A DNA stretch of 62,634 nucleotides, filler included, from Nitrospinota bacterium (GTDB lineage: Bacteria; JAUXIQ01), in assembly GCA_030620925.1 (NCBI GenBank). It is 12 parts of 12 records of this genome, joined end to end, with 100 filler letters (N's around TTAATTAATTAA, not from the genome) between each part and the next. Parts side by side here need not be neighbours in the genome. Positions count along the whole stretch, not along the records: positions 49,787 to 56,902 come from JAUXIQ010000099.1; 11 more parts are not named here. One strand, given 5' to 3'. Below, piece after piece: positions 1 to 62,634 of the stretch (positions are counted from its first letter, which is position 1; the number at the start of each line of letters is the position of its first letter). The position numbers and the translations under genes are program-made. The notes under the pieces are model-generated. The model was not told where the DNA came from, did no database searches, and saw nothing but the letters and a program-made list of their open reading frames with translations.

Positions 1-441
1 CACCAGGCCGGAGCCAACGACGTCCAGCGGTGGAGGCTCCCTGACATCCCAGATGCCGGCCCCGTTGCGCTCGGCGAGCTCCCTGAGCTGAGGGTCTTCG
101 GCCAGGGGTTGATGGAGGCCGTTTATAATGTCCATGCCCCGGGAAAGAGCGTAAATCAGGTCTTCCCGCCAGGCATCCGGCAACTGACCGCCGCGAGGCG
201 CTGTGCCCAGCAGCAGGGCGTCCGGCTCCAGGCGCGCGGCCTCTTCGATACCGGCAATAAAGGGAATATCCTTCCCCGCGTCCATCAGGTCGCTCACGGA
301 TTTACCCACCAGGCTGCGGTCTATGACCCCCAGCACATGGTTTCTGCCGTAGCGGATCACTCCCTCCGCCGTCTTGGAATGGCCGCGCCCGAACTCTTCC
401 TGGGCGTAAATAACCAGTTTTGTGCTCGGATCGTATACCAT
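1..441 (-). CDS. DUF1611 family protein (DgcN-like), N-terminal part; runs off the window
   Basis: Not in the ORF track (no stop in window). Hand translation from ATG 441 with GGAG RBS: MVYDPSTKLVIYAQEEFGRGHSKTAEGVIRYG...VIDRSLVG...LLLGTAPRGGQLPDAWR...IINGLH...IWDVREPP, the DUF1611 N-terminal pattern. Confidence 0.8.
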   Translation of the reverse strand, partial: MVYDPSTKLVIYAQEEFGRGHSKTAEGVIRYGRNHVLGVIDRSLVGKSVSDLMDAGKDIPFIAGIEEAARLEPDALLLGTAPRGGQLPDAWREDLIYALSRGMDIINGLHQPLAEDPQLRELAERNGAGIWDVREPPPLDVVGSGLV

Positions 442-769
442 GCTCCCGGCCCCCATGAGAAAATCGGGTAAAACAGTAAATCACCCCGTATATTATAAAT
501 AAATCACCGGGATGTTAATATACCTAATTTGAGCCCTATCCCGTTTTCCGCACATCGAAGAGACGAGCGACAAACGACAACTTGTTACACGCTCTACAAA
601 CCCGAGAATAAGAAACAGGGTGTGACACTCTGCTTGACAACCGTCCCCTTTTCTGCAAAATAGACGAAGGAATATACCCTTTTCTCGTGGTCGGTTTTCG
701 GCCCCACCGGGGATATCTCATATATCGATGAAAGAGAATTTCGTTAATTTTAGAGGAAGGAGTTCAGCA

Positions 770-1729
770 ATGAATAAAAAGAGAAGAAGGGGCACACCCA
801 TGATGGGAATGGTGAGCACCCGATTAGCCAACAGCACCATCCTGGAGAACATACTGAGCGGCGACGTCCAGTTCAAGACCATCTCCAACCTGGTGGACAC
901 CTACAATATCAGGACCATCCCCTGCCCCTTTACGGACAACTCGGCGCTGCCCGAGGCCATGGGATGTGAAGTATATTTTCAGGAGAACGCTCACGCTTCC
1001 CTGAAAACCCACCCCATCAAGACCAGGGAAGACCTGGCCCGGCTGAAGATACCCGATCCTCACAAAGACGGCAGGCTCCCCGAACACCTCAAAGCCGTGA
1101 AGCTCATCTGCGAGCGCTACCCCGACAACCCGAAGTCCGGCTCCGTTTCCGGTTCTTTCACGCTGGCCATACAATTAGGGGGGCTGGAAGACGTCTTGAT
1201 GAACACCGTAACCGACCCCGAGTTCGTCGATGAGCTGATAGACTTCTCCACAACTGTCAACATCGCGTGGGCCAGAGCACAACTCGAATTAGGCTGCAGC
1301 TCATTCTTCGTCGGCGATCCCGCGGCAAGCCTGCTCGACCCCAAAACCTACGTCAGGTTCGCCGGCGCTCCGGTCAAAAGGATGGTCGAAGAACTTCAGG
1401 TACCCTTGTTACTGCACATCTGCGGGGACACCACCCCTCTCATCGATGATATGTGCGCCACGGGCGTCAAGGTCATCAGCGTCGACGCAGCGGTAGACAT
1501 CAAAGCCATAGCTCCCCGCGTTCCGCAGGACGTGTTAATCCTGGGAAACCTCAATCCCGTGGGAACGATCAGGAACGGCACCCCGCAGGAAGTGGTGGAA
1601 GAGGCCAAAGCCATGCTGGACAGGTTGAGCGATATCCCCAACTGGCGTTTCTGCACCGGCTGCGATCTACCCCCCGATACCCCCATCGAAAACATCAACG
1701 CTTTGATGGAGGTTTTGGAGAACTACTGA
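770..1729 (+). CDS. Uroporphyrinogen decarboxylase-family protein, MtaA/CmuA-like corrinoid methyltransferase
   Basis: PDPHKDGRLP, GSFTLA, LHICG and final CTGCDLPPDTPIENI (HxC...C Zn ligands of the MtaA type); GGAG RBS before ATG 770. Confidence 0.75.
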   Translation: MNKKRRRGTPMMGMVSTRLANSTILENILSGDVQFKTISNLVDTYNIRTIPCPFTDNSALPEAMGCEVYFQENAHASLKTHPIKTREDLARLKIPDPHKDGRLPEHLKAVKLICERYPDNPKSGSVSGSFTLAIQLGGLEDVLMNTVTDPEFVDELIDFSTTVNIAWARAQLELGCSSFFVGDPAASLLDPKTYVRFAGAPVKRMVEELQVPLLLHICGDTTPLIDDMCATGVKVISVDAAVDIKAIAPRVPQDVLILGNLNPVGTIRNGTPQEVVEEAKAMLDRLSDIPNWRFCTGCDLPPDTPIENINALMEVLENY

Positions 1730-1752
1730 TAAGAGTGGTAATCAGACTTTAC

Positions 1753-1787
1753 AAAACAAAAGGGCAGGGCTTAACGCCCTGCCCTTT
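1753..1787 (-). terminator. Intrinsic terminator between convergent genes
   Basis: AAAGGGCAGGGC-TTAAC-GCCCTGCCCTTT hairpin with T-rich tail on the minus strand. Confidence 0.75.
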
Positions 1788-1828
1788 CGCGAGAGGAGGT
1801 AAAGAGAGGAGGAGGTAAATCGTCTAAA

Positions 1829-2137
1829 TCACTCGTCTGTTACTTGATTGTAACCCATGAACGCACCGCAGGTGTTATGCATCTGCTGCGCGGCCTGGTT
1901 CCATTCATCTTCTGTATAAGGCTGCTGCGTTTCCGGGTTAACGGGAGTCCCTCCCTGATGACCCTGCATGCCCATCCCCTGGGCACCGAAACCCATCATG
2001 CCGGAGCCCATCATTCCATGGCCGCCCCAGCCGGTGCCCCTATCGCCGTCCCTCAAGTCGTGCGAGAGCGCGTAACCGCCGGCAGATACCACCAGGGCCA
2101 AAATTGCCACAATAAAAATCGCCTTTTTCAATTCCAA
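1829..2137 (-). CDS. Small secreted Gly/Met-rich hypothetical protein
   Basis: Signal-peptide-like N-terminus (KKAIFIVAILALVVSAGGYALS), GMMG repeats, C-terminal MHNTCGAFMG; AAAGGAG RBS. Confidence 0.65.
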   Translation of the reverse strand: MELKKAIFIVAILALVVSAGGYALSHDLRDGDRGTGWGGHGMMGSGMMGFGAQGMGMQGHQGGTPVNPETQQPYTEDEWNQAAQQMHNTCGAFMGYNQVTDE

Positions 2138-2328
2138 GTCTCCTTTCTCGGTTTTTCGGAGCCCGGCGCCGGATATTTCCTGTTTTTGTAATTACCTATA
2201 TTAGACGCCTTCATGCTTTAAAAGGTTTACACCAATATAAATTTCAACCTTTTTTTTATGATTGTGGATAACTTCTCCCTCTGTTATCATCCCCTTTAGA
2301 TGCAAATCTTTGCGTGGAGGTAAACTCA

Positions 2329-3132
2329 ATGGATTTCCTGTGCAACGAACCTGACTCTTTCATTGACCCCTCCGTAATTGCCGAAAAACTACTGCGCAAA
2401 CGGGGCATTACCCGCGAGGAGATGGGGCTTCGCAAAACGGTGGTCTTCTCCTTTATAGAAGACATGAAAAAGCTCCTGCTGAACAAGCTCGACGTGAAAG
2501 AAGAGACCGACAAAATCTTTCGCACGCCCTTCTACAACAGCCCCGACGGAGATTCCCCCTTCTCCGTCATCGGAGACCCGGTGGGGGCGCCGCAGGCGGT
2601 CATTCTCATGGAACAACTTATTGGCTTCGGCGTGGAGAACATCCTGTTTCTGGGTCTGTGCGGAGGGCTTCAGGAGCATACTCACATAGGGGACGTCGTC
2701 ATCCCCACCCACGCCCACCGGGAGGAGGGCACCTCCTTTCACTACCTTCCCCCCGGCGTGATGCCCCATGCCAGCGGGGAGTTGGTCTCGGCCGTAGAGA
2801 ACAGTGCCGCTCAAACGAACCTGACCATACACAAAGGGCCCCTCTGGACCACAGACGCCATCTACCGCGAGACCAGGGCCAAGATAAACAAATTCAGACA
2901 GATGGGCGCCCTGGGCGTGGATATGGAAACTTCAGCGGTATACTCCGTGGCTCAGTACAGGGGTATAGAAGCGGCCGCCGTCCTTGTGGTCTCGGATGAA
3001 ACGACCGGCCCTGAATGGAAGCCCGGTTTCAGCTCGCCGCGGTTTCTGGAGACAATCGGCGCGGCCTGCGATCTTATCCTGGAGGCCGCAAGAAGCGTAG
3101 CAAAGGAAAGGGCGACGCCCGACGGACAGTAA
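2329..3132 (+). CDS. Nucleoside phosphorylase (PNP/UDP family)
   Basis: VGAPQA, GLCGGL, EEGTSFHY, WTTDAIYRET, VDMETSA, VVSD motifs; GGAGG RBS. Confidence 0.85.
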   Translation: MDFLCNEPDSFIDPSVIAEKLLRKRGITREEMGLRKTVVFSFIEDMKKLLLNKLDVKEETDKIFRTPFYNSPDGDSPFSVIGDPVGAPQAVILMEQLIGFGVENILFLGLCGGLQEHTHIGDVVIPTHAHREEGTSFHYLPPGVMPHASGELVSAVENSAAQTNLTIHKGPLWTTDAIYRETRAKINKFRQMGALGVDMETSAVYSVAQYRGIEAAAVLVVSDETTGPEWKPGFSSPRFLETIGAACDLILEAARSVAKERATPDGQ

Positions 3133-3133
3133 C

Positions 3134-3500
3134 ATGATACTGGTTATAGACAACTACGATTCATTCACTTACAACCTGGTCCAGTACCTCGGCGAGCTGG
3201 GGGCACAGATGGAAGTGCACCGGAACGACAAGATCACCCTGGAGCAGATAGCGGAGATGGCTCCGGAGAAAATAGTCATCTCGCCCGGCCCCTGCACTCC
3301 GAAAGAGGCGGGTATCTCAGTGGACCTGGTCAAAAAGTTCGGCCCCTTAACGCCCATACTGGGCGTCTGCCTGGGCCACCAGAGCATCGGATACGCTTAC
3401 GGGGGCGAAGTCATCCGAGCGCCTGAGCTCATGCACGGCAAGACTTCCATGATCCATCACCACGGTGAGGGCATCTACCGCGATATCCCCTCTCCTTTCG
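3134..3500 (+). CDS. trpG: Anthranilate/aminodeoxychorismate synthase component II (glutamine amidotransferase), 3' truncated
   Basis: IDNYDSFTYNL, SPGPC, GVCLGHQ, MHGKTS; could equally serve as pabA. Confidence 0.9.
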
Positions 3501-3600
3501 NNNNNNNNNNNNNNNNNNNNNNNNNNNNNNNNNNNNNNNNNNNNTTAATTAATTAANNNNNNNNNNNNNNNNNNNNNNNNNNNNNNNNNNNNNNNNNNNN
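3501..3600. other. Artificial contig linker
   Basis: N44-TTAATTAATTAA-N44. Confidence 0.98.
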
Positions 3601-3602
3601 AC

Positions 3603-4634
3603 GAAGAGCTTACCCCCGCTCAACAGAGGAGCCTGCAGGAAGAAATGAATCTCCAGGTAATCGATAGAGCACAGCTCATCCTGGAGATTTTCGCCAAGAG
3701 AGCCAGAAGCAGCGAAGGAAAGCTCCAGGTCGATCTGGCGCAGTTGAAATATATGCTTACCCACCTGGTGGGCAGGGGTATCACCATGTCGCGCCTGGGA
3801 GGGGGGATAGGCACCAGGGGGCCGGGAGAAACACAGCTCGAAGTGGATAGACGGAAAGTCCACCGCAGGATATATAAACTTGAGAGAGAGCTTGAGGCGG
3901 TAAAGAACAGAAGGCGCGTGCAGCGGAAGGGGAGGAGGTCACTACAGCTTCCCTCGGTGGCCCTGGTGGGATACACCAACGCCGGTAAATCGACTCTGTT
4001 CAATGCCCTCACCGATGCCGACGTGCTCACCGAAGACAAACTCTTCGCCACACTCGACCCCACCATAAGGAGGCTGCCCTTGCCCGATGGAGGCTCGGTG
4101 GTGATTTCCGACACGGTGGGCTTCATAAGAAAGTTGCCACACGAGCTGGTGGCGGCTTTCAAGGCCACTTTGGAAGAAGTGATTGAAGCGGACCTTATCC
4201 TCCATGTAATAGACGCCTCAAGCCCGCGATGGGAGGAACAGGCGATTATAGTGAACCAGGTTCTGGAGGAGATAGGTGCCGTGAACAAACCGGGCATAGA
4301 AGCGCTGAACAAAATAGACCTGGTTGAGAGCAGTCAGGAAGTCAAAAGACTGATCTTCAACTTTGAAAACGGTATCCCTGTTTCCGCAAAATATGGGCGG
4401 GGGCTCGACGAAGTGCTGAAAGCCATTCAGACCTCACTTCATGCGGTCGTTCGCCACGTGAAATACACCATCCCTTATGACCGTGGTGACATTATTTCCA
4501 TGCTGCATGAAAAAGGGAAAGTATTACGCAAGGAATACGGGCGGAATGCGGTGGTGATAGAAGCCGATATAGAACATCGCTACGCCGACACCCTTGAGCA
4601 GTTCGAAGTGAGGAAAACGGAAGGAAATGAATAG
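3603..4634 (+). CDS. hflX: GTPase HflX, 5' truncated
   Basis: ELTPAQQR..., [46 protein letters not shown]. Confidence 0.95.
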
Positions 4635-4846
4635 AGCCTGAAGCCGGTCTGTCTTATAATATAATTGATCCTCGAGGTACTCATGAAGTGGAAGCGTGGC
4701 GAGGAAGGCGTATTCATTTCCACCATTGGTAATAACTAAAACCTGATGTAACGGTTTGAGGGTTAATTCGTAAATGTCGGATATTTAGTATGAGAGAGTT
4801 TATATCTCGATAGACCCGGCACGAAGTTAAAGGATAGGGCATCAGT

Positions 4847-5419
4847 TTGAAGATGGGAAACAGTTACAGGAACATAATAATAATCGGCTTCAAGACCTGT
4901 GGCAAGAGCACCGTGGGGAAAGCGGTTGCAGAACGCGCGGGTTTGGAGTTCGTCGACTCGGATCAGGCCCTGGAAGAGCAGCACAAACGCAAAACGGGGC
5001 AGGCCGAAAGCTTCAGGGAAATCTATCGCAAGATGGGAAAGGAATATTTCCGAAACCTCGAACGGGAGGTTTTGAACGATATAGTGAAAGACAGGGAAGG
5101 AGTTATCGCCCTTGGCGGGGGAAGTCTTACCGAGGTGCCCGATCCTGAGGGGCTTCTGAAGGGGAGTTTTTGCGTCTACCTTTCTGTGGAGCCGGAGACA
5201 CTTTTCTCCAGAATAATGTCCGGAGGAATGCCCGCTTTTTTCAATCGTGAAGACCCTAAAGTTGCCTTCCGTGAGTTATACGAACAGAGGCTTCCGCACT
5301 ACAGACGATTAGCTGATATCATGGTGGATAATACGGACCGCTCGGTGGATGCTGTGGTGGATGAAATACTGGAGGAATTTGAAAACCGACGTTCCGGCGT
5401 CGGTCGAGGACAGAGCTAA
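4847..5419 (+). CDS. aroK: Shikimate kinase
   Basis: P-loop GFKTCGKST, DSD, FRxxE, GGG, RxxxY; directly precedes aroC. Confidence 0.9.
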   Translation: MKMGNSYRNIIIIGFKTCGKSTVGKAVAERAGLEFVDSDQALEEQHKRKTGQAESFREIYRKMGKEYFRNLEREVLNDIVKDREGVIALGGGSLTEVPDPEGLLKGSFCVYLSVEPETLFSRIMSGGMPAFFNREDPKVAFRELYEQRLPHYRRLADIMVDNTDRSVDAVVDEILEEFENRRSGVGRGQS

Positions 5420-6332
5420 ATGGCGGGAAATAGTATTGGAGAGATATTTCGGGTTACCACCTGGGGAGAATCCCACGGCCCGGCAATAGGAGCTACAGTA
5501 GACGGCTGTCCGGCGGGGCTGGAGTTGGATGCCGACTTTATCCAGAAAGAGCTTGAACGGCGCAGGGGCGGACAGAGCGCATCCACCACACAGAGGGCGG
5601 AGCCTGACCGAGTGGAAATCTGCTCCGGCGTTTTCGAGGGATACACCACAGGCGCCCCGATATCTTTGTTAATCAGGAATGTGGACGCGGATTCGACCGC
5701 CTACGAGGAGATAAAAGACCTCTACCGGCCGGGACACGCCGATTATACTTACGAGGCTAAATACGGGCGGCGTGATCATCGCGGCGGTGGCAGGGCCAGT
5801 GGCCGTGAGACTGCAGCGAGGGTGGCGGCGGGGGCGGTGGCCAAAACGTTGCTCAGAGAATACCAAATAATAATTTACGGATATACCCTGCAAGTAGGGG
5901 AGATTAAGGCGGGGAAGATAGACTTCGACCAGATTGAGCTGAACCCACTGCGGTGCCCCGATAACCATGCCGCCGCTAAGATGGAGGAACTGGTTGAAAA
6001 GGTCCGGGCCGGCGGTGATTCGTTGGGCGGCATCGTGGGGGTGACGGCGCAGGGCGTTCCGCCCGGTCTGGGTGAGCCGGTGTTCCATAAGCTGGATGCG
6101 GACCTGGCGGGAGCCATACTCAGCATAGGCGGCGTGAAAGGGGTGGAGTTCGGAATAGGGTTCGATGTTGCTGAGATGTACGGCTCCCAGGTAAACGACC
6201 CGATGGTTATGAAAGACAAGAAAGTGGGGACCATCACCAACAACCACGGCGGAATACTGGGGGGAATCTCCAGCGGGGAAGACATCGTGATGCGCATCGC
6301 CGTCAAACCCACCTCTTCCATAGCAAAGCCCC
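5420..6332 (+). CDS. aroC: Chorismate synthase, 3' truncated
   Basis: [40 protein letters not shown]. Confidence 0.97.
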
Positions 6333-6432
6333 NNNNNNNNNNNNNNNNNNNNNNNNNNNNNNNNNNNNNNNNNNNNTTAATTAATTAANNNNNNNNNNNN
6401 NNNNNNNNNNNNNNNNNNNNNNNNNNNNNNNN
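6333..6432. other. Artificial contig linker
   Basis: N44-TTAATTAATTAA-N44. Confidence 0.98.
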
Positions 6433-7190
6433 ACGCCCCCTGAAGGGCCGGAGAGTATGGTATGGACGGGCCTCTGTATTGCGCTTCCGGCGGTGATGGT
6501 GCCGCCGTTGGACTGCATCACCTTAAACGAGGGACTGCCGCTCTCCTTTTCCAGCCGCCCGATATATCTCTCCATGACGGGGGCCACGTAGGCGTTGATG
6601 ACGGTGGTGCTGGTCCGCTCGTACTCCCTGTATTCGGGGAGAATAACGTGAGACAGGGACAGGGGCACGCCCAGGGCCTTAAGCTCCCTTTGCAGTGTCT
6701 TTTCGTTGCGGGGATCGGCGTAGGAGAATAGGAGACAAACGGCTATTGACTCGACTCCGGCGCGTTTGAGCTTCTTGAGCAATGGGGCCAGCGCCGAGAC
6801 ACTCACTTTCTCCACCACCCGGCCCCGATGATCCGTCCTCTCGCTCACTCCGAAGCGCAAGGAGCGGGGGACCAATGGGGGAGGGCGGTCCACGGAGAGG
6901 TCGTAGATGCCGGCCCTTGTCTGGCGCCCTATCTCTATCACGTCCTCGAACCCGGCGGTGGTGACCAGCGCGGTTACCGCGCCGCTGCCGGTAAGTATGG
7001 CGTTGGTGGCCACCGTCGAGCCGTGTACAATTTCCCGGCGCTTTTCGGGGGGTGCCACATCGTCCAAACCCTGGAGCACTGCTACAGCGGGGTCCGAAGG
7101 AGTCGAGGGAACTTTATGTATGCGGACTCCCCCTTCTTCGATGATGATGAAGTCAGTGAAAGTTCCGCCTGTATCCACGCCGATTCGCAT
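6433..7190 (-). CDS. Hydantoinase A / 5-oxoprolinase family protein, 3' truncated
   Basis: GVDTGGTFTD, HGSTVATNA, EYERTSTTVINAY, SGPSGG. Confidence 0.9.
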
Positions 7191-7200
7191 CCGCCCGCCC

Positions 7201-7797
7201 CTACTCTCCGCGCATCAGTTCCCAGATGTCCAGACCGGCCTCACGCACCGTCTGCGCCAGCAGGTTGAGCGGCAGACCCACCACGTTGTTGTAGCAGCCC
7301 TCTATGCGCTTAACCATAACGGCGCCTTTCCCCTGAATGGCATAGGCTCCGGCCTTATCCATGGGTTCCCCTGAAGCCACGTACGCCTCTATTTCAGCCT
7401 CGCTTAAGGCTTCCAGCCAAACTTTGGTGGCGGCCGTCCTGGAGAGAGACAGCTTCTCCGCTGCGTGAACCAGGGAAAGGCCGGTAATCACCAGATGTTG
7501 CTTTCCGCTCAACACTCTCAGACATTCCGCGGCCTCTTCCGGCGAGCGGGGTTTGCCCAGCAGCTTCTCCCCCAGCACCACCACGGTGTCCGCCCCCAAT
7601 ACCGGGTGGTCTTCGTACTTGCGGGCCACCGACTCCGCCTTGCGTCTGGCGAGCAGGGCCGCGCTCTCCTCTGGCGCTAACCCTTCCTCGGTGGTCTCGT
7701 CAATCTGAGGGGGGACGACCTTGAAGGGGAACCCCAACTGTTCCAGGAGCTTTTGCCTGCGAGGCGAGCGGGACGCAAGAATAAGGGGAAGTTTCAT
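7201..7797 (-). CDS. maf: Maf family dTTP/UTP pyrophosphatase
   Basis: LASRSPRR, GADTVV, GKP, DKAGAYAIQG, VVGLP. Confidence 0.93.
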   Translation of the reverse strand: MKLPLILASRSPRRQKLLEQLGFPFKVVPPQIDETTEEGLAPEESAALLARRKAESVARKYEDHPVLGADTVVVLGEKLLGKPRSPEEAAECLRVLSGKQHLVITGLSLVHAAEKLSLSRTAATKVWLEALSEAEIEAYVASGEPMDKAGAYAIQGKGAVMVKRIEGCYNNVVGLPLNLLAQTVREAGLDIWELMRGE

Positions 7798-7849
7798 TTG
7801 CGTGAACGGTTTTATCCGATAATGTGCGGTTAACGTCCATTAAGTGTAA

Positions 7850-8368
7850 TCAGTAATACCTGACCACTTCGAACTTTTGTATCTCCACTTCTTCATCGGG
7901 CATGATATCCGCCTTCTGGCGGCAGATTTCTATCTGCTCCGCCACCGTCTCCACCCCTATGTCGGGAAGGAGAACCCCTTGTTGGTACCCCTTGGAGACG
8001 ATGATTCCGTACTTTTTAGGGTCAAGCTCGCTCACATCCTCTACCGGCTCCGGAAGGGTCAGCACATCCACGGTGATTCCCAACTGTTTCAATTCCGATC
8101 CGGTGACAGGATCGAAGCGGGGGTCCTTGGCCGCGGCGCTGACTGCGTTAGCGATTATCTCCTCAGCCAGGTTCTCTCTGACGGGCCTGATGGTCCCGAT
8201 GCAGCCACGCAGCCTCCCCGATTTTTTTATGGAGACGAACACGCCTCTGGGAGTTTTCTGCTCCGGGGGAAGGTTTTCGGGGGCGGCTAAAGTTTCCCCC
8301 GATTTAGTGTAATGGTCTATAGCCTCGATGGCCAGCTTCACGAAAGGGTGGTGCGGGTTTGTTTCCAT
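7850..8368 (-). CDS. AmmeMemoRadiSam system protein A (AMMECR1 domain)
   Basis: GVFVSI, LRGCIGT, DPRF, GVLLP. Confidence 0.9.
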   Translation of the reverse strand: METNPHHPFVKLAIEAIDHYTKSGETLAAPENLPPEQKTPRGVFVSIKKSGRLRGCIGTIRPVRENLAEEIIANAVSAAAKDPRFDPVTGSELKQLGITVDVLTLPEPVEDVSELDPKKYGIIVSKGYQQGVLLPDIGVETVAEQIEICRQKADIMPDEEVEIQKFEVVRYY

Positions 8369-8460
8369 AGGTCACCTCCCGGAGACTCAAGACGCACCTT
8401 GACCGCCCAATGATATTCAACAAACAATGAACTGATGTTCCTCTGTTTATCGTGCATTGT

Positions 8461-10029
8461 TCAGTGTCTGAAATGCCTCATACCCGTGAAGACCATGGCC
8501 ATCCCGTGCTCATCGGCGGCTTGAATGACCTCCTGGTCGCGGACGGAGCCCCCCGGCTGAATCACTGCGGTGGCGCCTGCTTCTTTGGCCACGTCGACGC
8601 CGTCCCGAAAGGGGAAGAAAGCGTCGGAGGCCAGCACCGTCCCTTTGAGGGAAGACCGGGCCTTCATCACCGCCAGACGCGAGGAGTCCACCCTGCTCAT
8701 CTGCCCCGCTCCTATCCCCACGGTGCGGCTATCAGTGGTATAGACAATGGCATTGGATTTGACCAGCTTGACCACCTTCCAGGCGAAAGTCAGGGCGCGC
8801 ATCTCCTCCGCAGTAGGCTCCCGCTGGGTAACCACTTCGAGCTTCGAGGGATCGAGGGTGAGCTGGTCTTCATCCTGTGCCAGAAGGCCGCCGCTCACTT
8901 TTCTGAAGGTGATCCCGTGAAAGTGGGTTGAATAAGGGGCAGCGGTTTCCCCTCTCATATCGATGAGGCGGATATTCTTCTTTTTAGTCAGTATCTCCAA
9001 TGCGGTGGAGGAAAAACCCGCGGCAATCACCGCTTCCACGAAGGTCGAGGAGAGCTCTTTCGCCGTTTCCTCATCCACCTCGCGATTCAGGCCCACTACG
9101 CTGCCGAAGGCGGAATCGGGGTCCGTTTCCTTGGCCTTTGTGTAGGCTTGGAGAAGGTCTTCAGCCACCGCCACGCCGCAGGGATTGGTATGCTTAATGA
9201 TGACCGCGGCGGGCTCCTCAAACTGGCGGGCGCCCGAGAGGGCGGCGTCCAGATCAAGTATATTGTTATAAGAGAGTTCCTTCCCGTGGAGCTGTTTTGT
9301 GCCCAGCAGCGCTCCCGCGGGCATGGGAGACTCTCTGTACAGGGCGGCCTTCTGATGCGGATTCTCACCGTAGCGCAACTCCTGTGCCCTTTCGAAACTG
9401 ATGTTGAAATATGGGGGAAACCCCTCGGCCTGGACTCCGCCGAGACTGGGGAGGAAAGAAGCTATAATCGAGTCGTAACGGGCGGTATGCTGGAAAACCT
9501 TGACAGCCAGTTTGCGGCGGGTCTCCTCGGAAAGCTCACCGCCCGATGATTCCAGCTCATCCATGACCGCCCCGTAATCATCAGGGTCGCAGAGGACGGC
9601 CACCCGGGTGTAGTTCTTGGCCGCGGCCCGCAGCATGCAGGGGCCTCCTATGTCTATTTTTTCAAGGGCCTCGTCCCTCTCCACCCCCCCCTTACCCACC
9701 GTCTGCTCGAAGGGGTAGAGGTTCACCACCACCAGGTCGATGGGCTTTATCTGGTGGGATTCAAGGGCTTCCCGGTCTCCCGGGTTCTCCGGCCGCGCCA
9801 GTATCCCCCCGTGTATCTTGGGGTGCAGCGTCTTGACCCTTCCCCCCATAATCTCCGGGAAACCGGTCACCTCGGATACCTGGACGACGTCGATGCCGGC
9901 CTCCTCGAGATGCTCTGCCGTGCCGCCGGTGGAGATGATCTCCACGCCCATGGCGTGCAGTTTTTGCGCCAGCTCCAGCAAACCCCGCTTATCGGAAACG
10001 CTCAAAATCGCTCTGCTGAATTTCGCCAT
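8461..10029 (-). CDS. purH: Bifunctional AICAR transformylase/IMP cyclohydrolase
   Basis: [39 protein letters not shown], terminal RHFRH. Confidence 0.98.
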
Positions 10030-10115
10030 TTGGATAACCTTCAATCAGGGAGTGTCTCAGAGAAAATAGACGGTGTGCGACTGTAACGAAAAACTACCAT
10101 GAGGCATGCGCTCTG

Positions 10116-10871
10116 TCAAGGTTCCAGGTCTTCCAGCTCATACATGAGGATGGAGAGCAGGGCCAGCGAAGCTGTATCCATGCGCAGTATTCGAGGGCCG
10201 AGGGAAACCGTGATATACCCGTCCCCTCTGGCGGTCTCCACTTCTTGAGGAGCGAATCCCCCCTCGGCGCCCACCAGGATATTCACCTTCTCCGCGCCTT
10301 TTGTGCCGGAGAGAGCCTGTCTCAGGCTGTTGGTTTTCTCCTCTTCGTATAGCATAATTTTAAGATCCGTCTCTCCATGATCCTGAAGCAGCTCCGGGAG
10401 GGTCTTTATGGAAGTAACCTCGGGAATAGTGAAGCGGGAACATTGTTTGGCGGCCTCGGCGGCTATCTTTCGCCATCGCTGGAGTCTCTGCTGGGCTTTA
10501 TCCCCTTTCAGGCGGCTCACGCATCTCTCTGTTTCGAGGGGCACGATGGTTGCCACCCCCAGCTCGGTGGCCTTTCGTATGATGGGCTCCATGGCCTTCC
10601 CCTTGGGGACGGCCTGAACCAGCGTTACCGCAACTCCGCGGGCGGAGATACTCTTCTCCGCGGAGACGATGGAGCATTCCACCTCATCCTGCGACGCTTT
10701 TTCTATGCGCGCCAGGTGGCTCCGGCCCTCGCCGGTTACCACTCGGAGGGTATCCCCCGGCCCCAGCCTGAGCACCCTGACTATATGCCTGGCATCGGTG
10801 CCGGATATGATAAACCGGCCGCCGCTCATAAGGGAAGGGTCTACGAAAAACCTTTTGCGGTGTCGGGACAT
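10116..10871 (-). CDS. rsmE: 16S rRNA m3U1498 methyltransferase
   Basis: HIVRVLRL, KATELG, EAAKQC, GAEGGF, LGPRILR. Confidence 0.93.
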   Translation of the reverse strand: MSRHRKRFFVDPSLMSGGRFIISGTDARHIVRVLRLGPGDTLRVVTGEGRSHLARIEKASQDEVECSIVSAEKSISARGVAVTLVQAVPKGKAMEPIIRKATELGVATIVPLETERCVSRLKGDKAQQRLQRWRKIAAEAAKQCSRFTIPEVTSIKTLPELLQDHGETDLKIMLYEEEKTNSLRQALSGTKGAEKVNILVGAEGGFAPQEVETARGDGYITVSLGPRILRMDTASLALLSILMYELEDLEP

Positions 10872-10921
10872 AGTTCGGGAAGGAATAGGCGTTATCAGCC
10901 TTCATTGGCCCTCAAGGGCCG

Positions 10922-12025
10922 TTAAGTGCTAAAAAGGTCCTTAATTTTTTCCAGAACACCCTTTTGGGTTTCGGAAATCTGTTCGCCGCTCAACTCGGCG
11001 AATTCTTCCAGCAGTTTCCTCTGCTCCCCGCTTAGACCGGTGGGCACCTCCAGCAAGACTTTGACCAGTTGGTCACCCCGGCCGCGTCCGTTCAGCCTGG
11101 GAATACCTTTCCCCTTCATTCTGAAAATCCTGCCCGACTGGGTTCCGGGGGGTAATTTAATTCTTGAAGCGCCGTCGAGCGTGGGGATTTTCACTTCCCC
11201 CCCCAGTGCCGCCTTAACGAAGCTCACCGGTGCTTCGCAGATAACATCATCACCTTCGCGCTTGAAAATGGGGTGAGGTCGTACTTTTATAATCACCAAC
11301 AGGTCTCCGCTCTGCCCCTCGTTTACCCCGGCATCGCCTTCACCGGATAGTTTAAGCCTCGTTCCATGGGAAACTCCTGCGGGTATCTTGACCATGATCA
11401 GTTTTTCCGCTCTGACGCTGCCCTTGCCTTTACACGATTTGCAGTGTTCTTTGATGATGGTCCCCGTGCCGCGGCAGGTGCGACATTCGGCCTGGACCCC
11501 CAATAACCCGCTTCCGTATCGAACGCTCCCCCGGCCCCCGCAGGCATGACAGGTCGAGATGTGAACTCCGTCCCTGGCGCCATTTCCACCGCAGGCGGAG
11601 CAGACCTCCTGGCGCGGCACCTTAATCTTCGTCTGAGACCCGCCGGCAGCCTCCTCCAGCGATATCTCCAGACTATACTTCAGGTCGCTGCCCCGTTGAG
11701 TCGCCCCGGAGCTCGAGCGCTGCCACTCGAAGATGTCCTCGAAAATATCGCTGAAGATATCGCCGAAATCGGTTCCGTAGTTCTGATAGCCTTGGCCGGC
11801 GAACCCGCTGCGGTGGCCGAATCGATCGTACTCGGCGCGTTTATGCGGATCACTGAGGACTTCGTAAGCCTCCGCTATCTCCTTGAACTTCTCTTCAGCG
11901 GAGCGATCACCGGCATTTTTGTCGGGGTGGTACTGGTGCGCTTTTTCGCGGTAGGCCTTCTTTATGATTTCGACGGAGGCCTGTCGTGAAACCCCCAGGA
12001 CCTGGTAATAATCACATTTGTTCAA
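10922..12025 (-). CDS. dnaJ: Molecular chaperone DnaJ
   Basis: J-domain with HPD, four CxxCxGxG zinc-finger motifs, C-terminal domain. Confidence 0.97.
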
Positions 12026-12036
12026 ACCGAAAATCC

Positions 12037-12633
12037 TCAGCTTTCGTCCGGCCCTTCAACCGCCACTACAACCTTGGCCGGTCTTATAACTTTTCCGGAC
12101 AGGATGTATCCCTTCTGCAACTCCTGGGTGACCATGTTATGGGCATTACCTTCGGCGGGGGTGGTCATCACGGCCTCATGGTAGTTGGGATCGAACTCCT
12201 CGCCCACCGTCTGTACCTCTTCCACCCCTGCTCCATCGAGAACGTCCTTGAACTTGCTCTCGATCATTTTTATGCCTTCCAGCAACCGTTCGTCCGTAGA
12301 GTCGAGCTCGGCAGAGGCGCGGGCCCTCTCCAGGTCATCGAGCACAGCCAGAAGCTCTTTGATCAGCTCTTCATTGGCATACTTTACGAATCCGGCCTTT
12401 TCTTTTTCCAGGCGTTTCTTATAGTTCTCGAAGTCCGCCTGAAGACGAAGGAGTCTATCATAATGAGCCTGGGCTTCCTCTGTTTTTTCTTTCAGCAAAC
12501 GGGCCAATTCCCGGGGATCATCAGTGGGTATATCTTCAGCGGAGGAAGTTTCAGCGGGCTGCTTTTCCTTCTCATCCGGAGCCGCCAAAGTTTCCTTACC
12601 TTCTTCTTCCGGCCCGTTGATGGGAACTTTCAT
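12037..12633 (-). CDS. grpE: Nucleotide exchange factor GrpE
   Basis: [23 protein letters not shown]...[16 protein letters not shown]. Confidence 0.96.
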
Positions 12634-12699
12634 GGATAGACCTCCGCCTGATTTGACGAGCATACTAGGAGGATTTGTTTCTAACGGACGGGGCTACCT

Positions 12700-13737
12700 T
12701 CAGGCCGAGAGCACCCTGTTCATCACCTCAGCCAAATGGTCGACAATGGCAATAACCCTGGGGTATTCCATCCTCTTGGGCCCGAACACACCCAGAGCAC
12801 CCTTATTCGTATCGCCGGATTTATAGGCGTGAACCACGAAACTGAAATCTTCCATCTCTCTGACCGGGCACTCGGAGCCTATCAGAACCCGGGTGCCTTC
12901 TTCTTTGAGACATTTATCAAGAATCTCTATGAGTTCGCTCTTATCCTCGAAAGCCTTAAAAATGTTCCTCATCTTATCCACGTCGCACACCAGCTCCGGA
13001 AAGTCGAAAATGTTCATGGTTCCGCCAACCATGAGCTCGCCCGCGGTGTCATCGTCCTCCAGGGCTTTCTGGCTCACCTCCATGGCCTTTCTGAGGAGGC
13101 TGTCATACTGTTCCTTCTCCTTGTTCATCCTCTCCAGTATCTGCTTTCGCATTTCCCTCAAGGTGAGCCCCATGAACTCGTCTTTCAGATAACGGCTCAT
13201 GGCGTCGAGTCGGTCTTGAGGGATATCCTCATCAAGCTCAACCACCCTGTTGTGATAAATAACTTCCCTGGTAATAAAAACCACCAGAACGTTCCTGGGC
13301 TTGATGCTGATGAACTGAATGCGGTCTATGGTGGCGTTGATCAAGCTGGGAAGAAGCACCATACCCGAATAGCGACAGAAGGAGGAAAGCAGGCGGGTGG
13401 TTAACTCGAAAGGGTCTGCTGAGCCCGCTTCTTCTCTATACGCCTTTTCTATCTGCTCTTTTTCCACCCCGGTGAGGGGAGGAAGCTGCCTGAGTGCGTC
13501 GACGTAAAGGCGGTATCCGTGATCGGTGGGCACCCGACCGGCGGAAGTGTGCGGCTGTGAGATGAGGCCGGTTTCCTCAAGGTCCGCCATGATATTTCTT
13601 ATGGTAGCCGGGCTGAGGTCGAATATAGACTTTTTGGAAACCGTTCTGGAGCCCACGGGCTCGGCAGTATCCATATACGTCTTAATGATTATCTTTAAGA
13701 CGTCAAATCCTCTTTCGTTAAAGGGTAGTTGCTGCAT
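12700..13737 (-). CDS. hrcA: Heat-inducible transcription repressor HrcA
   Basis: EPVGS, SPATIRNIM, PHTSAGRVPT, GPKRMEY. Confidence 0.96.
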   Translation of the reverse strand: MQQLPFNERGFDVLKIIIKTYMDTAEPVGSRTVSKKSIFDLSPATIRNIMADLEETGLISQPHTSAGRVPTDHGYRLYVDALRQLPPLTGVEKEQIEKAYREEAGSADPFELTTRLLSSFCRYSGMVLLPSLINATIDRIQFISIKPRNVLVVFITREVIYHNRVVELDEDIPQDRLDAMSRYLKDEFMGLTLREMRKQILERMNKEKEQYDSLLRKAMEVSQKALEDDDTAGELMVGGTMNIFDFPELVCDVDKMRNIFKAFEDKSELIEILDKCLKEEGTRVLIGSECPVREMEDFSFVVHAYKSGDTNKGALGVFGPKRMEYPRVIAIVDHLAEVMNRVLSA

Positions 13738-13835
13738 CCGAAATTTCCTCCTATCAAATAAGGAGGTAAAGCCTGGCTTTATGCAAAACCGACGGCAGAA
13801 ACGCGAACTTTCATACGGCTATTTTCCAATTCTTA

Positions 13836-13864
13836 AAGGTAAATGTTATACGGCCTTTTGTCAA
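13836..13864 (-). promoter_or_regulatory. Putative sigma70 promoter of the hrcA operon
   Basis: Minus strand TTGACA-N17-TACCTT. Confidence 0.5.
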
Positions 13865-13990
13865 GCTTAAAGGCTGCGGTTACAGCCCTCCCGGGACCAG
13901 ACTTCCGAAGGTGAGCTATCGCTTTATCACCGTATATGAACGACAAAATCAGCCTGCGACACGAGTAATTTCGCCGCCTGTTTCGCAGGG

Positions 13991-14050
13991 ATACTGCATC
14001 GCAGGGGCGGCCCCGCGCCGGGGGATGAAACCCGCCCCTGCTTGCAGTAT
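13991..14050. repeat. REP-like hairpin
   Basis: ATACTGCA..GCAGGGGCGG...CCGCCCCTGC.TGCAGTAT; same family as the GTAGGGGCG/CGCCCCTAC repeats elsewhere. Confidence 0.65.
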
Positions 14051-14131
14051 TACTGTTGAGCGGTTATTAATAATAGAAGCACGTAAGGCGGTAGAGCTTT
14101 TTTTCAGATTCTTGAGGAAGGGGTTACGGCT

Positions 14132-14605
14132 TTGTCAACCGAACCCAGATTCATAGCAGATGCCATGCTGGGCAAATTGGCCAAATGGCTGAGGATAATG
14201 GGCTACGATACCCTCTATTTCAAGGGTGGAGACAAAAGGGCGCTGATAAAAAAAGCGCGTGAGGAGGATAGAATAATCCTGACCAGGGATACCCGGATAA
14301 TCTCCCGGGAAAACCTGCCCCCCAACCTTTTCATTCAAAGCGATTACCCTGAGGAACAGCTCAAGGAAGTATCTCGAAATTTTAATATATTTCCCACGGG
14401 AAAAGTCCTCAGCCTCTGTTCGTCTTGTAACGTAACCATCAAACCGATAAGTAAGGAACGCGTGGAGGGTAAAGTCCCCGACTATATTTACACGGTACAT
14501 ACAAAATTTTCGGTCTGCCCCCGCTGCCGTCGTATATACTGGCCGGGCAGCCATTACAAAACGATGACGGCCCGCCTGGAGAGCCTTGCCGACGAGGGCG
14601 CCTGA
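14132..14605 (+). CDS. Mut7-C RNase domain protein (PIN-like fold with Zn ribbon)
   Basis: DAMLGKLAKWLRIMGYDT, ILTRD, CSSCN...CPRCRRIYWPGSH. Confidence 0.9.
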   Translation: MSTEPRFIADAMLGKLAKWLRIMGYDTLYFKGGDKRALIKKAREEDRIILTRDTRIISRENLPPNLFIQSDYPEEQLKEVSRNFNIFPTGKVLSLCSSCNVTIKPISKERVEGKVPDYIYTVHTKFSVCPRCRRIYWPGSHYKTMTARLESLADEGA

Positions 14606-14739
14606 TGGGGATAATTCGGGGCTGAATTAAAGTGAAAAGCTGAAACCCATGTGCTATACTTAGCGGGAATACGCTGTAAGAGGGTTCGAAGTAGCTGATA
14701 TATTCGCCAAAAATGATGTGAACATACCTTGTTAATAAT

Positions 14740-14872
14740 ATGGAGAGAGGGAAACTAATCACATTAGAAGGGGTGGAGGGCTGCGGGAAGAGCACCCAGA
14801 TGAAGCTTCTGCGCGCCGCCCTCGAGGCAGAAGGCAAAAAGGTGCTTACCACCGCCGAACCGGGCGGCTCTC
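14740..14872 (+). CDS. tmk: Thymidylate kinase, 3' truncated
   Basis: LITLEGVEGCGKSTQ...EPGG. Confidence 0.9.
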
Positions 14873-14972
14873 NNNNNNNNNNNNNNNNNNNNNNNNNNNN
14901 NNNNNNNNNNNNNNNNTTAATTAATTAANNNNNNNNNNNNNNNNNNNNNNNNNNNNNNNNNNNNNNNNNNNN
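14873..14972. other. Artificial contig linker
   Basis: N44-TTAATTAATTAA-N44. Confidence 0.98.
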
Positions 14973-16850
14973 AAGGAATACGATGTCATCGTGGTAGGAG
15001 CGGGGCACGCCGGCTGCGAGGCGGCGCTGGCCGCGGCGCGCATGGGCTGCTCAGCCCTGCTGCTCACCATGAATCTGGACAGCGTCGCCTACATGTCCTG
15101 TAACCCGGCCATCGGCGGACTGGCCAAGGGTCACCTTGTGCGGGAAATAGACGCGCTGGGCGGCCGAATGGCGAAGTGCATAGACACCGCCGGTATACAA
15201 TTCAGGGTGCTCAACCGGGGAAAAGGCCCCGCGGTGCGCGCATCCAGGGCGCAGGCGGACAAGCTCCATTATCGCCTGGAGATGCGTTCTCTTCTCGATG
15301 AGGAGGAGGGGTTGGACCTGAAGCAGGCCACGGTGGAGAGCCTTCTGGTGCCTGAAAGTAAAGGCAGTGGTTGCCCGGCGGTGGAAGGGGTGAAGACCAA
15401 TATCGGCGTGGCCTTCCGGGGCCGGACGGTCATCCTCACCACGGGCACCTTCCTCCGGGGCCTGGCCCACGTGGGCCTTGCGAGCTATCCATCGGGCCGG
15501 GGCGCCGAATCCCCAGCCCAGGGTCTCACAGCCTGCCTCGAATCGCTCGGTTTTAAGACCGGCCGCCTCAAAACGGGCACCTGCCCCCGCGTGGACGCCA
15601 GGAGCATCGACTTCAAGGCCATGGTGGAGCAGCCCGGAGACGACCCCCCTACCCCCTTCTCCTACTCCACGGAAAAAATTGACCAGCCCCAGATGCCCTG
15701 CTGGCTGACCTATACCAACCCGGACACGCATGAGATAATCCGCGGCAGCCTGGACCGCTCTCCACTGTACAGGGGAGTGATCAAGGGCGTCGGACCCCGC
15801 TACTGCCCCTCGGTGGAGGATAAGGTGGTGCGCTTCGAAGAGCGGGAACGGCATCAGATATTTATAGAGCCGGAGGGTCGCCGGACCTTCGAGACCTACG
15901 TCAACGGTCTCTCCACCAGCCTCCCCATCGACGTGCAGGTTAAGATGCTGCGCACCATTCCCGGCATGGAAAGGGCGGAAATAATGCGGCCCGGCTACGC
16001 CATCGAGTACGATTTCGTCCCCCCTACCCAGCTCAAACCCACCCTGGAGACCAGGCCGGTATCCGGCCTTTACCATGCGGGCCAGATCAACGGCACCTCG
16101 GGCTATGAGGAGGCCGCCGCGCAGGGGATCATGGCCGGGATAAACGCCGCCCTTCGGTGCAGGGGAGAGGAGGGTCTGGTGCTCGACCGGCATCAGGCTT
16201 ATATAGGAGTGCTCATCGACGACCTGGTGACCAAAGGCACCCGGGAGCCCTATCGCATGTTCACCTCCAGGGCAGAATACCGCCTCCTGTTGAGGCAGGA
16301 CAACGCCGACCTCCGGCTGAGGGAGCAGGGGCGCGCCCTGGGTCTGGTGGACGATGCAGACTATGGGCTTTATGCCGATAAACTGAGAGCCATCGAGGAG
16401 GAGTTGAGAAGGCTGGAAAGCACTCAGGTAAGACCCACCGCTGAAATCAATCGCATAATAGAGGAGCTGGGAAGCACCCCCTTAAACAAGCCTCTTTCTT
16501 TAAAGGAGCTGCTCAGGAGGCCCGAGCTCGACTATTCATCCCTCGGCAAGTTGAATGAAGGTTCACCGCTGCCGCCCGGTGAGGCGGCCGACGAAGTCGA
16601 AGCGCAGGTTAAATACGAGGGCTATATCAAGAGGCAGGAAGCAGAGGTGGAAAAACTCAAAAAACTGGAGAAGATGCGCATCCCTGAGGGGTTCGACTAT
16701 TCAGGGCTTGCCGGCCTCTCCAACGAGGTGCGGGAGAAGCTGGCGGAAGTGCAGCCCGCTTCCCTGGGGCAAGCCTCGCGCATCTCCGGCGTGACCCCCT
16801 CAGCCGTTTCAGCTCTGATGGTGCACCTCAAGAGACATCAAGGCGGATGA
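14973..16850 (+). CDS. mnmG: tRNA uridine-5-carboxymethylaminomethyl modification enzyme MnmG (GidA); first codons cut off
   Basis: [61 protein letters not shown]. Confidence 0.98.
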
Positions 16851-16859
16851 ACTTATAAA

Positions 16860-17525
16860 ATGGACATCGGCTCTCTCATCCGAAAAGAATTCACGGCCTC
16901 CGGTTTCGACCTCCATCAGGAACAGTTAGACTCCCTGGCCCATTTGCTTAAAGAGCTCAAGCGCTGGAACCGCAGGATGAACCTGACCGGGCTCAAGACC
17001 GACGAGGCCATGGTCAGGGTGTTGCTGCTGGGTTCGGCCGCTTTCCTTTCAGCCCCTTCCTTCAGTGGGGGCCAGAGGATCATGGACCTCGGCTCGGGGG
17101 GCGGGTTTCCCGGCATACCTCTTAAAGTATTATCGCCGGAGTTGGAAGTGACGTTAGTGGAGGCCCGTGAGAAAAAGGTCGCATTTCTGAAACATATCGT
17201 TCGACAGCTCAAACTCGCCGATACCCTCTGCCTCCGCGCCAGAGCCGAGGAGTTGGGCGCTAGAGCCGAGATGCGGGGCCGCTTCGATGTGGTCACCGCC
17301 AGGGCCGCGGGCAAACTGGGCCCCGCGCTCTGTGCGGCGGCTCCCCTGCTCTCCGATGGCGGCCTGTTCATAACCATTAAAGGCACGGATTATGCTTCAC
17401 AGATGGAGGCCGCCGGGGAAGCCGCTTCCTGCAACGGTATGGAGTTTTTACGGGTGGTCTCCCCCCGCTGGGCGGGAGAGGAGCAGGGTATCCATCTTCT
17501 GGTTTTTAAAAAAGGACTGCTTTAA
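16860..17525 (+). CDS. rsmG: 16S rRNA m7G527 methyltransferase RsmG (GidB)
   Basis: WNRRMNLT, DLGSGGGFPG, KKVAFL, TARA; follows mnmG. Confidence 0.93.
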   Translation: MDIGSLIRKEFTASGFDLHQEQLDSLAHLLKELKRWNRRMNLTGLKTDEAMVRVLLLGSAAFLSAPSFSGGQRIMDLGSGGGFPGIPLKVLSPELEVTLVEAREKKVAFLKHIVRQLKLADTLCLRARAEELGARAEMRGRFDVVTARAAGKLGPALCAAAPLLSDGGLFITIKGTDYASQMEAAGEAASCNGMEFLRVVSPRWAGEEQGIHLLVFKKGLL

Positions 17526-17626
17526 ACATTTTCTTGAATGATCCGACCCTTTGAGATATACTGAAATTTCAATGATATTCCGACGGTGAGCCGTTGCGTT
17601 CTGAGCGTTTTAATTCCGGTGGTGGA

Positions 17627-17727
17627 ATGGGGAAGGTGGTCAGCGTTTCAAATCAGAAAGGTGGCGTAGGCAAAACGACCACCGCGGTTAACCGTGCCGC
17701 CTGCCTGGCCGCCGCCGAGCGGAAGAC
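17627..17727 (+). CDS. parA: ParA/Soj ATPase, 5' fragment
   Basis: [11 protein letters not shown] deviant Walker A; canonical mnmG-rsmG-parA order. Confidence 0.88.
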
Positions 17728-17827
17728 NNNNNNNNNNNNNNNNNNNNNNNNNNNNNNNNNNNNNNNNNNNNTTAATTAATTAANNNNNNNNNNNNNNNNN
17801 NNNNNNNNNNNNNNNNNNNNNNNNNNN
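17728..17827. other. Artificial contig linker
   Basis: N44-TTAATTAATTAA-N44. Confidence 0.98.
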
Positions 17828-20800
17828 AACGGCACTCCGGCTATACTGGCGCCATCGAGAATCGAGCTTCTGCACGGTGAGCTGGCCCTTCATATTCCCT
17901 CAAAAGACCTTTCGGTTTTACTCAAAAGCGCTAATATCATTTTCCGGCTGCAGGATGGAGTCGAGCTGGACGTATCCGTGCCCCGCGCCGAGGTCCTCTA
18001 TAAAGGTGATACGAAGGAGATCTGGGGGCTTGCGCTATCTCTGACCCTTGGAGCCGAGGGGCTGATGATCGAGAAGCTCAGCGCCACGGTGAACGGCATT
18101 GCCCTGAACATTAAGGGGAAGGTGAACGGAGGTGAAAACCGAACTCTGGCCCTGAAGGTTGAATCCAGCGGCCCGGTGGACGCTTACGGCGCCCTGTTGG
18201 GGAAGAAAATACCCCTCAAGGGCGAGGTGAAAATAGACGTTGGCATTACGGGTTCACCTGATGACCTCCAGATACAGGGGAGACTGGAATCTCCCGGAGT
18301 CCAAACATCTTCCCTGCAAATCGATAGTATATCCGCATTATTTGGATACGGGAAAGGAACTCTGAAGTTTAAGAATCTTTCTGCAAACCTGTGGAGCGGG
18401 AGCGTGGAGGGAGAGGGAAGCCTTCGCTTTTCAGGTGAGAGCGTAATTCATACCACCGGCTCCTACAAGCTGCAGGGGATCGACCTCTCGGAAGTGGAGA
18501 AAACTGCGGGACGCCCCCTGTCGGTTACCGGAAAAATCAGAGAGGCACTGATAACAATTGATGGAGACAGTTTTTCCAGAGGCCGGTTAAATATAAGCAC
18601 GGAAATAGATGCTTCGTTTGACGATTTAAGATTGACTACCTCTCATTTCTTTAAAAGTGAATCCCAGGAAAAAGGCGGGCTGTTCCTGGGCTCATCCCGC
18701 TTGAGCGGGAGCTTTACGCTGAGTCATGAAAAACTCACCATATCGAGGTTTGCCTTAAGCTCCGAAATATTGTCGGCCGCCGTTAGCGGCAGCTACGGCT
18801 TTTCCGGCCCGGTGGATATGGACTACAATGCGGAGATATTCGATCTCTACGCCTTTAAAGCCCTTCACAGACAGGAACTGGAAGGATGGGCCAGAATTGT
18901 TGGAAAAGTCCAACGGGAAGGTTATAAAGAGCCGGGCCGGGAGAAGAAATCGGTGTTTAGCGGTGAGTTTATGACCCAATCTCTGGTATGGAGAGGCCTT
19001 CCGCTGGGTGAAGCAAAGGGACGCTTTGCATACCATCGCAGATCGCTCACCCTGAAAAGTATCCAGGTCAACGGCCCCGTACTTGCGGTCAATGCAGGAG
19101 GCATCTTTCATTTTGATGAACGCTTCTCTTTCCGACTGGATGGCGATGCGAAGTCGGGCAGCGTTTCCGGACTATTGAGAAACCTGAAAAATATATTCCC
19201 CCGGGCGGAGAGGCTGGCCGCAAAGATAGACAGCCGCCTGGCCATGGACTGGAACGTAGGGTGGGATGGCGGTTTCAAGATGGAGGCTGACATCCGGTTG
19301 GATGACGGGGTCTACAATGGCGAGCGCTTCAATACAATTACGTCGTTGAGCCTGGATGGGAAGGGGGTTCAGTTTAACCGGGCTGAGGGGGGGTTCGGCG
19401 GAGGAGAAATAGAGCTTCACGGCGCTGTGAATTACGGGGGGGGAATAAGTCTCTCGCTCTCGGGGAAGGGTGTTGAGCTGGATAAGTTGGGGTTCCTGAA
19501 GGTGCCGGTTAAAGGGGCGGTCGACTTCACGGCCGACCTGGGGGGCTCACTGAAAAAGCTTAAACTGCGCGGTTTCGGGCGCGTTGAAGAGCTGAGTTAC
19601 AGAGATGCCGAACTGCCCGACATATCATATAAATTCAAGAAGGATAAGAAAGGGTTATCGATAGAAGCGGCGGATGATGAGGGCACGATAGTCTTTCAGG
19701 GGCGGTTTGATTCTTTCGGTGAAAAAAAATATCGGCTGAGCTACCGGCTCAATGATTTTCGAATTACCCCTTTGCTTTCCTCTCTGGCCCGGCTGCCGAG
19801 CCTTTCGGGGTGGATGAGCGCCACCGGCCGGGCCGAAGGACAAACCGGCCAAACCGCCTCCACATTCCTGAACGTGAGCCGCCTGAAATTAGCGGGAGCC
19901 GGGTTTTCTTGGGAAAACCGCTCGCCCATGTTGTTCAACCTGGCGGAGGGTCGCTTGAAAGTGCAGCCTTTTCAGATGGAGGGCGGAGAATCACTCTTTG
20001 AGGTCGGGGGTGAGATTTCAATGGCCGGAGAACTCGATTTCCTTTTACGCGGGAAGGTCGATCTGAAGCTGATTAATTACTTGAGACCACAACTGGGACA
20101 ATTCTCAGGCATTGCAGAAGTCAATGCCAATCTCAAAGGCCGCATAAAGAACCCGCTGTTGCTGGGCAGGGCCAGGGTGGAAGGAGCGAGCTTCAAACAC
20201 CCTTCAATGTGCTCGCCTCTGAAGCTGGAGTATGCTTCCATAGACTTCAACGAAAGAGAGGTCCACATAGAAGAGCTGAAAGCCGGTTACAGGGAGGGGG
20301 ATATAAGTGGGCGTGGCAGGCTGATTATGGGTGGAGGCGATGAGAGCCTTCAGTTTGAGTTGACCTTCCATAACCTTTCCGAGAATTTGAGCTGCTTTAC
20401 CGCTCTGCCCTCCGGACCGGTGGTAAGAGTAAACGGTTATGCATCGATCCAGGGGGACTACAAGAAACCAGGCGAGACCACTCTGCAGTTACGCCTTTTA
20501 TCGGCGTCTATCTCCTCCGAGAAGCTTGCTGTTAAGTTAAGGGAAGAAGCCGAGATAAGTATGGAGAATGGTGAGATCAGCGTTCCACCCATGAGGTTTT
20601 CCTCAATTCTGGGTGATTTTACCGTAGGGGGTTTGGTGAAAATCGATGGCGAGCTCGATCTCACCGTAGAAGGGAGTTCACCCATTGAACCGCTTTTGAA
20701 GCTTTCCGGGAAGAAGTTGAGCGCTTTACTTCTATCCGTTGATGGGGCATTGGATTACCGGTTACTCATAGGGGGTAGAATACTCGACCCTGAAATTCGC

Positions 20801-21002
20801 GGACGGGCGTCTTTTGTAATTAACAATGCGTTTTTGAGGGATCTCGAACCCCCCATTACTGGATTGAGAGGCACTTTTCTCTTTTCACCGCTAAAAGTGG
20901 AGCTTGTAAACTTTGAAGGCAAGTTTGGAGAAGGGGATATTTCCGGTAATGGGATGCTGGAGCTCGATGGGCTGTCACTAAAGTCCGCCGACGTAGCAGT
21001 GG
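17828..21002 (+). CDS. AsmA/TamB-like large beta-rich envelope protein, internal fragment (both ends missing)
   Basis: Whole contig is one open frame of over 1050 codons of amphipathic beta strands with repeated GxxxxPxxxG turns (GRIKNPLLLG, GRILDPEIRG). Confidence 0.75.
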
Positions 21003-21102
21003 NNNNNNNNNNNNNNNNNNNNNNNNNNNNNNNNNNNNNNNNNNNNTTAATTAATTAANNNNNNNNNNNNNNNNNNNNNNNNNNNNNNNNNNNNNNNNNN
21101 NN
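21003..21102. other. Artificial contig linker
   Basis: N44-TTAATTAATTAA-N44. Confidence 0.98.
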
Positions 21103-21304
21103 CGGTCTTATACTTCTGCATAGTCGGTTTTGAAAAATTGTCCGCCGCGGGTGCGCGGAGGGGCTCCCGCTTGAAATTTCCCCTCTCTGCGTTCTGTATG
21201 GCTCAGGGGGCGGGCTTGGCTCGTGTGGAGTTTTCCGCTTGTCAGTTTACCTGTATATAAGTAAGCAGTTAGAACCGGCGGGTATAGGATTATTCATGAA
21301 GTCC

Positions 21305-21853
21305 TTATCGGCGCCGCCTGATCGTTCCCAACCGTTTCTCAAGCAGTTGGATGCGCTCCTGCTGGAGATTGACCATGTTTCTCAGGACTTCGATAGTCTC
21401 CTCTAGCTCCTTTATCCGATAGCGCTCAAGAGTCGCGGCGCCGGCGGTTCCGGCTTTTTCGGCTCTCTGGGATTGGATTGTCCCCAACCGCTCTTCTATT
21501 TGCTGATTACGTTCCTGTTGGAGATTGACCGTTTTTCTCAGGGCCTCGATAGTCTTCTCCATTTCGTTTAACCGGTAGCGCTCGATTTGCAAGGCGGCAG
21601 CCGTTTCGGTTTTCTTTTCTTTCTTCTTACGCTTGGCGACGGTGATTTTAGCCTTTTCTTTGCGGCTCTTCCTCTTCTTTTTTACTTTTTTAACCTTTTC
21701 TTTTTTCTTGGCCGGCTTTTCAGCGGGCGGCTCGACGGTCTTGGCGGTTTCCACGTGCCCGATTCTATATTGTTTGACGGAGGTCTCACCGAAACATCCC
21801 GCCAGCATAAGGGAGATTATAATTGGGAAAGCAATTAACAATTTACGAATCAT
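21305..21853 (-). CDS. Hypothetical lipoprotein with Lys-rich linker and duplicated coiled coil
   Basis: Lipobox LAGC, poly-Lys stretch, two ERYR...VNLQQER...RLGTI repeats; GGAGG RBS. Confidence 0.75.
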   Translation of the reverse strand: MIRKLLIAFPIIISLMLAGCFGETSVKQYRIGHVETAKTVEPPAEKPAKKKEKVKKVKKKRKSRKEKAKITVAKRKKKEKKTETAAALQIERYRLNEMEKTIEALRKTVNLQQERNQQIEERLGTIQSQRAEKAGTAGAATLERYRIKELEETIEVLRNMVNLQQERIQLLEKRLGTIRRRR

Positions 21854-21902
21854 ATTCCAGCAACCTCCATAGATTTACAATAATCAGGGCGGTTGAAATC
21901 TA

Positions 21903-22133
21903 TTATTCGCTTTCTATAGCGTCGTAGTAGCAATATTGAGTGCACACCCCGCAGCCGTCGCAATCTTCGGTGAAGCCCACCTCGTATCTTTCAGATTTAT
22001 CTATTCTCTCGATAGATAGGAAAGATTTTGAGGGGCTGAATTCTGATGTCTTGGTAAAAGAACACGCCAGCTGGCACATGAGGCAACCTGTACAATTTTC
22101 TGATCGCGCTGTCATTTGGCCGGTGGACGCCAT
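21903..22133 (-). CDS. Small 2x[4Fe-4S] ferredoxin-like protein
   Basis: CTGCLMCQLAC and CDGCGVCTQYC. Confidence 0.85.
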   Translation of the reverse strand: MASTGQMTARSENCTGCLMCQLACSFTKTSEFSPSKSFLSIERIDKSERYEVGFTEDCDGCGVCTQYCYYDAIESE

Positions 22134-22180
22134 TTTAAGTCCCTCATATAGAGTTATCGGCAATTTGACCTTCAATTTTA

Positions 22181-22210
22181 GTTATAATTATTATAATTGT
22201 TATAATTATA
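22181..22210. repeat. Three 9-bp tandem repeats (RTTATAATT) upstream of the ferredoxin gene
   Basis: gTTATAATT aTTATAATT gTTATAATT ata. Confidence 0.6.
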
Positions 22211-22262
22211 AAGTATGGAGTGCAATTTTTGTCAATTATTATTTGTGCTATGTGCAGCGGGT

Positions 22263-23030
22263 TCAGAGTTTCAACGTGTAGACCTTTTTCTCGCGCCTGA
22301 AATAACCCGTATTGATCAGCCGGGTCCGCCCCACCTGTTTGCTTTTCTCCTGAGGTTGGTGGACGTGGCCGAAAAAGGCGTAACCTGGTTGTTCCCTTTC
22401 AATATACTCGGATAATGCCTCGCTCCCTTCCTCGCTTCTTTTAGCCAACACGTCGTAGGTCAGCTCTTGATATGCGGGCGGGAAGTGGGTGCATAGCACC
22501 TCCACACTGTCCAGGCTTTCTATCCGGCGGCGATAGGTCTCTCCGTCTGTTTCCCCCGGAAGGCCCACGGCCCATTTGTAGGGGGGAACGCCGGAGACGA
22601 ACCCGAACCTTGTCCCGCCGATTTCCATGCATTCGGCCTCCAGCATGGTGGCGTTGGAGGGGAGGCACTCTTTCATTATGTCGGGGTAGTCCGCGTTGCC
22701 GTAGAGGACGTAAGCTTCACAGGGGATTACCGAAAAGATTTCCTGGTAGACGCCCCGGGCAATGCCCCTCAGTTTTTCGTTCTGAAGCCCCTTCTCCTTG
22801 AGGAAGACGGCCGCCTGGGCTTTTGCTTTCTCGATATTGCCGCGGGCCAACTCTTCCAACAGTTGAGCTACCTCCTGCTTGCTGAGGATTTCGGCCAGCA
22901 TTCCGTCCAGGGAGCTGAAGTCGACCCAGTTGAGGAGATCGCCGAGCAACACCGCCGTGTCCCCCGGCTCGAACGCTTCCCTCAACGCGTCCACCTCGCC
23001 GTGTACATCGGCGACCAGTTTTATTTCCAT
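22263..23030 (-). CDS. Metallophosphoesterase (calcineurin-like)
   Basis: DVHG, GDL, GNAD, THFPP, GHVH. Confidence 0.88.
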   Translation of the reverse strand: MEIKLVADVHGEVDALREAFEPGDTAVLLGDLLNWVDFSSLDGMLAEILSKQEVAQLLEELARGNIEKAKAQAAVFLKEKGLQNEKLRGIARGVYQEIFSVIPCEAYVLYGNADYPDIMKECLPSNATMLEAECMEIGGTRFGFVSGVPPYKWAVGLPGETDGETYRRRIESLDSVEVLCTHFPPAYQELTYDVLAKRSEEGSEALSEYIEREQPGYAFFGHVHQPQEKSKQVGRTRLINTGYFRREKKVYTLKL

Positions 23031-23074
23031 CTGATTTTTTCCGGATAGGTGAGCGGAAAATATCTTACCGTCAA

Positions 23075-24703
23075 CTAATCATGGGTCAACATGGGGCAGG
23101 GGCCGTCTGCGATGATCACCGCCATGCCCTTCATGGCCAATCCCTCTTTGAAAGCATCCTTCAGCTCGGCCGTCTTTTCGGTGTTGACCCTCTTAACGAA
23201 GCCGGCCTCTCCGGCATTGAGTATGGCTTCCATGGAGACCCCGCGACCGGGATGCCCCGAAGCGGTCTGCTCCGAGCCGGGATGCGGCTGTTGGCCGGTG
23301 GTGGCGGTGGCGTGGTTGTAGAGGATTACTATCATTACGTCGGCGTTGTGATGGATAGCGCTGAGGATAGAGCTGATGCCTGTGTGGAAGAAGGAAGAAT
23401 CGCCCACCAAAGCCACCGCCCTCCTGTTTATGCCCCCCTTTACCATGCCCCAGGCCACACCCACGCTGGACCCCATGCACAACTTGACGTCCAGGGTTTG
23501 ATAGGGGAGGCTCATGGAACGCACCCCGCAACCGGAATCGCCCACCAGCACCGGCCGCTCGATGTCCAGCTCCTGGATGGCATCCCGCAGGGCGTCGAAA
23601 ATGTTTATGTTGGGGCAGCCTTTGGGGAAAGGCTTCAGGGTACCGTATTGCCAGGCTTCGGCTTCCGGGTCTTCCGCGAGTGGTTTCATGGAGGTGAACA
23701 GTGATACCGCCTGATGGATGGACGCTTCGGATAGTTCACCGGGCCAGGGGAAATGCCCGGTCATCCGGCCGTATATCCTGGCCTCTATGCCCAGCCTGTT
23801 GGCCAGCTCTCTGACCCCCTTTTCTATGAAGGGATGGTTGTCTTCGCAGACCAGCACCTCCGGCACTTTTGATAAAAATTCCTCCAGCGTCCGCTGAGGG
23901 AGTGGGTTAGTAGTGCCCAGCTTGAGGGTGCTCAGGGAACCCCCGGAGCAGGAGTCGAGCACATTTTTAGCTTTGGTGAAGGCGTGGCCGCTGCCCATCA
24001 GGCCGAATTTCCCTTCGATGGAGATATGGTTGAAGGGGGCGCTCTCGAATTGCCCGGCTATGGCCAGGTTCTTTTGCCGTAGCTTTTCATGAAACTGGAG
24101 TATATACTGGGGCACGGATATCCAGCCCTCAGGGGGGCGGAAATATTCCTTCCTTTTTCCCGGAGCGGGGTCCGACTGGGGGTCGATCTCTCCGGTGGAG
24201 GTGGAGAATTTCCTGGTGGTGCGTATCATCACCGGGATACCGTGTTCCTCAGACAGCTCGAAGGCGTAGCGGGCCATCTGGTAACCCTCCTTCGGGTCAG
24301 ATGGCTCCAGGATGGGTATTTCGGCGAAGGCGGCCAGGAGACGGCCGTCCTGCTCGTTCTGGGAGCCCCATCCGCCGGGATCGTCTCCCAGCAGGATCAC
24401 GAAGCCCCCGTTACAGCCGGTGAGGTTGAAGTTGGTGAGGGGGTCCAGGGCGACGTTGAGCCCCACGCTTTTCACGCAGACCATGGCCCGGGCGCCTGCA
24501 ATCGAGGCCCCTGAGGCGACCTCGAAGGCCACCTTCTCGTTAGCCGACCATTCGGCATAGACATTTCGGCTGCCGCGCTGCTCCATGACGTTCTCGAACA
24601 CGGTGGTGGCCGGCGAGCCCGGGTAGCCGGTGAGCACCTCGAGCCCCGCATCAAGCGCCCCCAGAGCGATGGCGGCGTTTCCTGTGAGAAGGTTTTCAGT
24701 CAT
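23075..24703 (-). CDS. iorA: Indolepyruvate:ferredoxin oxidoreductase alpha-subunit-like protein, without C-terminal ferredoxin domain
   Basis: LTGNAAIA, GYPGSP, NEKVA, KSVGLNVA, SQNEQD, GDSGC, MGSS, GDSSFFHTG, TATTGQQP; ends at GPC. Confidence 0.8.
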   Translation of the reverse strand: MTENLLTGNAAIALGALDAGLEVLTGYPGSPATTVFENVMEQRGSRNVYAEWSANEKVAFEVASGASIAGARAMVCVKSVGLNVALDPLTNFNLTGCNGGFVILLGDDPGGWGSQNEQDGRLLAAFAEIPILEPSDPKEGYQMARYAFELSEEHGIPVMIRTTRKFSTSTGEIDPQSDPAPGKRKEYFRPPEGWISVPQYILQFHEKLRQKNLAIAGQFESAPFNHISIEGKFGLMGSGHAFTKAKNVLDSCSGGSLSTLKLGTTNPLPQRTLEEFLSKVPEVLVCEDNHPFIEKGVRELANRLGIEARIYGRMTGHFPWPGELSEASIHQAVSLFTSMKPLAEDPEAEAWQYGTLKPFPKGCPNINIFDALRDAIQELDIERPVLVGDSGCGVRSMSLPYQTLDVKLCMGSSVGVAWGMVKGGINRRAVALVGDSSFFHTGISSILSAIHHNADVMIVILYNHATATTGQQPHPGSEQTASGHPGRGVSMEAILNAGEAGFVKRVNTEKTAELKDAFKEGLAMKGMAVIIADGPCPMLTHD

Positions 24704-24924
24704 TTCCCACTCTTTATGATGGTAATAGACGCAAAGGTTGAGGAACTCAGGATATTTAGAGAGGGGCATATTGTCAAGTTTTTTGATGTCGAAGGGGCAC
24801 TACGTTTTGATTTTACATTATATATTCGGTTAAATGTTGCTATTTAGGTAATTTGTTATGCGAAGTTTATGAGGGCTGTTTGGAGAGAGTTTTTTCTGGA
24901 GCAACACGCGTGAGCCTATTATCA

Positions 24925-26346
24925 ATGCAGGAGAGTGAGATTAAGAGAAAAATCGGGGAGCTACCCGCGGTCATTCTGGCCGCCGGGGAGGGGTCCCGCC
25001 TTCGGAATGGGGAGAACTGCGTGCCCAAGCCGCTTACGCCCCTGCTGGGCCTCACCCTGCTGGAACGGACGATTCTCACCTGCCGGGATGCGGGTGTCCG
25101 CGACTTTTACGTTGTCGTGGGGTACCGGAAAGAGGAGTTGATGCATCACGTTAAGGAACTTGAGGGAAAACACGGCCTTTCCCTCAAGGTGGTGGAGAAC
25201 CCCAACTGGGAGGAAGGAAACGGCACTTCCGTCTCCGCCTGCTCCTCCTATATTTCCGGTCCCTTCCTGCTGCTGATGTGCGATCACCTTTTCGAGCCGG
25301 GGATTCTGGAGGAGCTGGTAGCCGCCGACGACGGGGAAGAGGTGTGCAGACTAGCCGTGGATAGCGGGATTAAAGACATCTTCGATCCTGAAGACTCCAC
25401 CCTGGTGCGTCTCGACCGGGATGCCATCACCGCCATGGACAAGGGGCTGGAAAATCCCGACGGCGTGGATACCGGCCTGTTCCTCTGCCGACCCATGTTG
25501 TTCTCCGCCCTGGAGAAGGCCCGTCGGGAGGGGGACGGCTCCCTCTCGGGGGGAATCCGCCGGTTGATAGAGGGCGGCGATATGAGGGCGGTGGACGTCG
25601 GCGACCGTTTCTGGCTCGACGTGGACACTCCCGAGGCCCTCAGCGCAGGCGAAGACCGCCTAATGGTAAAGCTGAAGACGGCCAAGCGGATCGACGGCCC
25701 CATAAGCCGCTACATCAACCGCTTCTTCTCGCTGGAAATCACCCGCCGACTGGCCCCATATTCCATCACCCCCAACCAGGTGTCGGTGGTGAGCACCCTG
25801 TACGGATTGGCGGGTGCGGCCTTTTTCTTCGGAGCGGGTTTTGTCGCCGACCGTTCCCTTCTATGGATATGGTTGATGACGGCCCTGGCCGGTATTTTCA
25901 TCCAGATTTCCTCGATCCTGGACGGCGTGGACGGTGAAATCGCCCGGCTGAAACACCAGGCCGGCCCCTACGGAGCCTATCTCGATAACATATTGGATCG
26001 CTACGTGGACGGCGTGGCGGTGGCGGGGATGGTATATGCGTCTTATGCTGCCACCGGAAGTTTCACCATCGTTCTGGTCGGTTTTCTGGCGCTCCTGGGT
26101 CTTCCCCTCTCCTCCATCCACCGGGCCAAATTCCTGGCGGAGACCGGGAGGAACTACCTGGCCGGGGATGACGGCCCCCTGAGATACCTCCCCTACTCCC
26201 GCGACGTGCGGTTGTTCGTTATTTTCATGGCGGGTGTACTTAACCAGGTGGAGCCGGCGATATATTTCCTGGCGATCGTCACCAATTTCATGGCCCTGCT
26301 CCGATTGGCCACGGTGAAAAAAGCGTTAGAAAGAATGAGGGATTGA
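24925..26346 (+). CDS. Bifunctional NTP-transferase / CDP-alcohol phosphotransferase (IPCT/DIPPS-like)
   Basis: ILAAGEGSRL..PKPL, GNGTS, MCDH, DTGLF, WLDVDT fused to DGPISRYINR, TPNQVS, DGVDGEIAR-x8-G-x3-D-x3-D, SRDVRLF; exact start uncertain. Confidence 0.85.
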   Translation: MQESEIKRKIGELPAVILAAGEGSRLRNGENCVPKPLTPLLGLTLLERTILTCRDAGVRDFYVVVGYRKEELMHHVKELEGKHGLSLKVVENPNWEEGNGTSVSACSSYISGPFLLLMCDHLFEPGILEELVAADDGEEVCRLAVDSGIKDIFDPEDSTLVRLDRDAITAMDKGLENPDGVDTGLFLCRPMLFSALEKARREGDGSLSGGIRRLIEGGDMRAVDVGDRFWLDVDTPEALSAGEDRLMVKLKTAKRIDGPISRYINRFFSLEITRRLAPYSITPNQVSVVSTLYGLAGAAFFFGAGFVADRSLLWIWLMTALAGIFIQISSILDGVDGEIARLKHQAGPYGAYLDNILDRYVDGVAVAGMVYASYAATGSFTIVLVGFLALLGLPLSSIHRAKFLAETGRNYLAGDDGPLRYLPYSRDVRLFVIFMAGVLNQVEPAIYFLAIVTNFMALLRLATVKKALERMRD

Positions 26347-26349
26347 GCC

Positions 26350-27160
26350 GTGGGGAGCGCCGGACCATCGTGGAAGAGCCGCCTGGGCATCTCCGCTCAT
26401 GGCAAGGACAGGACCATCGAGGAGATGGCGGCCCTGGCCGGGGAGATCGGGGTTAAGTATCTGGAAGTCGTGGCCGAGCGGTTCTGGGCCCTGCCCGACG
26501 GGGGCAGGCAGGGCAGCTGGCGGGAGGTCAAGGAGCTGCTTGCCCGCTGGGGGCTGCACCCCTTCGTCCACGCCTCCTACATCGAGATCAATCTTGCCAC
26601 CCTCAACCCCCTCCTCCGGGAGGCGGGGCTCAAGCAAAATCTCAGATGTCTGGAGCTGGCGGCCTTTTTGGAGGCGGAGTTCATGGTGGTCCATGCGGGC
26701 AACCTGAACAGAAACTATCCGCCTTCATATCTTCCCGAGGCCCGACAGTGCCTGTTGGATAGCCTCAAAACGCTTGCCGAGCGGGCCGAATCCGCCGGTA
26801 TGACCATCGCCCTGGAAAACGGTTGGAAGGGCGAGAACCATCCCCTCATAAGCAGCGGGGCCGAGCACGCCGAGCTAATCGAGAGCGTGGGCAGCACTTC
26901 CCTCAAGGCTTTGCTTGACGTCGGCCATGCCCACACCTTTGGCCTGACCCTGGGCGGTCACCTTGACCCCATCCGGCCCTATCTGGTAGGCATACACCTG
27001 CACGACAACGGCGGGACAAAGGACGAGCACCTGCCCCCGGGTAGGGGGACCATCCCCGTGGCCGATTTTCAGCGTTGCTTTGAGGCCGGTGTCCCGGTGA
27101 TATTGGAACTGAACTCCCTGGAAGACATCCGTGCCACCCTCACCTACCTCGAAGCCAATA

Positions 27161-27174
<14 letters not shown>
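26350..27174 (+). CDS. Sugar phosphate isomerase/epimerase (AP endonuclease 2 TIM barrel)
   Basis: VHAG, LEN, DVGHA, HLHDN..DEHLPPGRG, ILE. Confidence 0.85.
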
Positions 27175-29251
<2,077 letters not shown>

Positions 29252-29491
29252 TCTTCTCCCCTTGATATCGTGCACTGCTTTCCCTGGATCGGACGCCTCG
29301 TCCACGACAATAATAGTAGTCTTTTATCACATCTTTTCCCTTTTACCAATAGATGATGTAGTGGAGCATGCTGAAAAAGGGCGTCCGGGAATTGGGGGGG
29401 GATTACCTGTGATGTCGGTTCACCAGAGCTTGTATATTAAACATATCAAGTATTCATATAATTTAAGAATTCTGGATGTTGTTGCGCTTGA

Positions 29492-30256
29492 TCTCCTCCC
29501 CCTTGACCCCGCTTTCCGCTGGGTGTTCGCCCTTGATCACCCTCCCTTAATCCCTCCCCTCAAGGGAGGGAGACTCTAGTATCGTGTGAAATTCTGAGTC
29601 GTTAATAGGAGCACTACGCGACAGGCGGGGTCAAGGGGGAAGAGACCTAATACCTCCCTTTACATTTTTATTTTAGTCGGCGGTGTATGATTACGAAATC
29701 TTTCGAGCTGCCAACTTTCCCCTCCCCTGGCCCCGCTTTCCGCGGGGCAGGCATGGAGAGGAAAAAGGGGAGGGGAATTTGAATAGCGCAAGAGAAAGCG
29801 GGCTTGCACGGGTAGGCGGGATTCAGAATGACAGGATGCTGAGTCGTAGGGGCAATCCCGCGTGTGGCGAGATCAAACCTGCCCTATCGGGGCGTATGCA
29901 ATACGCCCCTACAAGTGCGCCTTTCCCGCGTATGGCGGGACTACAGGAGTTTGACGGCCTGGCCCATCAATTGTAGGAGCGGCCATGAGAGATAAACACA
30001 CCCGCTGGCTACTGTCATTCTGAGCGAAGCGAAGAATCTCGCATATCTTGGCTACCGAGTGCCTCTTTTTACGGGGTGTATTGTTGTAGGGGATTAAGGG
30101 AGGGTGGTCATGGGCGACCGGCCGATCGCCCCTACGAGTCTCAAAGTTCCCTATAACGTCACGTAGGGGTGTCCCGCGTATGGCGGGATTCAGAATGACA
30201 GGATGCGGGAATGCGCCCTGGGCAGGGCAGCCTCGCGGCAGGCAAGGACGCCCCTG
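29492..30256. repeat. Cluster of REP/REPIN-like palindromes and other short intergenic repeats
   Basis: GTAGGGG../..CCCCTAC units; inverted pairs 29492-29512/29625-29645 and 29528-29554/30089-30117; 25-nt direct repeat 29815-29839/30182-30206; GTCATTCTGAGCGAAGCGAAGAATCTC at 30014-30040. Confidence 0.8.
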
Positions 30257-30421
30257 TATCAAGGGGATTCGGGCCTGCGACCAGCGGATAAAAGTCCGTT
30301 GCACACGATCAAATAAAACCCTTTGAGATTCGCGATTAAAATGCTATACCAATACCCTGGATTGATGACAGATTTGTATTGGAGTTCCCTCTGTTTTAAA
30401 CGTTGAAAGAGGGGAGAGGCG

Positions 30422-31264
30422 ATGAAATGTGAAATTATGTCCCGATGGTCGGGGAAGGTCCTTTTCAGTATCGATACCGTGAACCTGAAATCGGCGATTG
30501 AAGCAGCGGCTATAAAAGGCGTTGACTTGCAGAACGCAGACTTGCAGAATGCTGATCTCGGGAACGCTGATCTCAGAAATGCACGCCTGCGGGAAGCATG
30601 CCTACAGGGGGCCAGTCTTCAGGGCTCTGATCTTCAGGGCACTGACTTCAGGAACGCGTATCTCCAGGATGCTAATCTCCGAAACACCTATCTCCAGGGC
30701 GCTTATTTCCAGGAAGCATATCTTCAGGGGGCAGACCTTCGCGGAGCCTATCTTCAGGATGCATATCTACGGGGTGCAGACCTGCGGGGCGCTAATCTGC
30801 GGGGTGCAGACCTGCGGGGTGCTGATCTTCAGGGCGCTAATCTCCGGGGTGTTGAAGGGGTTTCTCCATATTTGTTCACGACGCTTTTGATGCTTCTCGA
30901 CCAGCCGGGAAAGATCAGGGCATACAAACTGGTTACCGAGAAAGGGGAGGAGCCCTACGACGAGGGCGTCAAATATCTTTTAGATGAAACTTTTGAGGCG
31001 GAGAATTTTGATGAAAATGCGGATAACCAGTATGGCGCCGGAATTAATCTCGCCTCGCTGGACTGGTGTATGAAGAACTGGAAACCGGGACACCGTATTT
31101 TGATCATGGAGTTTGAAGCTGAAGATATAGCGGCCATCCCTACCGCTACTGACGGTAAGTTCAGGGTGAAAAGATGCCGGCGGGTAGGCGAGAAGAGCCT
31201 GGAAGAAATCGGCCTGTTGGAGGAGAAAGATAATAGCAGCAGACCGTTTACCTATAAGCTATGA
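30422..31264 (+). CDS. Pentapeptide repeat protein with phage-like C-terminal domain
   Basis: 22 A(D/Y/N)L(Q/R)x pentapeptides, then AYKLV...GINLASLDWC...DGKFRV..VGE; GAGGGGAG RBS. Confidence 0.88.
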   Translation: MKCEIMSRWSGKVLFSIDTVNLKSAIEAAAIKGVDLQNADLQNADLGNADLRNARLREACLQGASLQGSDLQGTDFRNAYLQDANLRNTYLQGAYFQEAYLQGADLRGAYLQDAYLRGADLRGANLRGADLRGADLQGANLRGVEGVSPYLFTTLLMLLDQPGKIRAYKLVTEKGEEPYDEGVKYLLDETFEAENFDENADNQYGAGINLASLDWCMKNWKPGHRILIMEFEAEDIAAIPTATDGKFRVKRCRRVGEKSLEEIGLLEEKDNSSRPFTYKL

Positions 31265-31476
31265 TCTACTGCCGCCATTCGCTCCCTGCCTTAGATAGCT
31301 CAAAACCCTGAAGTTTTTACCCCCATCCCCCTGTTCGGTGATTTTAAAATCTTCTACAGACATCGGAGGAAAGAGCTGTGGCTGGATTGTGGAGATTTAG
31401 CGATGGTGAGAGGAACCCTGCCCGGAGGGATATACTTTTTTACAAGAGCACGAGGTATATGAGTTCTTGGATAAAG

Positions 31477-31507
31477 AAAAAGGGCATCCCGTGCTGACGA
31501 GATGCCC
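31477..31507 (-). terminator. Intrinsic terminator of the cold-shock gene
   Basis: Minus strand GGGCATCTCG-loop-CGGGATGCCC-TTTTT. Confidence 0.75.
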
Positions 31508-31531
31508 GTGAGGTATGTTGATTGGGTTGGG

Positions 31532-31732
31532 TTAGATTTTCTTGACGTCCTTAGCCTTGGGCCCCCTGTCCGACTCCTCAACCTCGAAACTAACCCTATC
31601 CCCTTCGTTTAAAGTTTTGAACCCGGGCATATCGATGGCAGAATGGTGGACGAAAAGGTCTTCCCCGCCATCCTGCTGGATAAACCCATAACCCTTCTTT
31701 TCACTGAACCACTTTACCGTTCCCTCTGCCAA
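31532..31732 (-). CDS. Cold-shock protein (66 aa, TTG start)
   Basis: GTVKWF, KGYGFI (RNP1), LFVHHSAI (RNP2), GPKA. Confidence 0.95.
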
Positions 31733-32084
31733 AGCCCTAAACCCCCACAAAAAATGTTAATTACTCAGGTCATCGCTCTGACAAAGAAAATTTTTTCCTT
31801 CCGAGCAAAATCGACCTTAGTCCAACCGAATGATGAAACGGAATACATCCGAAACACCATTATTTACTAGATTAGTATGTTATTTGGCAAAAAGCAAAGG
31901 GAAAAATGCATTGCGGCGCCCGAAATGAGTAAAGTCGCCGAAGAGAACCGAACATCTTTTCAGTCGACTGCAACGGCAAAATCGGGTTATCGCCCGATTG
32001 TCCACCGGCTGAACGGTCAACAGGAATAAGCGGGATCGGGGAACAGTTGAGGGGAGCGGTAAGCGGGGAAGGGTATTCCCACAT

Positions 32085-32615
32085 TCATTTAATATGGCAC
32101 TCCGAGCACAATAGGTCCTTGTTATTGGTCATGACCAGCATGGATTTTTCTTTTGAATCAACTTTATGGCAAGTGCCGCAACCTATCTTGCCGTTAAAAA
32201 ATCTTATCGCCCTGTTCAGAGAAATCGGCAGATTGTATCCTTTTGATCCCTTAAGTGTAGTCTTAGTATATGAGATTCCGATTGGATGGCTGCCCTCCGA
32301 GTCGGCGAGATAATCTTTGTGACATTCAATACACTGAACAGAATATAAATCTATTGAGTAATTTCCTTTTGTTACACGAAGGCCGATACTCCTATTAAGT
32401 GTCTCTATCGCTTCGGTTTTGCTGCTCAGCTTCTTGTAAAATATACTCAGGCCATGGTGCGGTTCACTGGAATCCGGGTCCATATCTACGGCCCGTTTAA
32501 GGACTTCCGCCCCCTGTTTATATCGGCCCAGATGTTGTAAGAGGACCCCAGGCCGAAGTGTGCGTCAATTGAATCGGGGTCGAACTTTAGTGATGACTCA
32601 AAATAATCGGCTGCC
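32085..32615 (-). pseudogene. TPR plus triheme cytochrome c protein, 5' truncated, with one-base frameshift (pseudogene or assembly error)
   Basis: CIECH, CGTCH, CSECH and SHPIG; upstream TPR split between frames: ...DPDSIDAHFGLG / HLGRYKQGAEVLKRAVDMDPDS. Confidence 0.65.
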
Positions 32616-32715
32616 NNNNNNNNNNNNNNNNNNNNNNNNNNNNNNNNNNNNNNNNNNNNTTAATTAATTAANNNNNNNNNNNNNNNNNNNNNNNNNNNNN
32701 NNNNNNNNNNNNNNN
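32616..32715. other. Artificial contig linker
   Basis: N44-TTAATTAATTAA-N44. Confidence 0.98.
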
Positions 32716-32848
32716 AGCGCTTGCCGCTCACGAACCCTTTCACGGCCAGAATCTCAGGGATGTGTTTATTGTTGTACCATTCGTTGAATTCATCTTCTTT
32801 TTCCGCGGCCATATCCATCTGCACAACGAGTAACGGTCTCTCACTCAT
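32716..32848 (-). CDS. DUF4286/EthD-like dimeric alpha-beta barrel protein, 3' truncated
   Basis: EDEFNEWYNNKHIPEILAVKGF; AGGGGG RBS. Confidence 0.7.
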
Positions 32849-33159
32849 CTCGTACCCCCTTCCCTATTCAGTTAGCTTTTTTTAGTGGTATTAGACTGTA
32901 TATACCGACACCTCAATTGACGGTTCACATCCGCTTCACCCTGTACAGTCTAAAGCCGATTATGTATCGCCTCCGGTAGAACTATCGAAACCACGCAATA
33001 AAAAAATGCAATTTTAGTAACACTTAAATTTACGAAGATGTCAGCGATCAGTGAAATTGCACATTATATGGTGCCTTTTTTTAGCTCCGCATCCATATAT
33101 TGTTTCATGAAGACCCTCATCTAAAATGCTTAAAACGCTCAAAAAAACGCTTTTTTATC

Positions 33160-33224
33160 TTGACATAACAGCCGATAAAGTTTATGATGTGGTATAAATT
33201 AGAATTTTATGGAAAATTGTGGAA
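33160..33224 (+). promoter_or_regulatory. dcw promoter with probable MraZ operator repeats
   Basis: TTGACA(33160)-N17-TATGAT followed by 10-bp-phased GTGGTA/TTAGAA/ATGGAA/GTGGAA at 33189, 33199, 33209, 33219. Confidence 0.7.
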
Positions 33225-33235
33225 CGGGAACAGCT

Positions 33236-33676
33236 ATGTTTTTCGGAAGATACTTCATTACGCTGGACGATAAAGGCCGTATAAAAATTCCTGCTCCTTT
33301 CACAAAGTATCTTGATCGGGAGGAGGAAGATACCATCATATTGACTAACTTCGGCAGCTGCATAAGAGCATACCCCGAAAAAGAGTGGAAGGCTCTGCGG
33401 GCAAATGCAAAAGATCAGCCCGCTTTGCAGGAAAACAAATTGGCCTCAGAGAGGCTCTTCTTTTCATCGGCTAATATGGTAAACCTGGACAAACAGGGAC
33501 GCCTTCTCATACCCAACTCTCTGCGAGCGGAAACCGGTCTTAAAGAGGACATAGTTCTCCTGGGCATCGACTACCGCTTCGAAGTTTGGGATAAAGCCCA
33601 ATGGGACGCATATCAGAAAACCTCCCAGGAAAAGAAAGAAGATATTTTCGAAGGGCTGTCTAAGGCTGGATTTTAA
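33236..33676 (+). CDS. mraZ: Transcriptional regulator MraZ
   Basis: Two DxxGR motifs (LDDKGRI, LDKQGRL), FEVWD. Confidence 0.95.
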   Translation: MFFGRYFITLDDKGRIKIPAPFTKYLDREEEDTIILTNFGSCIRAYPEKEWKALRANAKDQPALQENKLASERLFFSSANMVNLDKQGRLLIPNSLRAETGLKEDIVLLGIDYRFEVWDKAQWDAYQKTSQEKKEDIFEGLSKAGF

Positions 33677-33769
33677 CATATATATCCTGAGTGTTAAAGG
33701 AGAAAAGAGGGGGGGCCATGAAAACCTGGGGATGAAAGAGAGGTCGATCGGGCGGTCCACCGCCCCGCT

Positions 33770-34687
33770 ATGCTGGAGGAAGTGCTCTTCTTTCTTAAGC
33801 CCTCCAGGGGCGGGGTGTTTGTCGACTGCACCATAGGGGAAGGAGGGCACGCTCGGGCCATTCTCGAATCGGGCCCCGAAGACACCCTCCTAGTCGGCAT
33901 AGATCGTGACCGGGAGATATTGAGGGTGGCGGAAAGGACACTCGAACCCTTTGCGGAGCGCATTCATCTGGTACACAGTAATTTTTCCAACGTAAAGGAG
34001 GTGCTCGAATCCCTTAAGCTGGAGGGAGCAGCCGGCGTGCTTTTCGACCTGGGTGTTTCTCTCTACCACCTCAGCAAACCGGAGAGGGGATTCAGTTTCA
34101 GGCACGAAGGCCCTCTGGACATGAGGCTTGACGGGGAGGATGAAACGACCGCGGCGCACCTGGTCAACAACCTTAAGGAAGCAGAGTTGAAGCGGATTTT
34201 GTATGAATATGGAGAGGAAAGGTGGGCTCCCAGGATAGCCAGGCATATTGTGAGGGCCAGAGAAAAAGGGGCTATAGAGACCACCGGACAACTTGCAGAA
34301 ATAGTCAGGAGAGCGATACCCGCTAAGTACAGGCCGCGGCGAATAGACCCGGCCACCAGAAGTTTTCAGGCTCTCAGGATAGCAGTCAACGGTGAGCTGG
34401 ATGTCTTGCCGGGAGCGATAAGGGACGCTATTGAAATACTTGAGCCGGGTGGTAGAGCCTGTTTCATAAGTTTTCATTCTTTGGAGGATCGTGAGGTAAA
34501 AAGAGGTTTGCGTAGTCTGGAACGGGGTTGCGCGGGTTCTCTCGAATCCACCGCCAGCACCCGGAGGCAAGGGGCGGAGAGAATAATAAATATATTGACC
34601 CCCAAACCTCTCTCCCCTTCCCCGGAGGAGAGGGTCGCCAACCCCGTCTCTAGAAGCGCTAAGTTGAGAGCAGCCGAGAAATTGTAA
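33770..34687 (+). CDS. rsmH: 16S rRNA m4C1402 methyltransferase RsmH (start uncertain)
   Basis: DCTIGEGGH, DLGVS, RGFSF, LDMR, FQALRIAVN, SFHSLED, SRSAKLR. Confidence 0.95.
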   Translation: MLEEVLFFLKPSRGGVFVDCTIGEGGHARAILESGPEDTLLVGIDRDREILRVAERTLEPFAERIHLVHSNFSNVKEVLESLKLEGAAGVLFDLGVSLYHLSKPERGFSFRHEGPLDMRLDGEDETTAAHLVNNLKEAELKRILYEYGEERWAPRIARHIVRAREKGAIETTGQLAEIVRRAIPAKYRPRRIDPATRSFQALRIAVNGELDVLPGAIRDAIEILEPGGRACFISFHSLEDREVKRGLRSLERGCAGSLESTASTRRQGAERIINILTPKPLSPSPEERVANPVSRSAKLRAAEKL

Positions 34688-34717
34688 TATCAACGTTATC
34701 CAGTTCAGGGAGGTGTG

Positions 34718-35089
34718 ATGAAATCCTACGCAGCCAGAACACGTAATTTTCCACTCATCGTTCAGATAGAATGGGACAAAATTTTCGCCGGGCTGGAGCT
34801 CAAAAAATTTCTGGCTTATGTCATATTTGTGACCTGCTTCCTCATGGGAGCTCTCCTCTACTTGTGGCCGCACATGCAGCTTCTTCAGAACGGCTTCCAA
34901 TATAACGGCCTTCAGGTGCACAAAGAGCGCCTGTTGGATGAAAACAGAGCCCTGCGCCTGGAGTTCAGCAGCCTTAACTCACTGGACAGGGTTGAGCGCA
35001 TGGCCCGCAACGAGCTGGGGATGACGACGCCGAAGGAAGGTCAGATAGTCTACGTCGCTCTGGAAAGCACTGGCAAAAATGAACGCTAG
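34718..35089 (+). CDS. ftsL: Cell division protein FtsL
   Basis: Single TM, coiled coil, RVERMARNELGM..P; lies between rsmH and ftsI. Confidence 0.85.
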   Translation: MKSYAARTRNFPLIVQIEWDKIFAGLELKKFLAYVIFVTCFLMGALLYLWPHMQLLQNGFQYNGLQVHKERLLDENRALRLEFSSLNSLDRVERMARNELGMTTPKEGQIVYVALESTGKNER

Positions 35090-35149
35090 CGAGAGGCTTC
35101 GCCTTCACTTCCATAGACAATAACCCACTATTTACTTCCTGGATTCGCG

Positions 35150-37036
35150 ATGAGAGAGGTTAGCGCCGACGTAAGAACTCTTAAACGTCTTAAAATAGCT
35201 GCGTTCATGCTTTTAATTTTCGGCGCGGTGGTAGGGCTAAGGCTTTTTCAGTTCCAAATCATCCAGCATGATCAGTTATCCGCCAAATCCGAGCAGCAAT
35301 ACCTGAGGACGCTCAAACTGGAGCCCAGGCGAGGGACCATCTACGACAGGAACGGCAAGGAATTGGCGGTGAGCGTTTCGGTCAACTCTCTTTATGCCAA
35401 CCCCAGAGAGACAACGATTACGAAAACCTCCACCAACCGGTTAGCCTTCATACTGGGAACCTCCCCCGAGGAGTTAGCCGCCAAACTCAGATCGCCCAAA
35501 CATTTCATCTGGTTATGGAGGAAGATCCCCCCTCGGAAGGCGGAAAGTATCGCCGCTCTCAACATAAAGGGGTTGGGGGTGGTCAAAGAAAACAAGAGAT
35601 ACTATCCAAAGCGCACCCTTGCCGCCCAGATACTTGGCTTCGTGGGAACCGACAATGAAGGGCTGGAAGGATTAGAATATATGTACGACGCATACGTGGG
35701 GGGTGAGCCCAGCCTGGTGCTGGTGAAAAAGGACGCCAAGGGGCGCAATATTTACGCTTCCAGACGAATCCTCAAGGAAGGGTCTAAAGGGCTTGACATA
35801 CTTCTAAACATAGATGAAACTGTTCAGTATATAGCTGAAAAGGAGCTGGCCCGGCAAGTGGCTGAAAGCCGAGCCAGGGGCGGCGTAGCAATAGTTATGG
35901 ACCCTCATTCCGGCGAGGTGCTGGCACTGGCTCACCAGCCCTCATTCAACCCCAACAGTTTCCTCGACTACAAGCCCGCTCGATGGAAAAGAAGCGCAAT
36001 CTCAGACGCCTACGAACCAGGTTCTACGTTTAAGATCGTCACTCTGGCAGCGGTCCTCGAAGAAGGCCTGGCGCAACCCGATGAAATATTATATGCCGAA
36101 AACGGAACCCTGGTGGTTGCCGGGAAATCATACCATGACGTTCATAATTATCATTGGCTCACAACCAGGGAGGTGATTTCCAAATCCAGCAACATCGGCA
36201 CCATCAAGCTGGGGCAGAGACTGGAGCCGGACCTTATGTACAGATATATCAGAAACTTCGGGTTCGGCTCGAAAACGGATATAGGTCTTCCGGGGGAAGC
36301 CAAGGGTCTGGTCCGGGAAACTGAGGAGTGGTCCGGAGTATCCTTGAGTTCCATAAGCATCGGATACGAAATATCGGTCACGCCCATTCAATTGATCACC
36401 GCCTATGCCGCGGTGGCAAATGGTGGTCACCTGGTTAATCCCCGAGTGGTGAGAGGTGTTATGAAAGAGGGCCGGTTAATAAAAGAGTTCCCCGGCTTAC
36501 CGGCCAGACGGGTAATATCGGATAAAACGGCGGAGATCATCACCTCCATTCTCAAGGAAGTGGTGACTGTCGGCACCGGCCGGACGGCCGCTGTCCCTGG
36601 ATACGACGTAGCGGGGAAAACTGGAACCGCCCTGAAATTCGATATCGAATTGGGCGCCTACTCTTCGAGCAAGTACGTGGCTTCCTTCGTGGGGTATTTT
36701 CCGGCGGACGACCCGAGGGTGGTGATACTGGTGCTCATAGATGAGCCCAAAGGCAGTTTCTATGGTAGTGAGGTGGCCGCGCCTACTTTCAGCAGAATTG
36801 CTTCTCAGGTGGCCAGGTATATGAAAATCCCGGCCCGGAATAATCTTCTCATAGCGGCCGCCCCCGATACCGATAAAAAAGTAGAAGGGCCTGCGAAAAA
36901 AGGAGAGGAAATCAGTAACATATTTAAGCGCATAGACAGAGGCTTAAAAAAACTGTTAGTCAAGGCTGTCTCCCCTCTCATGATACCCACGAAAGGAAAG
37001 GCGGCAAGTTACCGGACGAATGAGGATTCAAGCTGA
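35150..37036 (+). CDS. ftsI: Peptidoglycan D,D-transpeptidase FtsI/PBP3
   Basis: RGTIYDRNG, EPGSTFK (SxxK), SSN, KTGT. Confidence 0.93.
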   Translation: MREVSADVRTLKRLKIAAFMLLIFGAVVGLRLFQFQIIQHDQLSAKSEQQYLRTLKLEPRRGTIYDRNGKELAVSVSVNSLYANPRETTITKTSTNRLAFILGTSPEELAAKLRSPKHFIWLWRKIPPRKAESIAALNIKGLGVVKENKRYYPKRTLAAQILGFVGTDNEGLEGLEYMYDAYVGGEPSLVLVKKDAKGRNIYASRRILKEGSKGLDILLNIDETVQYIAEKELARQVAESRARGGVAIVMDPHSGEVLALAHQPSFNPNSFLDYKPARWKRSAISDAYEPGSTFKIVTLAAVLEEGLAQPDEILYAENGTLVVAGKSYHDVHNYHWLTTREVISKSSNIGTIKLGQRLEPDLMYRYIRNFGFGSKTDIGLPGEAKGLVRETEEWSGVSLSSISIGYEISVTPIQLITAYAAVANGGHLVNPRVVRGVMKEGRLIKEFPGLPARRVISDKTAEIITSILKEVVTVGTGRTAAVPGYDVAGKTGTALKFDIELGAYSSSKYVASFVGYFPADDPRVVILVLIDEPKGSFYGSEVAAPTFSRIASQVARYMKIPARNNLLIAAAPDTDKKVEGPAKKGEEISNIFKRIDRGLKKLLVKAVSPLMIPTKGKAASYRTNEDSS

Positions 37037-37063
37037 ACCCCTTTAAGAAAATAAACTTATGCC

Positions 37064-38563
37064 ATGCAGTTACATAAACTAACAGAAGAAATCCCCGGTT
37101 TATGCCTCATGGGGAACCCCTGTGTGGAAATCGACTCCATCGCATACGACTCCAGGAAAGTTACCCCCGGCTCCCTTTTTGTGGCCCTTAAAGGCCGCAA
37201 GAGCAACGGAGTGGATTTCGCGCGGGAGGCCAGGAAGAAGGGCGCAGTGGCCGTCATGCTCTCCGAGGACAGCGTGCGGGGAAGGGAGAAGCTCTGCTCT
37301 GAAAGTTCGGTCAGCCTGATTATATCCGGGGAACCCCGCAGAGACATGGCTCTCATGGCCTGCAAGTTTTACGGCTCCCCCACTGACAAGTTGAAATTAA
37401 TCGGAGTAACGGGCACTAACGGCAAGACTACCACCACCTACCTCACCGAGTCCGTATTCAAGGCGGCGGGCAGGAAAACGGGAGTGATAGGCACCATAAG
37501 TTACAGAGATGCTAACTCGGAGGAGGCCGCCGATCAGACTACCCCCGAGTCGGTGGACCTGCAGCGCATGTTCAGAGACATGGTGGAGGCGGGGGCGGAG
37601 TTCTGCCTGCTGGAGGTCTCGTCACACGCCCTTGAGATGGAGCGCGTGTCGGGGAGCAGGTTTGAAACCGCCGTTTTCACCAACTTGAGCCAGGACCATC
37701 TCGACTTTCACAACGACATGGAAAATTATTTCAAAGCCAAAAGGAGGATGTTCCAGCAGTTTCAGGTGGGTGCGGCCATCGTAAACACGGACGACCCCTG
37801 GGGCCAAAGGCTGGCAGCGGATTTCTCCGGGAATAAGTTTACTTACGGCCTCAACAGTGAGGCGGATTTCAGCGCCCTGAAACCGAGCATATCCATGGAG
37901 GGGCTGGAATTCACCCTGATATCCCCTGAGGGTCGCTTTCCCATCAAGTCAACCCTCACAGGCAGGCATAATATAAATAATATACTGGCCGCATCGGCCA
38001 TAGCGTTATCCGCCGGCATCGATATATCCCACGTCCAGAGCGGTATCGCTTCCTTAGGCTTCGTCCCCGGCCGGTTTCAGAAAGTCGACGAGGGGCAGAA
38101 CTTTGCAGTTATCGTAGACTACGCTCATACCGATGATGCCCTCCGCAAGCTCCTTGAGGCAATCCGAAGCATTGGTGGCGGCAAGCTTATCGTGTTGTTC
38201 GGATGCGGAGGAGACAGAGACAAAGGCAAAAGACCGCTCATGGGGAAGGCAGCCGCTGAGCTGAGCGATTTCGCGGTGATCACGTCGGATAACCCCCGCT
38301 CTGAGGACCCCATGAGCATAATAGCGCAGATAGAACGGGGCTTCCTGGACGCCGGAAACAGGAAAGACGCCTACTTGATAGTAGCGGAGCGAAAGGAGGC
38401 CATACACGAGGCTGTATCTAGAGCAGGTGCAGGAGACGTGGTGGTCATAGCCGGGAAAGGGCACGAGAAATACCAGGTGGTGGGAGACAGGAGATTACCC
38501 TTCGATGACGTGGAGGAGGCCAGGCAGGTTATCAACGCCATGGCCTCCCGGAAGGTTCGATAA
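37064..38563 (+). CDS. murE: UDP-MurNAc-tripeptide synthetase (meso-DAP ligase)
   Basis: GTNGKTT, TTPE, EVSSH, DHLDFH, DYAH, DNPR (DAP-specific), AGKGHE. Confidence 0.96.
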   Translation: MQLHKLTEEIPGLCLMGNPCVEIDSIAYDSRKVTPGSLFVALKGRKSNGVDFAREARKKGAVAVMLSEDSVRGREKLCSESSVSLIISGEPRRDMALMACKFYGSPTDKLKLIGVTGTNGKTTTTYLTESVFKAAGRKTGVIGTISYRDANSEEAADQTTPESVDLQRMFRDMVEAGAEFCLLEVSSHALEMERVSGSRFETAVFTNLSQDHLDFHNDMENYFKAKRRMFQQFQVGAAIVNTDDPWGQRLAADFSGNKFTYGLNSEADFSALKPSISMEGLEFTLISPEGRFPIKSTLTGRHNINNILAASAIALSAGIDISHVQSGIASLGFVPGRFQKVDEGQNFAVIVDYAHTDDALRKLLEAIRSIGGGKLIVLFGCGGDRDKGKRPLMGKAAAELSDFAVITSDNPRSEDPMSIIAQIERGFLDAGNRKDAYLIVAERKEAIHEAVSRAGAGDVVVIAGKGHEKYQVVGDRRLPFDDVEEARQVINAMASRKVR

Positions 38564-38594
38564 ACCTCTACCCTTGATAAGAGGAAAAAGACCG

Positions 38595-38985
38595 ATGGCG
38601 CGGCTAAGGATGAAGGAGATCATCCAGGCTACAGGCGGAAAGCTTCTGGAGGGCAACGCGGAAGCGGAAATAGAGGGGGTATCCATCGATTCCAGAACCA
38701 TTCGCCCCGGCGAGCTCTTCGTCTGCCTTGTGGGTGAGAAGCAGGATGGACATCGTTTCGCCGGAGAGGCTCTCAGCAAAGGGGCTGCGGGTCTGCTCCT
38801 CTCCTCAAGGGAGGCTTATCAAAAAGTCCGCTCTCAAATAGGCTCATCGAGTAACGGTTCTCTGCCGGTGATCTTTACTGAGGATACCACAACCGCCCTG
38901 CAAAACCTGGCGCTCCACGTGAGAGAAAAAAACCCGATACCCATCATCGCAGTAACCGGCTCTAACGGAAAAACGACCACCAAGG
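38595..38985 (+). CDS. murF: UDP-MurNAc-pentapeptide synthetase, 3' truncated
   Basis: IDSR, DGH, TGSNGKTTTK; follows murE. Confidence 0.92.
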
Positions 38986-39085
38986 NNNNNNNNNNNNNNN
39001 NNNNNNNNNNNNNNNNNNNNNNNNNNNNNTTAATTAATTAANNNNNNNNNNNNNNNNNNNNNNNNNNNNNNNNNNNNNNNNNNNN
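38986..39085. other. Artificial contig linker
   Basis: N44-TTAATTAATTAA-N44. Confidence 0.98.
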
Positions 39086-39376
39086 GACACACTTGCTCGC
39101 TCAGCCATATTACCTGCACGTCATCGTCCAGCTGGCTACAAGATCGAGGCCGGGCGACTATCCCTTTCGTCTCACAGCCGGGGCATCGATCGGCAGGCTT
39201 TATTATGAAAATTGTGATTATGGTGTTGTCCATATAGGCGTCTATAAGCAGGTTAAATGTGTTATAATCCAGTGGAACACAGTGAAATACCGTTAAGCGC
39301 TAAACCCTTGATAGGAGCGGGATAAGTGGGGATTCGGCAAGCTATTCAACAACTTACCGAACCCCCCAGTTATACA

Positions 39377-39421
39377 CTCATAACCCAAAGGTCGCTGGTT
39401 CGAATCCAGCCCCCGCTACCA
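39377..39421 (+). mobile_element. 3' half of initiator tRNA-Met(CAT); probable att duplication of an integrated element, not a complete tRNA
   Basis: CTCATAACCCAAAGGTCGCTGGTTCGAATCCAGCCCCCGCTACCA (anticodon loop, T-arm, acceptor, CCA) with no 5' acceptor or D-arm upstream. Confidence 0.85.
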
Positions 39422-39430
39422 GGATCTAAC

Positions 39431-39468
39431 AAGGGCTCAGGATTACTCCTGAGCCCTTTTCCTTTTTT
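39431..39468 (+). terminator. Intrinsic terminator after the tRNA fragment
   Basis: AAGGGCTCAGGA-TTAC-TCCTGAGCCCTT followed by T-rich tail. Confidence 0.85.
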
Positions 39469-39477
39469 CGGCACATG

Positions 39478-39517
39478 TTGACACCGGCAAGAAGATAAGC
39501 TATGAATGAACATACAC
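39478..39517 (+). promoter_or_regulatory. Putative sigma70 promoter of the acyl-CoA dehydrogenase with overlapping TetR/FadR-like site
   Basis: TTGACA-N17-TATGAA overlapping TGAATGAACATACA. Confidence 0.4.
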
Positions 39518-39589
39518 TTTATAATCAATAAATCTTATCGACGACTTTTGACATTATTAACGTTCATCAGCTTATAGAAGGAAATAAAA

Positions 39590-40732
39590 ATGGATTTCAG
39601 CCTCACTGAAGAGCAGGAAATGATCAAGCAAGCGGCAAGAAAGTTTGCTTTGAATGAGTTGTTACCTCACAGCGCGCAATGGGACAAAACCAAGGAATTT
39701 CCTCAGCACCTGGTGGACAAAATGGGCGAGCTGGGCTTCGTCCACACCACAATACCAAAGGAATACGGCGGGCAGGGCACGGACCGTTTAACCAATGGAA
39801 TAATCGTGGAAGAGCTGGCCAGGGGTGATTTCAGCCTGAGCATTTTTGCCTTCGGGGTCATGACGGACGCCTTCATGATTTACGGCACGGAAGAGCAGAG
39901 AAAGCGATGGCTGCCGCCCATGGCCACTGGCGAAGGTCATATGGGGATAGCTTTGACCGAATCCGAGTCGGGTTCTGATGCCGCCGGTCTTACCATGAAA
40001 GCGGTGCGCGACGGGGATGAGTATGTCCTCAACGGGGAAAAATCGAGCGTGAGCAACATTAACGCAGATGGCTGGCTGGTGCTTGCCCGTACGGACCCCG
40101 ATGCCTCCCCCGCCAGGGGGATATCCTGCTTCATAGTTCCCGGCAAGACCCCCGGCGTAACCACCTCTTTGTATAACGACCTCGGAGGAAGGGCGGTTCC
40201 GCGCGGCCCGGTGGCTTTCGAGGACGTACGCATCCCGGCAGGCAACTTGCTGGGGGAAGAGAATAGAGGTTTCCATCTTATCATGCACGCCTTCGATTAT
40301 AATCGCGCCCTCATCGGCCTGATGTGCATAGGAGCGGCACAGCAAACCCTCGACGAAACCATCGAATTCGCAAAGAACAGAAAATCATTCGGCCAGGTTA
40401 TAACCACCAATCAGGGTGTTTCTTTTCCTATAGCCGAGGCCGCCACCAGGTTGGAGCTTGCCCGCCTCATATGCTGCAAAGTTCTCTGGTTGCGTGATAA
40501 TGAGCTCCCGCATACCACCGAGGCGGCCATGGCAAAATGGTTTGCGCCCAGAACCTGCGTGGATATCCTGCATGAATGCCTTCTCATTCATGGACACTAT
40601 GGTTACACGGATGAGTTCCACGTGGAGCAGAGGCTGCGGAATGTTATCGGCTGGCAGATCGGAGATGGTACGGCCAACATCCAGAAGCTGGTCATAGCTA
40701 GAGACATCATAGGCCGGGAATTTGTAAGATAA
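39590..40732 (+). CDS. Acyl-CoA dehydrogenase, cyclohexanecarboxyl-CoA dehydrogenase (AliB-like)
   Basis: ACAD motifs (LTE..GSD, NGEK) plus AliB-type RALIGL, QGVSFP, LPHTTEAAMAKW and QIGDGTA (Asp at the usual YEGT Glu). Confidence 0.8.
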   Translation: MDFSLTEEQEMIKQAARKFALNELLPHSAQWDKTKEFPQHLVDKMGELGFVHTTIPKEYGGQGTDRLTNGIIVEELARGDFSLSIFAFGVMTDAFMIYGTEEQRKRWLPPMATGEGHMGIALTESESGSDAAGLTMKAVRDGDEYVLNGEKSSVSNINADGWLVLARTDPDASPARGISCFIVPGKTPGVTTSLYNDLGGRAVPRGPVAFEDVRIPAGNLLGEENRGFHLIMHAFDYNRALIGLMCIGAAQQTLDETIEFAKNRKSFGQVITTNQGVSFPIAEAATRLELARLICCKVLWLRDNELPHTTEAAMAKWFAPRTCVDILHECLLIHGHYGYTDEFHVEQRLRNVIGWQIGDGTANIQKLVIARDIIGREFVR

Positions 40733-40936
40733 GGCAGGGTTGTTAAGCAAGCAGCGCCTTCCGCTGCAAGAATGGGGATGGCTACTACTCAAGCTTTGTC
40801 AGCTATCATTCGGTTCCCGGCTCACCATCCGGGCGGTTTTTTTTCGGTCGGTGCAGAACTTTGACCGGCCTTTTACACGGAGCAGCATAGGTGATTGCTC
40901 TGCCTGGACGGGAATAAACAGGAGGTAGGATAAAAG

Positions 40937-42016
40937 GTGAAGGCTCTCATCACTGCGGGGGGAAAGGGAACAAGGTTGCGCCCCATAACCTATACCAGCA
41001 ACAAACATCTGATCCCTATAGCCAACAAACCCATGATCGCATACGCCGTGGACGCCGTGGTCGGAGCCGGTATAAAGGATATTGGCATCGTCATAAATCC
41101 GGATACCGGCCGGGAGATGGAGCGTGCACTGAATGACATGAACAGTTGGGGGGCGCGGTTCACTTTTATCGTCCAGGAGGCCCCGCAGGGGTTGGCCCAC
41201 GTTGTCAAGGTTTCCCGCAGCTTCATAGGGGAGGAGCCCTTCATCTTCTATCTGGGAGACAACGTAATAGTGAAGGGGATAGACGGGTTTCTTAAAGACT
41301 TCCTGCAATCCGGTGACAACGCCCACCTGGTCTTGGCCCGCGTCAAAGAGCCCCAGCGGTTCGGGGTGGCCGCCATCAAGGAGGGGCGGATAGTCAGCGT
41401 GGAAGAGAAACCGGCGCGGCCCAAAAGCGAATACGCAGTGACCGGAATATACTTTTACGATCAGACTATTTTCGAGGCGGTGGAAAATATCACCCCCAGC
41501 GACAGGGGAGAACTCGAGATATCAGACGCGCACCAGTATCTCATCGATAAGGGATACCGGGTTGGTTACTCAGAGGCTACGGGCTGGTGGAAAGACACCG
41601 GCAAGCCGGAAGACCTTCTGGAGGCCAACCGGCTGGTTCTCGACCAGATGTTGGACGGGAGAGAGGATGCCATCTCAGGCGACGTGGATGAGAAGACGGA
41701 CATTGCCGGGAAAGTCATCATCGAGGGTGGGGCCAAGGTGAGCAACAGCAGCCTTCGAGGCCCCCTCATAATCGGCAAAGGCTGCGTCGTGGAGAACAGT
41801 TATATCGGTCCCTACACCTCCATAGACGCCGAGTGCTTGATCAGGGACAGCGAGGTGGAATACAGCGTGGTTATGGAGCAGTGCCACATCGTCGAAGCGG
41901 ACGTACGAATAGAGAGAAGCCTGTTGGGGCGAGGCGCGAAGATCATAAAGGGTTACAGCAGACCCAGGACGCAGAGGTTCATCATCGGTGACCAGAGCAC
42001 CATCGTTTTAGCATGA
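40937..42016 (+). CDS. rmlA: Glucose-1-phosphate thymidylyltransferase, long form
   Basis: GGKGTRLRP, GLAH, YLGDN, EEKP, RGELEI, WWKDTG, C-terminal hexapeptide domain. Confidence 0.9.
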   Translation: MKALITAGGKGTRLRPITYTSNKHLIPIANKPMIAYAVDAVVGAGIKDIGIVINPDTGREMERALNDMNSWGARFTFIVQEAPQGLAHVVKVSRSFIGEEPFIFYLGDNVIVKGIDGFLKDFLQSGDNAHLVLARVKEPQRFGVAAIKEGRIVSVEEKPARPKSEYAVTGIYFYDQTIFEAVENITPSDRGELEISDAHQYLIDKGYRVGYSEATGWWKDTGKPEDLLEANRLVLDQMLDGREDAISGDVDEKTDIAGKVIIEGGAKVSNSSLRGPLIIGKGCVVENSYIGPYTSIDAECLIRDSEVEYSVVMEQCHIVEADVRIERSLLGRGAKIIKGYSRPRTQRFIIGDQSTIVLA

Positions 42017-42026
42017 AGAGAAGGGC

Positions 42027-42506
42027 ATGATCCAGGGGGTAGAGCTGAAAGAATTGAAGCTGCTCGACGATGAGCGCGGTTTTCTGATGGAAATACTGCG
42101 CTGCGACGACCGGCTGTTTGAGCGCTTCGGCCAGGCCTATATCACGGCCTGCAAAAGAGGGGTGGCCAAAGCCTGGCATTATCATAAGCAGCAGACGGAT
42201 AACTTTGCCTGCCTGTGGGGTAAATCACTCGTCGTCCTCTACGACATGAGGGAGGATTCCCCGACCCGCGGCGGCGTAGAGGAATTCATCCTCGAAGCCC
42301 CGCCCTGTCAAGAAAATCGACCCATGCTCCTCAAAATTCCACCCCTCGTCGTCCATGGGTTTACCTCCCTCGGGGGAGAGGAGACCAGGATACTTAACAT
42401 TCCCACCATGCCCTATCGATATGATGACCCGGACGAGCATCGGCTGCCCTGGGACAGCGAGCTTGTACCCTTTCAGTGGCCCCCCGAAGTCAGGACAGGA
42501 GGTTGA
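42027..42506 (+). CDS. rmlC: dTDP-4-dehydrorhamnose 3,5-epimerase family protein
   Basis: DERGFLME, KAWHYH, DMREDSPT, VHGF. Confidence 0.85.
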   Translation: MIQGVELKELKLLDDERGFLMEILRCDDRLFERFGQAYITACKRGVAKAWHYHKQQTDNFACLWGKSLVVLYDMREDSPTRGGVEEFILEAPPCQENRPMLLKIPPLVVHGFTSLGGEETRILNIPTMPYRYDDPDEHRLPWDSELVPFQWPPEVRTGG

Positions 42507-42508
42507 AA

Positions 42509-43359
42509 TTGAAGATTCTTGTCACCGGGGGTGCGGGATTTATCGGCAGCAACTTCGTCATCCACCTGCTGGAGAAATATCCCGACTACCAGGTGGTGAA
42601 CCTGGATAAACTCACCTACGCCGGAAACCTCATGAACCTCCGCCAGTTGGAGGAGAATCCCGGGCACACTTTCATACAGAGCGATATATGCGATCGCGAT
42701 ACCGTGGGGGAACTGGTATCCGGTGTCGATGCCGTCATCAATTTCGCCGCCGAGACGCACGTGGATAATTCCATCGCCAAAGCGGATGTCTTCATCGAGA
42801 CCAACGTCCGGGGGCTCAATGTCCTCCTCGATGAGGCCAGAAGACATTCCGTCCCCCGCTTCATCCAGATTTCAACCGACGAAGTTTACGGCAGTATCGA
42901 GGAGGGTTCATTCACCGAGGATAGCCCCCTTCAGCCCAGCAGCCCATACTCGGCATCGAAGGCCGCCGGGGACCTTCTGTGCCGTGCTTATGCGACCACC
43001 TATGGCCTGCCCGTGATCATCACCCGGAGCTCCAACAATTTCGGGCCTTATCAACACCCCGAAAAATTGATCCCGCTCTTCCTCACCTGTGCCCTGGAAG
43101 ATAAGAAGCTCCCCCTCTACGGTTCAGGCTCAAACGTGAGAGACTGGATATACGTCAAGGACAATTCCGAGGGCATAGACCTCATCCTCCACGAAGGGAA
43201 ACCGGGTGAGACGTACAATATCGGTGGCGGGAACGAGAAGACCAACCTGGAAATCACCGAGCTCATACTGCATAAACTGGGTAAAGACATGAGCCTGGTG
43301 GATTACGTGGAAGACCGCCCGGGCCACGACCTGCGGTATTCGCTGGACTGCCGCAAGGC
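42509..43359 (+). CDS. rmlB: dTDP-glucose 4,6-dehydratase, 3' truncated
   Basis: GGAGFIG, DKLTYAG, AAETHVD, STDEVYG, YSASK, DRPGHD. Confidence 0.95.
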
Positions 43360-43459
43360 NNNNNNNNNNNNNNNNNNNNNNNNNNNNNNNNNNNNNNNNN
43401 NNNTTAATTAATTAANNNNNNNNNNNNNNNNNNNNNNNNNNNNNNNNNNNNNNNNNNNN
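43360..43459. other. Artificial contig linker
   Basis: N44-TTAATTAATTAA-N44. Confidence 0.98.
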
Positions 43460-43675
43460 GGTTTTGAAGACACGAGAATGAGATCATCTCGAGGAAGGAG
43501 GAACAACTGATGATGAAGGCGCAAACGCAGCAAAGACGACGACTCCCTATGCTACGGGATTTTAGAACAATAAGAATAGAAGTGTGCAGTTCTCCTCAAC
43601 TAATGGCCTACCGCTACTTTTTCTGTTGACTTTTTACTTCCTTTAAAGTATTGAACTAGAGGAAATAGAGGAGCT

Positions 43676-43968
43676 TGCCGGTACCTGTATTTGTGCGGGC
43701 GGGAAGGGGATCGCAGGGGCGAATCCCGGCGACTCGCACGAAAGGGGTTTAATAGGGAAGATGGTGAATCGCTTCTCGCAGTGAGAGGATAGATGAAGCC
43801 ATCGCGGTCCCGCCGCTGTGACCGGGTACGAAACCTCCGACCGGCGCAGGATGCACTCGCAAAACAGATCAGCGCTGCATTCCTGCACGGGAAGCCACTG
43901 GGCGGCCTGAGCCGCCTGGGAAGGCGGGGGAAGTAGGATGGATCCGGGAGTCAGAAGACCTGCCGGCA
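43676..43968 (+). ncRNA. Cobalamin (AdoCbl) riboswitch
   Basis: AATAGGGAA..GGTG, CCCGCCGCTGTG, GCCACTG, GGGAAGGC, B12 box AGTCAGAAGACCTGCC; upstream of cbi operon. Confidence 0.93.
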
Positions 43969-44104
43969 TGCGGTTGTTCGTCGCTTCGGGGAAGCGGGGG
44001 CGGCCGCTGAAAGCTCATAATGCTGAATCTAATGACAGGCGATAATAGCCTCCAATTCAGTGTTAATTGTGCTTTCAGTTTAAAAGGGTGAAGAAACTGG
44101 GTGC

Positions 44105-44140
44105 AACCCTTAAGTCCGTTATGGGCTTGAGGGTTTTTTT
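44105..44140 (+). terminator. Terminator of the cobalamin riboswitch expression platform
   Basis: AACCCTTAAGTCC-GTTAT-GGGCTTGAGGGTT-TTTTT. Confidence 0.8.
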
Positions 44141-44194
44141 ATTTCAGGCACTGCCTTACCTTCATATAGGGAAAGGTCAGGGGGAGAGAGTGTT

Positions 44195-45679
44195 TTGACG
44201 GCGAAGGCTTTGATGGTTCAGGGCACAGGTTCTAACGTGGGCAAGTCCATACTGGTGGCGGGTCTCTGCCGCGTTTTCCTTCAGGACGGCTACCGCGTGG
44301 CGCCGTTTAAATCGCAGAACATGGCCCTCAACTCATTTGTGACCCGGAAAGGTGGAGAGATGGGCAGGGCGCAGGTTGTGCAGGCTCAGGCCTGCCGCCT
44401 GGAGCCGGAAGTCAGGATGAACCCCATACTCCTCAAACCCACCACCGACGTGGGGGCACAGGTTATATATATGGGCAAACCGGTGGGCAACATGACCGTG
44501 GAAGAATATATCGGTTACAAAGAGGAGGTTTTCCCGCGGGTGGTGAACGTTTTCAAGGAGCTGGCGGAACATAATGACCTGGTGGTGATGGAGGGGGCGG
44601 GCAGCCCGGCGGAAATTAACCTCAAAGAGCACGACATTGTAAACATGAAGATGGCCCTGGCCGCGGGCGCGGAGGTCATTTTAGCAGGGGACATCGACAA
44701 GGGGGGAGTGTTTGCGAGCCTGGTGGGGACCATGGAGCTTCTGGATGCTGCGGAGCGGGAGAGGGTCAAGGGGTTCGTGATAAACAAGTTCAGGGGTCGG
44801 GTCGAGCTGCTCGAGCCGGGTCTCGATTTCCTGGCACAGAGGACCGGCAGGGAGATCCTTGGCGTGGTCCCCTATATAAATAATCTCGCGCTGCCCCAGG
44901 AGGATTCCGTGGAATTCAAGTCCCGCAGGCAGGGTGTGGAGAGAAACCTTGATAATGACCGGGTGAATATAGCCGTGCTTGACCTGCCCCGTATTTCTAA
45001 TTTCAACGATCTAGACCCCTTCTATCTCGAGCCGGACGTGAACGTCAGCGTCGTGGGTCCCGGCCAGGCGCTGGGACGGCCCGACGCGGTTATCATACCC
45101 GGCTCCAAGAACACCATTGCGGACCTGGAGACCCTCCACCGGGAGGGGCGGGGGGAGCAGTTGCGACGGTTCGCCGCAGGGGGAGGCACGGTGGTGGGCA
45201 TCTGCGCCGGTTATCAGATCATGGGTGCCGTGATCAAGGACCGGCACCACATCGAGTCTTCACAGGAAGAAGCAGACGGCCTGGGGCTGCTGGACGTGGC
45301 TACGTCTCTGGTACCGGAGAAGACCCTTACCCAGGTGGAAGGTACGCATATAAAGAGCGGCCTGCCGGTGCGGGGATACGAGATACATCACGGCGAAACG
45401 CAGCGCGGAGGGCTCTCGGCGGTGGTCTCCATCGGGGATGGGCGGCTCGACGGTTCGCTCGGCGCGATAGGTAGCGTCTGGGGGACGTATATTCACGGCA
45501 TATTCGATGAAGACGCTTTTAGGCGCTGGTTCATAGACAGCCTTCGGGCGCGAAAAGGGTTGAAACCCCTGGAATCGGTCCAGGCACGCTACGACCTGGA
45601 GGTCGAGTTCGACAGGCTGGCCGATGTTATCCGCGGGAATGTGAACATGGATAAGATTTACGCCGTGCTAGACCTCTGA
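44195..45679 (+). CDS. cbiP: Cobyric acid synthase CbiP/CobQ
   Basis: QGTGSNVGKS, PFKSQNM, EGAGSPAE, INKFRG, PGSKNT, GICAGYQ, GYEIH. Confidence 0.96.
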   Translation: MTAKALMVQGTGSNVGKSILVAGLCRVFLQDGYRVAPFKSQNMALNSFVTRKGGEMGRAQVVQAQACRLEPEVRMNPILLKPTTDVGAQVIYMGKPVGNMTVEEYIGYKEEVFPRVVNVFKELAEHNDLVVMEGAGSPAEINLKEHDIVNMKMALAAGAEVILAGDIDKGGVFASLVGTMELLDAAERERVKGFVINKFRGRVELLEPGLDFLAQRTGREILGVVPYINNLALPQEDSVEFKSRRQGVERNLDNDRVNIAVLDLPRISNFNDLDPFYLEPDVNVSVVGPGQALGRPDAVIIPGSKNTIADLETLHREGRGEQLRRFAAGGGTVVGICAGYQIMGAVIKDRHHIESSQEEADGLGLLDVATSLVPEKTLTQVEGTHIKSGLPVRGYEIHHGETQRGGLSAVVSIGDGRLDGSLGAIGSVWGTYIHGIFDEDAFRRWFIDSLRARKGLKPLESVQARYDLEVEFDRLADVIRGNVNMDKIYAVLDL

Positions 45680-45729
45680 ACCATGAGACATGATACAAAA
45701 TTGAGGAGACTGCTCGCTCATCAGACGCC

Positions 45730-47169
45730 ATGAATCATGACGGTAGACAAAAAATACCCCGCATCGTTATCGGGGGAACTCACAGCGGTGTGGGGAAGAC
45801 CACGATCACCCTGGGTATCATCGCCGCCCTGAGGCGGAAAGGGCTCGCCGTTCAGCCGTTCAAGGTGGGCCCCGATTATCTGGATGCCACGTACCACACG
45901 GTGGCCGCCGGCAGGCGATGCCGAAACCTGGACGGATGGATGACCGACCGCGATTACGTGGGGGCTTCCTTCGCCAGGGCCTGTCGTGATGCGGACGCGG
46001 CCGTGGTGGAGGGTGTCATGGGTATGTTCGACGGGTTCAGCCCCACCGGCGAGGAGGGGAGCACGGCGCAGATGGCCAAGTGGCTCAAGGCGCCTCTCCT
46101 TCTGGTGGTGGATGCCAAAGGCGTGGCCAGGAGCGGGGCAGCTATGGTCAAAGGTTACTCCACCTTCGACCCTTCGCTTAGTCCGGCAGGGGTGGTCTTC
46201 AATAACGTGGGCAGCGACTCCCACCTGAATCTTCTGAGAGAGGCGGTGGAGGCCGACGGCGGCGTTGCGGTGCTGGGCGGCCTGCCACAAGACAGGGAGA
46301 TAGAGCTTCCTCACCGGCATCTGGGCCTGGTAACCGCCGACGAAAGTGTAGTTGGAGAGGAGTTGCTGGTTTCCCTGGCTGACCTTGTTGTCCATTGGGT
46401 CGATCTGGACCGCCTCATGTGCCTCGCTGAATCCGCACCGCCGCTTGAAGGGCGGCCCGAGGGGAAGGCGCCGCAGGCCGCCGTGTGCAGGATAGCGGTG
46501 GCCCTGGATGAAGCCTTCCATTTTTACTACGCCGACAACCTGGAGCTGCTGGAAGAGGCCGGAGCCGAGATAGTCCATTTCTCCCCTCTGAGAGATCGAT
46601 CGCTACCCGCTGACATCAGCGGAATTTATCTGGGGGGCGGCTACCCGGAGGTGCACGCGGCGGTGCTGGAGGCCAACGGTGAGATGCGGTCGGCCATCGC
46701 CGATTTTGCTGAAGCCGGCGGACCCGTCTATGCGGAGTGCGGGGGCCTGATGTACCTGTGCAAAGGCGTACGCACGCTGGAGGGGAAATTTCACCGCATG
46801 GCGGGCGTGCTCCCCATGCACACCGTCATGCTTGAGAAATTGAGCGCATTGCGTTACGTGGAAGTGAACGCCAGGGAAAGGAGCGTTCTGGCTGAGCCGG
46901 GGACAATTTTCCGGGGGCACGAGTTCCACTATTCGAGATTGGAAGAGGAGTTCCGCCGGGAGCGGGGTTCTGATGTGAGTCTTACCTATGAGGTGAAGGG
47001 GCGGAGAGCGGGCGACCGTATGCTTGAGGGTTACAGCGTTAAGAACGTGCTGGCCAGTTACATCCATCTCCATTTCGGTTCCAACCCCGCTCTGGCCGCT
47101 AACTTCGTGAAGACCTGTCGTGACTGGACGACGCGTCAAGCGGTCCCTTCCGACATGCGTGAGAAATGA
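45730..47169 (+). CDS. cbiA: Cobyrinate a,c-diamide synthase CbiA/CobB
   Basis: SGVGKTT, FKVGPDY, EGVMG, RHLGL, AFHFYY, GGGYPE, AECGG, GHEFHYS. Confidence 0.96.
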   Translation: MNHDGRQKIPRIVIGGTHSGVGKTTITLGIIAALRRKGLAVQPFKVGPDYLDATYHTVAAGRRCRNLDGWMTDRDYVGASFARACRDADAAVVEGVMGMFDGFSPTGEEGSTAQMAKWLKAPLLLVVDAKGVARSGAAMVKGYSTFDPSLSPAGVVFNNVGSDSHLNLLREAVEADGGVAVLGGLPQDREIELPHRHLGLVTADESVVGEELLVSLADLVVHWVDLDRLMCLAESAPPLEGRPEGKAPQAAVCRIAVALDEAFHFYYADNLELLEEAGAEIVHFSPLRDRSLPADISGIYLGGGYPEVHAAVLEANGEMRSAIADFAEAGGPVYAECGGLMYLCKGVRTLEGKFHRMAGVLPMHTVMLEKLSALRYVEVNARERSVLAEPGTIFRGHEFHYSRLEEEFRRERGSDVSLTYEVKGRRAGDRMLEGYSVKNVLASYIHLHFGSNPALAANFVKTCRDWTTRQAVPSDMREK

Positions 47170-48176
47170 GGAGTGAATTCATGACTGAGCGGACGGGGGT
47201 AATCATCATCGGGCACGGCAGCAAACGGCTTGAAGCCAACGATACCCTGTTTCAGGTGGCGCGGGAATTGCGGGACAGGTTGGGGATGGAAGAGGTTGAA
47301 GCCGCCTTCTTTTCATTGGCTCAACCCGATGTCCCTTCAGTCATCGACGACCTGGTGATGCGCGGGTGCCGGCGCATAGTGGCCCAGCCCTATTTCCTGT
47401 TCAAAGGAAATCATACCAGCGTCGATATTCCGAAGTTGCTCGAAGAATGCAGGGAAACGCACCCTGGCCTGAAGATAGAATTTCTGGATACACTGGGCGG
47501 TGACTCCAGGCTGGTGGACGTCGTGGAAGAGAACGTGTTGACACGTCTTCCGTACCCCTGTTTGAAGACGGTTCCCGAGCCTGCCCGGATCGAAGCTACC
47601 AGTATGGAGTATATCGAAAAGCGACTTTCCAGCCGGGATATAGCTCCCGAGCGACTGCCAATAGTTAAAAGAGTGATACACTCCACGGCGGATTTCGAGT
47701 TTGCCCGTACCATGGTTTTTCACCCCCGGGCCGTTGAAGCCGGGATAAAAGCGCTGGCCGGGGGCTGCAACATAATAGTGGACGTTAACATGGCGATGGC
47801 GGGGATAACGGCCAAAGAGAACTCAAGGTTGGTCTGCGGCGTTCATGATGAGGACGTGAAAGAGGCCGCACGGAACGCGGGCATCACCCGCTCGGCGGCA
47901 GCCATGGAGAAACTTAAGGATGAGATGAAGGGGGCGGTGGTGGCCATCGGCAATGCTCCCACCGCCCTGTTCAAGGTCATCGAGATGGTCGAGAAGGGAG
48001 AGGCGGAACCGGCGCTGATAGTGGGTGTGCCGGTGGGGTTTGTCGGGGCGGCGGAATCCAAGGCTGTTCTCGCCGGACTGGATTACCCTCATATAACCAA
48101 CCAGGGGCCCCGTGGCGGCAGCCCGGTGGCGGCGGCTATTGTGAACGCCCTGGCTAAAATTGGAGAGGATGGATGA
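47166..48176 (+). CDS. Fused CbiX-type cobaltochelatase and cobalt-precorrin-8 methylmutase CbiC
   Basis: N-terminal GHGSK...PYFLFKGNH..DIP (CbiX); C-terminal IEATSM, IHSTAD, TRS, IGNAPTAL, PVGFV, GGS (CbiC). Confidence 0.9.
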   Translation: MRSEFMTERTGVIIIGHGSKRLEANDTLFQVARELRDRLGMEEVEAAFFSLAQPDVPSVIDDLVMRGCRRIVAQPYFLFKGNHTSVDIPKLLEECRETHPGLKIEFLDTLGGDSRLVDVVEENVLTRLPYPCLKTVPEPARIEATSMEYIEKRLSSRDIAPERLPIVKRVIHSTADFEFARTMVFHPRAVEAGIKALAGGCNIIVDVNMAMAGITAKENSRLVCGVHDEDVKEAARNAGITRSAAAMEKLKDEMKGAVVAIGNAPTALFKVIEMVEKGEAEPALIVGVPVGFVGAAESKAVLAGLDYPHITNQGPRGGSPVAAAIVNALAKIGEDG

Positions 48177-48967
48177 AGCACAGAGGGAGGGAAAGCTCCT
48201 TCGGTCGGTTAGGTTTCACCGGCGCGGGGGTGGTTATGCTGGTGCTGCTCGTGCCGCGGGAAGCGTCCGCCATGCACCTTTCAGAAGGCATCCTCCCCGC
48301 AAAGTGGGCGCTGCTCTGGCTGGCGATAGCCATCCCCTTCGTGCTGTTAGGCATACGGAAGCTGAAAGAGAAAAGCGATCAATTCCCGGCGTTCAAGCCG
48401 CACCTGGGGATGATGGGAGCGGCGGTGTTTCTCATATCGGCCATGCCCATTCCCGTGCCGGTGGCCGGTTCCTGTTCGCATCCGGCGGGGACGGGTATCG
48501 CAGCCATCATCATAGGGCCGTTCATGACCGTGGTAATAACCTCCATCGCCCTCTTGATTCAGGCGCTTTTCATGGCCCACGGGGGGTTGACCACCTGGGG
48601 GGCGGACGTGGTGTCCATGGGTGTGGTGGGCTCCTTTGCCGGTTATGGCGTTTTTCTGGCCATGCGCAAGCTCAAATTTCCGTTATTGATGGCCGCTTTC
48701 GCCGCCGGGTTGGTGGGTGACTGGGCCACCTATGCCGCCACGTCGATGGAGCTGGCCTCAGCCCTGCGCGGCACGGCGCAATTTGGGGATGTGTTCACCG
48801 CACTGGTTCTGGCCTTCGCTCCCACTCAGGTACCCCTGGGCATACTGGAGGGGTTCATGTCCGTGGGCGCTGTATCGTTTCTGTTAAGAAGGAGGCCGGA
48901 TATTCTATCCTCCTGGGGTGTCATGAAAAACCTGCCTGGATTTGCTTCCAAGGAGGCGAGAGCATGA
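48173..48967 (+). CDS. cbiM: ECF cobalt transporter S component CbiM
   Basis: Leader peptide then MHLSEGIL, GSCSHPAG, AHGGLTT, QVPLGILEG. Confidence 0.93.
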   Translation: MKHRGRESSFGRLGFTGAGVVMLVLLVPREASAMHLSEGILPAKWALLWLAIAIPFVLLGIRKLKEKSDQFPAFKPHLGMMGAAVFLISAMPIPVPVAGSCSHPAGTGIAAIIIGPFMTVVITSIALLIQALFMAHGGLTTWGADVVSMGVVGSFAGYGVFLAMRKLKFPLLMAAFAAGLVGDWATYAATSMELASALRGTAQFGDVFTALVLAFAPTQVPLGILEGFMSVGAVSFLLRRRPDILSSWGVMKNLPGFASKEARA

Positions 48968-49215
48968 AAGGACTGAGCTTTATTACCGCGTCATTGTTCG
49001 ATATTAAGCTCTTGGTAAAGTGGTCAGGCGTGGATGAGACGGTGGTGGAGCGATTCGCTGCAAAGGCTGGCAGGGAGCCGTGGGAGCCGTTTATAAATAC
49101 CGATACCGGAGACCTGTTGCTTTTCGTCTTCCTGGTGGCGGGGATCGCAGGAGGGTTTATGCTAGGGTACTATTACCGGAAGCTGTTCCGGGAAAAGCCT
49201 GGGGTTGGAGATTAA
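48964..49215 (+). CDS. cbiN: CbiN-like cobalt transport protein
   Basis: WSGVDE, C-terminal TM ending GYYY; lies between cbiM and cbiQ. Confidence 0.7.
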   Translation: MKGLSFITASLFDIKLLVKWSGVDETVVERFAAKAGREPWEPFINTDTGDLLLFVFLVAGIAGGFMLGYYYRKLFREKPGVGD

Positions 49216-49218
49216 ATC

Positions 49219-49686
49219 GTGCGGGATTATTGCGAAATATTTTCGGATATATTCGCCCACAGGGACAACTATCTTTCCCGGCTGGACGTCAGGGTGAAAC
49301 TGGTTTTTACGCTGGCCTCGCTGGTTCTCATCATTTCTTCCGGGGGTGTGTTCCTGCCTTTGTCCATGTGCATTTTTTCGTTTCTTATACTGTCCACAAT
49401 ATCCATTCCGCTAAGGCTAGCAGCCTTCAGGATGCTGGCCCCCCTGTGGATAGCGTCAATTATCATGGTGCTGCAGCTTTTCTTCTACGGTGAGCACAGG
49501 CTGTTCGAGCTTCAGGTCTTCGCATGGCGCCTGACAGGGTACCAGGAAGGGTTGGAGAGGGGGACGCTGATAGCGTCCAAGGTGCTGGGAGCGGGGTCGA
49601 TGTTGTTTTTCCTGAGCATGACCACCCCGGTCAATCAGATATTCGCCTGCCTGCGACGCCTAAAGTTTCCGGCGGTCTGGGTGGAA
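49219..49686 (+). CDS. cbiQ: ECF cobalt transporter T component CbiQ, 3' truncated
   Basis: RLDVRVKL, several TMs, TTP...LKFP. Confidence 0.88.
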
Positions 49687-49786
49687 NNNNNNNNNNNNNN
49701 NNNNNNNNNNNNNNNNNNNNNNNNNNNNNNTTAATTAATTAANNNNNNNNNNNNNNNNNNNNNNNNNNNNNNNNNNNNNNNNNNNN
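49687..49786. other. Artificial contig linker
   Basis: N44-TTAATTAATTAA-N44. Confidence 0.98.
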
Positions 49787-51469
49787 CCCAGCGCCGCGGA
49801 AAGTACTATCTTCAACCAGCAGGAGCTGGATGCGGGTCTCAGGCTCTCCTGCCAAACGGAGCTGACGGACGACCTCGCAGTGGACACCACACCCCAGAGG
49901 GAGGCGGAGTCCCTCCAGATACTCACTCAGGGGATTGGAAGGGAAACGGAGTTAAGCCCTGCCCTGAAAAAAATAGAGCTCGATCCGATAGAACCTTCCC
50001 TTGAAGACCAACGGGCCGACTGGGAACGGGTAAAAGATGCCGTAAAGGAAAAGTTCGGCGTTACCCTGCAACCCCCGAAGCGTGAACTGTTCCAGGAGCT
50101 CCCCGGCATTCTCAGGAAAAAGGGGGGTGCCCTTTCCATTTTTCTACACGGAAACGATATCCTGGAACTGGCCGGAGACAGCGAAAAGGGGCTCTACGGA
50201 GTGGCCCTGGATATGGGGACCACTACCGTGGTGGGCTACCTCATGGACCTCGAGAAAGGAAAAGAGCTGGCGGTAGCTTCCACGTTGAACCAGCAGTCAG
50301 ACCACGGCCATGACCTGATGTCACGCATAACTTACGCCCAGACGAGCGAAGACGGACTCAAGACGCTTCACGAAAAAGGAATAGCCTCCGTTAACAGGGT
50401 CATGGCGGAGCTGGCGGACGAAGCGGGTATCAGTGCCACCGATATCTACCATCTCACAGTGGTGGGTAATACCTGTATGCACCACTTTTTGCTTGAGCTT
50501 GACCCCCGCAACGTCGGGCTCTCACCTTATATCCCGGTGCTCACCGGCGCTTACACGGCCGAGGCCGGGGAACTGGGTATAAATGTGAACCCCGGGGCGG
50601 CGGTTGATTTCCTGCCCAACGTAGCAGGGTTCGTGGGGGCGGATATCGTGGGCGTCCTGCTCACCACCCTTATTCATCGAAGTCAGGAAATCTGCATCGC
50701 CCTGGATATAGGCACCAACGGTGAGATAGCCATGGGCAGCAGGGACGGCGTGCTGGTATGCTCCACGGCGGCGGGACCGGCCTTCGAAGGAGCCAGAATA
50801 AGGCACGGCATGCGTGCTTCAGCGGGTGCCGTTCATCGGGTGCACGTGGAAGACGGCGCACTGGTTGTGGAGACCGTCAATGAACAACCGCCCGTGGGGA
50901 TATGCGGCTCCGGTCTGATAGACGCGGCTGCCCTGCTCCTCAATCACGGACTGATGGACGAATCGGGTAGAATCCTGCTATCTTCAGAGGTACGGGAAGA
51001 CGATTCCGCATTCCTTAAGGAACGGCTTTACGAGGATGAAGACACCAGGGGGTTTATTGTGGCTTACCCCCACGAGTCTACCACAGGGGATGCGGTGGTA
51101 ATAACCCAGCAAGACATCAGAGAGCTTCAACTGGCCAAAGGAGCTATCTTCGCCGGTATCCAGATGCTAAAAAAAGAATTGGGCATAACCGATGAGGACG
51201 TGGCCAAAATCTATCTTGCCGGGGCCTTCGGAAATTATCTGAACCCCGCCAGCGCAATGCGTATGGGCCTTATACCGTTCGTGCCGCTTAAAAAAGTGGT
51301 GAGCATCGGCAACGCCGCCGGGCATGGGGCTCGGCTGGCGCTTCTCTCCACGCGGGAGATGGAGCAGGCTGAAGAAATAGCTTCCAGCATGAGGTATATA
51401 GAACTTGCGGTCATGAAGGACTTCCAAGACCATTTCATCCAGGCCATGAACTTCCCCGCTCAACTTTGA
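49787..51469 (+). CDS. ASKHA-family reductive activator of corrinoid proteins (RACo/DUF4445), 5' truncated
   Basis: End of 2Fe-2S domain (GLRLSCQ), DMGTTT, VGNTCM, FVGAD, DIGTNGE, AGPAFEG, GICGSG, LAGAFG, GNAA. Confidence 0.92.
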   Translation, partial: PSAAESTIFNQQELDAGLRLSCQTELTDDLAVDTTPQREAESLQILTQGIGRETELSPALKKIELDPIEPSLEDQRADWERVKDAVKEKFGVTLQPPKRELFQELPGILRKKGGALSIFLHGNDILELAGDSEKGLYGVALDMGTTTVVGYLMDLEKGKELAVASTLNQQSDHGHDLMSRITYAQTSEDGLKTLHEKGIASVNRVMAELADEAGISATDIYHLTVVGNTCMHHFLLELDPRNVGLSPYIPVLTGAYTAEAGELGINVNPGAAVDFLPNVAGFVGADIVGVLLTTLIHRSQEICIALDIGTNGEIAMGSRDGVLVCSTAAGPAFEGARIRHGMRASAGAVHRVHVEDGALVVETVNEQPPVGICGSGLIDAAALLLNHGLMDESGRILLSSEVREDDSAFLKERLYEDEDTRGFIVAYPHESTTGDAVVITQQDIRELQLAKGAIFAGIQMLKKELGITDEDVAKIYLAGAFGNYLNPASAMRMGLIPFVPLKKVVSIGNAAGHGARLALLSTREMEQAEEIASSMRYIELAVMKDFQDHFIQAMNFPAQL

Positions 51470-51613
51470 CCGGGTATTGACGCTCCGTCGGACACTGTGC
51501 TAATGTTTTGCCGCAGCCTGGAGAAAAAGACGTTTGGGAAATATTTTTGAACCCCGTGTTCCGCGGGGCATTCAAACTTCTTGCAAAAGCTTTTATGTTA
51601 AGTTGAGAGAACA

Positions 51614-51961
51614 ATGCGTAAGGATAAAGAGCTGAGGGTAAACGAGCACCCCATACTCGGTAGTGCTGAAGAAAGGCCCCGGGTGAAAATAAAGGTGGAC
51701 GATCAGTGGATGGAGGCCATCGAAGGGGAGCCGGTGGCCGCCGCGCTCATGGCTTCAGGAAAGATGGTCTTCCGCTACACCACCAGACTGAACGAGCCCA
51801 GGGGAGTGTTCTGCGCTATCGGCAGATGCACCGACTGCATGATGACTGTGGACGGTATCCCCAACGTCCGCACCTGCATAACTCCGGTCAGGGAAGGGAT
51901 GGTGATCCTGACCCAGAGAGGCGAAGGCAGATGGGAGGGCATCAGCTTTGAAAAAGGTTGA
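51614..51961 (+). CDS. [2Fe-2S] subunit (HcnA / sarcosine-oxidase-alpha N-terminal-like)
   Basis: EHPIL, GEPVAAAL, FCAIGRCTDCMM, RTC. Confidence 0.88.
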   Translation: MRKDKELRVNEHPILGSAEERPRVKIKVDDQWMEAIEGEPVAAALMASGKMVFRYTTRLNEPRGVFCAIGRCTDCMMTVDGIPNVRTCITPVREGMVILTQRGEGRWEGISFEKG

Positions 51962-53030
51962 ACTGGCCGTGATCGGCGCCGGCCCTGCCGGCCTTTGCGC
52001 CGCCATAGAAGGGGCGAAGCACGGCCTTCAGGTAACTCTCATAGATGAAAACATCCGGGCGGGAGGCCAGCTTTTCAAGCAGATACACAAATTTTTCGGT
52101 TCCGGGGTGCACCGCGCCGGAATCAGGGGAGTGGATATCGGCTCCCAGCTTCTGGACGAAACAGAGAAAGCGGGTGTTGAGGTTATGCTGGACACGGTTG
52201 TGTGGGGTCTGTTCGAAGACAAGGTCCTGGCCCTTGTCCACGAAGGACGCAGCACCCAGCTCAGCGCCGAGCGAATCATCCTGGCCGCGGGAGCCACGGA
52301 AAACGCACTGGCCTTCCCCGGCTGGACGCTGCCCGGTGTAATGGGCGCGGGTGCGGCGCAGACGATGATGAACATGCATCGCGTTATGCCGGGCAAGAAG
52401 GCCATCATGGTGGGCTCCGGGAACGTGGGGCTGATCGTGGGCTACCAGCTTATTCAGGCGGGCATCAAGCTTGAGCTACTGGTGGAAGCGGCTCCTGAAA
52501 TCGGAGGGTATTCAGTCCACGCAAGCAAGCTCGCGCGCAACGGCGTAAAAATTTTCACCTCCACCACCATTAAAGAAGCGAGAGGTGATGAACGGGTGGA
52601 GAGCGCGGTGACCGTTTCCGTGGATGAGAATTGGAATCCCGTGCCCGGCACTGAAAGAGAACATGAAGTGGACATGGTGTGCCTTGCCGTGGGCCTCTCA
52701 CCTCTCATCGAACTTGCCAGGCTGGCGGGGTGCGGATTCAAATACCTCTCGGAGCTGGGGGGGCATGTCCCGCTGCACGATGAAAAGATGGAGACGACTC
52801 AGCCGGGCATTTACGTTGCCGGTGACATTGCAGGTATAGACGAGGCCAGCACGGCCATGGAAGAAGGCAGAATCGCTGCCCTGGCGGCGGCCGAATCGCT
52901 GGGACGATTGGGCGGCGAAGAGGCGGACGCTCTTAAAAAGAGCGCCAGGAAAAGGATGGAAGAATTCTGGGACGGCTCCTTCGGCCGCCGGGTGAAGGCG
53001 TCCAAGGAGAGCCTGTCCGTTAAGGAGTAA
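51948..53030 (+). CDS. NAD(P)/FAD-dependent oxidoreductase subunit (HcnB/PdhA-like, without C-terminal BFD domain)
   Basis: GAGPAG, GGQLFKQIHKFFGS, FPGWTLPGV, GSGNVG, VAGD. Confidence 0.88.
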   Translation: MKKVELAVIGAGPAGLCAAIEGAKHGLQVTLIDENIRAGGQLFKQIHKFFGSGVHRAGIRGVDIGSQLLDETEKAGVEVMLDTVVWGLFEDKVLALVHEGRSTQLSAERIILAAGATENALAFPGWTLPGVMGAGAAQTMMNMHRVMPGKKAIMVGSGNVGLIVGYQLIQAGIKLELLVEAAPEIGGYSVHASKLARNGVKIFTSTTIKEARGDERVESAVTVSVDENWNPVPGTEREHEVDMVCLAVGLSPLIELARLAGCGFKYLSELGGHVPLHDEKMETTQPGIYVAGDIAGIDEASTAMEEGRIAALAAAESLGRLGGEEADALKKSARKRMEEFWDGSFGRRVKASKESLSVKE

Positions 53031-53036
53031 AGAAAA

Positions 53037-53528
53037 ATGACTTTGTTGAAAGACGGCGTTTTGACAAATGAAGAACTGGAAGCACTGCCCTGCGTGCCCG
53101 GCCGGGAAAGAATGGAAAAAGGCGCAGTGGTGGTTATCGAATGTCCGCAGGACATTCCTTGCAACCCCTGCGAACCTGCCTGTCCCAAAGGGGCCATCGT
53201 GGTCGGGGGACCCATAACCAACATACCCGTCCTCAAAGAAGACCTCTGCGACGGGTGCGGGCTCTGCGTTGCTCCCTGCCCGGGGCAGGCCATATTCGTG
53301 GTCGACCTCAATCACGGGAATGATGAAGCGGCGGTGAGCCTCCCCTACGAATTCCAGCCGCTGCCCGATAAGGGGCAGAAGGTGAAGGCTCTGAACCGGC
53401 GCGGCGAGGCCGTTCATGAAGGGACGGTGGTGAAAGTTCTAACACCTTCTTCCTTCGACAGGACGGCGGTGATTACCGTTACCGTGCCCAAAGAGCTGGC
53501 CATGGAGGTGCGCAGCATACGCCTGTAG
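53037..53528 (+). CDS. 2x[4Fe-4S] subunit
   Basis: CPQDIPCNPCEPACP and CDGCGLCVAPCP, PYEF.PLP. Confidence 0.88.
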   Translation: MTLLKDGVLTNEELEALPCVPGRERMEKGAVVVIECPQDIPCNPCEPACPKGAIVVGGPITNIPVLKEDLCDGCGLCVAPCPGQAIFVVDLNHGNDEAAVSLPYEFQPLPDKGQKVKALNRRGEAVHEGTVVKVLTPSSFDRTAVITVTVPKELAMEVRSIRL

Positions 53529-53536
53529 CGAGACAG

Positions 53537-53700
53537 GTAGGGGCGAGCGGTGCCAGCCTTTTATCACCCTCCCCTCAAGGGAGGTGAGCTTCAACTAAGC
53601 TGAACGCTCTTTAATAGTGAGGTAATAGTTGATATGAAAAGTGTGGTATCCGTTTTCCTCCCACTTTACCCCGCCTTCCGCGGGAGGACTCGCCCTTAAC
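53537..53700. repeat. Degenerate REP-like repeats inside the dehydrogenase cluster
   Basis: GTAGGGGCGAG...CTCGCCCT, TCACCCTCCCCTCAAGGGAGG, CCCGCCTTCCGCGGG. Confidence 0.6.
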
Positions 53701-53814
53701 CTTGAGTCAGGGAGAAAAGGCTAAGCGGAATACCAGCTTTAAAGAAATAAATTCAAATAAATTACTACAAAATCAATTACTCAAGTATATTATTATATAC
53801 AAGAGGTTAAACTA

Positions 53815-54081
53815 TTGAATGAACTGATAATTTGTAGATGTGAAGAGGTAACAAAAGATGAGATTCTGGAGGCCATCGGCGCCGGGGCCATCTCTATAAA
53901 CGCCATAAAAAGATTGACCAGGGCGGGAATGGGCCTCTGCCAGGGAAAGATTTGCTGTCGACTGTTGAGCCTGCTGCTTTCCGATGAGCTCAAAACTCCG
54001 CTCGGCGAATTGGAACCTTATTCGGTCAGGCCGCCGGTGAGGCCGGTGAAGTTTTCTGCGTTGATAGCTGATGAAGAATGA
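53815..54081 (+). CDS. BFD-like [2Fe-2S] subunit
   Basis: ICRCEEV, TRAGMGLCQGKIC, RPPVRPV. Confidence 0.88.
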   Translation: MNELIICRCEEVTKDEILEAIGAGAISINAIKRLTRAGMGLCQGKICCRLLSLLLSDELKTPLGELEPYSVRPPVRPVKFSALIADEE

Positions 54082-54099
54082 AGAGGCGGTTAATATCTG

Positions 54100-55227
54100 A
54101 TGGAAAAAAGCAGCGACCGCATCGTGATAGCAGGAGGTGGAATCATAGGCTGCGCCATCGCCTATTACCTTGGTCTGAAAGGAGTCAAGTCCACGGTGAT
54201 AGAGCGCAGGGACGTGGGCTGTGAAGCCTCCAGCGCGGCGGCGGGGGGCCTCTGGCCCCAGGCGGAATCCTCTCGGCCCGGCATGTTCATGGACCTCTGC
54301 CTGGCCGGAAACGCAATGTTCGAGGAGCTTTCACGCCAACTTGAGCTGGATATAGAGTTCAGGCCGTCTGGCCTGCTGCACGTCGTTGAGGACGAGCAGT
54401 ACCGGGAAGAAGCTGAAAAGCTGATGGAATGGCAGCTAGACAGCGGCCTTAAAGTAGATTGGCTGGACGCTTCCGAAACCCTCAAACTTGAGCCTTCACT
54501 ATCAGAAGACGTAATGGGCTCCCTCTATTTCCCGGATGACAACCATCTGAACCCCCTCAGCCTCACCAGAGCATTCGCCGTGGGCGCCAAAAAATTAGGG
54601 GCGGAAATATCCACCGGCACGTCTGTCACGGGCATCAAGACCGTCTCGGGGCGGGTATCATCCTTGGTCACCGACCGTGGCGAAATCGGTGCGGACATCA
54701 TCATCAACGCCGCCGGCTGCTGGGCCGGCCAGGTGGGCGCCATGGTGGATATGGAGGTGCCCGTGGAACCTGTCCGGGGCCAGATAATACTCAGCGAACC
54801 GCTGCCACCGCTGTTCAAGAGGTGCATCGTAACCAGGGACGTCTACATTATTCAAAAACCGCGGGGGAACGTGGTGGTGGGCAGCACCCGGGAGTTCGTG
54901 GGTTACGACAAGAGCGTCACTCCCGAAGCCATTCACCTGCTGCACCGGGGAGCCGTAAAGGCCATACCCAGGCTCAAAAGCGTATCCTTCATAAGGGCCT
55001 GGGCGGGTCTCAGACCCTACACGCCCGACGAGATACCCATTATGGGTGCTTCCGATGGGCCGGAGGGTTTCCTGCTGGCCACCGGGCATTTCAGGAACGG
55101 TATACTGCTATCGGCTATAACCGGCAAGCTCATGTCTGAGCTGATAACCGATGGGAAAGCTTCAATCCCCCTGGAAGGCTATCGGTTGTCCCGGTTCCTG
55201 CGGGGCGCTGAAGTGGAACGCAAATAA
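54100..55227 (+). CDS. FAD-dependent D-amino-acid-oxidase-family protein (glycine oxidase ThiO / HcnC-like)
   Basis: AGGGIIG, ASSAAAGGLW, PVRGQ, VGSTRE, WAGLRP, TGHFRNGILLSAITG. Confidence 0.85.
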   Translation: MEKSSDRIVIAGGGIIGCAIAYYLGLKGVKSTVIERRDVGCEASSAAAGGLWPQAESSRPGMFMDLCLAGNAMFEELSRQLELDIEFRPSGLLHVVEDEQYREEAEKLMEWQLDSGLKVDWLDASETLKLEPSLSEDVMGSLYFPDDNHLNPLSLTRAFAVGAKKLGAEISTGTSVTGIKTVSGRVSSLVTDRGEIGADIIINAAGCWAGQVGAMVDMEVPVEPVRGQIILSEPLPPLFKRCIVTRDVYIIQKPRGNVVVGSTREFVGYDKSVTPEAIHLLHRGAVKAIPRLKSVSFIRAWAGLRPYTPDEIPIMGASDGPEGFLLATGHFRNGILLSAITGKLMSELITDGKASIPLEGYRLSRFLRGAEVERK

Positions 55228-55293
55228 CCCGTTTATTGATAGGGGAAAATAAGTGTTGACTTTATTCTTAAATTAGATGTAAATTTAGTTTAA

Positions 55294-55377
55294 GGCCGTA
55301 GGGGTGTTTTATTACTGAGAGTCTTTAAGACAACCCTTCGAACCTGATCTGGATAATCCCAGCGTAGGGAAGCGGCC
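55294..55377 (+). ncRNA. TPP riboswitch
   Basis: AGGGGTG..CTGAGA..ACCCTT.GAACCTGATCTGGATAAT.CCAGCGTAGGGA closed by GGCCG/CGGCC P1; upstream of thiS. Confidence 0.95.
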
Positions 55378-55408
55378 GGCTGAATCGAAAACATATAAAA
55401 CCAATTCA

Positions 55409-55441
55409 GGCCGCGCTTCCAGGTGAAGTGCGGCTTTTTTT
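55409..55441 (+). terminator. Terminator of the TPP riboswitch expression platform
   Basis: GGCCGCGCTTC-CAGGT-GAAGTGCGGCT-TTTTTT. Confidence 0.85.
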
Positions 55442-55468
55442 ATGATCACGCGGACGGAGCGCGAGGTA

Positions 55469-55669
55469 ATGAATATAACCGTAAACGGGGAAGAGATAAC
55501 CATTGAGAGCGTGGGCACCATCGAGGTACTCCTCCAGGTGCTGAAAATAAACCTGAAAGGCTGCGCCGTGGAGCGCAACAGGGAGATAGTTCCCAGGAGC
55601 AAGTTCACATCAACACCCGTCGAAGAAGGCGATCACCTGGAGGTCATTCAGATGGTGGGCGGCGGTTGA
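55469..55669 (+). CDS. thiS: Sulfur carrier protein ThiS
   Basis: 66 aa, [13 protein letters not shown]-terminal VGGG. Confidence 0.95.
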
Positions 55670-55744
55670 GGGGCAACTCAGGTGAACGCTTTTTCAGGAA
55701 GGGACACCTCTGATAATCAACACTAAAAGAGAGGTAGCGGTAAA

Positions 55745-56533
55745 ATGACAACGAACTTTGAAGACGACTACCTTGAACTGGGAGGAAAAAAATTCAAATC
55801 CCGGCTCCTGGTGGGCACGGGCAAATACGATTCCTTCCAGCAGACAAGGGAGGCCATCGAGAAAGCGGGGGCCGAGATAGTCACCGTAGCCGTGCGCAGG
55901 GTGAATATTACCGATAGCTCGAAAGAATCGCTGCTGGAATACGTGGACCCCGAGAAATACACCATCCTCCCCAATACCGCCGGCTGCTATACCGCCGATG
56001 AAGCTGTGAGGACCTGCCAGCTCGCCAGGGAAGCCGGTGGCTGGAACATGGTGAAGCTGGAAGTCATCGGAGACGAGAAGACCCTGTTCCCGGATAATGA
56101 GGGGCTTCTCGAGGCGGCGAAAATCCTGATCAAAGATGGTTTCACCGTTCTTCCCTATACCAACGACGACCCGATTATGGCCAAAAAACTCGAAGAAGCG
56201 GGCTGTGCGGCGGTGATGCCGCTGGCCGCCCCCATCGGTTCGGGATTGGGCATCCGAAACCCTTACAACATCCGGATAATATTAGAACACGCCAGCGTGC
56301 CGATAATAGTCGATGCCGGAGTGGGGACCGCTTCCGACGCCGCCATCGCCATGGAGCTGGGCTGCCACGGAGTGCTGATGAACACGGGCATCGCCGGAGC
56401 CGATAACCCCATCCTGATGGCCGAAGCCATGAGGCAGGCCATTGAGGCGGGCAGGAAAGCCTACCTGGCGGGCAGAATACCCAAAAAGCTGTACGCCGCG
56501 GCCAGCAGCCCCATTGAGGGGACGATAGGGTGA
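55745..56533 (+). CDS. thiG: Thiazole synthase
   Basis: [36 protein letters not shown]. Confidence 0.97.
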
Positions 56534-56902
56534 GCGTACCATCCTCACGAAAAGATAAAGTGGATTTCAAGGTCTACCTTATCACCGACAGGAACCAGGC
56601 GCTGGACAGGCCGTTGGAGGAAGTGGTCGGCCGGGCCGTGGGAGCAGGGATCAAAGCCGTGCAGCTGAGGGAGAAGGACCTGCCCGGCCGGGACCTGTTC
56701 TTCCTCGCCGAGTCGCTGAGGAAAGTTACCGAAGGGGCGCGCCTTCTCATAAACGACCGCTCTGATATAGCGGCGGCGGTAGGTGCCGACGGGGTGCACC
56801 TGACGCAGAACAGCATCTCTCCAGGCTACGCAAGAAAACTGTTGGGGCCTGACAGTCTCATCGGGCAATCGACCCATTCAGTTGAGGAAGCCCGCATCGC
56901 CC
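56530..56902 (+). CDS. thiE: Thiamine-phosphate synthase, 3' truncated
   Basis: YLITD, QLREK, INDR, GVHL, STHS. Confidence 0.88.
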
Positions 56903-57002
56903 NNNNNNNNNNNNNNNNNNNNNNNNNNNNNNNNNNNNNNNNNNNNTTAATTAATTAANNNNNNNNNNNNNNNNNNNNNNNNNNNNNNNNNNNNNNNNNN
57001 NN
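56903..57002. other. Artificial contig linker
   Basis: N44-TTAATTAATTAA-N44. Confidence 0.98.
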
Positions 57003-58941
57003 ACTGCACCCCTTTTATATTCCTTAGCAGTTGATAGGGGGAGATGCCGTCTCGCTTCTCCACCTCCAACATACCGCTCAGGTCGGCGTCGGTCCCCTTG
57101 CTGGCGGCCAGGATGTTTCTGAATACCTCCTCGGCATCATAGTAGCCGTCGGCCTTCTTTTTGTAAGGAAACACTTTATCCGGGTCGAGCCCCAGCTTCC
57201 CGGCGATTTTCTTGCCCTCGTCGATGGTGATATCCAGGTCGGGCTTGGTGTTCTTAGGGCCTTCGATGGCTTTGTCGGTAACGTATATGCGTCGCTCTGA
57301 GTTTTGATAGGTGCCCCATTTCTCGCCCAGGGTTGACGCCGGCAGGACGATGTCCGAATATAGATTGTTGGGGGCGTGGCGGTAGGCCTCAGTGCTCACC
57401 GTGAAGGTCCTTGTGATGGCCGGCCGCACCAGGGTTTTGGTCTCCGGGAGGTCTATATGCGTGGCATACTTGAAGAAGATGACGTGCACCTCCCCCTTGA
57501 GGGCCCTCTCCATCATTCCGATGGCCATGCCCTTGTTGGGGCTGGCGGCGGTTTGGGCCAGCCTTTCATGAGATACGCCCCAGGCATCAGCTATTTTATT
57601 CCTGTGGGGCACGTTCTTAAGGCCCTGGTTAAAGGGAAGCCTGCCGGTCAGCCCACCCATCAGCCTCTCGCTCATGGCGTTTGGCTGGCCGGTCATGGAG
57701 AAGGGGCCGCAGCCCGGCCTGCCGATGTCGCCGGTAAGCAGGTGGAGGTTTACCAGGTTGATGGTCCTGTGCTGGCCGTGGATGGATTGGTTGAAGCCGA
57801 TGCCCCAAAAGGTCAGCACGCCGCCCTTGCCCCGCCGCCTGCCTCTTATGCTGGCTTCGGTCCAGGTCCTGGCGATTTCCCTTACCAGCGCCGGGGCCAG
57901 GCCCGTCCTGTCCACCACCTGTTCAGGGCTGTAACGGGCCATTATGCCTTCCCTGTAGCCGTCAAAATTCTCTGTGTTCTGCTTTATAAACCCCTGGTCA
58001 ACAGCCTGGGGAAATTCTTTCATTATCACGTGCGCTATGGCGTTATTGAGCGAGATGTCACCGTTGGGTCGAATGGTGACGCTGTAACTGTTAGAGGGGT
58101 TTATCTGCGCATAACCGCTCATGGAGCCCGTGTAGCGGGGGTCTACCACCATGGTTGGAATGTTGCGCTTCTCCTTGGTGGCGGCGACGCGCCAGAAGAT
58201 AACCGGGTGCGCGCCCCGGGGGTTATGGCCCCAGTGGTTTATGAAATCCGCCATTTCTATGTCGGCGTAGCAACTGGGAGGCGTATCCGAACCGAGCGTA
58301 GCGAAGTAGCCGGTGACCGCTGATGTCATACACATCCTGGCGTTGGCCTCGATGGTATTCGATTCGAGAACCCCCTTCATGAACTGGTTCTCAAGCCACT
58401 GCTCCTCCATGGTAAGCTGGCCGGAGCCGTAGAGTCCGATGGAGTTGCCGCCATATTTTTTCACTATCCCGGCTATCATGTCAGCGATGATTTCGCTGGC
58501 TTCCTCCCAGGTGCCTTCCCTGAACACATCATCCTCGAAGCGACCCTTGGTGGCCGAGACGTGGCCGGTGAGGGGGTCGGACATATCCTTCCTTATTAGC
58601 ACTTTATCCAACCGGTCCACGTAAAGCGCCTCCGCGGCGGTTAACCCTTTGATGCACTGGAGCCCCAAGTTCACCGGGGAGTCCTTGTCCGGTATGGCGG
58701 CCACGATCTTGCCGTTTTCCACCACGAAATTAGTGTGGCAGCCCACCCCGCAGTAAGGACACTGTGAGGGGACCAGCTTCCGCCCCGTCTCCGCCATAGC
58801 ATCGCCGGGAACGAAGTCGAACAGGTTGTTGTCCCGCTTCATAACATATCTGCCCAACACGCTGCCTGCGGCCAGGGAAGCTGCGGTATATTTCAGGAAA
58901 CTTCTGCGGTTAACCCCTTTCCCCGAATCATTTCTACTCAT
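57003..58941 (-). CDS. Tat-exported molybdopterin oxidoreductase of the nitrate reductase (NapA/NasA) family, 3' truncated
   Basis: NRRSFLK Tat motif, CPYCGVGC...CIKG [4Fe-4S], YGSGQ, NARMCM (Cys ligand), TGQPNAM, NSERR. Confidence 0.85.
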
Positions 58942-58999
58942 GGTCTTCACTCCCTCTATGATTGCTTACCCGCATATCCGGCGGGCGATACCTTTAGAT

Positions 59000-59574
59000 T
59001 TAATTGGAATCCCAGCTACGGATGTAGGTCACGATGTCGTCTATATCTTCCTCGGTGATCTCCACGAACCCCTGTTTCCCTTTGAGAAAGGCGGTCATGG
59101 GAGTCCCCACCCGGCCATAGATCAGGGTGGCTTTTATGAATCCATCCGAGGCCGATTTGAGAAACCCTTCGTTGTTGAGCGCCGGCGCGGAGTGTCCCGT
59201 AAAACCGGTGACCACCTTACCCAGAGCGGGGAATTCCTGCCCCTTCCCGTCGAAACCGTGGCACTGCGAGCAGATTCCGTCATAGAGGGCCTTGCCGTTT
59301 TCCTTGGAACCCTGTACAGGACCTTCCTGCAGCTCTTTCGATCCCTCTATCTGCCAGCTCTTCACGTAGTAGGCTATGGCCTTAATCTGTCGTTCGCTGA
59401 ACATCATTTCGAAGGAAGGCATAAGTCTTCCAAGGCGGCCATATTTTATAGTCTTGATGATATAATCAAGGGGTGATATTACGAGGTAGCTCTGGAGGTT
59501 CAGCGGAAGGCCGATCCCCCCCTCTCCGTCCTTTCCGTGGCAGGCGGCGCAATTCTGTTGATAAAGCGCCATGC
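59000..59574 (-). CDS. Diheme c-type cytochrome, 5' truncated
   Basis: CAACH and CSQCH, each followed by GR..M axial Met motif. Confidence 0.88.
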
Positions 59575-59674
59575 NNNNNNNNNNNNNNNNNNNNNNNNNN
59601 NNNNNNNNNNNNNNNNNNTTAATTAATTAANNNNNNNNNNNNNNNNNNNNNNNNNNNNNNNNNNNNNNNNNNNN
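59575..59674. other. Artificial contig linker
   Basis: N44-TTAATTAATTAA-N44. Confidence 0.98.
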
Positions 59675-61223
59675 CCAGCCGTTCAGGATAATACTGCTTG
59701 GCCATTTTCTGTTCGGTGAGGAAATCTATCATTTCCTGGAAGGTAAGCGTTTCTCCTTCCTTGAGGATTACGTAAGCGCAGCCTTTTTCCTGCATGCGTT
59801 CGTCGGGCATGGCAACGATGGCTGCGTTCATTATCTTGGGGTGCTTATGAAGGATGTTTTCCACTTCCACCACGGGGATGTTTTCCCCGCCCCGGATGAT
59901 GATATCCTTGGAGCGGCCTGAGATGCTGATGTAACCGTCTTTGTCCATGACCGCCCGGTCGCCGGTTTTGAACCAGCCCTCGGGCGTGAAATTCTCTTCG
60001 GTCAACTGGCGCCGCTTAAAGTATCCGCCGAAGTCGGCGGGGCCGCGGGCGAGCAGGTCTCCCTCCTGATCGGGGGGGAGCGGGCTGCCGTTATCGTCCA
60101 CCACCAGAACCTCCATCCCTTCGAGGATACTTCCGTCTGTCCCGTAGATCTTCTCTTCGGGGTCGTCAAGATCGTTGAGGGTGACCAGTGCGTTTTCCGT
60201 CTGGCCCCAGCCGGCGGATATGGCGCATCCCAGGGTTTCCTTTGCGTCCATCACCAGTTTGCGGGGGATGGACGCGCCGCCGCAGACGAATACCCTGAGT
60301 GAGCTGATGTCGCGTTGGGATATGTTGGGTGCGTAGGTCAGGTCGCTCAGGAATGGTGTGGCGCCCATGTTGTAGGTAACCTTCTCTGCTTCGATCAGCT
60401 CCACTCCTCTCTCCGCATCCCAGGCGTCCATGTAAACCCCTTTGCAGCCGAGCATGGTGGGCAATCGCACGCCGTATAGGAAGCCCGTCTGGTGGGCGAA
60501 GGTAGAAGCCATGAGGATCACGTCGTCCGAGCTCAACCTTAACCGCCCCGCTGTCCTTAGTACGGGATATACGAGGGTGTTGTGGGTGTGCATGACGCCT
60601 TTGGGCTCACCGGTGGTGCCTGAGGTGAAGATTACTTCGGTGACCGCGTTGGGGTCCACCTTTATGTCGTTCAGGGAGCGGGGGTCGCGCTTTTTCTCCC
60701 AGGGTGTGTCCATTAGCTCCTGGAAGGGTTTCATGCCCTGAGGCACGTTATCCCCGATGACGTAGATTTCTTCCAGGGATGTCAGCTCCGGGGCAAGCTC
60801 TTCCATCATCTCGGTGTAATCGAAACCGCGAAACCGGGAGGGGATGATCATTATCCTGGATTCGCACATATTTACCATGAACCCGATTTCTCGATGGCGG
60901 TAGATGGGGATAAGGGGGTTGCTCACCGCGCCTATTCGGGTGAGCGCAAAGTGGATGACGATGAACTGATGCCAGTTGGGGAGCTGAAAGGAGACGGCCT
61001 CGCCCGGCTGCACGCCCAGTTCCAGGAAGCCCAGGGCCAGGCGGTCCACCATGGCGCCCAGTTCGGCGTAGGTGAGTCTGCAGTGCGGGTCCACAATGGC
61101 CTCTTTATCCGGATAGTCGCTCACCGCCTGGTCCAGGTAGTCGCAGATGGTCTTGTTTATCCAGTATCCCGCATTCGTATATTCATTTATCATTTCCTCG
61201 GTGATACGAGTTTCGTATTTCAT
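59675..61223 (-). CDS. Acyl-CoA ligase, cyclohexanecarboxylate-CoA ligase (AliA-like), 3' truncated
   Basis: AGYW, FQLPNW, TSGTTGEPKGVMH, AHQTGFLYG, GATPFL, AGWGQTE, IIRGGENIPVVE. Confidence 0.8.
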
Positions 61224-61373
61224 GGATTATGCTCACCCCCTTTGTTCACCGTTTTCCCCGCGCGGAAGGTATGTTTTGTCAGGCGGTTTCCCCGTTCTTC
61301 AGGCCGGGTCTGCCTGTGGCAGGCATTATAAACATGGAGAGAGATCGATACAACCTTTTTAACACCAAACTCC

Positions 61374-61652
61374 GGTAGGAGCGGTATCTTGCCGCGTCTA
61401 GTAGGGCGACCGTCCCGTGTGACGGGATTACCCCTACGAATACCCAACCACGAAGTCTCAATGTAGGGGCGGGTTTGAACCCCGCCCAATTTGGGCGTAT
61501 GGAGTACGCCCCTACCCCCTGTTTATCCCGGCGATTTGAGGGATTGTATTCGGCCTTTGAAAGGGCGATCACAAGGATCGCCCCTACGACAACCAACGTT
61601 CCCAACAACGTCTCGTAGGGGCGTCCCGCGTTCTGCGGGACAGCGCCCCTGC
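61374..61652. repeat. REP/REPIN-like cluster
   Basis: GTAGGGCGACC...CCCCTAC (61401-61437), GTAGGGGCGGGTTTGAACCCCGCCC (61463-61487), GGGCGTATGGAGTACGCCCCTAC (61493-61515), GGGCGATCACAAGGATCGCCCCTAC (61563-61587), GTAGGGGCG...CGCCCCTGC (61615-61652). Confidence 0.85.
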
Positions 61653-61721
61653 CTCTCTCATCGCGCCTGGAAGGCGCTCTTGTAGCGATAGGTATGAGCG
61701 TGAGGTTAACTCCTGGGAAGC

Positions 61722-62634
61722 TCAGATATTGGCCTCCTCGTCTTCCCAGTAGCGCTGGCGCAGCTCGCGTTTCAGCACCTTTCCCGATGGGTTTCTCGGA
61801 AGCTGGTCTACGAATTCCGCCGACTTGGGTGTCTGGTAGCCTGCCAGTTGGCCGCGGCAGTGCTCTATGATCTCCTTTTCGCTCGCGGTCTGCCCTTCCT
61901 TCAGCACCACCACCGCTTTCACCGCCTCACCCCATTTCTCGTGGGGGACGCCGATGACCGATGCCTCCAGCACGGCGGGATGAGAATAGAGCACGTCTTC
62001 TATATCCTGGGGGAAGATGTTAACGCCCCCGCTGATGATCATGTCTTTCTTCCTGTCCACCAGGTAGAGGTAGCCCTCTTCGTCCAGCCGGCCCATGTCT
62101 CCGGTGAGAAACCATCCGTCCCGATAGGATTTTTCGGTAATTTCGGGGTTGTTGTAGTATTCCCGGAGGAGAGTGGGGCCTCTGGTCACGATTTCCCCCA
62201 TCTCGCCGGTGGGCACGTCGTTGCCTTTGTCGTCCACCACCCGCATCTCCATGTTGATGAAGGTCTGGCCCACGCAGCGAATTTTGCGTAGTTGGTCTTC
62301 GGGCCGCAGTTGGGTGATGAGGCCCGTCTCGGTGAGGCCGTAAAGCTCAAACAGCTCGCACTTGAAACGTTCCAGTATTCCGTTTTTGGTGCGGGAGGTG
62401 AGGGGAGCGGCGCCTGTTACCAGGATGCGGAGGGAACTGTAGTCGTACTTGTCGATATCCGGATGCTGTAGCATGATGTTGTACTGGGTGGGGACGAAGA
62501 TGGCGTTGGTGATCCGTTCCTTCTCGATGAGTCTCAGGGCCTCCTGGGGCTCGAAACTGCGCATGATGACAGTCGTGCCTCCTACGTAAAGCTGCATCAT
62601 GGAGAAGAACAGGGCGGCGTTGTGGTAGAGCGGC
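61722..62634 (-). CDS. Long-chain-fatty-acid/aryl-CoA ligase (AMP-binding), 5' part outside the window
   Basis: PLYHNAA, YGLTE, TGD, DRKKDMIISGG, PRNPSGK; frame open to window end. Confidence 0.9.
   Translation of the reverse strand, partial: PLYHNAALFFSMMQLYVGGTTVIMRSFEPQEALRLIEKERITNAIFVPTQYNIMLQHPDIDKYDYSSLRILVTGAAPLTSRTKNGILERFKCELFELYGLTETGLITQLRPEDQLRKIRCVGQTFINMEMRVVDDKGNDVPTGEMGEIVTRGPTLLREYYNNPEITEKSYRDGWFLTGDMGRLDEEGYLYLVDRKKDMIISGGVNIFPQDIEDVLYSHPAVLEASVIGVPHEKWGEAVKAVVVLKEGQTASEKEIIEHCRGQLAGYQTPKSAEFVDQLPRNPSGKVLKRELRQRYWEDEEANI

Follow-up and report, generated by a model that had tools for sequence, protein, structure and literature searches.

The question raised by this locus is what a set of five redox genes immediately upstream of thiS-thiG-thiE encodes, and whether its product may provide the thiazole synthase ThiG with its glycine-derived building block. 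The stretch of DNA that was analyzed (the window, 62,634 nt) consists of 12 contigs joined by N-linkers, and the contig studied here covers positions 49787–56902. The layout described in the earlier note was confirmed: five co-oriented genes are followed on this one contig by a TPP riboswitch and thiS-thiG-thiE, all on the plus strand. The five genes encode an HcnA-like [2Fe-2S] subunit (51614..51961; Fer2_4, Pfam PF13510, 98.4 bits), a FAD/NAD(P)-type reductase subunit (51948..53030; Pyr_redox_2, 122.4 bits), a ferredoxin-like 2×[4Fe-4S] (4Fe-4S dicluster) subunit (53037..53528; Fer4 families), a BFD-like [2Fe-2S] subunit (53815..54081; Fer2_BFD 45.4 bits, SO_alpha_A3 44.3 bits), and a catalytic FAD subunit of the ThiO/HcnC type that is a candidate glycine dehydrogenase (54100..55227; DAO, 279.5 bits); all five carry the corresponding cofactor-binding motifs. 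Downstream are the riboswitch aptamer with a terminator-type expression platform (55290..55441), thiS (55442..55669; TIGR01683, 71.4 bits vs 37.45), thiG (55745..56533; PF05690, 387.6 bits), and the N-terminal 124 residues of thiE (56530..56902; TMP-TENI, 101.9 bits, profile positions 1–110 of 180), which is cut by the contig end; the N-run starts at 56903. Since the contig stops inside thiE, a thiH gene or ordinary thiO gene may lie past its end.

The adjacency of the flavoprotein gene and the thi genes is not an assembly artefact, because contigs from other public runs, of which X1 may represent the source sample, bridge the junction. The stretch from the DAO stop codon to the riboswitch is spanned by X1 record 5 (54217–55402) and X5 record 21 (55161–55429), and that from the riboswitch to thiS by X2 record 15 (55280–55618) and X6 record 28 (55359–55610). 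One public contig extends 1138 nt further than the present one. The runs that contain the stretch and name their source are nearly all marine sediment, cold seep, or marine metagenomes; the listed holders, one of them a soil metagenome, are drawn from 12 studies.

The gene order Fer2_4, PyrRedox, Fer4, BFD, DAO is the same in the window, in a Nitrospinota MAG locus (L001; subunits 70–82% identical to those of the window), and in a second locus (L060; 54–64%), and the genes of the unit overlap or abut in these relatives. The five genes thus form a conserved unit, which supports the note's reading of them as one dehydrogenase. A gene for a RACo/AcsV-like reductive activase precedes them (49787..51469, plus strand; RACo_C_ter 281.5, Raco_middle 195.7, and RACo_linker 50 bits; NCBIfam AcsV 375.7 bits, below the cut-off of 800). 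Its reading frame runs open to the contig start, where the end of an N-terminal [2Fe-2S] domain is visible. The activase gene is also upstream of the unit in L001 (69.6% identity) and is not upstream of that in L060; it is a possible member of the unit.

The Fer2_4 subunit occupies the same position in L001 (81.6% identity) and L060 (64%); a PDB sequence search with it gave no match at E ≤ 0.01. Its gene is overlapped by 14 nt by the start of the reductase gene. The reductase is the counterpart of the N-terminal two thirds of HcnB and of the middle of SoxA: it aligns to positions 171–497 of the NCBIfam soxA model (131 bits), and its PDB matches are thioredoxin reductases (69 bits), SoxA (2gag_A, 58 bits), and PDH1 alpha (1y56_A, 57 bits). 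The BFD-like subunit is equivalent to the C-terminal portion of HcnB and to the A3 domain of SoxA, and its C7, C9, C42, and C47 are invariant in three sequences. In the 4Fe-4S subunit, C36, C42, C45, C49, C71, C74, C77, and C81 are invariant among 35 aligned homologues, and a conserved β-rich C-terminal domain is present. The AlphaFold model of this subunit has a pLDDT of 92.0, and a whole-chain PDB fold search with it gave no match at E ≤ 0.001. The 286-nt spacer between the Fer4 and BFD genes (53529..53814) contains a GC-rich palindromic repeat element and an AT-rich tail. X6 record 26 reads across the spacer, which has short matches to 29492–29747 in the window and gave no match in an Rfam search. 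It is absent from the relatives, in which the Fer4–BFD gap is ~80 nt (L001) or the two genes overlap (L060).

The flavoprotein scores 287.1 bits on the ThiO model TIGR02352 (NCBI cut-off 250.8), and all 14 members tested of its clade exceed the cut-off (260.9–298.6 bits), as against none of eight true HcnC proteins (223.4–243.9). Seven ThiO-clade proteins, five of them thi-linked, scored 277–328 bits; at E ≤ 1e-40, ten other partner-bearing subunits scored 150.6–206.7 and three more gave no match. Its PDB matches include glycine oxidases (201.7, 187.1, and 159.5 bits) and the β subunit of PDH1 at 148.7 bits (1y56_B). R305, Y249, and R332 are, by alignment, the counterparts of Arg302, Tyr246, and Arg329 in the glycine oxidase of B. 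subtilis (1ryi). The equivalents in the B. cereus enzyme bind the substrate carboxylate, as described in part of PMC3818420. At seven compared columns the window residues (A48, L51, Y249, L281, F331, R332, L336) are those of the clade majority: 13 of 13 clade rows are identical at six columns (L281, 85%), 8 of 8 HcnC rows likewise at six (L336, 88%), and the majority residue of the thi-linked ThiO rows is the same as in the window (76–100%). In the proline-dehydrogenase-like clade, position 249 is S (83%) and position 332 is G (100%). By alignment, the flavoprotein thus keeps glycine-oxidase-type carboxylate ligands that are lost in proline-dehydrogenase-like subunits. The motifs noted earlier hold on both sides, since PVRGQ aligns with PVKGE of 1ryi, in which GHFRNGILL is unchanged, and AGGLW and SAITG align with identical strings in P. 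aeruginosa HcnC. Identity is 37% to the latter (to which L151 is 62% identical) and 35–42% to thi-linked ThiO, and the HcnC insert of 31–34 residues, found in 8 of 8 rows, does not occur in the window clade (segment of 45–48 vs 14 residues). The clade is small (13 proteins at ≥50% identity).

In three trees the flavoprotein grouped with subunits that bear partner proteins (HcnC, LhpB, SoxB, opine type), and none of the 19 thi-linked ThiO fell with this group. The window clade and HcnC were joined in two IQ-TREE trees with SH-aLRT values of 85 and 80, neither starred, and a tree excluding HcnC had the higher likelihood (AU p = 0.694). HcnC is the nearest named clade in those two trees, with a sister relation that is not significant and a deep placement left open by the AU tests. 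The earlier note had named a grouping with proline or sarcosine dehydrogenases as evidence against its proposal. The flavoprotein does sit with the partner-bearing subunits and not with ThiO, but placement with ThiO is not rejected (AU p = 0.305) and the active site is of the glycine type. The ThiO/HcnC-like assignment itself stands, with the score over the ThiO cut-off, the retained ligands, and HcnC as nearest named relative.

The TPP aptamer (55290–55388; RF00059, 68.7 bits vs 54.3) is followed by a terminator-like hairpin at 55408–55436 and a T-run. The flavoprotein gene ends 63 nt before the riboswitch on the strand of thiS-thiG-thiE, and no terminator-like site was found in between; the gene lies directly upstream of the thi genes, as claimed. 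All five genes precede the riboswitch and are hence outside TPP control, again in agreement with the note. The promoter-like TTGACT that it pointed out at 55256 does not count as evidence for a promoter, because such sites (9/12 match) are no more frequent than in shuffled sequences (2 vs 2.4 ± 1.6). The neighborhood repeats the set of thiO, thiS, thiG, and thiE common to 13 thi-linked loci. In L074 and L103 the riboswitch directly precedes thiS and thiO lies downstream of it; in L080 it is ~3.6 kb upstream of thiG.

Linkage of the five-gene unit to thi genes was seen in one genome only, and the expected conservation of linkage to thiG could not be demonstrated: L001 breaks off within the flavoprotein gene, and around L060 neither a thi gene nor a TPP riboswitch lies within 10 kb. 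The L060 result says little, because among 30 ordinary ThiO-clade loci flanked by 5 kb on either side, just 6 carry thi genes at a distance of up to 6 kb. In the MAG of the L001 relative (G001), no thiH was found, although this MAG is too incomplete to count and also lacks thiG, and a search of the same incomplete MAG for a second ThiO-like gene gave nothing above 23.5 bits. The description of the organism as an apparent anaerobe could not be established: G001, from a 74%-identical relative, encodes a protein of the heme-copper oxidase family (COX1, 283.9 bits), so that O2 may be available to the lineage.

The five genes are best explained as encoding a single soluble heteromeric dehydrogenase with flavin and iron-sulfur centers, of the HcnABC or dye-linked amino-acid dehydrogenase kind. 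Judged from sequence, it is a candidate glycine dehydrogenase resembling HcnABC, in which HcnB is split and a ferredoxin subunit is added. The catalytic subunit would bind glycine via Arg305, Tyr249, and Arg332 and oxidize it to iminoacetate (dehydroglycine). Unlike in stand-alone ThiO, the reduced flavin would not be re-oxidized by O2; electrons would pass through the BFD-like and HcnA-like [2Fe-2S] centers and the 2×[4Fe-4S] subunit to the reductase FAD, and from there to NAD(P)+ or another acceptor. The iminoacetate would most likely serve ThiG, whose operon directly follows, and the complex would then be an O2-independent stand-in for ThiO or ThiH. Such a role is plausible but tentative, resting on linkage in one genome. 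It is supported by the conserved unit, the ThiO-like catalytic subunit, its glycine-type site, the kinship to HcnC, and the thi adjacency, by the mostly marine-sediment and seep habitat, and weakly by the lack of thiH and of a second ThiO-like gene in G001; it is weakened by the single-genome linkage, the position outside TPP control, the contig end inside thiE, the COX1-family gene of G001, and the grouping with mostly catabolic partner-bearing enzymes.

It is somewhat doubtful, but deserves weight, that the complex is a catabolic or energy-linked dehydrogenase for glycine, sarcosine, or another small amine, which would yield glyoxylate and ammonia, pass electrons to NAD(P)+, ferredoxin, or the respiratory chain, and adjoin thiSGE by coincidence. 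To our knowledge, the characterized enzymes with this partner set are all catabolic or make secondary metabolites, and the partner-set loci fetched are of LhpB (L154), opine (L152 and L153), and SoxB (L155) type. The solitary L060 cluster, the lack of riboswitch control, and the widespread ferredoxin-like family (934 homologues at E ≤ 1e-5), which implies a general-purpose electron module, also agree with this. However, the L060 case carries little weight at the linkage rate of ordinary ThiO-clade loci, no gene for a transporter, an aminotransferase, glyoxylate handling, or regulation adjoins the cluster in any of the three loci (window, L001, L060), and a rare ThiO-scoring clade would seldom be expected by chance immediately upstream of thiS-thiG-thiE. 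The order of the genes equals that of hcnA-hcnB-hcnC (L151, L164) and the nearest named relative is HcnC, and HcnABC-like clusters of anaerobic lineages, including Asgard archaea, are read as HCN synthases in a portion of PMC13635244. Nevertheless, a variant HCN synthase that converts glycine via iminoacetate to HCN and CO2 is improbable given the low identity to HcnC, the missing insert, the split HcnB with the inserted ferredoxin subunit, and the unstarred sister relation together with the likelier tree excluding HcnC; moreover, no cyanide-detoxifying gene is nearby, whereas L164 has a rhodanese ~3 kb beyond its hcnC homologue.

The subunit inventory also recalls the heterotetrameric PDH, the existence of which is documented in part of PMC8704557, and PDH1 beta is among the PDB matches of the flavoprotein. 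A dye-linked dehydrogenase of the proline, hydroxyproline, or opine type with a larger amino acid as substrate, like the archaeal αβγδ PDH, is nonetheless quite improbable, as equivalents of Tyr246 and Arg329 are missing from the PDH-like clade, which scores 174–207 bits on the ThiO model, compared with 261–299 for the window clade; P0079, whose best PDB match is 1y56_B (180 bits), shares with it a G at the Arg329 position. Very improbable is an ordinary O2-dependent ThiO placed by chance after four unrelated redox genes. Such a ThiO would agree with the score over the equivalog cut-off and with the NCBI pipeline name 'glycine oxidase ThiO' of P0131, a relative at 52–53% identity, but the order and tight spacing of the five genes are kept at 54% protein identity (L060), Fer2_4 or BFD neighbors occur in 0 of 19 thi-linked ThiO loci, and the partner set is precisely that of HcnA, HcnB, and SoxA.

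Among known systems, HcnABC of Pseudomonas and Chromobacterium, which oxidizes glycine, shares with the window the order [2Fe-2S], Pyr_redox_2/BFD, and DAO protein, and HcnC shares Y249, R305, R332, AGGLW, and SAITG. Its first step is said by Blumer and Haas to be the conversion of glycine to iminoacetate, which is the reaction proposed for the window complex. In contrast to HcnABC, HcnB is divided into two genes in the window with the 2×[4Fe-4S] gene, which has no HcnABC counterpart, in between, and the catalytic subunit exceeds the ThiO cut-off, lacks the HcnC insert, and stands beside thiSGE. ThiO, the stand-alone FAD glycine oxidase (B. subtilis, 1ng3/1ryi), has in common with the window protein its length, the absence of the insert, the carboxylate ligands, and the position next to thiS-thiG-thiE; it differs in lacking the four conserved redox partner genes, found in none of the thi-linked ThiO loci, in lying downstream rather than upstream of the TPP riboswitch, and in using O2, where an Fe-S chain is the presumed acceptor in the window. 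The Thermococcales dye-linked L-proline dehydrogenase, SoxABGD, OdhABC, and LhpBEF combine, as does the window, a DAO β subunit with a Pyr_redox_2 α subunit and small Fe-S subunits, and the archaeal heterotetrameric PDH has a ferredoxin-like γ subunit. Enzymes of these types use dyes or cytochrome c instead of O2, according to a section of PMC4575208. Unlike the window complex, those of the proline, SoxABGD, opine, and LhpBEF types act on larger amines and are encoded in catabolic gene clusters, and in their β subunits other residues stand in place of the Tyr246 and Arg329 equivalents that the window protein keeps. The radical-SAM tyrosine lyase ThiH, which supplies dehydroglycine to ThiG without O2 (as stated in part of PMC9046217), is a functional analogue only: its product is the one proposed for the window complex, whereas protein and chemistry are unrelated and the substrate is tyrosine, as opposed to the glycine proposed here.

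The contig of interest (49787-56902) is one of the 12 short contigs that, with N-linkers between them, make up the window. It opens with a RACo/AcsV-like gene (49787-51469), whose frame is open at the contig start, and five genes follow on the same + strand. The first, at 51614-51961, encodes a Fer2_4 [2Fe-2S] protein, and the second, at 51948-53030, a reductase of the Pyr_redox_2 type. Next are the genes for a dicluster 4Fe-4S protein (53037-53528) and, at 53815-54081, for a BFD-like [2Fe-2S] protein with an additional match to the A3 domain of sarcosine oxidase. The fifth gene (54100-55227) encodes a DAO-family flavoprotein. A TPP riboswitch (55290-55388, + strand; 68.7 bits, with the gathering score at 54.3) begins after a gap of 63 nt, in which no terminator-like site was seen, and its terminator-type hairpin is located at 55408-55436. 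On the 3' side of the riboswitch, thiS and thiG follow on the + strand, and then thiE, of which 124 codons are present before the contig ends. The end thus falls inside thiE, as the earlier note had pointed out; a public contig (record 8 of run X1) extends 1138 nt past it. The same note had cautioned that the complex is not under TPP control, and all five genes are indeed 5' of the riboswitch. The TTGACT at 55256, which it took for a promoter-like site, did not hold up because it matches at 9/12 and is not more frequent than in shuffled sequence. The same-strand adjacency of the five genes and the riboswitch-thiS-thiG-thiE segment is real, since contigs from different studies bridge it. The junction between the flavoprotein gene and the riboswitch was bridged by record 5 of run X1 and record 21 of run X5, and that between the riboswitch and thiS by record 15 of run X2 and record 28 of run X6; these are public sediment and marine runs, of which X1 is possibly the source sample. 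There were no RNA runs among the listed runs holding the stretch.

The ferredoxin-like and BFD-like genes are separated by a 286-nt spacer (53529-53814), which contains a copy of a GC-rich palindromic repeat and a subsequent 90-nt AT-rich stretch. The repeat copy is missing from both related loci described below but was found in contigs of other runs, and the spacer was spanned by record 26 of X6. No Rfam family was detected in it. Short GC-rich palindromic repeats of one family, with cores such as ATCACCCTCCCCTCAAGGGAGG and CCCCGCYTTCCGCGGG, occur at 53529-53814, 29492-29747, and 61478-61640. Elsewhere in the window, a 1008-residue ORF running into a contig end (17978-21001) and a 182-residue ORF (21305-21853) gave no Pfam match at E <= 1e-5, and a cobalamin riboswitch (43710-43981, 83.3 bits) precedes a run of cobyrinic-acid diamide synthase-like, CbiX/CbiC, and CbiM/CbiQ genes.

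Pattern scans based on an alignment of close relatives of the flavoprotein yielded 59 loci from GTDB genomes and 80 loci from JGI metagenomes, among which two close relatives were found. The first, L001, belongs to a Nitrospinota MAG (G001); this contig encodes a flavoprotein 74% identical to that of the window and ends inside the DAO gene. Its gene order, RACo, Fer2_4, PyrRedox, Fer4, BFD, and DAO, is the order of the window. The reductase gene of L001 (2343-3631) is split over two frames (residues 1-203 and 186-360) about 100 nt apart, for which either an error in the assembly or a frameshift or small insertion would account. The second, L060, is a 57-kb metagenome contig with a flavoprotein 54% identical, in which the Fer2_4, PyrRedox, Fer4, BFD, and DAO genes overlap or abut. 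The neighboring genes are unrelated and encode malic enzyme, an outer-membrane protein, and, on the opposite strand, an EamA transporter. Four partner genes, with the domain content of HcnA, HcnB, and SoxA, are thus conserved with the flavoprotein in the window, L001, and L060, and from this conserved, tightly packed gene order we infer that the encoded subunits may form a physical complex. The RACo/AcsV-like protein, a reductive activase with an ASKHA ATPase and an N-terminal [2Fe-2S] domain, scored 375.7 bits on the AcsV model, far below the cut-off of 800. Its gene is directly 5' of the five genes in the window and L001 (3-1925) but not in L060, and a functional tie to the unit was set aside because the synteny is confined to this close pair.

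The ferredoxin-like subunit comprises 163 residues. Its eight invariant Cys form two CxxCxxCxxxCP-like groups, and its tail is conserved and rich in beta structure. Its fold was predicted with a pLDDT of 92.0 and gave no whole-chain fold match in the PDB at E <= 0.001; the dicluster part alone resembles the ferredoxin domains of ABCE1, RnfB, DPD, and HdrA. At E <= 1e-5 the family numbers 934 homologues, including many with 56-66% identity from Chloroflexota and deltaproteobacterial MAGs. Since this family is large and the flavoprotein clade is small (13 proteins at >=50% identity), the electron module may serve other catalytic subunits as well.

The earlier note described the flavoprotein as ThiO/HcnC-like, and both model scores and active-site residues bear this out. 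On the NCBI ThiO equivalog model TIGR02352, the flavoprotein scored 287.1 bits against a cut-off of 250.8, and all tested members of the window clade, i.e. the flavoprotein and its close relatives, passed (14/14, 260.9-298.6 bits). Proteins of the ThiO clade (five thi-linked proteins, that of locus L002, and a Methylomirabilis protein named ThiO) scored 277-328 bits, whereas none of eight true HcnC proteins passed (223.4-243.9 bits). Among other partner-bearing subunits, 10 gave 150.6-206.7 bits and three had no match at E <= 1e-40. P0030 and P0134, a small unnamed group intermediate in position between true HcnC and the window clade, carry an HcnC-like insert (41 residues) yet are barely above the cut-off (252.1 and 253.5 bits). 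A relative with 52-53% identity is named 'glycine oxidase ThiO [Nitrospinota bacterium]' by the NCBI pipeline. The best PDB sequence matches of the flavoprotein were glycine oxidases (201.7, 187.1, and 159.5 bits), followed by the proline dehydrogenase (PDH) beta subunit 1y56_B (148.7 bits), and SoxB was far lower (65).

R305, Y249, and R332 of the flavoprotein, which are invariant across the window clade, align with Arg302, Tyr246, and Arg329 of the B. subtilis glycine oxidase 1ryi (chain offset 13). An account of the B. cereus glycine oxidase describes Arg302 as catalytic, within the WAGLRP loop, and the equivalents of Arg302, Tyr246, and Arg329 as binding the substrate carboxylate (PMC3818420). 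In an 80-row alignment, A48, L51, Y249, L281, F331, R332, and L336 were the majority residues in all three of HcnC, ThiO, and the window clade; agreement was 13/13 rows at six columns and 85% at L281 in the window clade, 8/8 rows at six columns and 88% at L336 in HcnC, and 76-100% in thi-linked ThiO rows. In contrast, in a large clade of 'sarcosine oxidase beta-like' proteins from anaerobes, position 249 is S in 83% and position 332 is G in 100%. This clade is proline-dehydrogenase-like: its member P0079 matched 1y56_B best in the PDB (180 bits), and G occupies the position of Arg329 in both. Since the flavoprotein shares the ThiO/HcnC-type residues and differs from the PDH-like clade, its site is of the ThiO/HcnC type for a small alpha-amino acid, not of the PDH type.

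A FastTree phylogeny was built from 248 DAO-family rows, which included 120 listed homologues minus P0001 (a 99% twin), 127 complete ORFs taken from 158 loci, and one second DAO. ORFs with a truncation or frameshift, among them the ORFs of L001 and L047, were left out. The window fell inside a clade of 112 rows (support 100) that contained all eight rows with Fer2_4 or BFD neighbors, together with LhpB and SoxB. None of the 19 thi-linked rows was in this clade; 19/19 were in the sister clade of 127 rows, and no Fer2_4 or BFD neighbors were found at the 19 thi-linked ThiO loci. For four rows of this clade of 127, the one match nearby was weak and reductase-like, without a Fer2_4 or BFD match, and at two of them (L003 and L006) this match is 23% identical and on the opposite strand. 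The nearest outgroup was the Vibrio locus L151 with the gene order hcnA-hcnB-hcnC, the DAO protein of which shares 62% identity with P. aeruginosa HcnC and with many proteins annotated as HcnC subunits of cyanide-forming glycine dehydrogenase. L151 (3305-6194) and the Salinivibrio locus L164 (5291-8257 and 11360-12340), whose match is 80% identical to the L151 protein, are true hcnABC homologues on Vibrionaceae chromids that NCBI labels as generic oxidoreductases; in L164, genes for an amino acid carrier and a rhodanese-related sulfurtransferase are present within 4 kb.

IQ-TREE analyses on selected rows (80 rows with LG+C20 and 42 rows with LG+G4) recovered the partner-bearing clade, window included, with a support of 99 in each tree. 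The window clade grouped with HcnC at 85 and 80, both unstarred, and ThiO sequences were paraphyletic around the partner-bearing clade and the group of the window clade and HcnC. In AU tests on the 42-row set with LG+G4, constraining the window clade with ThiO cost 10.3 lnL (p = 0.305), and placing it with the other partner-bearing clades, without HcnC, gave a likelihood 8.5 above the free search (p = 0.694). The tree suggested by the earlier note therefore had a divided outcome: the flavoprotein groups with partner-bearing subunits, away from thi-linked ThiO, and a ThiO placement is not rejected. The window clade thus stands at a junction of ThiO, HcnC, and the catabolic beta subunits whose deep order the AU tests do not settle, and it keeps the site of both glycine enzymes.

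The five-gene cluster is the immediate same-strand 5' neighbor of thiS-thiG-thiE, and its neighborhood therefore matches the set of thiO, thiS, thiG, and thiE common to 13 thi-linked loci. Against a thiamine link, the five genes precede the riboswitch. In L074 and L103, the riboswitch is directly 5' of thiS and thiO is downstream, and in L080 it is on the same strand ~3.6 kb upstream of thiG. No TPP riboswitch was detected at eight other complete partner-bearing loci (L060, L027, L033, L047, L151, L152, L158, and L164) or at L001, which is cut inside the DAO gene. There was also no thi gene within 10 kb of the L060 cluster. This counts for little, because thiS, thiG, or thiE is present within 6 kb in just 6/30 ordinary ThiO-clade loci with >=5 kb on both sides. 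Among 40 ORFs of >=150 aa in the rest of the window, no thiH-like or additional thi gene was found, and tblastn of the window with ThiE, ThiF, ThiD, and ThiO revealed nothing beyond the known genes. In G001 (3.1 Mb, >540 contigs), thiH and a second ThiO-like gene were not found, thiG was likewise missing, and thiC was present but cut. Since thiG is missing too, this MAG is too incomplete to serve as a proxy for presence or absence, and searches across its taxon yielded no genome other than G001. Another G001 contig (L162, C189) carries at 4361-4996 a stand-alone thiE, 46% identical to that of the window operon and without thi neighbors, which is probably a second paralogue.

The window encodes 2-oxoacid oxidoreductases that depend on ferredoxin, together with a cobalamin pathway of the CbiX type, and its DNA recurs in metagenomes from cold seeps and marine sediment. 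In G001, a gene of the COX1 family is present (283.9 bits), and cytochrome bd was not found. With this COX1-family gene in a relative, the 'apparent anaerobe' of the earlier note is not established.

The five genes very probably encode a heteromeric flavo-Fe-S dehydrogenase of the HcnABC or dye-linked dehydrogenase kind, whose substrate is likely to be glycine or a very small amine. We tentatively propose that this enzyme supplies iminoacetate to ThiG and may represent a third, O2-independent route to dehydroglycine in ThiH-lacking sediment bacteria. A ThiO-type flavoprotein would be coupled to an HcnAB-like Fe-S/flavin electron chain with an added ferredoxin subunit, and the glycine oxidation that serves ThiG would use NAD(P)+ or ferredoxin, in place of O2, to accept the electrons. 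The present support for this thiazole reading is one linkage together with sequence signatures. The unit could instead be a catabolic glycine dehydrogenase next to thi genes by chance, as the L060 cluster without nearby thi genes would suggest; we regard this as somewhat less likely. What is found at thiSGE is a member of the rare clade that scores as ThiO rather than one of the abundant PDH-like clusters, and at none of the three loci (window, L001, and L060) is the unit accompanied by a gene for catabolism, transport, or regulation. For these reasons, the supply of ThiG is favored over a chance adjacency.

An HCN synthase is improbable, given that the HcnC insert is missing, HcnB is split, and the sister grouping with HcnC reached 80-85 and was not favored by the AU test. 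The site of ThiO/HcnC type makes a PDH-like enzyme with a larger substrate quite improbable as well. It is highly improbable that the flavoprotein is a plain ThiO with unrelated neighbors, since the partner genes are conserved at all three loci and Fer2_4 or BFD genes accompany none of the thi-linked ThiO genes.

In the standard account, bacterial dehydroglycine is derived from O2-dependent ThiO or radical-SAM ThiH, and glycine oxidation is held to be impossible anaerobically (PMC9046217). Some anaerobes with thiG, Geobacter among them, were reported to lack thiH (PMC545781). Among the papers searched, none proposed an Fe-S-linked ThiO. If ThiG is supplied as proposed, such a ThiO would close the gap of anaerobes with thiG but without thiH, an oxidase would have become a dehydrogenase through a recruited electron-transfer module, and pipeline-named 'glycine oxidase ThiO' genes in low-oxygen organisms would need rereading. 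HcnABC-like clusters in anaerobes have recently been interpreted as HCN synthases (PMC13635244); we caution that not every such cluster is one. Even if the thiamine reading is wrong, no known relative of HcnC that is non-cyanogenic would be closer than the flavoprotein, and comparison with it would be useful for work on the second step of HCN synthesis, which is unsolved.

ThiO is a stand-alone enzyme re-oxidized by O2, whereas the window flavoprotein occurs with four conserved partner genes. The window keeps the order of HcnABC, i.e. hcnA ([2Fe-2S]), hcnB (Pyr_redox_2 and BFD), and hcnC (DAO), but unlike in L151 and L164, HcnB is divided between two genes, 51948-53030 and 53815-54081, on either side of the 2x[4Fe-4S] gene. 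P. aeruginosa HcnC is 37% identical to the window flavoprotein, from which, as from ThiO, the 31-34-residue insert after GGLW is missing; the segment has 14 residues in the window versus 45-48 in 8/8 HcnC rows. The dye-linked amino-acid dehydrogenases (PDH, Sox, Odh, and Lhp) have the same DAO beta and Pyr_redox_2 alpha subunits with small Fe-S subunits, a match that rests on Pfam and NCBIfam domains. Proline dehydrogenases of Thermococcales are a known architecture of this kind (PMC8704557), and opine dehydrogenase uses dyes or cytochrome c as the acceptor, not O2 or NAD(P)+ (PMC4575208). The architecture is thus already known from HcnABC, Thermococcales PDH, opine dehydrogenase, LhpB, and SoxAB. 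The novelty is that three features occur together: a ThiO-model catalytic subunit with a ThiO/HcnC site, an HcnB split around an added 2x[4Fe-4S] protein, and the position next to the thiazole operon.
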